A stretch of 64,000 nt of DNA from Eledone cirrhosa (GCA_964016885.1 OZ024742.1:305722001-305786000), one strand, 5' to 3'; shown: positions 1-64,000, counted from the first letter of the stretch. The notes: a model not told the origin generated them from the letters alone. Numbers and translations: made by a program.

Positions 1-418
1 TGAAAGAGTAATTCTGCGAAAGAAAGAAGTCTTTAGGACATATCTGTTAGATTTATTCACTTTATCAAAGACTTACTATAGTGAATAGTACACTTTTACC
101 GCCCTCTCCTACAAATTTTGCACCGCTTAATATCTCGCCTAGCTTATATCCATTTTTGCTTTCCCCCTCCTTTGTCATTCTTCATTTTTACCATCTTCAC
201 TTCGTTACTTCTTTCCCCCTTCTCCTTTTATCATTGTATGAAGGAATGGTAGACAAGTAAAGAGAGACTACGCATGCGTTGATCTGTATATCCACACATA
301 CACACACCCACATACACACTTCCACTGCATCATAAAATTATAAATGTACTTTTATCGAGAAGTGTATTTATGAACGGATAACACACACACACACTCATAA
401 ACTCACACACACACACAC

Positions 419-502
<84 letters not shown>

Positions 503-861
503 TATACATGTATGTGTGTATATATAAATATACTATTTTATGTACATATTTGTATAAACTCATGAATTGCACATGTTATTATAAATACATATTCATTGTA
601 CGTTAATAATGTATAATGAGTGTGTTCGCACTTGTTTCCATTTATGTTAATTTCTACTGATTTTCCGTATTCCAATGCATGTATGTATTTGCTTCAGTGT
701 AGTTTGTATAAGATCTATAAACTACCATTTTAAAGTGATGCATTCGCATAATATAAACAAATGCTCGCACAGATACGCATGTATAGATTTCCACTAAACA
801 CATAAGGTTTCTTTCGTCACAAATATAATAAAAGAGTTATTTATTTCATCGGCACAGTGAG

Positions 862-1165
862 AAGCTGCGTGGCTTAGCGCTTAGGTTGTCGAATTAACAC
901 TCAGAAAGGTCCTAATTTCGATTATAGGAACGGGTGTCGTGTCGTGTCCTTGAACAAGACACTTTATTTTACTTTGCCCCAGTTAACTCAGATGGTTTTA
1001 TCGGTCTTTGCCTTTGCTTGGGACAATATCGTTGGCGTGAAAAAGTGAAACTGGCATGGATGTGCTTAGGCTCCCACATTGGAGGAGTGTGTTCCATGTG
1101 CAAACCCAGGGTCTGTAATGCCTGGAAGAATCACTTATGCATTGTATGGCTTAAACAACCTTAAA
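862..1165 (+). mobile_element. Old tRNA-derived CORE-type SINE
   Basis: A-box GTGGCTTAGCGCTTAG and CORE-like GTGTCCTTGAACAAGACACTTTA. Confidence 0.55.
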
Positions 1166-1294
1166 AGGGAATTTGAAATAGATATGTGCAATAATTGGTT
1201 GAGTTAAACATATTAGAGTATGGTTTTGTTCTAGCAATAACTTGTGATATTATTTTTGAGCCACTGGTCAGTTATGATCGGGTTAACAAATAAT

Positions 1295-1490
1295 TGTTTC
1301 TACGTTAGGCACAAGGCCAGCAATTACCCAGTGCATTACTGGTACTTTATTTTATCGACCCCGTAAGGATGAAAGGCAAAGTTAACCAAAGTTAACCGGG
1401 ATTTGAACTCAGAATGGCAAGGGCCGTAACTCTATACGTCAAAGCATGGCGTCCGACCCTCTCCCAACACTGCCAATCCACCGCCCTTAA
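1295..1490 (-). mobile_element. tRNA-derived SINE (family S1) with an 18-bp target-site duplication
   Basis: B-box GAGTTCAAATCC on the minus strand; body GCCTTTCATCCTTACGGGGTCGATAAAATAAAGTACCAGT. TSD ATCGGGTTAACAAATAAT at 1277-1294 and 1494-1511. Confidence 0.85.
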
Positions 1491-2614
1491 CAAATCGGGT
1501 TAACAAATAATGGAATGCAATCATGCCGTGATGATCTCGTCATAAAAGGCAATGCTTAAAATGGTAACAACTCCTCTTTCCACTTTTTCGCCATCTGGTC
1601 TCTTTCCTTCCTTGTTGCTGAGAGTTGGGGAACATGGATAATTGCACCATTGCTAAATAATACTATTTGTGTATGATTATCATCGGGAAACAGTGCTGTG
1701 GTTGAGTTCCGAATCCTCATCTGATCATTTTTAGGAAACCGTCTCTCTAGCTGCAGCTCATTTGCCTTCATCGAAAGGATGATGACATAGGCCACTTGAA
1801 AAGTGGTTAAGGAGTCTCATTTACCTCGGATTTTAAATCAGAGTGATCTTTCTTCTGTCAGTCAAGATGATCTTTGTATATATCCACGCATTCATATTTT
1901 TTGTTTTTTGGTTTCATCTTTTATCAGCGATGGCCCAACATTGTGACAGGTTGTACTGGGTCACATGTTACCAGAATCACTCGCGAGCAACTTGACATAT
2001 TTTCATTAAAGAAATTGTCCGTATTCAGAAATTTACATATAATGATTCTCCTAGATTCGGATACACCCTTAAAACACGTATGAAACTGTTAGCTAGAAGT
2101 GTGTGAGTCAGCATGATGGACATATTTCTACTAACTGATTATATACATATCTATGCCATATCTATGAATTAATAAAATGAAGTGACATCATATAATAGGC
2201 AATCATGCTTCTATACACACTCCAAGCTGCAAAATTTACATATCCCAAATCTAATAACGTATGACTAATATTGAGCGAGAGAGAGATATTGATGGGGGAT
2301 AGAGATGAGGGGGACAGAGATCAGAAATGGACAGTTATAATGAATACCTGTTATTTCCTATGGATGCAGCGAGCTAGATTTGATTGACTCAATGACATCG
2401 ATATTTATGTTGTGTTGGATTAGAAACGAGAGATGCTTTTGTGGGCTTCTCACTTAGTTCTAAAGTTTAACAATGCTATTAGAGTGTTCTAGACAATACA
2501 TGTATTAATGTATAACTAATCCTTTTAACGTTTCTGGAGCGATCAAATAACCCAAAGCTGGTTACATTGGAGTTAATCTCAGAATCAAAGCACTGGATAC
2601 AAAACCTCAGTGGC

Positions 2615-2882
2615 GATTGATGAACCTCTGTTGATCAACGGAATAACTAGTTTCTGAAATTAATGTGTAAGTAGCTGAGCATTCCACCAGCATCTTAACG
2701 TAATTATCAGTGATTCAGCGGGACACAGTGTTCAACAAAGCTGATCCTTTAAAATACAGGGACAACCTATCCGACGTGTTACCCACAAGGCATGGATAAT
2801 GACACTGGTTCAAGATGCTATGAAGTGGGATCGAACCCAGGACCTAATGATAGCGAAGCGAACAACTTAACAATTTGGCCCT
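2615..2882 (-). mobile_element. Old SINE family S2 (related degenerate copies near 4850, 7385, 16730, 28480, 40985, 54480, 62115)
   Basis: Shared CAGTTG.TC.ATCAAC.GAACAGCCTG...CTTAACGTAATTCTC motifs. Reverse tRNA-like head GTGGGATCGAACCCAGGACC at ~2825. Confidence 0.55.
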
Positions 2883-3041
2883 GCTACGTCCTCGACACTC
2901 ACTGTAATGCGTTTAGGTTCTATATTCAATTGACTTATAGTAGAAGTTGTGGTGGTAGTATTAATAGTTGTAGTGGTAGTAGTGATGATGGTGGTAGTAG
3001 TAGTGGTGGTGGTGGTGGTGGTAGTAGTAGTAGTAGTAAAA

Positions 3042-3101
<60 letters not shown>

Positions 3102-3825
3102 ATATTTCCAGTAAAACAAGTATGAACTTCACGGTTCAAAATTCCACCGCATTTCATATTAAGCTAAAGGCTGTATGTCGACGTATCAAAAGTCGAAGAA
3201 TGAGGCGGGGGGTTAGATGATGGGGGTGTTGGGGTGGAGTTTGGAGAAGAAAAAGGTAAAAGAAAAGAGAAAAAGGAGGTTTGAAAGAAATGAAATAAAA
3301 TAAATTTTCTTTCCTTCCTTGTTTCCTTCCTTCCATTTACTCCTCCTCTCACTTTCTAACCTTTTTATTACTTTTTTAAAATTATTTTATGTTTATTTTT
3401 TATTATATTTTTAATTTTCATTTTACCAATTTCTTCTGAAATGAAATGAAATTACAACAACAACCATAGTAATAATAATAATGATAATAATAATAATCCT
3501 AATAATAATAATGTTAATAATAATAAAAAAATAATGATAATAATAATAAATTCTCTCACAAATATATATATATATATAATATACATAAATATATATATAA
3601 AAAAACGAATAAAATCATATGATTCTGAAGTCGGAAGAGATAGAAAAGAAGAGAAGGAGAAAACGAAACGAGGAAAGAGGTAGGGTAAAAGCGAAGTATG
3701 GAGGGTGTGGGATGGAGGAGAGGTGATATGAGAGATGGAGTTGGGCAGGGAGTCGAGCGGAAAAGGAAGAAATTTAGTGGAAAGACAGAATTTTTTGAAG
3801 AAAACAAAGACATAGCAACAACAGC

Positions 3826-3831
<6 letters not shown>

Positions 3832-3908
<77 letters not shown>

Positions 3909-3950
3909 TATTAATATATGTATATATATATATATATATATGTGTGTGTA

Positions 3951-3984
<34 letters not shown>

Positions 3985-4032
3985 TATATATGTATATATA
4001 TATGTATATATATATATATATATTAATATATG

Positions 4033-4067
<35 letters not shown>

Positions 4068-4068
4068 A

Positions 4069-4130
<62 letters not shown>

Positions 4131-4154
4131 TATATGTATATATATATATATATA

Positions 4155-4249
<95 letters not shown>
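3832..4249. repeat. Compound (TA)n microsatellite, representative of many (e.g. 422-500, 8205-8516, 57759-57986, 58606-58877)
   Basis: Seen directly in the sequence. Confidence 0.95.
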
Positions 4250-4251
<2 letters not shown>

Positions 4252-4699
4252 AGTAGCAAAGAGGCCGTCAAAGATACCAGATTGGATTTTTGGCTGTTTG
4301 TCTTGTATTTTATGAGGAGGTGGGTTTGTGTTTTGAGGGTGGCTGGTTAAGGGAGATATTGTGTGTATATATATCTGAAGGAATGTCTGATTGTGTGTGT
4401 GTGTGTGTATGTGTGTATGTGTGTGTATCTGTGAAAATGTGAGAGATTTTCAAGTATAGGTGGATGAATGTATGCATGTGTATTTCTGTGTATGTATAAA
4501 TGTCAGAACATAATTTTCTCTGTGTATCTGTGTGTATACTCTAGCATGCTGTGCTATATGATTTGTTTTAATTTTTGAAGATTGGAAATATAAAATAAAA
4601 GATGAGTGTTAAAAATGCTGCTGGAAACAGTAAAAGTGAGAGGAAGATAGCTAGAGAAAGAAAGACAAACAGAGAAAGGCAGATAGGGTGTTACTGAGT

Positions 4700-4731
<32 letters not shown>

Positions 4732-5043
4732 AAGAGAGCATGAAAGACATGAAACTAGAAGTGAGTAAGAAAGTGTATAAGACAGAGAAACATTCTAACG
4801 GGAGAGATGATGTAAATAAGGAACATGAATCGATCGATGGACTTCTGTTGCTTTCGACGAAGAGTGTTTCAGTTGTTCAATCAACAGAACAGCCTGCTCA
4901 GACTTGTGTACCTTTAACGTAATTCTCTGTGATATTCACCTGTGCGACACAGTGTATGACAATCCATGTGATGCGCTTCCAAAGGGCTAAAAATCTATCC
5001 AATTTCACTCATAGGGAATGGGTAGCTTAATGATCGCGAACCT

Positions 5044-5211
5044 CCGTATTTCCCGGCGCCGAAGACGCTTCGTCATCGAAGACGCACCCTAATTTTGACA
5101 ACCAAAAATTTGAAAAAAAATAATAAACAACCTTCGGCCGCCAGGACACATGGTAGATTTTTGAGACTTATTTTAAGAAAGTGGTAGCGACCTCGACGCC
5201 GGGAAATACGG
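5044..5211. mobile_element. MITE, pogo/Tigger-like
   Basis: Perfect 15-bp TIR CCGTATTTCCCGGCG / CGCCGGGAAATACGG. The TA TSD is not preserved. Confidence 0.75.
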
Positions 5212-5516
5212 TCCCTAACATTTCGACACGGATGCATCTACATAAGAAACACAATCAACCAAGACTCTTATACGTACACATACACGTATATATTTACGCA
5301 CGCACATTCATAAAGACATTCACACACACACCTTATCACCGTCTTCGCCACCGTCATTGACATACGTACATTCTGATATATGCCCCCACCCTCAGACATT
5401 ACTCTTTCCAACGGTGTTATATGCAAGGTTTACTGATATATTTATATTCCCATATGTATTATTGTATTGATGTCATGTTGGAACTGTTTGTTTATATGTA
5501 TAAATGTATGTATGTA

Positions 5517-5602
<86 letters not shown>

Positions 5603-5679
5603 AGTTTTATGGGGATGGCTATAGATATATTTATCTTTTGTGTAAATGATTGTATCATTTATGCCATGTTTTAAATATA

Positions 5680-5719
<40 letters not shown>

Positions 5720-8201
5720 TTTGTTAGTATATAGTGGAATTTAGGCACATAAAATTGTATACACATTTCCATTTACGTATGTTACCATTAGCAAATATTT
5801 ATCTTTATTTTTTATTTGTCTGCATTTGCGTGTATGTGTGTATAATTATGTGCATGTTCATATTTGTATGTGTCTGTGAATGTGTGTTTACTTTAAAACA
5901 AAATATCAAGTCTCTTGAGTTAAAATATATATTGTACTAAGCATTTGTGTTTATTACATTTGTTCACGTGCCAACTCAGTATGTATGCATGTGCGATTTT
6001 TGTATGCGTGTATGTGATTAGTTTTGATCATGTACATGTAAGAGTATCTTTGTATGAGGGGAGTCTTGTGTAACACTCCAGTGGATTGAATTCGTAAATT
6101 TCCAAATGGAGAATTTAGAAATGTTTTACCCACTGTTATACTGAGTGCAATTCACTCCATTAGCTACATTTCACTATATCTTCCATTGTTGTTGTATATG
6201 TTGTTAAGTGTAGCATGTCTAGCTTCTTAGTTCGAAAGTATTCTTTAGATATCGCCTTGTTTAAAGATGTAGATCTTTTAAACCAGAGTACAGTACTGTA
6301 GATTTCCTATTCGTCTGTATGGATACTTAACTTTTCCGCAACTTTTGGCAATGTTTTGTCACTAATTGTAAATTGATCCCATAAGAATACCTAGTAGAGA
6401 ACAATATATAACTGTTTGACTTTGTACTACGGAGCCGGTGATTCTTGGATCAACAAGTGCTTTTTGCCAACTACCTGATTTTAATCATCTGTCTGAAATA
6501 GTTAATAATTCTACCTCAAAAAAACAGAGACCGCATTGAAAAAAACACACGTTGGATAATGTTATCCTAGGTTTTCTGTACCCTCATTGATTTGTCAAAC
6601 CCTGAATAAGGAAAGCAAAGTATGCTGTGTGATGTAGTTAATGAATTTCATACCAAATTCGGGCATGAATGTACGTTTTAGAGCCCCTAAATATCTCATC
6701 TAGAAGGCCATTCCTTAATCAAACAGTAAAATGTGACTGTTAGCAGAAATTGTTTGACGGCATCTCTATCGATGAACGCATTTACAATTTTATAAGGTGA
6801 ATTGGTAGAAACGTTAGAAGGTCGGTTAGAAAGCTTTGCAATATTCGTTCCGAGAAGTTGTGCTCTGCGTTCAAAACTCGCCTGGGTCGGATTTGCTTTC
6901 ATCCTTTCGAGTTCGATAAAAAAAAATGTATCATCCCAGTACTGTGTCCATTTTTGTCGCTTACTCTTTTTTCTCTATCTATATTTAGAAGAGTTCAGCT
7001 ATGTTCACATCCATTCCTAACCAAATACAGAGTTCTTAGAAACCACGACTTTACACCTTCTCCTAATAATTTCAATTTTACTAACTTCAAGTTAAACAAC
7101 AAAGCATTTTGATAATGAATATTGTTTCTCACTACTAAATAATCTTTCATGTCACTATCTATATCATCATCATCCTCATCCGGTGGTCTCAGCCAAAATC
7201 GACTCAAAAATTGATCTCCACGTGGGTCTGTCGCTCATTGTCGTTGCCAAATACTGGAGATAACATCGGGATAGGAGTACATGTGCCCCCTGTTAAGGTA
7301 TGTGGATGAGGAGAAAAAGTAAATTTAAAAAATCAACCCAATTACTGGTGATAACTTTTCAGAATGTTCACATGGCTCTCCCTCGATTTCGACGATGAGT
7401 ATTTCAGTTTTTCAATTAGCAGAACAGCCTTCTTAAAGAATTAGCGTGTAAATGGCTGGTCATTCCAGAGATATGTGTATACTTAACGTAAGTCTGAGAG
7501 TAAATCAAAATTATAAAGTTCATGACAAGACTGGCCCTTTGAAATACATATACAATCTATCAAACGAGTTTCAAGTTTTCACTCATTATATGAGTTGAGA
7601 CTGACGAAGTTTTCACTATATATAACATTATACATGACGAAGTTTCCAAGTATGGAACCCAGGACATAATGATTGTAAAATGAACTTTCTAACCATCTGG
7701 CCATGCTGTGTCTTCCAAAAAACATACCCTTTCATACGCCTAGACATTTGGATTGTTTGCTGGTGTAAAACTAATAAAAAAAATAAATAAAAAAAATGAA
7801 TTATTCCCTACACCCCACCGATTCCTGGTTTCATTACCAGATAACTAACATTTTAAACACATATCTAACTATTTATCTATCTATCAATCTATCTGATGAA
7901 ATAACACAATTTTCGTTTTTCTTAATTTTTTTTTTCCTCTGCCAGTACTTCATTCTCATCTGACTTACAACCTTAAACTCTCCTCATCCTATCCCTCTTA
8001 TTCTTTTCACTCCTATAACAACCACTACCATTACAACCAGGATCCACCATTCCCACACGTTCATTCCCTCTCTTTAATCGCTCTTTATTCAATGTTTTAC
8101 TTAAAACACTATTTCTATCTTGATCACTATCTCCGTCAGTTTTATTCGTTTTTATATATTCACTAGTTGTGTGTATCGCGGTATCTATTTCTCTGAATAC
8201 A

Positions 8202-8271
<70 letters not shown>

Positions 8272-8361
8272 TATATATATACACACACACATATATATAT
8301 GCATACATATATATATATATATATGTATATATGCATACATATACATATATATATATATATG

Positions 8362-8522
<161 letters not shown>

Positions 8523-9853
8523 TTGTGTTAGCGTGTGAAATTAGTCATGTATGTTTTAGTATGTATGGGATGTCTAGTATACATGTGCTGTTATATATAT
8601 TTGTTTGTTTGTCTGACACTTTCTGTATGCATGTTTGTGCAATCCTCCGCTCATGTATGGGCTAGTGTGTATATTTTTTTTATATATTCATATATTTCAA
8701 TGACAAAGTGTGATTAAGTGTCAATATGTGTCTGGGTCCGTGTTTGCGTGTATCTATAACCTGTCCTTAATCGGTTTAATGTGTGTCTTAGTGACTGATG
8801 TTAATATATTTTACGGGTGTTTGGTTATATTGGCTTTTGTGCAGTGAGTATGTGTATTAAGGTGTGTGAGGGTTTGCATACCTTCTGGTTACGTACATAT
8901 ATACTAAATAATACTAATTCCATATAGATACGTGCGTATATATTTATGTATACGCGGATGTATTTGAGCAGAAGTGTTTATATGAGAGTATGTGTGTGTT
9001 AATGTGCATAAGTTTACGGGATGTTGTGCGTATATAATAAAATGATAGTATTTATGAATATATAGATATGAGTATATACACATATGTTCACCAGCATGTG
9101 TATATGTGTGCGCAGGCGCATGTTTACATACTTTGTCGTTGTAGAAAACGATTGTAATCTTGAGATGTTAAAAATGGTTGTCCCCTTCGGTAAGAGAAAC
9201 GGCTGATAAGAAATGAAATATCTGAAAGTAACAATGGTGGAGGTGGGATGGTTGTATGTATATGTAAATGTTTACCGCCTGGATGTATGTGTATCTGTGT
9301 GTTGTGTGTATGTGTTTGTATTGTGTGCCATATATAAATATGTGCGTGTGTGCCATATGTATGCATGTATGTGTGAATATGTATATATCTAAATGTTTGC
9401 CGCGTAGATGTGTGTGTATGTGTGTATGTATGTGTGTTGTGTGTATGTGTTTTCGCATGTGTACCATATGTATATGTGTGCGCGTGTACCATATGTATAT
9501 GTGTGCGTATGTATATGTATGCATGTATGTGTATGTATATGTATGCATGTATGTGTATGATCGTATATATGGCTCGTGTATGTGTGCATATGTGCATGTA
9601 TGTCTCGTGTATGTGTTCATGCGGATTTTATGTATGTGTGCTTGTGTCTCTTTTGTATATGTGCATATGTGTATATATGTGTGTTTACGTGTGTCTCGTG
9701 CATGTGTGTCTATATATGTGTCTATATATATATGCATGTGTGTATATATGTGTGTGTACGTATGGCCCACGTATATGTGTCTGTAGTTATGTGTCGTGTA
9801 TGTGTGCATGTGTGTATATAAGTGTGTGTACTTGTATTTCGTGTATGTGTGCT

Positions 9854-9888
<35 letters not shown>

Positions 9889-10182
9889 TTGTGTGTACTT
9901 TTGTTTCGTGTATGTGAGCTTGTGTGTCTATATATATATATATATGTGTGTGTGTGTGCGTATATGTGTGTACTTGTGTTTCATGTATGTGAGCTTGTGC
10001 ATACGTTTACGTCTGTGATGTTAGCAATGAAACACTAACAACTAAGTAAAGAGAAAATAAAATAATAAAGATAGTAAAGAAGTATTTTCCACAAGGTTTC
10101 TACCTGAACTGAATTAAATGAACTGCTGGACAATATCTCTATGTTTTACTATATAAAACAATGATGAGAAGAGATAACTAGA

Positions 10183-10620
10183 ATGGTGGTGGTGGTGGTG
10201 ATGGTAGTGGTGGTGATGGTGATGGTGGTGTTATGGGTGGTGGTGATGGTAGTGATGGTAGTGATGGTAGTGGTGGTGGTGGTGGTAGTGGTGGTGGTGC
10301 TGATGGTGATGGTGGTGTTAGGGGTGGTGGTGATGGTAGTGATGGTAGTGATGGTGGTGGTGGTGGTGGTGGTAGTGGTGGTGGTGCTGATGGTGATGGT
10401 GGTGTTAGGGGTGGTGGTGATGGTAGTGATGGTAGTGATGGTAGTGGTGGTGGTGGTGGTAGTGGTGGTGGTGCTGATGGTGATGGTGGTGTTAGGGGTG
10501 GTGGTGATGGTAGTGATGGTAGTGATGGTAGTGGTGGTGGTGGTGGTAGTGGTGGTGGTGGTGATGGTGATGGTGGTGTTAGGGGTGGTGGTGATGGTAG
10601 TGATGGTAGTGGTGGTGGTG
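10183..10620. repeat. 87-bp minisatellite built from GGT/GAT/AGT triplets (~5 units)
   Basis: Marker GTTA recurs at 10230, 10317, 10404, 10491 and 10578. Confidence 0.9.
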
Positions 10621-11116
10621 GTCGTTGTCGTGTTAGAAGTGATGGTGGTTGTGCTGGTGTTAGTGGTGGTGGTGGTTGTAGTAGTAGTGGTGGTGGTGTT
10701 AGTGGTGTTGGTGTTGGCAGAGATGGTAGAGTCGGTGGTAGTGACGGTAATGGTGGTGATTATGGTGTCGGTATTGGTAGAAGTGGTCATGATTTGAATG
10801 ATGGTGTTGTGGTGACGGTGTTGGTAATAGTGGTCTTGGTGTGAGTGCAGGGGTTTGTGGTGGTAGTGGTAGTCGTGGTGGTGGTGGTGGTGGTGGTGAC
10901 GTTGCTGATATTAACAGAGATGAGGGAGTTGGTGGTAATGATGGTGGTGATTGTGGTGAAGTGGTTGGTCACATAGTTGGTTATAAATGTGGTGATGGAA
11001 GGTTTAATGATGGCGGCAGCAAAGACTGTGGTTCTGATGGTATTGCTGCTGCTTTATGGCACTAATGTTGATAATTGAAGAGGGAAATGAAGGAAGAAAG
11101 AAACCAACGAGAGGGA

Positions 11117-11174
<58 letters not shown>

Positions 11175-11251
11175 AACGCGAATTTATGTGTAATGCATCC
11201 ATACAATCCTGAAGATTTACATACCCATACATATATTATTCCCCCTCCCCA

Positions 11252-11341
<90 letters not shown>

Positions 11342-11481
11342 CTATTCTCTCACGATACTAAAATATTCTCTATATATATACATACATATATTAAAGTGCG
11401 TTCACACAGTCGTACGAACCCAAAGACATACAGAGATTGATACATAGCTATATAGTAAGAAATACAGAGTGTAGGTATAGC

Positions 11482-11526
<45 letters not shown>

Positions 11527-12127
11527 GAGAGAGAGAGAGAGATAAACAGGGGGTGGGGAGAAAGGTATATATCGATAGAAAACACAAGAAATCAGTCGAA
11601 TGTTGTATTTTGGGGCGGGTAAGGAGACATTTGATGAGAGGAGTAAGGAAATGACAAACACAGAAAGTGACTATTCGGACGCCATATTGTTGTAGTTGTC
11701 TCATTGTTGTTGTTATGGTGATGATGACGTTGGGGGTGGTGGTCTTATCTGTTTTATTTTTCACCTTATAGTTAGTTCATTAATTGAGTATCGGAGATAA
11801 TTGGGAAGATATTTCATTTGTTTTTATCTTCCTATCATTGGACTTTTTTTTCCTTTTATCTTTCAAGCTTTTTTGTTTTGTTATTTAATTAATTTTATAT
11901 ATTCACACACGAACACAGACACACACACACGAACACGCACACGCACACAGACACACACATACACACGCACACATACACACACGCAGAGAGAAAGAGACAC
12001 AGACACATACACGCACACAGACACATATTTATATATATTTATTCGACTAGAGCCATATGGCGTTATTTAGAGTTCACGTTGCTTTGTACTTTGTAAATGG
12101 AGTGTTTCTTCGAAGAACATATACACA

Positions 12128-12261
<134 letters not shown>

Positions 12262-13313
12262 CTTATAATGCATGTGCTGGCGTTCATTTCTCTATGGTAT
12301 TTTCATTTTGAAGATATCTGGCTTCAGTATATGTTAGGTTAACGTTGATATTATATACACTACTAAGCTACCTGTTAACATTACAGTCAGTTCCCTTCAT
12401 AATTGTTGTTTGATATGTATTAGTGACAAAGAATGTGTGACATAAATATGGGGGTATTAAAAGGCATCTAATAAAGGCACAAAACTATATATTTTGTGAT
12501 GAAAATCATACTCCAGCATTTCACTGGTATTTATTTCATTACCAGTTATAATTACAAACATCTTATATCTTTTATAATAATATTAAATGAACTTAGACTA
12601 TTAAATATTAACTTGCCGGCTATTTTGTTTTTCTGTCTCGGAAAAATTTTAAAGCAATTTAACCTAAGTGTGTTTCGAACTGAAAGTGTATCACCATTTA
12701 TCTCTTCTACCACTCAGATTGGTTCAGTACACTTAAATAAAAATGGTATTATGTACGACAATATTAAGCTACGGGAAACGATGATATTAAAAGTAATCAA
12801 AAGATTACACAGACACTTATTGTCTGTTTCTCCTCTAGAGTACTTAGTGTCTATCTTAGTATTTATCTGATAGACAAGTGAATTGAAGTATTTACAATGA
12901 AAGACCTTGGCAAAACTACAAGATGCCTACAGCAGACATGACTTCACGTTGTCTCATTTCGTATCTATTTACACATCCTATGTTAAAGAAAACATGAGGT
13001 TGTTACATTCATACCTTTACATTTAGTTATAGCAACGTTAGATACGTAATAAGATACAGGATAAAAATTTGCTTTTATTTGTAGTGTTATTTATTTAGAC
13101 AATGTAACATAAATGGGCCAGGTCATAGCAGCATAATTAAAAGAAATTGCTTGGTAACATTTGTTCCAGGTTAGATCCCATTGTACAGAACTGTGGGCAG
13201 CTGTTGTCATCTGTCTCTGTTTTAGGTTAATAATACCTGAGCAAAGGGCTACTTTACTTTTCTACCCAGTTGGATACCACTGTTGTGGTATAACACTGAC
13301 GTTTGTCGTTCAT

Positions 13314-13498
13314 TTGGCAGTATCAGTAGAGGGTCGGACGCCATGCTTTGCAGCATAGAGTTACAACCCTTTATGATCTGAGTTCAAATCCCGCCGAGGT
13401 TAACTTCAGCTTTCATCCACACGGGGTCGATAAAATAAAGGACCAGTAATACACTGGGGAAATTGCTGGCCTTGTGCCAAAAGTAGAAACAATTATTA
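13314..13498 (+). mobile_element. SINE family S1
   Basis: A-box-like TGGCAGTATCAGTAG, B-box GAGTTCAAATCC, same body as the other copies. Confidence 0.85.
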
Positions 13499-13921
13499 TC
13501 CCGGTATCTAGATCGGAAAATGTAGGTTGTATCTTTCTATCTTAACATACAATGCTTTCAGAAGAAAATATTTAAAGATGTATGTATAGAAGTCTCTTTG
13601 TACCCTAACGTTCTGATTAGGTAGTATTCCTTATTTCACAGCAAACTAGTAAGCCACCATTTACACGAAGTCTCCAATGCCAATCGGTCTTTCTGTTGCG
13701 TTAGGCATATAAGTTCATTTTCAATATATTGTCTAACTAACCATACGTGTACATTTACACGTGTGAAACACGAAGTAACAATGGATTGAATAACCGTCTC
13801 GTTCTTAATCTTACAAATTCTATTCGTTACACACACACACACACACACATACACACACACACACATATATATATATATATGTATATATATATGTATAATG
13901 CAATCTGAGTTTATCGATTAT

Positions 13922-14078
13922 TAATAATTGTTTCACCTTTTGGCACAAGGCCAGCAATTACCCAGTACATTACTGGTACTTTTATTTTATCGACCCCGTA
14001 AGGATTAAAGGCAAAGTTAACCTCGGCAGGATTTGAACTCAGACCATAAAGGGCCGTAACTCTTTGCTGCAAAGCATT
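13922..14078 (-). mobile_element. SINE family S1
   Basis: Reverse complement of the 13314-13498 body. Confidence 0.85.
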
Positions 14079-14099
14079 ATTATTATTATCGAATAATAA

Positions 14100-14198
14100 T
14101 AACTTTGCCTTTCATCCTTACGGGGTCGATAAAATAAAGTACCAGTGATACACTGGGATAATTGCTGGCCTTATGCCAAAAGTAGAAACAATCATTAT
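14100..14198 (+). mobile_element. 5'-truncated SINE family S1
   Basis: AACTTTGCCTTTCATCCTTACGGGGTCG...AGAAACAAT. Confidence 0.8.
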
Positions 14199-14251
14199 TA
14201 TTGAATATTAATAATAATATTTGATTAGTTTACAATTATGCAAACAAGCCT

Positions 14252-14424
<173 letters not shown>

Positions 14425-14597
14425 GTATATATATATATATATATTCCCTACCCTACTTTTCCTTTTTTTTTCTGTTTTCTATATCTCCTTATGAATCTTC
14501 TGAAGGATCAGTTAACTGCAAACGCCGTGTATTCATGTTTTTCTCATTTCTCAAGAGGTTGTACCTTAATCCGTCTTTTTGCTTTTTGATCTCGTGT

Positions 14598-14674
<77 letters not shown>

Positions 14675-14872
14675 ACCTGTATGAGTAGATGTGCCCATAG
14701 TTGTGTTTTCATTTACACTACTCTTAGAACCTTTGCTGTTGTTTATCTTATGCCTCATTGTTTCTTAACTAACATATGCTGCATATTCACACGCACTGTG
14801 CATTTTATGTTATTGCATCGAAATTAATTGACGAGTGTATTTTACTATATATCATCTTTTCTCTTTTTCTAG

Positions 14873-14989
14873 CTACGCCCGACTCCACCACATCTGACGT
14901 CTGCAGCCGCTGAAGGTATCTTAGCAACGGCTTGTGAAAACGAGAGCAACAATGCTAAAAGAATGAGAATGGGACTAGAACCGTTACCC
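14873..14989 (+). CDS. NOL4: Internal coding exon of a nucleolar protein 4 (NOL4/NOL4L)-like gene
   Basis: Polypyrimidine tract + AG at 14871-14872 and GTAAGT donor at 14990. 117 bp, phase 0/0. The only open frame gives LRPTPPHLTSAAAEGILATACENESNNAKRMRMGLEPLP, which resembles the NOL4/NOL4L conserved block as I recall it (RP.P.HLTSA.AE.ILA.ACE.E...AKRMR). No other exon was recognised. Confidence 0.82.
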
Positions 14990-16600
14990 GTAAGTTACAC
15001 AATCAACACTTATTCGCCTTGCTTTTATTTATCTGCTTTGATTTTCTCTCTTCTCGTTCTTTATATGTACTTCTTTCCCCTTTTCTCTCTCCACTATTCT
15101 TTGTTGATTACATCATTTCAGTTACAGTTCATTTTCTCTTTTTCAACCACGGTGCCTTCACTGCCTGCTTGTCTGTCTGCCAGTTTCATTTTCCCCCACT
15201 CTCTCATTAGAATTTTTTTTCTCCTTTTTTTTTCCTTTCTCATAGTATATTGCATTGCGACCATCGCGGATCGCTTCTTTCAATAGTTTAATAGTTTTCA
15301 TCGATCATATCTATTCAATACTTATATCAATCGGGAACATTTTATCGATATTCATTCGTAGAACCTCTGGGACACAAGACACAAATTAACAAAAAAATAT
15401 TATAAACAACTCCATTATTTTATTTAGGTGTAAATCTCTCTATCCCCCCCCCCCCACCCGACTCTGGGAGTCGGACTCTAGAGTCTAGAGTCCGACTTTC
15501 AGTGTCTAGAGTCTTGAGTCTAGACTCTAGAGTCTAGACACTAGCTGAAAATGCTACGCAGTGGGACAAAAGCCGAGATATCCCCCACACACACGCACAC
15601 ACACACACATATTCACACACACACATTCACACACTAACCCACACATATATATATGTATATGGGTGGGTGTCACTTTGATAAACAGGTATTAATAAGATTG
15701 GCTAAATTCTATTGGCTGACATATAAGCGGTGTTGTATTCGTTGTGATGAATTATATATACACCTGAAGGTACTTAGATAATTCAAAGAAAATCAAACAA
15801 GAAGATGAGATAGGAAAAGCAGGAAAGAAAGAATGATACACATATATAATACATAAGTGAATCAATGAAACATATAATAAAAATAAGAAAGAATAGAACG
15901 AGTAAGCAATTGTCAATTGGTTTTAACGTGTCGCTCTGTATTACATGGTTGGCTTTTGTTAATTCTGCTGCGCTTTGCAAATACAGCCTGTTGTAACATC
16001 TGAACTGGTCGCTTGGAACAGCTTTATTGATCGGTCATTTTTACAATGAATCAATATTGAACTACGTGTTGTCAACCCTTTAAAAACTGGTGGATATTGT
16101 TTAATACACTTTGACTTAACAATATATAGTAGAGTGAACCACTGTAATACAGGATTAGCTTTGATCCGTTGTTGTTATTGCTTGCTGATGTTGTTCAAGG
16201 CATTGTTGTATTTCTTGTTAATTTTGTTGTTTTTAGTATAATTTTTCCATTTCTTCCCATTTATATTTCATTTTTATTTTCGGGGTTGGTCAGTTGGTTG
16301 GATACACAGATAGAGGTAAGATCGAATATGAAACGTGTCTATTCTAAACACGTATTAAATAAATAACTAAATAGATGAATGATTCAATGAATAAACGAAC
16401 TCTTTCGCAGTATAACAAGAAACAATACAATTGCAGTCAGTGCAACAGAACTGCATGTGTTATGTAAAGAAAGAGGAGACCTGTATTCTGCTTAGTGATG
16501 CATGAATTTTGTTTATGGAAGCATTATACACACACACACGCATGCACATAGGCACACACATACACATTCATAGACATACACATATATATATATATATAGT

Positions 16601-16639
<39 letters not shown>

Positions 16640-17256
16640 ATGTGTTGGTCTGCGCGCGCGCGTGTTTGTGTGTGTGAGCGTGCATGCGTGCGTGTATGTA
16701 AGTATGTATATATGAAAATAATGGATCTTCCACCGCTTTCGGGAATGAGTATTCCAATTCTTTGAATGACTTAACTACCAACTCAATGAATTATTATGAA
16801 TATGGCTGAGTATCCACGAGACACATATACCTATAACAATCAACTAACAGTCTGTGAAAATAGTGGCAATTTAATTTAAAATGCAGTCCATCCGAAATGA
16901 ATGAATAGTTTCCATCCATTCAGATTCATTCACACTACTTGGGTCAAGCTAATGCAATGGTAGATGACGCTTGTTACAGATTCTACAGAACATGACCCAA
17001 CCATAAACTTCAAGGTTGGAGCATTAATTTCTCAATCACTCGATCATGCTTGCGATCTTATTTGTGTGTGCATGTATATATATATACATGCACACACATA
17101 TATATCCAGGAAGTGTAACGCTGAGTTACTGTAGGTTCACCCGAGTGAGCCCTCGGTGTTTAGGTTCACGTCAATATCCAGGTTTAGAGCTAGACAGAGT
17201 GTAATATAATAATAATACAAGGACGAGTGGTTAATCCTTCATTTCGTTTATTGGAT

Positions 17257-17341
17257 GGTGACGCACGTTTCGCTATTGATCAGCTCAAAGTTCGATCTGT
17301 ATTGATCTGGCCCGACTTTGGAATTTAACGCTCGTCAGACC
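17257..17341 (-). ncRNA. Type I hammerhead ribozyme candidate with a long stem II
   Basis: Minus strand reads GGU-CUGACGA-GC...(CAAAGU..GAUC AAUACA GAUC..ACUUUG hairpin)...GC-GAAA-CGUGCG-UC-ACC. Canonical core with a GUC site. Lies in a ~250-bp segment (17107-17356) between (TA)n tracts. Confidence 0.7.
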
Positions 17342-17354
17342 TCTGTAGTAGTAA

Positions 17355-17404
<50 letters not shown>

Positions 17405-17562
17405 GAGGAGGTTATAGTTCACTTGAAGCATTGTGTAATGAGGTATAAACGTTTGAATATGTGTAATAAAGCCAAAACAATGCAGGTATGGACATAGAAA
17501 AAAGAATGCAATTGTAAAAGATATTGTTGACATTCGTCCTTTACCTTGAATTTATTTAAATG

Positions 17563-17600
17563 TCCTTAATTTTCGAGATAATATCTCTTCTTCGGAGGGA
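17563..17600 (-). ncRNA. Minimal hammerhead-like motif in the pLTR (sense copy)
   Basis: Minus strand reads CCU-CCGAAGA-A-GAGAU(AUU)AUCUC-GAAA-AU-UA-AGG. Core has U4->C; stem III is minimal and palindromic. Confidence 0.55.
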
Positions 17601-18001
17601 AATAAAGGTCTCAAACCAGCGCTCTAAATATCTAGCCAAGCTATGCTGACAGGAAATAGTATAGAGTATCTGTTCTATCTCTAATATCAAAGAATTAAAA
17701 TTAGGTGGACAAAGAGTAGTCTCCCTTTAAAAGGGGTTTGTTTAGGGTTTTTTTTGTTTTTATTTTATATACATGCCTGTATAAGTGTGTGGGAGAATTC
17801 ATGAAGGTGTAGGTATGTGGGTGTGTGTGTGTGTGAGTGTGAGAAGATAGGTCTATTCGTAAATGTGGGGGGTAGGTGTTATCTGGTGTTAGAACTGGTT
17901 TTGAGTGTGTATGTGTGAGAGAGAATAAGTGGAGGTGTAAGCGTGTGTGTGTGCGCGTGCGTGTGTGTGTGGGTGGTGTAAATATGGGGCTAGAGGCCCT
18001 A

Positions 18002-18892
18002 TCAGGTTATAAATTGGGTGTTGAGTTCTAGTCTATTATTGATTGGTGGTTGTGTTTTATCTATACTTAGTGCTTCCTTAATTCTAAGATTGCCGAGGTT
18101 TCTTTCCTTAGTTTCTATCCTAACTGTTATGGTTTTGTCGGTGTTTTTGCATTTAACTAGGTGTCTCTTAAATGAGGAAGCGTTAGTATTGAGGTGTTCT
18201 TTTATTCTTATGTGGAGTGGTCTGGTGGTGCTACCTACGTAGAAGTTGTTGCATTTGTCACACTCTAGTCTGTATACGACGTAAGCCTGGTGGCATAGGT
18301 CTGTGTCGTTGATGGGGCAGTTGGCTAGTCTGCAGCAGTTGTCATGTCTGGTGGAGTGTCTCTTGGCCAGCCGTCCGCGCAGAGAAGGACCCGAGTGGGC
18401 CAGTTGGATATCCAGTCCCTCTCGTCTGATGGCTCTGCGGATGGCTGTTATTGTTTCTTCACTGAAGTGTGGGAGCTTCAAGAAGCAAGTGTTAGTGCCT
18501 CGGGTGTGGTGTCCTCTGTTCTTTCTGGCACGGTTTGTGGTGGATGTCGCGTATCCGTTCAGTTTGAGTACTTCCAGGAAATGTGTGGTGTGTGTGTCTC
18601 GGTCTCTAGCGTCGGTGCATTTGTTCCTGATACGTGCCAGTTCGTTCCTTATGTATCCGAACTTGGCACCGAGTGGGAGGGCCGATCTGAAATGTACGAA
18701 CAGGTCCCTGCTGGCGGATTTTTTATAGAAGCAGGTGTGGATGTTGCCTTCCTCTGTTACCCTGAGTTGGAAGTCCAGTAGGGATAGGGATCCGCGGTCA
18801 TCGGGGTGTTCCATGCTGAACTTTATACTGGCGTCCATGCTGGAGAATGTTGTGTATACTCTATCTGCCTCCTCACGGGATGATGTCAGCAT
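18002..18892 (-). pseudogene. Penelope-like polyprotein fragment: RT C-terminus/thumb, Cys-rich linker, GIY-YIG endonuclease
   Basis: IKFSME...LSLLD...FYKK...HFRSALP (PLE RT end), CCRLANCP..C linker, VVYRLECDKCNNFYVGSTTRPLHIRIKEH (GIY-YIG), IKEALSI...IN C-terminus. The frame is intact but lacks the RT catalytic core. Confidence 0.9.
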
Positions 18893-18934
18893 GGCTTGGC
18901 TAGATATTTAGAGCGCTGGTTTGAGACCTTTATT

Positions 18935-18972
18935 TCCCTCCGAAGAAGAGATATTATCTCGAAAATTAAGGA
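18935..18972 (+). ncRNA. Minimal hammerhead-like motif in the inverted pLTR
   Basis: tccct ccgaaga a gagat att atctc gaaa at ta agga; the mirror copy of 17563-17600. Confidence 0.55.
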
Positions 18973-19474
18973 CATTTAAATAAATTCAAGGTAAAGGACG
19001 AATTGTCAACAATATCTTTTACAATTGTATTCTTTTTTCTATGTCCATACCTGCATTGTTTTGGCTTTATTACACATATTCAAACGTTTATATATATATA
19101 TATTTATATGGGGGCATGGTGCGTATGTCTGTGTCTGTGTGTGCGTGTGTAAAAAAGAGTGTTGTAGATTGGGTGAAGCGTTGTGGATCGTCAATTACCT
19201 TAACTTGAAAGAAAAAAAAGGTACTAGACGTAACACCACACAGCAGACAACTGCTACACAAGACAAAACAACATCCATATCAAACACACTCAGCATTGTA
19301 ATTATCAACCTGGATCATTTAGTGCAAGAAATGTTGTCATGCCTTCTTTCTAAGAATAACAAAAAACGTCTATCATGACAGTGATGCATATAAATATGTT
19401 TTTAAGGCACATGAACACACAATCTCATATAAATATCTACATATTTATATATATATACACACATGCACACAGTC

Positions 19475-19519
<45 letters not shown>

Positions 19520-19618
19520 AGAGATGTCAACATAAATGGACCTGTTATTTTTATATAAATACATTTTTTCCAATTCCAATCCGCTCGTCCCCTTCAATCT
19601 ATCTTATTTCTCATTCTT

Positions 19619-19654
19619 TCTTCTGATGAAGGACTAGCGTCCGAAACGTCAGGA
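19619..19654 (+). ncRNA. Minimal hammerhead ribozyme motif
   Basis: UCUU-CUGAUGA-A-GGAC(UAGC)GUCC-GAAA-CG-UC-AGGA. Confidence 0.65.
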
Positions 19655-19774
19655 CTTTCTTTCTGCTATTTCAAGCGTTAAGCTAATATATTCCTTCCAT
19701 ATACTCCATATATATATATATACATACATTTATATCTATATGCCTGTCTATCTACTTATCTATCAATCTATCTA

Positions 19775-19814
<40 letters not shown>

Positions 19815-20165
19815 TATGCACACACAAACACACATACACACACATATGTGTGTGGATATATATTATGCAAACATACGTATGCCCTGGTAACATATATATA
19901 TATGTTATATTAAACCCACTGACACAGAATTACATAAAGAATTGAATCTATTCTTATTTCCGTATTTTGTGATGAATGAAGGCATCTCTAGGTATCTATA
20001 ATACAACGTTTGATCTAATTTCTCTAAAGCAAACCACTGTATTTTTATTTTCTCCACGCTCTGTTAAATATTTTCCATCTCTCTGTCTGTGTACACACAC
20101 ACAAATACACAAGCACACATCCACGCACAAACACACACAAACACTCACCCCCCCTCCACCATATA

Positions 20166-20231
<66 letters not shown>

Positions 20232-20419
20232 TTTTTCGTTCTGTCTCTCCCCATGTACCGTTTCTTCTCTCTTTATTTACATCTCTGTCTCTAATCCTCT
20301 GTTTCTATGCTCAAAAATCTCTTCTCTTGATATGGCTCTCTTTGTTTTGAGTAAGTATTCCCTTTTATATCATTTATATGTACTATTGCATTATTATTTC
20401 ATTATTATATCCTGTTAAT

Positions 20420-20570
20420 TACGTTCTGACTTCAACTCCCACCGTAGTCATTTTTGTTTGTAATCCTTCTGTGGTCGATAAAATAAAGTTCTATTCAAGT
20501 ACTTGAATCAGTATGGTAGATTCTCACATTCCCCTCATTGCTGGTCTTGCGCCAAAATTAGAAACATTAT
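20420..20570 (+). mobile_element. Degenerate SINE family S1
   Basis: TAATCCTTCTGTGGTCGATAAAATAAAG...TTGCTGGTCTTGCGCCAAAATTAGAAACA. Confidence 0.6.
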
Positions 20571-20852
20571 ATCCTGCTCATTTTTTATTAAGATGATGTT
20601 TGAGTTGTCCACCGTAACAAGTAGTATCCTTGAGACAATACTTCAGGGTGTGTTTACAATTCAAGAAGTTAGTGGCAAAACGAACAAAACAACATCAATA
20701 GATGTAATAGTCATAAAGGGTTACTACATTTCCAAGATCACGTATAATGTATATTGAATGAATCTCAAAATCGAGTTGGAGATATATAACATGAAATACA
20801 AAAGAAATTATAAAAATAAAAATAAATAGAAACGACAAAATACCAAGAGATT

Positions 20853-20931
<79 letters not shown>

Positions 20932-21085
20932 AAAGATACTGGAGAGAGTGGCGATTGAGGAAAAATATTTGACGAGAGGCGAGAACAAGGGATGGAAAGA
21001 TAGAGTGAAATATGATATTAAAACGATAATATGGGACTGTATATCTATGTCAGTTTAGTTCAGCTTGTTATATATATATAAAACA

Positions 21086-21122
<37 letters not shown>

Positions 21123-21296
21123 TGGCAATATTATTAAACAAATATGACCCTCCCCAAGTATATATATATAACATGGTGAACTATATATAGATATACATAC
21201 TAACACACATATATATCCTAGAAACTATCGTAAAATGATGAATTTTTTAATATAAGGAACTTGTTCTTTGTTTTTATTCATTGTTTTTATTAATTT

Positions 21297-21357
<61 letters not shown>

Positions 21358-21360
<3 letters not shown>

Positions 21361-21560
21361 CAAAGGAACTGTGGTAAGGAACCAGATGGACCATAACGCA
21401 CCAGAGTACTCAATACTTAGGGTAGTAGAGTGGGAAATAGGAAAAAGTATGACACCGACGGCAGAGCTCAAGCCGTTTCGACGGCTATTTCTGGACTAAG
21501 TTAGGATGTTTAGCCTGGTGAATAAATAGCTTAACTTGTCTAGGGGGTCCTTCCTTATAT
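21358..21560 (-). mobile_element. Longer, non-palindromic copy of family A (may extend to ~22118)
   Basis: Reverse complement of tail + arm, continuing past the fold-back points of the other copies. Begins at (TA)n. Confidence 0.75.
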
Positions 21561-22116
21561 GGGAAGATTGTAGTTGTCAAGATGATTCGTTAAAATTTGT
21601 TGTAAACACAAATAAGTCTATCATGGCATTTGGTGGGAGGTAGGGGTGGCGGAACTTGCCTGTAGAACAATAGGGGGGTGATTGGAGCGGTTAAGCGTTG
21701 AAAGTGATATGTATTCATCAGATTCTAAGGATAGTGTATGAAGTGGAGGAGGGAGGTTATAGAATAGGTAAATCGAATGAGAGTAGGAGACAATAAAAGA
21801 TAATAGAAAAAAAATATATATATATAGTGAGAAATGAATAAAAAAATCACAATGCTATCTAACAATTATAGGTTAATAAGTTGAGAATAGAAAAAACTTA
21901 TAGAAATTGAGTAGTACCAGAACTGATACAAAATTAAAGGGGTTTAACACGTCTGCTATAAGTAGTGAGTAAAATGTATTCGGCCAATTCTATCTTAAAA
22001 TCACAGGGGTGGGGGACTGATGCTACAGAGGCCCGATGGGCTGCATCGGGGTAGGCGAATGAGGAAAAGCAGACGAGGAAGAAAATAGGGGGTGGAAGGA
22101 AGTGATCATACTTTTT

Positions 22117-22215
<99 letters not shown>

Positions 22216-23099
22216 GAATGGTTAAGAAACTCGGTCCAACTTCTTTTGAGAAAAAAGATAAAGGGGCCGTTTTTATGGTAGTTTTTCCATGCATTCATCT
22301 GTTGTACGAACAAAGAAGCATAACACATTTTATCTTATACACACACTGAGGCCCTCACATGCACACATACAATTATATGTTTCTGTTCTGTGGGGATATA
22401 GCCGAGAACCAACATCAAGAATTAGAACCTAGTGTAGTATAGATAAAACTCGCACGTACATACATATATTTATGTATACGTGCACACACATGAACATTGA
22501 CATAGCTTCTTACCAAACATAGCTATCGTATGTTTGTATGCAAAGAAGAGAGAGAGAGAATGTGAAGAAAGGAGAGAGTGAGAGAGAGTGAAAGAGTGAA
22601 CGAATTATTTGCAATGTGTGATTTTTCGAGCGTTTCCCAGAAGTACTAATACCGATAATGGGATTAAAGACAAGTTCTATTTAGCAGTAAATATTAGGCT
22701 GAAGATTCTGTTCGCCGAGGACTCTAAACCGTTACCACTACTTATTTTCGAAGCCGTGTCTATGATGTTTGTTATGTATTTTCTCTAAAATTACCTAGCT
22801 CTAGAATCATTGTTCAATTGTAGGTCCCTCTTGAGCCTTTCAGAAGGACCAAAACAGATGTACGTTTTAGCTTTGAAATGTATAGTTATATTTGAGGTGC
22901 AGTTTTCAGGAAAGTTTATAGCAATTTTTAGAGGATTACTTAGGTTTATTCGTGATTTGAAAGGTGATTGTGGATTGGGTTCACGTAAGCAATGTATATT
23001 TATGATGATGAAGAAAATATAATTTTCATATCATTTTGGAGAATATTTTTGAGGTCTCCATTCTTGAAGAAAGAACAGGTTTCATTTGAGGTGTTTAGA

Positions 23100-23715
23100 A
23101 TTGAGGTGTGTAGCGCATGTGTACAGAACGTCAGTCGAACGGAGAAGTTTGCATCATCTGCAAAGGAGTGAGATAGAGTAATATAAAATATGTCATTAGT
23201 GTACAGGGGAACGAACTTTGGATGATATAACCGAAAACACCAAAGTGGAGAGAGAGTGAGTGAAACTGAGTGAGAGTGAGTGAGAGATAATGAGAAGAGA
23301 GTGAGAGCGAGCGAGTGAGAGAGAGAGGGGGAGGGGGAGGGAGAGAGAGATGGTGATCTAGCACTACACGCTGCAATGATGCGGGGAAATTGAGATGGAT
23401 GTAATCCATAAGCAGGTAGCTTAGCCAGGAGATATTTGTGAAAGACAGTCAAATAGTTTGTTGATGTCAAGTAGAGCGATATTCATTGCGCCAAATTTCA
23501 TAAGAAAGGGAACACAAGAGAGAGGCATAACACCTCAGTTGATGGGAATCTACAGAAGATGTGCCGCAGGCCATTGGCAAAGGATAGAATTCAAAGTATT
23601 GGTAATGATTGCGAACAATTGTTTGCGTAACTTTTAAAGATAATGGAAATCAGCCACGGGTCGACAGTTGAGATTCTCCAATATTGTAAGAAACCTAATG
23701 TTGGAAGGAAAGCAA
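23100..23715 (-). pseudogene. Decayed LINE reverse transcriptase fragment (Jockey/CR1-like)
   Basis: Frameshifted pieces ALLDINKLFD / HKYLLAKLPAYGLHP and LYTNDI...HSFADD, interrupted by (GA)n. Confidence 0.6.
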
Positions 23716-24989
23716 AGAAAAGAATGAAATGATGGGAGAGTTACGACTGGATGATTTTATTTCATCAAATGTTTGCTGCAACAGTGCTGTCCAGGGGCTA
23801 AACTACACCAACAACAATGACAGCAGCCACAGAAACGGCAGCAGTAGAAACAGCAGCAGCAAAAATGACATCAGAAGCAGCAACAACAGCAGCAGCAAAA
23901 ACGGCAGTAGCAGCATCAACAACATCAGCCCTCCAATCTGAAAATATAGTAAGTGAAAGAAAGCATGAACAAACAAACAAGTAAACAAGAAAGAAAACTA
24001 GATCTAATCAACATCAGGAAGAGCAACAAGAACAATAACTACAACAAACAATGGCTATAGACTTCACAGAGTGGAAAGAAAATAGGAAGTGAGAGAAGAG
24101 AAAACGATGGCTACATGAAAATTAAAATAGCCACATCAACAGAATACAAAGAAGGTGGATGGTGCTGGTGCTGGTGCTGGTGCTGGTGGAGGTGGTGTTG
24201 GTGCTGCTGGCGGCACTGGTGCTGCTGGTGGTGCTGGAGTTGACGGTGCTGATGGTGGTGGTGGTGGTGGTGGTGGTGGTGGTGGTGGTGTTTGTAGTGG
24301 TTATGGTTGTTTTGGTGATGGCAGTGTTGATGGTTGTGATGGTTGTTGAGGGCGCTGGTGATTGTGGTGGTGGTGGTGGTGGTGGAGGTGGTGCTGGTGG
24401 TGCTGGTGGTGCTGGTGTTTGTAGTGATGGTTGTTAGGGTTGCTTGCGGTGGTTGAGTTGGTGGGTTTGCTGGTGGTGATGATGTTTGCGGTGGTGGTGG
24501 TGGTATTGGCTGTGATAGGGAGGGGGAGTGAAATAAACAGATACAGAAAGACGATTCAAGAATTAGAGAAATAAAAACAAGAACAAAAAAAAAAGAAAGT
24601 GAAATAATAATTCAAGAAAAAATTGAACGAAAGATGAAAGAAAAAAAATAATAAAATAAAAAAAATAAGATAAAAAAATAAAATATACCCAATAAAAAAG
24701 AAAAAAGAAAACATAAGAAATGCAAGATGCCGAAAGAGAGAATGACTTGGTTGAATTGAAGAAAGTAAATACAGAAGAAATAGAAAAAAACAAAAGAAGA
24801 ACAAAGAAACAAAGAAACAGCAATAATAATTCAATAGTCTAAAAATTTCTCAAACTAAATTTATCCCTGATAAATACATAAGCTTGGCAACTTCTATACT
24901 ATCTACCTTCTCTCTTTTTATTTCTACCCTCTTTTTCTACGTCTTTCCTTCTCCTGGTGTTATTTTCGCACATACAGACACACAAATTT

Positions 24990-25082
<93 letters not shown>

Positions 25083-25263
25083 CTCTACCTTTGTCTATAT
25101 AATTACTTTCTCACACACACTATCTCTCTCTTTCTATCTCTCTCTCTCATTCGCTCTGTCTTTCTATCTTTCCTGCATTCTCTCCTTGTCCACTCTCTTT
25201 CTCTCACACCTTTCGCTGTATCTTTTCTCTCTCACACACACACTATATATATATCACTTTTTC

Positions 25264-25302
<39 letters not shown>

Positions 25303-25774
25303 TTCTCTGTATTTTTTCTTTCTCACACACACTGTATCTCTACCTTAGTATCTTTCCTTCATTTTCACTCTAACCGCTCTCTCTTTCTCTCACCACCTCT
25401 CTTTTTCCCGCTCTCTCCCTCTCTCTCTCACACACACACATACACACACATACTCACACTATGCACTCTTTCACTCCATCGCTCTTGGAATATACACAAC
25501 CTATTCAATATTAAATATATCCGTGTTGGCGTAGACGATAGGTCTTCGTTCAAAATGGCTGCAGTTACCATAGTAACTTTGCGAATGTGTGTAGCAGCCG
25601 ATACTATGTTGAAAGCAATCGCCATATTAATAATAATGGCCTAGGAGAAAGCTTATCTGTCGGCAACTAGTTAGTCTGATGGTTACTGCATTAAAATTTG
25701 TTTTCTCTGCACATACTGACAGGAAGGAACATGAGGTGTGACAGGGTGGAAATTGAAGCAGAATGAGGTACCAT

Positions 25775-25890
<116 letters not shown>

Positions 25891-26114
25891 TATATACACA
25901 CGCGCACGCGTGCATATATATATGTATGTATATATACACATATATATATGTATGTATTAAAAATTTAGGTTTATATACAAACATTGACCAAATTGTACAG
26001 TATGTTGGCACACGTAGGTGTGTATATATGGAAGCTTAGTTTTAGATGGCACCTTCTAATATGACCATATATAAATATATATGTATATATATACATGTAT
26101 ATCTATATATGTAT

Positions 26115-26190
<76 letters not shown>

Positions 26191-26224
26191 GTACATATAT
26201 ATCTATATTTACATATATGTGTGT

Positions 26225-26266
<42 letters not shown>

Positions 26267-26369
26267 GAGTAAGATGTATGGTAGGTCGTATGTGAATCGC
26301 GATGATCACGTCTGACTTACCAAATATGTGACGGTAGCTAGTTAAGCTCTATGCGTATACGCAGAGCAG

Positions 26370-26406
<37 letters not shown>

Positions 26407-26410
<4 letters not shown>

Positions 26411-26601
26411 AACAAGTAAGACCCCGACGGCTGAGCTCAAGCCGTTTCGACGGCTAATTCTGAGTACAGAATTAGCCGTCGAAACGGCTTGAGCTCAGCC
26501 GTCGGGTCTTACTTGTTCCTATTACCCACTCTACTACCCTAAGTATTGAGTACTTTGGTGCGTTATGGTCCACCTGGTTCCTTACCACATTTCCTTCGTT
26601 A
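26407..26601 (+). mobile_element. Fold-back copy of repeat family A
   Basis: Palindrome ~26407-26521 with an AGTA loop, plus the same tail. (TA)n on both sides. Confidence 0.8.
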
Positions 26602-26801
26602 TATATATATATATATATGTAGGTATATATATATATAAATATGTAGGTATGAATATACACTCACACAGAAGAACATACATACTTACATACATACATTTAT
26701 ACATACATACACACACACACACATGCACACATACACGCAAACACACACACACGCACACATATATATATATGTATATATTTATATATGTATATATGTATAT
26801 A

Positions 26802-26837
<36 letters not shown>

Positions 26838-28225
26838 TGTTCATGCATGTATGTATGTAAGTATGTTTGTTCATGCATGTATATATGTAAGTATGTATGT
26901 TCGTCTGTGTGAGTGTATATGTGTGTGTGTGTTTATAAACATATACATATATTTGTGTGTATGTGCGTGTAGGCAAACAAATGAAACTATATTTATGAAA
27001 ATATAATTTTATATGATCATAAGAACATGACTGTATATATATATACATATATATAAGAGATGTGTTTAAATATATATATATATATATAAATGGCTGTGTG
27101 TGTGTGTGTAAATGTGTATGTCTAGCACTATTTGATTTTTCTTCTGTTTGATATCTTAGCTCTTCTTTTATCTTTCTTACTCTTCATAAATAATTTCTTT
27201 GATAACCTTCCGCCTGTTTACCACACCACACTCACACACCCACCCATAGTCTCCTCTTTGCTACTTCTGTCTCATATTTCAAAACCGAACCATGGGGCCC
27301 CGACAAACGAGAGATATTTTGGTTAAGCTGATAGGCTAAGAAAGTGCATGGAAGTGATGGAAAAAGATAGAGTTAGCGTTTATATGTGTTTTATATACGT
27401 GTATTTGTGTAAATGTATGAGCTATTGAGAGAGAGAGGGAGAGAGAGAGAGAAGAAAAGACATAGTTGAGCTAAAGAAAGTAATGTACACAAAAATAGGA
27501 AATGAAAGTGAAAGTGAAAATACAGCGTAGAAAGAGGTAAGGGACCAGTGAAGAAGATGATGATGATGAGGCAGGAGGCTTGGCGAGAACTGGTTAATGG
27601 CAACACTAATAAGTTTAATTGACTGGCACAAGTTATTGACCTGAAATTTCGAATAGAGTTAGGGGATAGATAAACATATGGAGTCGGGGGGCTAAATAAT
27701 GGCGGTAGGCTTAATCATTTCACTTTGTTTCCTACTGTATTGTAACTTGTTCTACATGCACTCATGACACTTCTTTGTCACATATGCAAGTATCTGTAAC
27801 TCATGTGAGAACAAATGAATGTGGGTTGTTTCTCACTGCAGGAATTACAATCTAAAGTGAGATAGATTCATACTTTCATCACCATATTTGTAGTAAAATT
27901 CATTGTATTTGAATTGACTAATCCAGAATATCTAGGAATATGATGGCATATAGAATACTTTAAACAAAGGTTTCTTATGTAACTTTTGTTGGAGGATTTT
28001 AATTTAAATAGGAACCATTTGAAATGGGGTGGCGATGTTTCATAGAACAAAAGGGAACATTTGACGGGTTAGTTATAAAATGTTGATGGTATTGGTGTTT
28101 AGTCACAGATCGGAAGTGCTCATGCTGGCCTAGGATAAAATACTTTATATATTCGAACATTGAGCCTATGTTTCTGTACTGAATGCAACATTTTTCAATG
28201 ATCTTACGTTATTTTTGAAAGAGCA

Positions 28226-28409
28226 GTGGATTGGGAGTATTGGTAGAGGGTCGGACACCATGCTTTGCAGCATTGAGGTACAGCCCTTTATGATCTGAGT
28301 TCAAATCCCACCGAGGTTAACATTGCCTTTCATCCTTACGGGATCGATAAGATAAAGTACCAGTAACACACTGGGGTAATTGCTGGCCTTGTGCCAAAAG
28401 TAGAAACAA
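28226..28409 (+). mobile_element. SINE family S1 with a 17-bp TSD
   Basis: TSD TTATTTTTGAAAGAGCA at 28209-28225 and 28410-28426. Confidence 0.88.
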
Positions 28410-29103
28410 TTATTTTTGAAAGAGCAAACTTGATAGAAGGTGATCGAACGATGATAATCATGACGAAATTTAAACGGAACTTCGTTCAATGATGAGTGTT
28501 CCAGTTGTTAGATCAACGGGATGCCCTGTTCCTGAAATTAAAGGGTAACTGGCTGAGTATTCTGAAAAAGCCTTGAGAAAGTGTGTGACAAGTTTGGACC
28601 TAGGAATTATATAAACTGAGATATCTGAGATAATGCCAAACAGATTTCGCCTAATTTCGATAAAAAAGTCATGTACTGAAAAGACGCTACAGTAAAAAAA
28701 AAAAAAAACAATGGAAGATGCCACGTAGTAAGATTGAACCCGTGATTTAATAAATCCAATTTCGATAATTCATAAGGATTATTTCATCCATCTACACTAT
28801 AGCCCATCGGTATATAATACAGCATCTTAAAAAGACGGTATGAAGAATCAATCCGCCGCCATTATAATGATAACACAGACACATGGAATACGAGAGATAC
28901 AGACTTAGGTTCCTCGCCGTTGCCTCATCCCACCTATTCTGCGTTCCTCAATGCAAGTTTCACAATTTTCTACATTATTTATTGTGGTCGACTGTTATTG
29001 CCGTTATTTTCTGCGTTTTGGACTGTCACATCTAAATTCCTAGCACTACCGGCTCTTCAATGACTCATAAGGTTTACATACACACACTCACAAACACACA
29101 CAA

Positions 29104-29177
<74 letters not shown>

Positions 29178-29214
29178 GAGTATATATATATATATATGTG
29201 TGTGTGTATATATG

Positions 29215-29265
<51 letters not shown>

Positions 29266-29641
29266 GAGTATATATATATATATATATGTGTGTGTTTATA
29301 TGTGTGTATGTATATATATATAATCCTGCGTCTATGTTCGTCAATACATAGAGAATTTATTTTAAAATCCATATACATAGTAACCACCTCAAACCAAGCC
29401 ACAGACCTACACATTCTTTTTTCTTCCTTCTTCCCCCCACTCTATATATAATATTCTCACTTTCTGCATCTCCCCTTCTCTTTCTCTCAAACAAATGCTT
29501 ATAAATACTTATTCACTCCTTGGTGAAAGAGAAATATTTCACACACACTCACACATACCTACATACTGTCACTCTTACATATTCAACATTTTTACATTTC
29601 TTTGTTTAGCTCTTGAACTTTTTTTAATAATTCTTTATCAG

Positions 29642-29698
<57 letters not shown>

Positions 29699-29745
29699 TT
29701 CATTGTGTGTGTCTGCGTATGTATGTATGTATGCATGATAGTATG

Positions 29746-29779
<34 letters not shown>

Positions 29780-30283
29780 TAATATACATAATGTTTTTAT
29801 ACTTTTCCTATTTTCCATTCGTTCTTTAGTTTTAACGATAGAAATTTATTTGAAATCCTGTTTTTATACTTCAAACCAATGATTGTAACACATATGTGTA
29901 CACATGTTTAAGTATACGCTCGCTCACATTTACACGTTCTTGCATATTTATATATATGTACGTAACATACATATACAAAAATAGCTGACATACATACGTA
30001 CGTAACTCAATGTAACATGCATAGAGAGACAATTGCGTATATAAATGCATAAATTCATGTATATTCATGTAAAATCATAAACATATAGATATACAGACGT
30101 ACCTGTTTAAATAAATATACATACATGTGTACAGAAATAGAAACATACTTCCATGCATACAACCTGTGCATATAAACATATTAAGCAAATTTAAAAGGAT
30201 CTGCTTCATTTTCGACGCTGGGTATTTCAGTTTTTAACAATTGCTCATTAAATTATTGTTATATATATATATGTGTGTGCGTG

Positions 30284-30334
<51 letters not shown>

Positions 30335-31685
30335 GTGTGTGTGTTTGTGCGTGTGTGTTTCATGTATAGTAATGAATTAAAAGACAATACGTTTCTTTCA
30401 ATTTCGCCACATTCTGTTTATTTTATATTCACTGTTATAGGTTTTTCAATTGTATTTGTAATATAACCCTTGGGTACGATTCCATTAGACAGTTTTATTA
30501 CTTCCATAAACATTACTGATGTAGGTTCTTATCCGATATACAAGCTGGTGGGCTTAGTTCTTGCTTTTCCCCCCGTTCAGCTGGCATTTGAAGAAACAAC
30601 ACTCAAGTCTTCTCGCTGGTCGAATCAGGCAGTATTTTACTTATCTCGGATAAGTATTATAAAATACTGTCTGATTCGATCGTACCTGAAGATTATATAA
30701 CAGATACGTTCGAAATACGTATAACGGTGATTACTTAATTAATAAGATTTGGTGATATTCAAATATACTACCTTCTAATCCAATACTATATCTATATCAA
30801 TACTCATCCGTATACAAATGTACATGATAATATCAAAATGATAGAGTTATAATACTTGCAGTGCTCAATCCTGCTTACATATGTGTCTCTTAATCCATAC
30901 CTGAAAACTATATGGGTCTTATTAACATAGAATTCACATTATATATATATCTACATAAATAGCTTTGTGTGTGTTTTTGGACGCGTGCGTGGAATGAATG
31001 CACCGCCACGCAAATGATCATAATAAATATTACTTTCAAAAATTGGCTAAGGTATCCCAGGAAAAGGAAAAAGAGGCGCATGTCAACACCTTTATATGGT
31101 TCACGTTCATGCTAAAAAAACTGATTTGTCACGAAAGGAGAGATATGAAACTGCTATTGCTAGGCCCTGTACTTACACATTTGCCTATGCATTTACTTAC
31201 ACATTTGCATAAATGTATGCTTGCATGCTTAGACATGTTTAAGTGTAGATACTACATACTGAATTATTGGAATACATACAATTATGGATGTATGTATAAA
31301 TGATTAATATTCTACACATGAAAAATACTTTCATTCTTGTAATATATGTTAATATATGTTAATGATTATACGATTTGTAACGAACATAGATTCTGCAATG
31401 TCAATACTTTATTTCACTGTCACAACAATTCGAATATAGACTCAGTTTATGAGCGTCGTGATGGATGCATGCGAATTGCAGAGAAATGATTTAATATTTA
31501 CTATTAACAAGCGATTGCATACATCACTACAACACACATAAATTGACTACAAATATACAAAAACTGCATATGTATATTCCGTTGAGCACCATTTATGTGG
31601 AATATATGTCGGAATATATCCTTGAGATAAGAGGGAATTGAGTTTATACATGTGTTACATTGTGTTATATTTGTATTAAAGATGT

Positions 31686-31750
<65 letters not shown>

Positions 31751-31758
<8 letters not shown>

Positions 31759-31828
31759 AGATCAAAAGATGGTTAAAAGAGTTCCATGTACATGGAACTC
31801 TTTTAAACATCTTTTGATCTTATATATT
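31751..31828. repeat. 78-bp palindrome abutting (TA)n, with a tail to ~31915
   Basis: AATATATAAGATCAAAAGATGGTTAAAAGAGTTCCA-TGTACA-TGGAACTCTTTTAAACATCTTTTGATCTTATATATT. Confidence 0.9.
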
Positions 31829-31932
31829 CTTTATACTCCAGTCCTACAAACTGTAGAGTGCTACTTATCCGATATCTGCTTGCTTTACTGTACTACAATA
31901 AAACTCACTTCCTACATATATATATATATATA

Positions 31933-32046
<114 letters not shown>

Positions 32047-32081
32047 TATATATATATATAGACATATATATATATATACAC

Positions 32082-32114
<33 letters not shown>

Positions 32115-32550
32115 TGTTCGTGTGTGTGTGTATGTGTGTGTTTATGTATGTAGCATATGTATAGGCATATGCACACGCACACACATAGATATGTACATAT
32201 TTATAGTTATATATGTATGTATATTTGTGTGTGTGTTTGTGTGTATAATACTTTTCCTGTGGTTTGTATTTTCTTCACGTTTTGGTAAGTTTATTTTTTG
32301 TATACAAGTTCATCTGTTGCTTCCGAATTTTAGTGTATTTAAATGAAATGCTGTACACTCGGGAGCTAATTAATATTTATAAATGTTGTGAGTATGAACA
32401 AGACTGCAGATACGAAATACAATATTCTATACATCAAATAATCTGCTGTACTAACTGTGTCTGCTCCCTGAAGGATTGAATACTTATTTTGTATCTGTAA
32501 GTTATATTCATGCTCAAAAATACCCAGTTTTGACCTATATAACTATGTAT

Positions 32551-32920
32551 CTAGGAGAAGGAAAACTCTGATATAACACCTGCAACCCTGGTGGTATCCA
32601 ATGATGTTGACTTGTTCTTCTTTTTGGTAAATATCATCTTGGTTAAGAGAGTGGGACTGGCTTTGTGCAGTGCCTTTGCTCACTATAAAAGCTTCACGGC
32701 ACAAGCATTGCTTTGTATCTGGAGATCTCTCTGCACTTGTCGTCACATGGTACCAAAGGTAAAGCACTGTGTCAATAATTGTCACAAGTGTAGTGTTTGT
32801 ACCAGAGTTTTCAAGTCGCTGGCTGGACTAAAAAGTCACACTCGTTCAGCGCATCGGTAGGGGTTCTCCTACATGGATATACAGTAGTGGCCGTACTCAA
32901 AAACGAGTTGGCAGTCACCA
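32551..32920 (+). mobile_element. 5'-truncated copy of the same RTE-derived element
   Basis: Encodes [22 protein letters not shown], a C2H2 finger typical of RTE ORF C-termini. Short 3'UTR and (TA)n tail. Confidence 0.7.
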
Positions 32921-33024
<104 letters not shown>

Positions 33025-33088
33025 CATACATACATATTTTTACAGGCCAAGATTGGGCCCTGACTTTCTACTACCTATATATATATAA

Positions 33089-33138
<50 letters not shown>

Positions 33139-33142
<4 letters not shown>

Positions 33143-33216
33143 CCCACTCTACTACCCTAAGTATTGAGTACTCTGGTGCGTTATGGTCCATCTGGTTCCT
33201 TAGCACAACTCCTTCG

Positions 33217-33220
<4 letters not shown>
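33139..33220 (+). mobile_element. Solo tail of family A inside (TA)n
   Basis: ATTACCCACTCTACTACCCTAAG...CTTCGTTA with (TA)n on both sides. Confidence 0.8.
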
Positions 33221-33257
<37 letters not shown>

Positions 33258-35290
33258 TGTGTGTGTGTGTGGGTGTGATGTGTGTGAGTGTAGGAAAAAG
33301 GAGTTGAAGAAGTAGTTGGAGTCTTTGAGAAGGTATTTTTAAAATAACTTAAAACTTTACCGGTTTCACAAGATTTTGGATTTTCAAAGATGTGTGGCTA
33401 TGCTGTCGTATAGCTCGCATATATATATATGTACATGTATATTTATGTATTTATGTACATATGTATATATGTATACACACAAACACACATATATGTTTAT
33501 GTATGTATGTATGTATGTATGTATGTATGTGTGTATATATATATATAGTTATATATATATATATATATACATACATATATGATGGCGGCAAATTCTGCTA
33601 AGAGTATTGCAATTGCTTGTGAGATTCAGATGTGTGCCGCTCGGATATGGCTTGTTAAGCCTGCTAGAGACTTGCACTCCTTCACACACTGACGACAACT
33701 ATGGATCTCCGTATGCATCAGGCTGCTTGTGGACCCTCACAATATCACGCTTATTGTACTGATACAAACGTGTGTATGTATTTGAAAATATTGGTTCCTG
33801 CATGTATATATGTCTGCATATCATAATATCCCATACTTTACGTTGTTCCGTGTAAATTAGAGTCTAATGCTTTGTAAGCAATGTCTCATTCTAAATGTAA
33901 TGTTGTACACCAATCTGCATACACATGAATACATATATATTGGCTAATGGTACAGTTATTCATATACTTATAATATATAATAATACATTTCTCTACCTTC
34001 AATTCTTTCACTCGTATAGTCAAATATACTTATACACAGGCAGATGCTTACATATAAATATATATTGTATGTATGTCTATCTATGTGTATCTTTGTGTCG
34101 ATACATACACATGCACACACATATATATCTATGTATATCAACACATTTGTATAAACACACACATATGTACATATATATATGTGTGTATGTTTTTGAGTGT
34201 CTGTGAGTGTGTGTGTTTATACAACGATCTAAATATGTTTGTTTATATATATATACATTGACACAACGTGTATATATGTATAGATATCTATATCTATCGA
34301 TCTATCCATATATATATATATGTATGTATATGTATTTCTATATATAAATATATATATATATATGTATATATATATGTATATATATATATGTGTGTGTGTA
34401 TGTGTGTGTAGCTATGTATATGTTATGTGAGTATCTATATTTATACGCAGTTATCTATCTTTCTTCTGGGAAACGACAATCAATATATAGCCACAAGGGA
34501 ACATGCCAAGAAGATGTCATCTATATAATATTGGATTGTGTTTTAGAATTTTATTCAAGTTTTCATTTGAGTTGTATTGAAATGCCACGACTATCTTTAT
34601 TCCTTGTCCATTGAAGGCAGCAGATAAGGTGTGGTAGGAGTAAAAGTAAAAATTTAGAAAAAAATTAAATAATCGATTATGAATTAACAAATATATAAAC
34701 AGGGAATTCCAAACGTGTGGCTATCTCACCCATTCATAGTTTAGATGCATATATAAATATACATACATGTATATCTATTCATATATATATATATATATAT
34801 ATATTGTGTGTGTTTGTGTATGTGTATGTACACAGGAAAATGACAATGAATAAAACGGATAGACGGACAGTCCCATCTTCTGAGTCAACCTCTGGAAGTT
34901 ACTACAGTTTCGGTATTGTTCATTCTAACACACATTGGAACAGAACAAAACTGGTTATACCCCTAGGCAAATCACACAAATACAGAGTGTGTAAGGTCTT
35001 AGCCAAAGGAGGAAAAAAATTAAGTCGAAAATAGTTAAACTGAAGTGAATAATAAGGACTCTAGTGCAACGTGCAGACAAAAAAGAAGGACACTAAGGCG
35101 TAGGAAAATTAAGAAGAGAGAAAAAAGGGAAAGAGGCTGGGTAGTGTGATGTCCATTATATATATATATATATATATATATAAAGGATGCCTCTCTATAT
35201 ATGGAGTAACCTATGTGTATTTCATCTATGACTGGATTTCTCGGATGTCCATGTCTATATCTATCCGTCTATCTATCTATCTATCTATTT

Positions 35291-37213
35291 ATAGGGTCGA
35301 CCATGGTTACCTGGATGCGGTGCTAGCGGCGGCAGTCTTCGGACCCGTTTTCAGGGGCTGGATCAATGCCATGCACAGCAGCCACATCTGCTCTAGGGTC
35401 AAGGTGAATGGCTACCTCTCGGAGCCGTTCGAAATCGTGCGGTCCATCCGACAGGGGTGCCCTCTCTCCTCCCTTCTGTATGTAATGACTCTAGAGCCAC
35501 TGCTGCGGAAGTTGGAGTTGTTGCAGGGCATCCCGTTGGAACCGGGATTGCGGAAAGCAGTGTCAGCCTACGCCGATGACGTAACAGTAATGGTGTCGAC
35601 GGCCTCGGAAATCGGGGCGATCGGCACCTTACAGGAGGAGTACGAAAGTTTTACAGGGGCTAAGCTGAACCGGGACAAGTCGATCGGTCTGCAACTCGGC
35701 ACGTGGAGGGGCAGATCGATGCCCTCCGATGGCGTCGTCGGGCGCTGGACGGAGGGCCCGGTGAAGTTGCTCGGGGTCTGGTTCGGACCAGACCTCCAGG
35801 TGGAGAAGAACTGGGGTGAGGTGACGAACAGGGTGTTTGCACTGACCCAGAAGTGGGCCGAGTGCAAACTGTCCCTGAAAGGTCGGGCGGAGGTGGCGAG
35901 AACTTATATAGCGTCTGTCATCTACTACCGCCTAACCGTTGTGCCTTGCCCAAGGGAAACGCTCGCCAAAATGGAGCGCGCACTCTTCCAATTCCTTTGG
36001 AAGAAGCGGGCTCCTATGGTGAGGAGATCCATCTGCTGTCAACACCCTTCGAAAGGAGGGCTGGGGATGCCGTGGCTAATGATACGTAAACACGCATTAA
36101 GGCTACGGCACCTTCAGGTATTCCTCTCCGGTCAACCGGTGTGGGCCCCGTTTGTGAGGCGAGCCTTTCCCAGACTCGTCTTACTCATCGAGCTGCAATC
36201 CTGGGTCAAGCAAAGACCGAGAAAACTGGGCGCCTGGCACACCGAGTGTGCCCAGGCGCTCACGGCTCTCTGGCAGGCGGACCCGGCTGTCAGTGGAGAA
36301 TCCACCTCGTCATTCTATAGAGGGCTGGTGGTTAGCAGGTGCGACGACGCCCTCGGAGAAGCCCTAGTCATGGAGGAAGACGAACTGGCCAACCTGTTCG
36401 GTAGGACATTCAGCCCGGGACCCATGGATAACTTCCAGAGGTCCCTGGCCTGGCAATGCTACAGAAGGGCTCTGCCCGTTCGAGAAAGGCTCTACAGACA
36501 CGGGCGCCCGGGTAGGGACCCATCGAAAAAGATCTGTCCCAGATGCGTGTGCGACGAGGAAACCGTTGCACACGCACTGGTACACTGCTCGGGCATTGCC
36601 GATCTGTGGGGCTATGTCGAACAACTGCTGTCAAGGGTGGGACCGATCCGGTTGACCACCGAGTCTATTGTAACGATCAAGCCGCCTCCCCTCTTCAAAA
36701 ACGAAGGAGAGGCGGTGTTTCTGTGCGTAATAGCCATGGCGAAAGAGGTTGTATGGTGGACGCGTCTGAAAGGACTGATGTCAGACACCTTTCTCTCTGG
36801 CCAACAACTGGTTCGTTTCTTCCGATATCATTTCGGAAGAAGGATCAGGATGGAGAGAGAGGTGCTGCACCCCAGCCGTTTCTATGAAAGATGGGTGAAA
36901 GTGGCGAGAATGGCCCGTGTGAATGGGCCTTCACTCTACATGAGACTATAGGTGAGGAAGATGAAAGACCAAGGGAGCACCCCTTCTCTCTGCTCCTGAG
37001 GAGAAGGGTTGCACACTTTTTTCGGGGGTGTGTGCGACCCCCCAAGACGCCTCCTCTCTATTGAGGACTTTGTTATAAATTTTATTTTTTGTTATATTTT
37101 ATTTTATTTTTATATATTGTTATTGCCTCCTCCTTATTGAGGACGCCTTGTTTTGTAAACTCCCCCCATTGTACTTGTCCCACTTTTGATGCCCTGGTGG
37201 CAAATAAAAGAAA
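35291..37213 (+). mobile_element. 5'-truncated copy of the same Tx1-like family (RT 3' half + 3'UTR), in (ATCT)n
   Basis: Aligns by eye to 49859-51781 starting at ATAGGGTCGACC. The frame is open to the stop at 36951. Short (ATCT)n at ~35268-35288 upstream and long (ATCT)n at ~37217-37317 downstream. Confidence 0.93.
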
Positions 37214-37215
37214 CA

Positions 37216-37317
<102 letters not shown>

Positions 37318-38122
37318 ACTAGCTCTCTGTCTATCTATCTAACTATTTCTCTGTCTATCTATCTCAATACTTTATGTACCTATTTATAACACTTCCTTGA
37401 ATTTTTCCTATACAATGCACTTAGTTTCTGACTAAATAGACCTCTCTATCTCTGCAATCTTAACATAAAAGCCTTGCCTCCTGAATTTTAGAAATTTGTT
37501 GCAGAAATCTTTGCTCTGTTTACTCTATTTCTATAGTCTGCCTTTGCTGTCCTCTCTCAATGTTTGATTACCCACCTTTCGAGGATTACATCAGTGACAT
37601 AACTCTATGCAATAATGATTATGTGTACAAATGTAAATATATAATCTGGTTACGAATTAGTGATGCTGAATGAATGCACATGTTGAGGCATAGATATGCA
37701 TTAGCTGCGAAAATTCATGATCATAATTTAACGATCAGTTATTTAATGAATACTAAATCAAGTCTTTTTCGATGTATAGAACTAGCAGTTTACATGGACA
37801 AAACGCTATAAATGTCATAAAAGCAAACCTGCATGATCAACCCAATGATAAATATTACAATGTACAACGGGTATATATATGAACAGGTGATATAAGCTGA
37901 AGTCATGCTCAGTAATATTCAAAGTCAAAAGATCTACATAATGTAAAATTCTTAAGCATGTTCTCTACTGCACTGTTTGTATCGTATGTTGCAACTTTAC
38001 TGTTGGTGCGCAGAAATAATAATATATTTACAAATGAAAATTTCGAAAGCTTTTGAAGTTGTATGTCTTTCCCCTCCCAAAGATTTAATAAACAGACTCG
38101 TGCTTTTGTATACTCATCTACC

Positions 38123-38205
<83 letters not shown>

Positions 38206-38898
38206 CTCTCTCTTTTTTTTCTAAATCCCACACACTCACAAACTGAATTCTATGCTCTCATGTGTTTGAATAAATAAATAATTAAAATAAAGTAAAAAAA
38301 TAAAACAAAAAATGCTTTGTGTTCATACACATGAGATTTTTTTCCAAAATAAATTTCACAAACACTTTCTGAAAATTTTGTGAAATTATATGAGGCTGGC
38401 TGTATACAGCCATCTTTCTATTATTTTTCCAAATTTTGAATTATGCGTAATAAAATGGTGCAAGCGGATCTCTGACTGCCTGAACTTCGATTTCGAAAGG
38501 AGGAAGCCTGACAATTCCGTTTCCTTCCTAGTCTCTGAAGAAAGCCATATAACTATCGAAAATCATTTCACTTTTCAATGCATTATCTCAGAATAAGTTC
38601 TGTCTAAATTGAAATAAATTCGGTTTCTTCAAGACTTTTTCACATATTCTTCGATATAGCTATTAATCCCATTCAACGTTCTGCTAGAAACTTGTTACTC
38701 AATATTGTAAACTTATTGTTTTCGACATTTCTTTCACAATATAAAGTTATTTCTGCTTGGCAATAACAATGTGCTGACAATATGAAACTTTGGGATTAGA
38801 AGTATAAGGGTTTGAGTGGGATTAGATAGCATTAACAATTTAGTTTCTCAATTCTTCTTTTAGAAACATAACTTCAGATAATTTGGACAAATTCTATA

Positions 38899-39068
38899 CA
38901 GTGAAATTCCATTATAACGAAATTCACAGGGTCTAAAAAAAATTCTTTGTAACGAGATCGACCGAAACAAATCGTGCGTTTGTTTGTTATTACCTCGGGG
39001 ATTGAATCAAATTTCGTTATACTGAAAAATTAGTTATAATGGTATTCGTTATAACAGAATTTTACCAG
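38899..39068. mobile_element. MITE, Tigger-like, with TA TSD
   Basis: TA|CAGTGAAATTCCATTATAACGAA ... TTCGTTATAACAGAATTTTACCAG|TA; imperfect TIRs. Confidence 0.65.
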
Positions 39069-41213
39069 TAATATGTATGCTCAAGTCCGTCGCTGGTCTT
39101 GTGTCATTCATATAAAGCAAACTGATGTTCCCAATAAAGAAATAAAGTATTTATCAAATTAGAAAAATTCAATTGCTGTATTTTTTATTATTATTGAAAC
39201 ATATTATTGGACAAGAAGATTCATTTTTATAAATGAAAGACATCTAATATGGTACTGAAAATTATTTTGAAATACGTATTAATTAACTTTTGTGTATGGG
39301 TCAAGTCGCCGAGTCTCGATTGCTCGTCACGGACACAAAATTGTAAGTCGTTAGGTTTTACAATTTTTTAATATCCCATAGCATCCCTTTTCGTGACCAG
39401 GGAATTAGTTAAACCTGATCAATTACTGATTTTGTATAAAGCTGAAGTATAAGTAATCCCCACGTCATCCTACACACAAACATTGAAAAGATGGACATCA
39501 TATTTATTGCCAAATATTTAGTCATCTCCAGAGGGTAACTTTGATTTCACTAATGAATTATTTCCAATTTCTGCATTCACAACAATCCTCTCTGCTCATC
39601 TAAACTATTTAATTCCATATTAGTAATGCCCTTTTCATAGTATCTTCTCTCTTAAGCGACAATCCTAAATATTTTCCCCTATTCTGATTCCCCTGCATTC
39701 CCAGGACAGATAACTTTGAGAATTCCCTTCTCTATATATGTTTCCAACAAGTATATTAATCTGAATATGAATTGCCGACACTTCACATGTGTGTTTATAA
39801 ACCTTGTTTATCATAATTCCATTCACATCTAGATCTTATACAAATCTAAGTCAATGCAGTACACGACAAGTACATTAACCACACCAGAAAGATGAAAAGA
39901 AGAGTTGGCTTCGGTGTGGTATGTACTCAGAACGTAAAGGGTTATAACTAAATACCGCTAGGTATTTTGTTTTACACAAATAACTATTTTGACAATACCC
40001 CGCCTGAAAATGTAATGAACAACAATTTTATTATTCCGGTAAGCAGATAAAAGAAACAGTTCAATGTACCACCAATGTTGCCATAGACAAACTTCTTAAT
40101 AAAATTATAAGAAGATATGAATCTGAAAGATGGGATATCTGGTATGAATACGAAGATGGTAGCTTTGAACAATTAATGTGACCATATGATAAAATAACAA
40201 GTTAATATTATTGAAAGTGACGAAAAAATATTTCATAAATACATATATATATCATAAATATTGCACTTATTTAAATCATTAGAAATAGGATTAGATAAAT
40301 CTGAGAAATAACACAATCACAAAACTGGGAAACCAATTGAGATACATGTGATGTGGGTTATCTAGGAATATCATCTTAAACAGTACACATGTATACGTGT
40401 TTACAAAAAGAATTAAATTTGAAGCTGAAAAAGGAAATTCAATTTCCTCGTTCAACCGGCTAAATCTAACGAATAAGCTCTGTAAACATAACCTAGCATA
40501 TTAAAGATTACATTGTATACTGTACTGTGTTCTTAAAAGAAGACGGAATGGTCAAATTTGGAAAAACTTTGAGCATAGATTTGCACGGCTAGGTATGCTG
40601 TCATGCTATATAATGACACGGAACAAATGAACTGCATTGTTATAGGCATACGAGCAGATATGGTTATGGAGTTGACAAGATTACCTAGAATCTAAGTGTC
40701 ATTGAGTTCAATCATGCTGGAGGATTTTGATCTTTTCGGTGCATCATGATTGCTAAGTGAAATTCTTAACCAATTCGCCTTATATGTATTCACACACAGA
40801 AGTATGAAATATTTCACGACCTTATTTCGCATGCATGCAATTGAATATCAATTTTAATTATTTGTAAGTACATCAAGAATAATCAATTCATATCAATCGA
40901 CATATTGTTATAATCACACATACTACGCGTACTCACACAAACACGCACGCACTCATAAATATGTAAATATGTGTGAGATCTCCGTCTGTTTTGACGATGA
41001 GCACTGTAGTTGTTTGGACAACTAAATTATGTTCGTGTTAAATTATAGTGTAAGTGGCGGTGTATTGCACCGACATAATTACTTTAACGAACTTCTCGAT
41101 CAGAATCGACTGACAGTGTGCCTTGTGACAATGGTACAATCTATCCAATGATATTCGAAGTATAAAACCTGGACACATCGTCACAGAAAGGGCACTTCTT
41201 AAATACTAGGTCA

Positions 41214-41270
<57 letters not shown>

Positions 41271-41335
41271 GCACACGCATGCATATATATGTACATACAT
41301 ACCCGTGTATGTATGTATCTCTTTCTCCCCCCACC

Positions 41336-41395
<60 letters not shown>

Positions 41396-41530
41396 TTTGA
41401 ACAATGAAAATTAAACAAAAAGGCGAAGATATGTTCTTTATTAATTCTTTGTTTTACGATCATTTCAGTGGGTTGATTGAACATGCTAAATCAATATATT
41501 GACTAATTGATAGTGGTTATGTCCACCACA

Positions 41531-41860
41531 TACTCTAGGGTCTCGAATAATCACAACCGCATTTTGTTAATTTTCAAATTTTTTTAACCTCCTCGGACTT
41601 ATTCCAACCCCCTCTTATTAAATATTAATCTATCTCCGTCTAAATTTTTCTTTATACATTAAAAAATATTACATGACCAAAAATGTATATTACTAGAAAC
41701 TCCATATGTTATAAAATAAATTGGATAAATAAACTAAACATCTGATTCTGGTTTTTAAGACACCAATGGGGACAAAGTAGGAAAAATTACCGATTTTCCA
41801 AAAGCTCACCATATTTCAACTCCCTCGCTTATGCCCCTCATTATTTGGGAGCTGAGAGTA
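41531..41860. mobile_element. Old MITE-like element
   Basis: Imperfect TIRs TACTCTAGGGTCTCGAATAAT / ATTATTTGGGAGCTGAGAGTA. Confidence 0.45.
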
Positions 41861-42069
41861 TATACGGACGTGCTTGTGTAGGTACGGGTGTGTGTGGACG
41901 GGAAGGGGCAGTTAGGCGCCTACTATCAGGTGTTGTCAGGTAAAATATGTCCAAAACTTATGTAACCGAATCTTCATCGCTTTCCTTAATATATATATCT
42001 ACATATATATATATATATATACATACATACACACACACACATACACACACACACATATATATATATATA

Positions 42070-42135
42070 TGTATTAATTCTGTACACACAAGTCATTCAA
42101 TATGTATATGTTTAAACCTCCACAGATACCTATGG

Positions 42136-42193
<58 letters not shown>

Positions 42194-42259
42194 CCATAGG
42201 TATCTGTGGAGGTTTAAACATATACATATTGAATGACTTGTGTGTACAGAATTAATACA
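42070..42259. repeat. Perfect palindrome centred on a (TA)n tract
   Basis: ~72-bp unique arms, exactly inverted around (TA)n at ~42142-42186. Confidence 0.9.
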
Positions 42260-42372
42260 CATATACTTCTTTTTCCACATACATTCATATACTTAATACA
42301 GCGTTGAGTAAAATGGTGTATTAATATAATATACACATAAATATACGTATACATATTTCTAAACGCACACAT

Positions 42373-42487
<115 letters not shown>

Positions 42488-43199
42488 GTTTATATTTAAT
42501 TCTTTATAGCATCGTATGTGGTGTTGCGATAAACAGGAAAAACTTATATATTTAAAATGGATGACAACAACAACAGCTGCAGTATTATTATTATGAGTGG
42601 TATTTTGAAATAAAATATAGGAAACAAATACAGAGGATAGTATATAAAGAATAAATACATAAAGTACGAAAAAAGAGAGGGAAAAATATTGGGAATAATC
42701 AAACGATGATACTTAACAAAATGGAAGATCTTTGGAAAATGAAGAATTGGTCGAACGAATATGTGTATCTGTGTAATATAATAATAATAATAGTAATAAT
42801 AGTAATATATATATATATATGTGTGTGTATGTATATATATATATATATATAATGCTTATATGTGTAGGTTTGTGTATTAAAACAAAGAATGTATAACGTT
42901 ATTACAAAATCTTACAAGAAAATATTTGGGAAAGAAAATGGTAAGAAATCGAAAGAAAAACACTGTGTTAAATGAAATTCGAAATAAAAACTGCAAAGAA
43001 ACATAAACATATAAAAGTTAACAATAATTTAAATATCAAAAGTTATATATATGAAATGAAATAGAAAAACAGACACAGCACTCTTATATATATATCTGCA
43101 TTTTATACATGTTTGTGTATATGTGGTCTGGTGTGGCGTATGAGCTCTACACACACATATATAACCCATACCCCCCCCCCCCATATATATATATATATA

Positions 43200-43233
<34 letters not shown>

Positions 43234-45108
43234 GTATATATATATATTTGTCTATGTTTGTATGGGAATACATATTTGTTTATACATATCTCTCTGCATG
43301 TGTATTTGGGAACTGGAGTTATAAAAACGAAATAAAAGAAAGGGAAAATTCTGGTAAGAGGTAAATAAAGAAGATTTTTACCAATTCTGGGATTGCTTTT
43401 TGAATGATGGTTCTGTCGGAAAGAAAATATGGGAAATGGTGCGAATATATGTCTATATGTCTATAGACTCTGTTTTTGTTATAGAAAAATCATTATTTTA
43501 CTCTTAATTTTTATTATTGATATCGTTATTATTGCCATTGTTATTGTTGTTGTTATTATTATTATTGGTATTATTATCATTGCTGTCGTTGTTGTTATTG
43601 CTGTGTGTTGTTGTTCAAGAAACTGATTTTGTTATTGGTGTTAATATTTTTATTATCATTTAATTTATAAACTAATGTTATGATGGCAGTGTTGGCATTG
43701 CTGCTAGGGTAGTTGGGGTAAGTCGTATGGGCCAGTGAATGTCGTAAAAATGTTTGCGTTGTAAAAACAATATGGTTTGGAGCATAGTGTTGCTATTGTC
43801 GGACATGATGATGCAAGTTATTACGACAATAGTGGAGGATATTGGTAGTGACGGTCGTTGCTACAGTAGTAATGTTTCCTTTCGCTGTTTATTCGTTGCC
43901 TTTATTAGTGTTCCCTAACCGTGATAGAGGCGCCTCTCTTTTATGGGGATAATATCAATGGCAATAATTCCTGTATTATTGTTGTTCAGAACTAGATGAG
44001 ATCACTTTGAATAGAACTAGAACCAAATGTATTCCAGCGATTTTTAAATATTCCTTCTTTTTCTAACAGACATATTAAATCTGGGACATTTTTTAAAATG
44101 GCATTTCTACTTTAGTAAGGTTTGATATGAGGGAAATTGTGTTGTTATTTCTATTGAGATAAATGACCACGTAAAAGATTTTTGTGGTAATATTGATTTT
44201 CTTAGATGTTTGGGTTATTGTAATGAAAGTCGTAGTGGAGGTGGTTGAGGCGATGTCAACAATCTTTACCAATGAAATAATGTTGTTCGTAGTATTATTG
44301 GTATCGCTGTATTATTGGCTGTTCCTTTGGTAGAAGTAGTTGTCTTTAAAGGAAAAAATACACCGTGTTGATGTATATATTGTTATCATTCTTCTGGTAT
44401 TGTTTTTGGTATGTAAACATGGTTGTTATTGTAGGAATGTGTTTTGTTAGTTTTTCAAATATTCTCATAAACTATACCACATGCATTAAACAAAGATATT
44501 TCACCAGCATTTAACTTATTTCCCATGACTATAATTGAACTATAAACGAACTCGGTTTTAAGCTAAAAAAGCCCAAATGTCTTTTGTGTTAGAGTCCTGA
44601 CTTTAAATATTTACCTTTAGAAGTAGGGTATCTATCTTGTGAATGATTTATCTTATATTCATGACATTGCGAATGATAGAATTAAGAATTAGTCTTAGGA
44701 ACGATTGTAATTCTGAAAAATGCCCAATCCTCCCGTTTACTAGCCAAGGGCAACACCTTTGACATTAGTGTAACGGTTATCACTTAGTAAAACTCATTGT
44801 TTACTTAGAACTACACAATGATTGACTTAAAGGGTATGACATAATTTGGTAGTAAGATTCTCTCCAGCATCATCACTATTAACATCACAATAACTTACTG
44901 GCAACATAATCCAAGAATAATTTGCAGTTTAATAGAACAAACAAGGCAGCTGTAAAATGAGTAACTTGCCTACGGTAGAAATATTGATAGTAGTGACGAA
45001 ATCTTAGCTTACATCACTTGAGATGTGAGTACAATTTATTATTCACTCGATTGTTTCAATTGATCTTTCTACTTCCCCCACTCTCTCTCGCTCTCTCTCT
45101 CTCTCCCC

Positions 45109-45165
<57 letters not shown>

Positions 45166-45173
45166 GGTGGCTG

Positions 45174-45232
<59 letters not shown>

Positions 45233-45233
45233 G

Positions 45234-45302
<69 letters not shown>

Positions 45303-45342
45303 GTCTATATATCTGTCTATCTGTCTATCTGTCTGTCTGTCT
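45174..45342. repeat. (ATCT)n microsatellite without an insertion
   Basis: Seen directly in the sequence. Confidence 0.95.
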
Positions 45343-46020
45343 CTAAGCCTGTCTGTTTGTCAGTCTGTCTGTCAGTTTATCCCTCTATCAATGCTTGCGT
45401 ACGTGTGTATATTTGTGTTTGTATGTATGCCTATATATATGCGTGCGGAGGCGTATGTTATGTGCGCATATGTGTGTTTGCCATTCTATCAACGCATACG
45501 TGTGAAATTCCTATACCTCCGATCAGATGAAAGAGAATGAGAAGTAAAAAGAAGAGCGAGTACGATGTTGTAAGGATATGGGGTTAGACGGGTGGGTATA
45601 AAACGTGAACAACAATTGTTATCTGAGATTCCTGTTTGAAACGAAGTATGAACAGGGTTCAAGTAGCCAGCGGGTGGTTTGATCCTGCTTATCTGGATAC
45701 AAATTATGTAAACGAGGTGTCATGTCTCAGATTCTTAGTTAGATTTCTGATTTGTCATCGGTGTCTGTCTTGATCCAGACAGACGCACACATCAACTGCA
45801 ATATAATACACTACGTTTGAACTGAATTATATATTTCTACATGCATTCACAATGCATAGTACACACATGCACACTTTTACACTAACATCTAATTAATTTC
45901 TTTATATAGAGTTTTGCACAAATATATGTAGAATCATTCATAGTAAGTTTTGAATATTTTATAACCTGTAAAACACAGGCTTATCTATTGGCTTAGGTTA
46001 TCTTTCTATCTACCAATTAC

Positions 46021-46059
<39 letters not shown>

Positions 46060-46275
46060 CTGGGATGGACACACGCGTATAACTTGCTGAGTAAGTTCTG
46101 TTTAAATTTCTATAGAAATTCTTGTCTGATAACTTTAATTTTTGTACCATTTTGTAGAGGGACTGCCAGATCAAACTTTGATCTGGTCAGTCTCTCAAAA
46201 TATTCTACGCCTTTAGGCGAAATAGTTAAAAAAAAAAAAAAGTTTTTTCTTGTTGAAAAGTCAATATTTTTTTAA

Positions 46276-48057
46276 ATGGCCGAAGCCTCTTCACCAAAAT
46301 TCGAAGGAGGAAAGGGGAAGATGAACTTACAGCTTCCCCCTGCCACTGTCACAGTAGCAGAGGTCAAGAAGATAGGTCAGCCAGAGGAAGAATTCTCTCC
46401 ACCTGTTAACCGACAACTTGACGTTACCATGGCAACAACCCAAAGAACCAACAGCAACAACAACAACAATGCGACGGTAGAAAACAACACCAATAACAAT
46501 AACAATAACAACAACAAGACCAATAACGGTGACAACAACAACAATGATAACAACAACACCACCAACGACAACAACAACACAAACAAACAAAATTTCTCCT
46601 TCGCCGAGACGACAAGGAAAACCCTCGACTATCTGCCAGTAGATATAACAAAAGCGAAGGAGCTACTGGCGGATGCGAAAAAATATATAGTGTACGGGGA
46701 AAATGGTTCATTCACAATCCATTCCCCCCCGGAACTAAAAAGCCAGAGACTCCTAAACACGGTCATGTTTAGGACAATCTCGAACAAAAGTAAAAAACCA
46801 GCTCAACCATCACAGAGCGAGATAGAGCTGGTTTTAAAAGACGTCATGAAGGACATCACCTTCATTCAGAAGGATAGACTCTACGGGAGTCTATCCATTC
46901 TCATGAAGGACAGGGACACAGCAGTGAAACTGTCCATCAAACCAATCACATCCACCGCATACACCTTCTACCCTACGTACATGGGTAGAAGAACACAAAA
47001 AATAAAAATCCACACCATCCTGCCGATTATGGACATATGGTGGGTTTTGACAGGTTTTCTGGACCTGGAGGATGACATGCTGGTGTCCATGGGAAAGGCA
47101 TCGGGTGACGCGTTCAGTGGAACGAGCCTCGAACTTGTAGTTCAAATGAGGCCCGAAAGGATCGCCCAGATCCCTGAACGCGTCATACTGGATGATCTAA
47201 CCTTCATCAACATTACCGTTGAGGGTAGACGGCCCTCGTGTTACCTCTGCGGAACCAGAGGTCACCTGAGGGCTGTCTGTCCCCAACTTAATAAGAAAAC
47301 CCCAATCCTGCCTACACCACCAACAACTGCACAACCAACACAATCACCACAACAACCACTACAAAAACAACCACCACAGCTCAAACCAAAACAAAACAAT
47401 GTCCAACCCATCCCCTCCACTCAAAAAACAAAAACAATTTCCAAAACACCCGTACCGCAAACACAACCCGAAAATATACCCCTCCCCTCCAACGCGGAAG
47501 ATGACCCTAGTTCGTCGTCAGACGAGGAGGAGCACTTCCACACAATCAAAAGAAAAAAAAGAAAACACACCTCAGACACACAAATGAAAAAAACCCCTCC
47601 CCAAAACATAACACTGACACCAACACAAAAGAGCTCACAACAGCAAACAAAAAACACCACACAAAAACAAAAACATGCATACACATACATAAATACAAGA
47701 AACAAAAAACTGTTAAACATTGTGTACAACAACAATCTAATAAAAACACAAGGGCCTAACTTCACCCAGGCAGGGGATTTCCCCCACCTCAAAATGATTA
47801 AGGCCCCACAGGACACCTATAAAACTTTAAAAAACAATTTTAAAGAGGACGTGGGTCCCCCCTGCGTCGGGCCCATTAACCGAGTCCTCCTAAAAAACTA
47901 TCCCACCCCCTCCCCAAACACCCTCACAACTCCAAGCTCCCCAACCACACAACACACTGATGCCCCCACACTTCCACAAACCACCACCCCACCCAACAAC
48001 CCATCCCCCACCCTAATGGAAATTGTGCAGCCCGATACCCGGGACGCAGAGAGGTAA
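46276..48057 (+). CDS. LINE ORF1, gag-like nucleic-acid-binding protein (593 aa)
   Basis: CX2CX4HX4C knuckle CYLCGTRGHLRAVC preceded by ITVEGRRPS. Has an Asn-rich N-terminal tract, a Pro/Gln/Thr-rich linker and a basic KRKKRK patch. Sits directly 5' of ORF2. Confidence 0.88.
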   Translation: MAEASSPKFEGGKGKMNLQLPPATVTVAEVKKIGQPEEEFSPPVNRQLDVTMATTQRTNSNNNNNATVENNTNNNNNNNNKTNNGDNNNNDNNNTTNDNNNTNKQNFSFAETTRKTLDYLPVDITKAKELLADAKKYIVYGENGSFTIHSPPELKSQRLLNTVMFRTISNKSKKPAQPSQSEIELVLKDVMKDITFIQKDRLYGSLSILMKDRDTAVKLSIKPITSTAYTFYPTYMGRRTQKIKIHTILPIMDIWWVLTGFLDLEDDMLVSMGKASGDAFSGTSLELVVQMRPERIAQIPERVILDDLTFINITVEGRRPSCYLCGTRGHLRAVCPQLNKKTPILPTPPTTAQPTQSPQQPLQKQPPQLKPKQNNVQPIPSTQKTKTISKTPVPQTQPENIPLPSNAEDDPSSSSDEEEHFHTIKRKKRKHTSDTQMKKTPPQNITLTPTQKSSQQQTKNTTQKQKHAYTYINTRNKKLLNIVYNNNLIKTQGPNFTQAGDFPHLKMIKAPQDTYKTLKNNFKEDVGPPCVGPINRVLLKNYPTPSPNTLTTPSSPTTQHTDAPTLPQTTTPPNNPSPTLMEIVQPDTRDAER

Positions 48058-48081
48058 GTGCCTTTTCTCTTCACCACCAAC

Positions 48082-51000
48082 ATGGCTATGCTAAGAGTAG
48101 GCTGTTTAAATGCGCGTGGCCTGGGCTCAACTTGGAAGCAAGCAATGCTTCTAAATGACCTCAGGTCACAACGTATAGATGTGATGGTTATTTGCGAGGC
48201 CCGGATCAGCAACGTGCGACAGCTGGCCCCCACCTTTGATGACTTTGAGATGCACGCATCTCTCTGTCAGCCTGGAGGTGGGGGTGGAGTTGTCGTTCTG
48301 CTGCAAAAACATCTGGGTCTCGCAACACAGATGGTACATTTGGACCCGGAGGGTCGACTAGTGGTTCTGGACCTTGGCAGTGGTAAAGGCGGAGCGTTTA
48401 GGTTGGTAGCCGCCTACGGCCCTTTCGGGTCAATGCGGCCGGACTTCTTCCATCGTCTGGAGACTTTTCTAGGGACGTCCCGCTCCTTGCTATTAGTGGG
48501 GGACTGGAATGGTATCCTAGATGCACGCTGGGACTACGTAGGGGCCTGCCCCGATAGAGAGGGGTGTAATAGCCTCAAAGGGTTAATCGGTCGATTTGAC
48601 CTGGCCGATAGATATCGACTAGATTTTCCGACTGCGCCAACCTGGACTTGGGCAAATCGTAGCGGATCATCTAGGTCGTACCTAGATAGGTTCTTAGTTA
48701 GAATTAAGGATAAGGACTTTTTAAGTTGTCCAAAAATGCGCATTGTTGGCTATTCAGACCACAAATTAGTGACCTGCATGGTCAACCTTGACAGAACTCA
48801 TAGACAGGGCCCCGGTTACTGGAAGCTCAACTTGTCCTTGCCGGCAAGTAGAGCCTACAGGAATCGGATTAGTACGTTAGTTAAGGAACGGTTGACTGGA
48901 GCGATCGTCAACAGCAGGTGGTGGGTATCTCTAAAGAGAGAGATTAGAGTAGTCTCGATAGAATTTAGTAAGGTTCTAGCTGCGGATAGGAATAGGAAGG
49001 AAAGGGAGCTAATAGATAGAGTAGAAGAGGCAATTAGAAGCGGCGACGTGGCCAGAGTGCTAGCGTCGAGAACGGCGTTGAGCCAGTTTTTCGACGCGAA
49101 GCACGAAGGCTGCGTTGTCCGAAGTAAAATACGTGCTCTAGGGAACGAGGGGACCAAAGCTGTTAGCTGGGCCCGCGTGACAGAGGCCAACAGTGGAACT
49201 AAATCCACCATCCGGTCTTTGCGAGACCTGGATGGACGGGCGATTCTTGAGCCTAAGCAGATGTGTGAGGCCTTTCAAAGGCACTTTGCCCGACTGTTCG
49301 GGAGGGGCGGGGAGCCGGTTGGGAACGTGGACTTCGGTCCATACCTCGACGGCCTGCCGCGCCTCTCGGACAGGGAGGCGAAGTCCTGCGAGGAGCCGAT
49401 TTCGGCCGCTGAGATAGAGGACGTGCTGAGCCAATGCGGCAAACGCAAATCCCCGGGTCTCGATGGTCTTCCTTACGAATTATATCTAGCTATGCCGGAC
49501 TTGTTCCCCGATCTCCTCGAGGCGGTCTACTGCAACTGGCAACAGAACGGGAGAATTCCCTGTACTGTGACCAAGGGCGTAGTCACGCTAGTGAGGAAGG
49601 ACGAGAACAAGGGGGACGAAATAAGTAACTTCAGGCCCATAACACTGCTAAATACAGAGTTACAGATTTTGGCCAAGGTGCTAGCAAAGAGGTTGGCGCT
49701 TGTCGTGGGCAACCTGGTGGGAGATGCGCAGACATGCGCTATCCCGTCCAGGTCCATCCATGACAACCTCCACCTCATGCGATACATCATAGAGAGGGTT
49801 GGGAACGAACCCGGCTTTGGTGGGGCTCTGATCAACTTGGATCAATCTAAGGCGTTCGATAGGGTCGACCATGGTTACCTGGATGCGGTGCTAGCGGCGG
49901 CAGGCTTCGGACCCGTTTTCAGGGGCTGGATCACTGCTATGCACAGCAGCCGCATCTGCTCTAGGGTCAAGGTGAACGGCTACCTCTCGGAGCCGTTCAA
50001 AATCGAGCGGTCCATCCGACAAGGGTGCCCTCTCTCCTCCCTTCTGTATGTGTTGACTCTCGAGCCACTACTGCGGAAGTTGGAGTTGTTGCAGGGCATC
50101 CCTTTGGAACCGGGATTGCGGAAAGCGGTGTCGGCCTACGCCGATGACGTGACAGTAATGGTGTCGACGGCCTCCGAAATCGAGGCGGTCGGCACCTTAC
50201 TGGAGGAGTACGAAAAGTTCACAGGGGCTAAGCTGAACCGGGACAAGTCGATCGGTTTGCAACTCGGCACGTGGAGGGGCAGACCGATGCCCTCCGATAG
50301 CGTCGTCGGACGCTGGACGGAGGGCCCGGTGAAGTTGCTCGGGGTCTGGTTCGGACCGGACCTCCAGGTGGAGAAAAACTGGGCGGAGGTTACGAACAGG
50401 GTGTTTGCACTGACCCAGAAGTGGGCCAGTTGCAAACTATCCCTGAAAGGTCGGGCGGAGGTGGCGAACACCTACATAGCGTCCGTCATCTACTACCGCC
50501 TGACCGTAGTGCCCTGCCCAAGGGAAACCCTCACCAAGATGGAGCGCGCGCTCTTCCAATTCCTTTGGAAGAGGCGGGCTCCTATGGTGAGGAGATCCAT
50601 CTGCTGTCAACACCCTTCGAAAGGAGGGCTGGGGATGCCGTGGCTAATGATGCGTAAACACGCATTAAGGCTACGGCACCTCTACGTATTCCTCACCGGA
50701 CAACCGGTGTGGGCCTCGTTTGTGAGACGAACCTTTCCCAGACTCGTCTCACTCACCGAGCTGCAATCCTGGGTCAAGCAAAGACCGAGAAAACTGGGCG
50801 CCTGGCTCACTGAGTGTGCCCAGGCGCTCACCGCCCTCTGGCAGGCGGATCCGGTTATCAGTGGAGACTCCACCGCAACATTCTATAGAGGGCTGGTACG
50901 CAGCAGGTGCGACGACGCCCTCGGAGAAGCCCTAGACATGGAGGAGGACGAACTGGCCAGCCTGTTCGGTAGGACATTCAGCCCGGGACCTATGGACAAC

Positions 51001-51519
51001 TTCCAGAAGTCCCTGGCCTGGCAGTGCTACCGAGGGGCTTTACCCGTTCGAGAAAGGCTCTACAGACACGGGCGCCCGGGAAGGGACCCCGCCAAAAAGA
51101 TCTGTCCCAGATGCGTGTGCGACGAGGAAACCGTTGCACACGCATTGGTACACTGCTCGGGCGTAGCCGATCTGTGGGGCTATGTCGAACAACTGCTGTC
51201 AAGGGTGGGACCGATCCGGTTGACCACCGAGTCGATTGTAATGATCAAGCCGCCTCCCCCCTTCAAAGATGAAGCAGAGGCGGTGTTTCTGTGCGTAATA
51301 GCCATGGCGAAAGAGGTTGTATGGTGGACGCGTCTGAAAGGACTGAGGTCAGGCACCTTTCTCTCTGGCCAACAACTGGTCCGTTTCTTCCGATATCATT
51401 TCGGAAGAAGGATCAGGATGGAGAGAGAGGTGCTGCACCCCAGCCGTTTCTATGAAAGATGGGTGAAAGTGGCGAGAATGGCCCGTGTGAATGGGCCTTC
51501 ACTCTACATCAGACTATAG
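48082..51519 (+). CDS. LINE ORF2: APE endonuclease + reverse transcriptase + C-terminal Cys/His domain
   Basis: APE motifs LNARGL, ICE, GDWN, SYLDRF, SDH. Linker GPGYWKLN. RT motifs KSPGLDG, FRPITLLN, LDQSKAFDRVDH, IRQGCPLS, YADD. C-terminal CPRC...ETVAHALVHC. First ATG is at 48082; the frame is open from 48058. Confidence 0.95.
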   Translation: MAMLRVGCLNARGLGSTWKQAMLLNDLRSQRIDVMVICEARISNVRQLAPTFDDFEMHASLCQPGGGGGVVVLLQKHLGLATQMVHLDPEGRLVVLDLGSGKGGAFRLVAAYGPFGSMRPDFFHRLETFLGTSRSLLLVGDWNGILDARWDYVGACPDREGCNSLKGLIGRFDLADRYRLDFPTAPTWTWANRSGSSRSYLDRFLVRIKDKDFLSCPKMRIVGYSDHKLVTCMVNLDRTHRQGPGYWKLNLSLPASRAYRNRISTLVKERLTGAIVNSRWWVSLKREIRVVSIEFSKVLAADRNRKERELIDRVEEAIRSGDVARVLASRTALSQFFDAKHEGCVVRSKIRALGNEGTKAVSWARVTEANSGTKSTIRSLRDLDGRAILEPKQMCEAFQRHFARLFGRGGEPVGNVDFGPYLDGLPRLSDREAKSCEEPISAAEIEDVLSQCGKRKSPGLDGLPYELYLAMPDLFPDLLEAVYCNWQQNGRIPCTVTKGVVTLVRKDENKGDEISNFRPITLLNTELQILAKVLAKRLALVVGNLVGDAQTCAIPSRSIHDNLHLMRYIIERVGNEPGFGGALINLDQSKAFDRVDHGYLDAVLAAAGFGPVFRGWITAMHSSRICSRVKVNGYLSEPFKIERSIRQGCPLSSLLYVLTLEPLLRKLELLQGIPLEPGLRKAVSAYADDVTVMVSTASEIEAVGTLLEEYEKFTGAKLNRDKSIGLQLGTWRGRPMPSDSVVGRWTEGPVKLLGVWFGPDLQVEKNWAEVTNRVFALTQKWASCKLSLKGRAEVANTYIASVIYYRLTVVPCPRETLTKMERALFQFLWKRRAPMVRRSICCQHPSKGGLGMPWLMMRKHALRLRHLYVFLTGQPVWASFVRRTFPRLVSLTELQSWVKQRPRKLGAWLTECAQALTALWQADPVISGDSTATFYRGLVRSRCDDALGEALDMEEDELASLFGRTFSPGPMDNFQKSLAWQCYRGALPVRERLYRHGRPGRDPAKKICPRCVCDEETVAHALVHCSGVADLWGYVEQLLSRVGPIRLTTESIVMIKPPPPFKDEAEAVFLCVIAMAKEVVWWTRLKGLRSGTFLSGQQLVRFFRYHFGRRIRMEREVLHPSRFYERWVKVARMARVNGPSLYIRL

Positions 51520-51783
51520 GTGAGGAAGATAAAAGACCAAGGGAGCACCCCTTCTCTGTGCTCCTGAGGAGAAGGGTTGCACACTTTTTTCGGGGGTGTG
51601 TGCGACCCCCCAAGGCGCCTCCTCTCTATTGAGGATTTTGTTAAAAATTTTATTTTTTGTTATATCTTATTTTATTTTTATATTTTGTTATTGCCTTCTC
51701 CTTATTGAGGACGCCTTTTTGTGTAAACTCCCCCCTTTGTACTTGTCCCACTTTTGATGCCCTAGTGGCAAATAAAAGAAATA

Positions 51784-51834
<51 letters not shown>

Positions 51835-52391
51835 TTTTCTATCTATCTCTCTTTCTAGTCCTGTAGAAGTCATTTCTATATTAAATATTTATACTCTGCT
51901 ATGTATTGAGTACCTTACTTAGTGTGGTTACCCCCGATTGAACCCGGGATAAACTTATATATATATATATATAGTAATAATAATAAATTTGAAGACTAAA
52001 ATCCAAAGAGGGTTCGATAAGGATAAATATCTATCAAATATATAACAACACTAGAGCAAATATTTATTAAAATAACAGATTAAAGTTTAAGCAAAGAATC
52101 GGGGCTTTCACCCTATATATATATATACGTGTGTGATCCACTAAAGACATACTTGAATGTATATCATTGCACCGAAGCACTATACATCCAATAACATTTT
52201 GGTAATTTACACTACTTGCTGTCAATCTTAATGTTATGATTTATAAAATAGTTCATTAAATTGATCTAAGGCTCTTAGTTCTTTTAATCGAAAAAATAAA
52301 GTCGAACATGAACACTAAATTTATATATATATATATATATAATATTAAAATATAAATATTAATAAAATAGATGTTCTTTTGATCAATTACA

Positions 52392-52442
52392 TTTTACTAT
52401 ACATATTTCGGATGTACAACAGTACGTCCTCATCAGACAAAA
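52392..52442 (-). ncRNA. Hammerhead ribozyme candidate in the left arm of the palindrome
   Basis: Reverse-complement copy of 52562-52612 with one change in stem I. Confidence 0.68.
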
Positions 52443-52561
52443 TATAATGATACATGACATACCCTCAGATGTTAAATGGTTAAGATTTAATCAAGGTAGT
52501 AAATCTTAACCATTTAAATCTTAACCATTTAACATCTCAGGGTATGTCATGTATCATTATA

Positions 52562-52612
52562 TTTTGTCTGATGAGGACGTACTGTTGTACATCCGAAATA
52601 TGTATAATAAAA
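52562..52612 (+). ncRNA. Hammerhead ribozyme candidate in the right arm of a palindrome
   Basis: UUUUGU-CUGAUGA-GGACGUAC(UGUU)GUACAUCC-GAAA-UAUGUA-UA-AUAAAA. Stem I is 6 bp; stem II pairs 7 of 8. Confidence 0.72.
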
Positions 52613-52781
52613 TGTAATTGATCAAAAGAACATCTATTTTATTAATATTTATATTTTAATATTAATAACTCCGGAAAATTATTTTTCGTAGAGTGCTTCC
52701 AATCTACTGTAAAACTCATTCTTTGACATACTCCTTGAATATTGTTTAACACTTTAATATATATATATACATATGTACATC

Positions 52782-52979
52782 TAGGAAAAAGTATGACCCC
52801 GACGGCAGAGCTCAAGCCGTTTCGACGGCTATTTCTGGACTCCAGAAATAGCCGTCAAAACGGCTTGAGCTCTGCCGTCGGGGTCATACCTTTTCCTATT
52901 ACCCACTCTACTACCCTAAGTATTGAGTACTCTGGTGCGTTATGGTTCATCTGGTTCCTTACCACAATTCATTCGTTAT
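52782..52979 (+). mobile_element. Fold-back copy of repeat family A (GAAACGGCTTGAGCTC family)
   Basis: Palindrome 52782-52898 centred on 52840, plus an ~80-bp tail TTACCCACTCTACTACCCTAAG...TTCGTTA running into TA repeats. Confidence 0.8.
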
Positions 52980-53010
52980 ATATACACACACATATATATA
53001 TATATATATA

Positions 53011-53242
53011 TGAAATTAGAAATATAATCTATCGCCGTATTTTGACTAAAGAAATTAAAGAAATTATTTAGCCTAATAGTGGGGTTAAGAACCCTCGGAG
53101 AAATGGAAAAAGATGAGTATTGACGTATGTCAATACTCATCTTTTTCCATTTCTCCGAGGGTTCTTAACCCCACTATTAGGCTAAATAATTTCTTTAATT
53201 TCTTTAGTCAAAATATGGCGATAGCTTATATTTCTAATTTCA
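53011..53242. repeat. Near-perfect 232-bp palindrome next to (TA)n
   Basis: Arms of ~114 bp centred on GAC-GTAT-GTC (53126/53127) with few mismatches. Short tail to TA repeats at ~53277. Confidence 0.9.
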
Positions 53243-53729
53243 AAACTCGCTCGCTGTTTCGAAAATATTCTTACTATAATATATATATATATTATATATT
53301 TTTAAAATCATTTCTCTGTAACACATAAGTATAATGTGGCTGATTGTAAAGTGTAGTGTTTAAGGTAGCCACAAAAAATTGGTTTCGTTATTGTTCATCT
53401 AGTAGAACTATTTACAACAAGCTTTATCTAATTTCAGATTCTTTTCGTAATATAGTTGTAGAATTAAAGCGGAAAACTGATATTTATATTCTTAAAATCC
53501 CCTTTGCCATTGGCATACTTATATGTTTCGTTTACAATTAATTTGTTTTTATTTATCATAGGAAACTTATTAAATACAATTTTTTACACCTATCCTCATT
53601 TCCTTTAAGTTGTGAGTTAGTTATATTTAAAATATATATTAATTACAACTTTTTGTTTATAAGAAGATTTTTCTACTTAACACACTGGCAATTTTACGTC
53701 ATATTGACTAAAACTATAGCCCCCCCCCC

Positions 53730-53760
<31 letters not shown>

Positions 53761-55239
53761 ACCCCACCCGAAAAAAAAACCCCTCAGAAAATGATAGACG
53801 TTACTATAGAATATCATTTTGCAATACTTTTCAGTTCTGACTAATATCCATTACTAATAAATATATTTTTTGTTGTTGTTGCACATTCATAAACCATTGT
53901 AATAATTCATTCAATCACGTGTATATTTAACTTTTTCACCCAATTGTTATCCCATATATATTCCTGTCTCTTTATTTCTGTACCATTTTCCTATACCCTG
54001 AATGAACCCCATCTTGGATACTGCCATTGCTTTTTATTTATATTTCCTGTGAGAATCAAAGTTTTACTTTGATTGGTTGATTGGGCCAATGTTTCAATTG
54101 CAAAGCATTTTAGGAAAGAGTATTTTACTAGAGCCTCGATTCAACCCAAATAAAGAATAAAGAACCCTTCATTCTCGAAAGGAATTGTACCTGGAAAGAT
54201 CTTTTCTGAGGTAAGGTGTTTTGTGGTAGTCAAGCAGTCCCTTAATAATAGAGGTCTCTTATTCCATGCCACCGATTTTTTCCAAAGGAGAGACAAAGGC
54301 CGATACAGCTTGGCACCATCGACGTCACAACGCATATTTTCGGGCTGAATGCAAAATAAAGTGTCTTGTATAAGAAAACAATACACTACACGGTGCGGGT
54401 ATCACACTCACAACCTCACGGTTGCAAGCCCAATCTCTAAGCCAATTATTTAATATTGCGAATGAAATCGGGTTGACGCAAATTCAAAGGTCCAGCTTTG
54501 TCACATATTGTGTCCCGCTGATTTATTTGAGAATTATTTTAAGCTTATACGATTCTGTATAATACCCAGCCATGTAGACATTAATCTCACAAGGCGCCAT
54601 TCTATTACTCGAACAACTACAACTGGAAGCTCTCCGTAGAAACCAAGGGAAGTTTCATTATATATATGTATGCGTATGTTTATTTACCTGTATATGTTAT
54701 TATAAATTTATGTACTATATGTATCACACATTAAACAGTTTGTGTCCATTCTTTGCATCTTCCTAGTAAACGTACTTTACGGTTTGGTTCAGCAATTTTC
54801 TAATGTTTCCTCTCCTCTCTGTGTATAACCACACATCAGTGTAGAATTGTCGTCACGGCTCTCTAGACTCATCCTATTCTTGTTATTGTTGCTTATCTGC
54901 CAACAATAACAACATCAACCATCGGATAAAAAAGAAGTGAGGAAGCAGAAGAAATTCCCTTCATCCCTCTGTGACCAACTTGCCAATAGCATCATCACTG
55001 CATTTCGTCTCGTTTCGTTTCCTTTTCGCTAGATTCTACAAAGGATGCCATTTTAATTCTTCGGAAATTAATTGTTGTTGCCGTTGTCGTTGATTATGGT
55101 GATGATGTTGATGATGAGGGTGGTGGTGATGATGATGAAGATGATGATGATGATGATGATGACGACGATTATGTTCATATCGCAAGTAATGATAATGATG
55201 ATGATGTTCACAATGCCAGTGATAATGATGATGTTGATA

Positions 55240-55271
<32 letters not shown>

Positions 55272-56816
55272 AATGATATTCAGAACGCCAATAATGACGA
55301 TGGTAATAATGGTGCTGTTATATTGGTGGTGGCTATTTTGAAGCATTTTTTTTTTCTAATTTTTCATATTTAGTTTCTTGTTTATATCTCAAATAGTTCC
55401 GCCTTTCTTTCTTTCCTTCTTTCTTTAATTTCTTTTAATCTATAATTTCTTTCTTTCCATTTTTCTTACTGTCTATCTCTCTATCTGTCATTCTCATTGC
55501 TTTCCATTCATTAATTGTCTTTCTCTGTCTCTTTCACTCCTACAATTTCCTTCTTTTTTCCTTCTATTTCATTTCTTTTTTTACCCCTCTTTCCCACCTA
55601 TCTTATCAAGAGCATTCTCTCCCCCCTCTCTCTAACTCACTGTTTCTCTTCACCAGTCTCACTGTCTATACTCATCTCATTACCCCCCCCTCTCTCTCTC
55701 TCTGTCTTCACCAATCTATACACCTCCCCCTCTATATTTCTCTGTTCTTCAGTCTATATAACTCTCCAGCTCTCTCTCCCTGTCTCCCTGATCATCAGTC
55801 TATACACCTCTCACTACCTCCCTACCTCTTTCCCCCACTTTCAATTCCCCTTCTTTGTTAATCACCGTTGGAATTTGAAATATAAGTGAATCAGCGAAAA
55901 TCAGGAATGAACTAGATGAGTAGAAATTAAGTTGGTGGTGGTTGCAGATAGAAGATTAAGTACATTAAAGACAGAGGTGGTGATGTTGATGGTAGTGGTG
56001 GAGGTGATGGTGGGGTTGTTCATGGTGGTCGTGGTGTAGATTTTGATGTATTGGTAGTGATGGTTGCGGTTGTGGTGATGGAAGTGGTGATGTTGTTGTG
56101 GTAATGGAAGTGAGATGATGCTGTTGTTGATGTTGGTGGTAGATAACTGAGAAGCTGAAAGATACAGAAGCAACGGGAGAGGTAAAGATGCAGAACATAT
56201 ACAGAGAGGTGTATATATATATAGAGGGGAGGGGGATGTAGGAGATATTGATAGAAAACGTATGAAGAGAAAGTGAAAAATAGACAAATAGAGATATATA
56301 TACAGAGAGGGGTAGAAAGGGAAGAGTTAAAACTGACAGATTGAAAGAAAAAGAGAGGGGTAGAGAGAGGGAGAAGAGTGAAAGACAGATAGATAGAAAT
56401 AGATAGAGAATGAGAGATAAAAAAGAGAAAGAGAGAAAACTAAAAAAGTACTAGAGAGTATAATGAGAAAGAAATAGGAAGATAGAAATAGTGAGAGAGA
56501 AAGAGAGAGATAAAGAGAGATGGTGAGAGAGTTAGAGAAAGAGAGAGCTGGTGAGAGAAAAAGAGAGGGATCGAAAACTCAAAAAGTAACAGAATATAAT
56601 AAGAGCGAGTGAGAGTATATTGAGAGGGAAAGAGAGAGAAATAGTAAGAGATATAAAAAGGGAGAGAGGGAAAGAGAGAGAGAGAGAAAAATGATGATGA
56701 GAAAGAAATAGTAAGAGAAAGAGGGAGCGAGATCTAGAACTAAAAAAGTAACAGAATATAATAAGAGTGATTGAGAGAATAGTGAGGGGAAAAGAGAGAG
56801 AAATAGTAAGAAACAT

Positions 56817-56910
<94 letters not shown>

Positions 56911-57242
56911 TGAGAGAGAAAGAGTACGAGAAAGAGAGACAAATGGTGAGAGAGAAAGAGAAAGAGAAAGATAGAGAAATGATGAGAGAGAAAGAGGGAG
57001 AGAGATCTGAAACTCAAAAAGTGAGAGAATATAATGAGAGTGAGTGAGAGAATAATGAGAGAAACAGAGAGAGAAATAGTAAGAATCATAGAGAGAGAAA
57101 GAGAGAGGGAGATGGTGAGATAGAAAGTTTAAGAGAAAGAGGAAGAGAGATCTAAAAATCAAAAAGTGAGAGAATACATTAAGTGAGATTGAGAGTATAA
57201 TGAAACAAAATGAGAGAGAAATGTTGAGAAACACTGAAAGAG

Positions 57243-57276
<34 letters not shown>

Positions 57277-57285
57277 TGACCGAGA

Positions 57286-57346
<61 letters not shown>

Positions 57347-57578
57347 GTAGTCAGAATTGAAAGCAAGATGAGAAGTGTGAGTGTTGAGACAGAGAGAAAT
57401 ATTTATGAAACAGTAGTACACGATAATTATGAGAGAGGTATTCAAGGGTAGAGTAATTAGTCTACATTATATTTGATATTTATTTACTTAGTTTTTTTAG
57501 ATTTAAATTGTTTTTTCGTTTGTATTGTATTTATTTATTTATTTCATTTATATATTTATTGTCACTATTTTAATACAG

Positions 57579-57653
<75 letters not shown>

Positions 57654-57755
57654 TTATTTTTTTACTATTGTTTTTAATTTTTTCCGTTTGTATTTTTCTG
57701 CTGATTTCTATTCTCTCTTATAGAATTATTAATTCTATCTATCAATCTTTCTTTT

Positions 57756-57987
<232 letters not shown>

Positions 57988-58426
57988 CCCTAACCCACAC
58001 ATCCTCACACACGCACATCCTCACAAACTCACATACACATATATATATAATGTGTGTGCGTGTATTTGTGTATGTGCTTATATCATAACTTAAGCTGTTC
58101 AAATTTATACATCTCTCTACCCTCTGTCTATCGATCTATCTATCTATTTATACTGCTTTTAAACTCACCGTTTCTTGGATTTCTCTCAAAATGGCTTATG
58201 TGTTCATGCATCATTCTTTTGTCTTGTTTCATTCGTTATTTTCCCATCTCTTTTACATACGCACACACACACGCACACGCACACACACACACATACACAC
58301 ACATACACACGCACATAGAGATAGACACATATCCACTGTACCAGAATGCACACAAATACATTACCGCACACATGCGCACCACCAACATATGAATACACTT
58401 ACATATACAGATATTACACCTGTATA

Positions 58427-58481
58427 CATATAAAAAATGTACATATAAATATAAGTATATATATACACACACACAGACACG

Positions 58482-58533
<52 letters not shown>

Positions 58534-58592
58534 CACGTGTGTCTGTGTGTGTGTATATGTATACTTATATTTATATGTACATTTTTTATATA
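58427..58592. repeat. Palindrome centred on a (TA)n tract
   Basis: ATAAAAAATGTACATATAAATATAAGTAT...CAGACACGTG mirrored around (TA)n. Confidence 0.8.
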
Positions 58593-58601
58593 CATATATA
58601 C

Positions 58602-58692
<91 letters not shown>

Positions 58693-58732
58693 CATATATA
58701 TATATACATATATATACATATATATATATATA

Positions 58733-58806
<74 letters not shown>

Positions 58807-58842
58807 CATATATATATACATATATATACATATATATATATA

Positions 58843-58880
<38 letters not shown>

Positions 58881-59787
58881 TACATATACATTCACAATAT
58901 ACAGTTGCATATATATTACATATATCACGAATATATTCACATGTAAACCCCACCCTTCGCCATCCCTCTTATCACCCCCTATCTCCCCTTCAATCCTCTT
59001 CTTCACCTACTTTAATCAGTGCCTCCCCCCCTTCTCCTCCCCCTCCCGTTATCTTTCCTCTTCGTTTTCTGTTTTTCACTTTTACTTTTAAATTATACAT
59101 TCACTCGTAAGTATGTGTGTGTCTGTCTGTGTGTGTGTCTGTGTGTGTGTCTGTGTGTGTGTATGTGTGTGTGTCTGTGTCTGTGCGTGTGTGTGTGTTT
59201 GTATGTGTGTGTGTCTCTGTGGGTGTTTGTCTGTATGTGTGTGTGTGTTTGTCTGTGTGTGTTTGTGTCTCTGTGTGTGTGTGTGTGTGTCTTTGTGTGT
59301 GTTTGTATGTGTGTGTTTGTATGTGTGTGTGGCGGGTGTGGGGGGGGGGGGGGGGTGCGTGTGTGTTTGTATGTGTGTGTACCTCCGTGTGTATATATAT
59401 ACTAATTCGAAACTGAAAGTAGAAAAGGGAAGATAAACGTAAAGTAAGAAAAAAAAACATATGACATGACAGATCTATCTCTATCCCCCCCCCCCCCTCC
59501 TCCCTAGTAAATGTCGCTCTTTGGTAGAATATATCCATACATACATATCTTATGGATAAGCACTTATGCACGAAAACAAACATACACACATACATACATG
59601 CATATACAGTATATATATATATATATATATATACATAAACTTAAAGTTGTATCTATAAGTATCCACAACCTCACTATGGTTTTCGAAATGCCTGTCTCAA
59701 TCACTATTTCTTTTTTAAGTACCCCCTCTTTCTCTCATTCTTATTCCCCCCTCTCTCCCTCTCTCCCTCTCTCCCTCTCTCTCTCTT

Positions 59788-59902
<115 letters not shown>

Positions 59903-60964
59903 TTCTCACGTGGTCTCACTAATAACCAACTATCTCTCCTTATCCATACTCTGTCTCCCCAACATGAAAAATCTTCTCTCTCTGCTCTCTTTCATTCTGC
60001 TTATTCTGCACACACAGACCATTTTCTCTACCAAAACCAACCCAACTCGTCACTCACCCTCGACTAACCAACCACCCAACACCCCAGCGAGCCAACCAGA
60101 CAACCAACCAACCAACGAACCAGCCAACAAACAAACAAACAAATCAAGTAACTCACCACACCAACACCATACTCCCTCGTTCTCTCACTCACCCCCTTAT
60201 TGTAATATAATTTGCTTGTGTTGTACAAGTAGACCTGCCAACCGCTAACATAAAACCTTCCAGCACATATCTAAAATGTCTTCTAAAATTTCCAATTCCC
60301 ATCAAATACTCCAACTCTACTCTTCTCTCCTCGCCATCCTATTTCTATCTCTCTAACTCAAAACATCAAATCCCTCACCTCTCTCATCATTACTATCTCT
60401 TTTATATACTTTCTCTCATTGTCTCTCCCTCTCATTCTCTCTCCCACTCTCTCTCTTCTCCCTCTCTTTTTCCCCTTCTCTCTCTCTCTACGTATCATAC
60501 TTTCTAATTCAAGAATCTCTATTCCACTTCATCTCTGCCCACACCCCTTGACAAAGGCACCATCCAACGAACCACCAGCCGCCTTACACATTCATCTTAA
60601 TATTACCTTCCTTACCTCTTACTCACCATCTCTTAAATTTGCAATCTTTTATTTATTTAATTATTTATTTTTATTTATCGCATTTATTTATTTCATCATC
60701 ATCACTATAATCACCATCATTGCCACCACCACCACCAACACCACCACCACCACTACCACCACCGCCACCACCACTACCACCATCATCATCATCATCATCA
60801 TCAGCGCCATCATTATTATGATTATTATTACCGAGTCGTCACTAATTATTGTTGTTTATACAATTTTAGATTATCTATGATTTTTCTACATTTTCTTTGC
60901 TCTTCTTCTATAGAAAGAAGAGTGTGTGTAGGGGTGGGCAGAAACTCCTGCTTGCCACTCACCT

Positions 60965-61029
<65 letters not shown>

Positions 61030-61837
61030 TGTGCATAATCTTATAGAAAAATTCTTGGCAAACACAACCGTAGTCATATATATATGCACACATGGACGCA
61101 TGTATATTCATATACCTATCTACGCAAGAGTTTGTGTAGCTACATGTTTACGCACGCTTGTGCACATCGTGAAACGAATGCATGTCTTTATATATTCTCA
61201 ATCAACTGATATTACCAAGATTCTGATCCAGGAATCATCTCACGCATGCGCGCGTTTGTCTCTCTTTCGCTCTCTCTATCTCTCACCCCCCCCCCCTCTC
61301 TCACACACATACACACACATTCTCACAGACACTCATATTTATATACAAATATATGTGTATGAGCTTGTTTAGATACCTGGGTATATATCTATCTGCATAG
61401 ACAGAAAAAAATAACACATAAATTATAAATTTATACACAAACATATATACATTTTCATCTTTGTATGCATACAAATATATATACATTTTCATATATGGAT
61501 GTATACATGCATTTATGTATGTATGTATTTACATACATGTGTTTGTATGTATGTGTATATATATGTGTGTGTATATATACACACATATATAAGAACGAAA
61601 CAGAATTTGAGATACAATTTGTTTGATGCATGCGCACCTATACACATATATTGATGCAAATGCAAAACTGCAAGAAATAACAACCATGCATACAAACACT
61701 CAGCCTTCTCCACGGGCAAATGCTCTTCAGCTGATATGGTGCTTTTCATTAGCAACAGTAAAGACTGCATTTCACTATCGAACACGATGTTATTCTGTAT
61801 TATTCTTTCACAATTTTCCTCTCAATTATTCATAACA

Positions 61838-62026
61838 TGGAGAATTGGCAGTATCGATAGAGTGTGGGACGCCGTGCTTTCCATCATAGAGTTAGGCCCC
61901 TTTATGGTCTGAGTTCAAATCCCGTCGAGGTTAACTTTGCCTTTCATCCTTACGGGGTCAATAAAATAAAGTACCAATGATGCACTGGGAAAATTGCTGG
62001 CCCTGTGCCAATAGTAGAATCAATTG
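61838..62026 (+). mobile_element. SINE family S1
   Basis: Same head and body; imperfect TSD CAATTRTTCATAAC. Confidence 0.85.
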
Positions 62027-62112
62027 TTCATAACCATCTGAAACCTTACAGAACCTCATTTGCGCGCCATATCATTCTTGAGTCTCTTCTTCTTTTTATG
62101 GAACGGGCCTCG

Positions 62113-62435
62113 ATAGTTTTCGATGGTGAGCATTCCAGTTGTTCGATCAAATGAACAGCCTGTTCGTGAAATTTAACGTGTTCATACTCTACCAACGCCT
62201 ATACATTTAACATAATTTCCAGAGAGATTCAGCGAGATACACAAGTACGACAAATCTGTCTCCTTCAATTATAGACACAGTATATCCGGCGGTCTTCCAA
62301 ACAGCTTCTACCAACAAATTTCCCTCACAAAGCGTAGGTTGAACTGAGACTAAAGTAAATGCTACTTCTGTAAGAGATCACGCAATGGGATCGAATAGAG
62401 AGCTTAATGATTGCACAATGAACATATTAGTCATT
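62113..62435 (-). mobile_element. Old SINE family S2
   Basis: TTCGATGGTGAGCATTCCAGTTGTTCGATCAAATGAACAGCCTG ... ATGGGATCGAA. Confidence 0.55.
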
Positions 62436-62457
62436 TGCGTATTCTGCGTTCATCCTT

Positions 62458-62501
<44 letters not shown>

Positions 62502-63094
62502 TGGTGCTACTGGTAACAACCTGTCAGTACAACCTGTCTCATGGTCGGGTCGTTGGCGACTAAACTGGCAACCCCACCAAGGTTTCTCCGTGAGGAGGGT
62601 GACTTTGGACATCCGGCAGGACTAAAAACAAAACCTGTCAAAGGGCAAAGGAGCTCTTAAGATCCAATGGCCATCCAAAATCACCCGGAGATATGACCCC
62701 TTAGCCTTTGTCAAGGTAGAATTCTAGGAGAAGGAAAACTCTGATATAACACCTGCAACCATGATGATATCCAAAGATGTTGATTTGTTCTTCTCTTTGG
62801 TAAATATCATCTTGGTTAAGAGAGTGGGCCTGGCTTTGTGCAGTGTCTTTGCTCACTATAAAAGCTTCACGGCACAGGCATTGCTTTATATCTGGAGATC
62901 GCTCTGCACTTGTCGTCTCATGGTACCATGGGCCCACCACTATGTGTCAATAATTGTCACAAGTGTAGTGTTTGTACCAGACTTTTCAGGTCGCCGGGTG
63001 GACTAAAATGTCACACTCGTTCAGCGCATCGGTAGGGGTTCTCCTACATGGATATAAAGTAGTGGCCGTACTCGAAAACGAGTTGGCAGCCACC
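62502..63094 (+). mobile_element. Non-autonomous RTE-derived element (5'UTR-like part joined to an RTE 3' end), between (TA)n
   Basis: RTE-like 5' motifs (AAACTGGCAACCCCAC, GGAGAAGGAAAACTCTG). The 3' part matches 32551-32920. Ends in (TA)n. Confidence 0.65.
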
Positions 63095-63141
63095 ATATAT
63101 ATATATATATAAATACATAAATGTGTGTATATATATATATG

Positions 63142-63205
<64 letters not shown>

Positions 63206-63219
63206 TATAGATATATATA

Positions 63220-63401
63220 TAGGAACAAGTAAGACCCCGACAGCTGAGCTCAAGCCGTTTCGACGGCTAATTAGCCGTCGAAACGGCTTGAGCTCAGCTG
63301 TCGGGGTCTTACTTGTTCCTATTACCCACTCTACTACCCTAAGTATTGAGTACTTTGGTGCGTTATGGTCCACCTGGTTCCTTACCACATTTCCTTCGTT
63401 A
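63220..63401 (+). mobile_element. Fold-back copy of repeat family A
   Basis: Perfect palindrome 63220-63321 centred on CTAA|TTAG, plus the same tail. (TA)n flanks. Confidence 0.8.
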
Positions 63402-63574
63402 GATATATATATATATTTATTAAAATAACAGATTAAAGTTTAAGCAAAGAATCGCTGCTTTCACCCTTAACGGGATCTTCTGAAACTAACAAAGTCAATC
63501 TGTAAACGCAGAACTGAATATTTCAAAAAACGTTGCAACCGGAGGAAAACAGGAAAACGATACTTTGGTTCGTG

Positions 63575-63838
63575 GAAACGTTCGCTGGCAAAGAACGGGA
63601 AAAAACGAATATAATACGTCATTAATAGGAGCGGTGAAAAACAATTACGCGCAAAGACAGAACCACGTTTATGGTATAAAAGAGGTCGTAGACTAAAGTT
63701 CTCTTAGGTGGTGCATAGAGACGTTCTCTGGCAATGAACGAAAAAATGAAGATAATACGTCATATGTGGAGCGTGGAGAACAATAGCACGCAAAGACAAA
63801 ACCACGTAAATGGTATAGCAGAAGTCGTAGACTAAAAT
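63575..63838. repeat. Diverged tandem duplication, ~143-bp period
   Basis: ACGTTC.CTGGCAA.GAACG...ATAATACGTCAT...CGCAAAGACA.AACCACGT..ATGGTATA...GTCGTAGACTAAA occurs twice. Confidence 0.8.
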
Positions 63839-64000
63839 ACTAACTAGGAGACCAAATGAATCTCCGCTACAGAGTTAAGAACAAAGTAAATAAATACAAT
63901 ACAGAAGTAATAGAAATAAATAAATACATACACGCAAACATGTATGTATTTATTTATTTCTATTACTTCTGTATTGTATTTATTTACTTTGTTCTTAACT

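Follow-up and report, generated by a model that had tools for sequence, protein, structure and literature searches.

Insertions of Penelope-like elements (PLEs) have been described with an inverted truncated copy, a tail on one side only, and a bias for (TA)n targets (PMC8969392, and the accessible portions of PMC8557442 and PMC3846280). Among the closest described systems are the C-terminal-nuclease PLEs of the Hydra clade, which insert in (TA)n and include an octopus family; Hydra-1_Obim is one of the members. In the accessible text of Craig et al. (PMC8557442), this clade is marked by an RWK-type motif, DKT, a CxCX5C linker, the absence of GxKF and CCHH, and the (TA)n target. It has in common with families A and B described below RW(K/R), DKT, CxCX5C, the lack of GxKF and CCHH, a hammerhead (putative here) in the pLTR, the (TA)n target, an inverted 5'-truncated copy and a one-sided tail, and differs in its published tails, which are 30-40 nt long against 80-95 nt here, and in that most copies here are stubs of 150-450 bp, numbering tens of thousands. 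The same source names the origin of the inverted structures and of the tail as an open problem.

For Poseidon of Anolis, Frangieh et al. 2024 described a PLE protein that cuts and extends both strands in vitro, with two internal start sites that bound the tail, a predicted dimer, uncleaved RNA as the preferred template, and an AT-rich target; the accessible part of that paper does not treat the inverted structure and reports no start-site homology (PMC11167929), whereas both start sites of our families are TA and match the target. In Penelope of the rotifer Adineta vaga, the accessible text of Arkhipova et al. 2013 (PMC3846280) describes head-to-head inverted pLTRs with junction palindromes, a 31-bp tail, and a pLTR with a TATA box and an Inr-like TCACT, all of which have counterparts here; it proposes antisense self-priming, whereas the cap-like G reported below points to a capped sense template. 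An internal promoter is established for the Drosophila Penelope (PMC2377424), and hammerhead pairs on opposite strands, 100-700 bp apart, as well as a U3-A8 variant of the hammerhead core, have been noted previously (PMC4209133).

We analysed a stretch of 64,000 nucleotides from Eledone cirrhosa (GCA_964016885.1 OZ024742.1:305722001-305786000), hereafter the window. The original prediction for this DNA described a recurring layout of inverted arm, fold-back, and arm with tail between (TA)n tracts, found across unrelated families and stacked three times in 1 kb, and attributed it to PLEs. A local inverted-repeat scan of the window recovered all seven inverted structures that had been cited, with arms 96.6-100% complementary. 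The annotated features are as follows.

51853-51957, plus strand: family F, single copy (short arm and tail) reaching up to (TA)n; F palindromes exist elsewhere.
51975-52114, minus strand: family H copy with TA tracts on both sides; a second copy lies at 63413-63485.
52322-52339, no strand: (TA)n target, left flank of the family B copy.
52340-52500, minus strand: family B, inverted arm lacking a tail; with its inner end, 52500, it reaches precisely the predicted +1, which is the A of the TCACT initiator.
52501-52664, plus strand: family B, sense arm, beginning near +12; 15 nt are duplicated at the junction; by eye, it contains a type I hammerhead motif, core CTGATGAG at 52568-52575 and GAAA at 52595-52598.
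52665-52757, plus strand: family B, tail of 95 nt, its terminus an internal TA.
52758-52781, no strand: TA-rich spacer separating B from A.
52782-52841, minus strand: family A, untailed arm extending to the predicted +1; at the join the two arms overlap by a single G, which could derive from the cap.
52842-52898, plus strand: family A, sense arm from +4, containing the 3' half of a predicted hammerhead.
52899-52978, plus strand: family A, tail of 80 nt, its terminus an internal TA.
52979-53010, no strand: (TA)n/(CA)n tract separating A from C.
53011-53124, minus strand: family C, inverted arm without a tail.
53129-53242, plus strand: family C, sense arm; this copy lacks the tRNA-like head and begins at that head's 3' foot.
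53243-53277, plus strand: family C, tail; tandem copies elsewhere continue into the next tRNA-headed unit.
26407-26601, plus strand: family A palindrome; the tailed arm begins at +1 (26463) after a G.
63219-63401, plus strand: family A, palindrome without mismatches whose centre is an AATT overlap.
31751-31915, plus strand: family D palindrome, with arms of 39 nt and a tail of ~88 nt; the junction lies far short of the D start site.
17403-19092, minus strand: family E, 5'-truncated PLE, comprising an inverted pLTR (18884-19092), the end of the ORF (18002-18907, thumb and GIY-YIG), a pLTR (17444-17651) and a 41-nt tail (17403-17443).

The arm pairs returned by the scan within the stack were 52340-52490/52514-52664 for family B (arm 151, 98.7%), 52782-52839/52841-52898 for family A (arm 58), and 53011-53124/53129-53242 for family C (arm 114). 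Outside the stack, 26423-26462/26467-26506 is the ungapped core of the family A palindrome at 26407-26601, the pairs 63219-63270/63271-63322 and 31751-31789/31790-31828 belong to A and D, respectively, and 17444-17651 pairs with 18884-19092, flanking the GIY-YIG ORF of family E (PF01541, E 5.6e-6). As had been claimed, one arm stops at a TA beside (TA)n and the other continues past that point, the extension being 80 nt (A), 95 nt (B), 39-51 nt (C), ~88 nt (D) and 41 nt (E), and the repeated layout stood at every cited site. The description of the families as unrelated needs to be narrowed: A, B, C, D, and E are distinct, but the structures at 52782, 26407, and 63220 are all family A. The stack of three in 1 kb is present and in fact larger, with pieces of two more families (F and H, neither linked to an ORF) at 51853-52114.

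The window holds other repeats as well. Further family A pieces comprise a long 5'-extended copy at 21360-21742 (minus strand) and a tail-only copy between TA tracts at 33137-33217. Two additional low-complexity palindromes lie at 63873-64000, cut by the window end, and 42064-42265. An abundant short repeat, which resembles a cephalopod SINE, occurs at 13314-14197, 1283-1490, 28209-28416, and 61838-62028, several times as inverted pairs. A seemingly intact two-ORF LINE (46276-51519, plus strand; ORF1 of 593 aa, followed by a frame of 1153 codons that encodes APE, RT, and zf-RVT) terminates just upstream of the stack, and a LINE fragment lies at 35113-36951.

The proposed link of the arms to PLEs with RT and GIY-YIG domains was borne out by contiguous ORFs for A, B, D, and E. 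The family A tail continues in frame into a 786-codon PLE frame at locus L033, and the family B tail precedes a frameshifted Hydra-type PLE ORF, related to that of A, at L130. Family D is collinear over 1.56 kb with the end of a GIY-YIG ORF at two loci (L237/L238), and family E has intact frames of 900-905 codons (RVT_1 E 5.5e-16, GIY-YIG E 3.5e-5). The contiguous ORFs of A, B, and D carry YRDD and GIY-YIG-type motifs and are 32-45% identical to one another. In a motif search, RWR, DKT, and CxCX5C were present in the ORFs of both A and B, and the GxKF and CxxC-GIY patterns were absent from that of A; family E has GxKF, DKG, and CxxC within the nuclease, which are marks of a canonical PLE clade, be it Penelope/Poseidon, Neptune or Nematis. 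Neither Pfam nor PDB returned a match to the ORFs of A and B, and their designation as RT is based on motifs, on 2223 unnamed homologues, one cluster of which includes a jellyfish member, and on a by-eye match to Hydra-1_Obim. Partial tandems forming pLTRs together with an inverted 5'-truncated copy were found at L033, L123-L126, and L134. Judged by their contiguous ORFs, families A, B, D, and E are of PLE origin, and by their predicted motifs A and B carry the marks of the Hydra clade; the attribution of all families to PLEs does not extend to family C, which has neither an ORF nor a hammerhead core. The architecture as such has been described before, and these families add to its members; what sets them apart is the scale, the tails of 80-95 nt, the cap-like G, and the tRNA-headed passenger. 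Among the family E loci, L123:738-9050 is an 8-kb head-to-head insertion with two uninterrupted 900-codon frames.

Palindromes of this kind might be fold-back artefacts of assembly or library preparation, and since the whole 1-kb stack was spanned by no read or contig, the stack locus itself rests on the assembly. We regard an artefactual origin of the palindromes as hardly credible, because their arms diverge by 1-4% and their ends are family-specific. Raw reads of another sample cover the centre type of 52840 in family A (16+8 reads), families A, B, and C are present in contigs of a second organism, and one of these contigs has a fold-back junction at the same family A start site. The two fixed outer ends of family A, each followed by (TA)n, also occur in raw reads from three other samples (L033:3109, 3189). 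A 30-fold step in RAD-seq depth near the A start site was discarded as evidence: it sits on an AATT, where most molecules end, and is likely a restriction cut because molecules also end at the next AATT.

The families of the three stacked palindromes (A, B, and C) have thousands of copies each in the 3.0-Gb genome, in agreement with the abundance that had been foreseen. Pattern counts, which are lower bounds on copy number and for which reversed control patterns gave 0, returned 33,606 exact matches to the family A arm and, with one mismatch, 2,592 to the B arm, 1,782 to the C arm, and 11,054 to the D tail. Sixty evenly spaced 10-kb stretches of the genome (600 kb) were searched for inverted repeats with arms of at least 30 nt and loops of at most 100 nt, simple repeats excluded. 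Among the 51 non-simple short-loop inverted repeats found, 31 have (TA)4+ within 10 nt of one end, against a null of 2.9%, which upholds the proposed (TA)n enrichment, and 21 (41%) show the full arm and tail layout, against a null of 0.7%. These 21-31 cases per 600 kb extrapolate to roughly 105,000-155,000 palindromes in the genome, with arms making up ~0.9% of bases. At least six further unnamed families with the same layout occur in the sample (L140, L147, L155, L156, L166, L177, L178, and L189), and by eye several of their tails share an ACTC...GAGT pair near the tail start.

The insertion hotspot that had been proposed is modest. Palindromes are spread over the stretches with mild clumping (variance/mean 1.54, p 0.005), and their number per stretch tracks TA-tract density (r 0.38). 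At 17/150 family A loci, a B, C, or D copy is found no more than 500 nt away, compared with 15/540 random tiles (2.8%) and 67/871 TA-centred tiles (7.7%). The excess over TA-centred tiles is present but modest, and from this comparison the stack is mainly an effect of a shared TA target.

The geometry of head-to-head pairs was analysed in families A, B, and C (n=109). Exactly one tail is present in 101 of the 109 pairs (A 55/57, B 7/8, C 39/44), with two tails in 4 and none in 4 (p 1e-21 versus independent choice), and the outer ends of both arms are fixed internal TA sites. Any target-site duplication would be masked by the (TA)n on either side. Both arms are of the same subtype in 47/48 A pairs, against 35% expected, in a test with effectively one main diagnostic column and a set that includes loci picked for the commonest junction; arms within an A pair differ at 1.2 of 43 sites, versus 4.2 between loci. 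Where arm lengths differ by more than 5 nt, the untailed arm is the longer in 44 pairs and the tailed one in 22 (p 0.009). The tail folds no better than shuffled sequence (z -0.9 to 0.4).

A spread of fixed non-autonomous units, either MITE-like or descending from a single master palindrome, could account for the fact that the commonest A junction recurs in 515 exact copies. These compare with 33,606 arm matches, and 30 loci with this junction, which represent at least four subtypes, comprise 19 in which the shorter arm bears the tail, 10 in which the longer arm does, and 1 that has no tail; because of this spread over subtypes and sides, the centres appear to be rebuilt at each insertion. The centres range from 0 to several kb, so that the fixed length, fixed centre, and symmetrical TIRs of MITEs and DNA transposons are lacking, and the arms run into PLE ORFs. 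The fixed centres that would have spoken against the PLE interpretation are therefore absent, and the fixed-unit explanation, which we rate as very improbable, is largely refuted. In a separate observation, L047 holds a tandem array of solo A copies, three in number, all of which begin at +2 after an identical TA flank and apparently arose by later tandem duplication.

The inner ends of the arms vary in position, with preferred sites. In family A, 45/115 inner ends fall 11-15 nt upstream of the anchor, and the last position of this pile-up is the A(+1) of TTTAGTC (predicted start at L033:3049) or TTCAGT; at -29, long copies have TATTTAAA or a sequence close to it. About 10 truncated copies among the 43 listed for family B begin at (A)CTACC of the conserved TCACT, with a TATA box ~31 nt upstream; one of them is a perfect palindrome, and the B arm in the window ends exactly there. 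Most truncated copies among the 32 listed for family D begin at or within 2 nt of TCA(+1)TATG, and no clear TATA box was seen at this site. These pile-ups look like Pol II starts inside the pLTR, and the junctions would predict such start sites to the base. Another 23/115 A ends lie within 10 nt of the anchor, and the window copies at 63219 and 31751 also stop short of +1; junctions short of +1 imply that processivity or trimming also acts.

Hammerhead core motifs were recognised by eye in families A (the U3-A8 variant), B, D, and E, and predicted folds give stems for A and B; a scan at Rfam gathering level, covering the window and 7 loci, returned none. By motif and fold, the family A hammerhead (L033:2994-3104) has the U3-A8 core in full copies and a long stem III. 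Its stem II loop contains the predicted transcription start, so that the A leader would be unable to form the ribozyme; the B leader contains a hammerhead motif, yet cDNAs pass through it. In 3/55 tailed A arms the end falls at the predicted ribozyme cut (18-19 nt) and the partner arm is longer, which fits two RNAs or a stall at the hairpin. Folding back of the cDNA on hammerhead stem II was considered and then abandoned, as the inner ends proved to pile up at the TATA/Inr site.

The base preceding +1 was counted in families A and B. For solo A copies that start from +1 behind a TA tract, 100 listed among 202 matches, the preceding base is G 51 times, T 33 times, A 11 times, and C 5 times. The T and C are templated, and the G is non-templated, being absent at -1 in 21/21 long A copies. 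With a control start at +5, G precedes in 1/100 (of 151 matches, 100 listed; Fisher p 5e-18 versus +1), and the genomic background rate of G is 215/1,851. Family B shows the same base before +1 most often (G 15, C 6, T 4, A 2; n=27). Among palindromes with arms ending at +2 and +1 (100 listed of 296), 43 are perfect, 22 carry G, 2 carry A, and none carries C; where both arms are complete and 2 nt lie between them, G is found on at least one arm in 28/36 loci and on both arms in 7. Reverse transcriptases add C opposite the m7G cap. The extra G suggests copying of the 5' end of a capped mRNA, and a CG centre, with G on both arms, could arise by copy-back of one capped-end cDNA. The papers covered, with subscription papers and Repbase mostly outside their range, contained no prior description of a cap-like G or of twin priming in PLEs.

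From the junctions, the G, and the in vitro reaction of the Poseidon protein taken together, we consider it probable that the palindromes are short PLE insertions in (TA)n, in which two cDNAs from one capped sense mRNA have been joined head to head. On a single such mRNA, each of the two TA start sites would base-pair with one 3' end of the cut (TA)n target, one cDNA being primed at the arm-end TA and the other at the tail-end TA, and two antisense cDNAs would be made. Both would run toward the RNA 5' end, often copying the cap, and would be joined head to head, presumably by end-joining on 0-4-nt overlaps; the trailing, tail-side cDNA would have to displace the leading one and would more often be the shorter. 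The stubs would be short because the RT start sites sit in the pLTR-ORF junction, close to the predicted cap in the leader, the distances from the predicted cap to the two start sites being 60 and 140 nt in A and ~163 and 258 nt in B. A start in the 5' pLTR would give stubs, and a start in the downstream pLTR would give long and full-length copies. In L1 twin priming, the other target strand likewise primes a cDNA on the RNA already in use, producing an inversion, and each cDNA copies its own part of that RNA; here, by contrast, the two would overlap fully from two fixed starts, producing a palindrome with a tail.

The fold-back mechanism put forward in the original prediction is probably wrong, since two separately primed cDNAs agree better with the data. 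One version of it is a snap-back, in which a single first-strand cDNA off a capped RNA folds and is copied, and a nuclease trims one end at the internal TA; the accessible text of Craig et al. ascribes the tail to nuclease-mediated resolution (PMC8557442). A snap-back would explain the identical arms, the near-equal inner ends (at most 5 nt apart in 26/55 A pairs), and the CG centres. It is nevertheless unlikely in our view, as a copied arm cannot exceed its template, yet the untailed arm is the longer in 44 pairs, and in some pairs the tailed copy stops within the tail; zero-loop palindromes and G on one arm only are frequent, and each of the two outer ends also occurs in solo copies.

Self-priming on an antisense transcript, whose 3' end folds back and primes, is the published account of head-to-head junctions in the rotifer Penelope, as given in the accessible text (PMC3846280), and the junctions here often lie on short palindromic words (AATT, CATG, GTAC). 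The antisense 3' end predicts neither the coincidence of the A and B centres with a sense TATA/Inr nor the non-templated sense-strand G, and this route is disfavoured, and to our mind quite unlikely, because the cap-like G points to a capped sense template.

Family C would, under the preferred scheme of two cDNAs primed on one RNA, likely be a passenger that is not autonomous, has a Pol III-type tRNA head, and uses the same machinery. The unit, 272 bp long, is non-coding, its longest open frame having 74 codons; longer copies show it arranged head to tail and head to head, and neither strand has a hammerhead core. Its head is a 73-74-nt cloverleaf, positive in ARAGORN at 7/8 loci and scoring 30.6-47.6 bits for RF00005 against a gathering score of 29, and the tRNA-related head with A and B boxes and the lack of an ORF are those of a tRNA-derived SINE. 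The head pattern has 2,541 genome matches, and 30/30 of those examined lie in a C unit; the 1006 forward versus 1535 reverse matches suggest one large same-strand array. A run of T5 directly after the tRNA should stop Pol III.

The inner ends of C copies form two piles. The first lies 2-9 nt before the tRNA (11/52 head-bearing copies; 11/36 truncated), as expected of a putative Pol III start, and the second lies at the foot of the T arm, where the window copy belongs, as expected of a stall on folded RNA or of joining on local palindromic words. A stop at m1A58 was also considered and rejected in view of the lack of a sharp peak of inner ends.

An ordinary LINE-driven SINE or a tRNA-gene satellite, with inverted copies from later rearrangement, would account for a tRNA-like head above the Rfam gathering score, and no PLE partner was found for C: run-through tails lead into the next tRNA unit in 28/30 cases, into a broken unit in 1, and into unrelated DNA in 1, and relaxed BLAST with family C returned only C subfamilies among the matches listed. 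We think this origin improbable, since C shares with A and B the two fixed TA ends, the single tail (39/44 pairs), the partial tandems, and the (TA)n flanks, and a LINE-type 3' end is absent, the copies having two fixed internal TA ends, inverted and tandem arrangements, and no poly(A). The nearest parallels to C, a small non-coding tandem unit that appears to ride on PLE enzymes, are animal non-LTR retrozymes (PMC7229834; bioRxiv 10.64898/2026.07.22.740005) and the SINE-like hammerhead repeats of Schistosoma (PMC6765202), described in the accessible text with a Pol III promoter and tandems. C differs from both, as far as these sources go, in having a complete tRNA-like cloverleaf and no hammerhead core. 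No description of a tRNA SINE moved by Penelope was found in the literature covered, which left subscription papers and Repbase mostly outside. Repeat pipelines would file family C as a SINE or a MITE.

Octopus has exceptional hairpin potential and hyper-editing, and Penelope is heavily edited in lizard (PMC5625713); the stubs could be a main substrate for RNA editing. The cap-like G, the single tail per pair, and the matched arms amount to a specific model that can be tested in the existing in vitro system. It seems to us an even chance that this genome is a population-scale record of PLE integration, in which both target ends prime on a single capped sense mRNA, mostly in its 5' leader and as far as the cap, with the element's transcription start written into ~100,000 palindromes, that these palindromes are a major supply of near-perfect hairpins for editing, and that family C is a Pol III SINE of a PLE, representing a class of ribozyme-free parasites.
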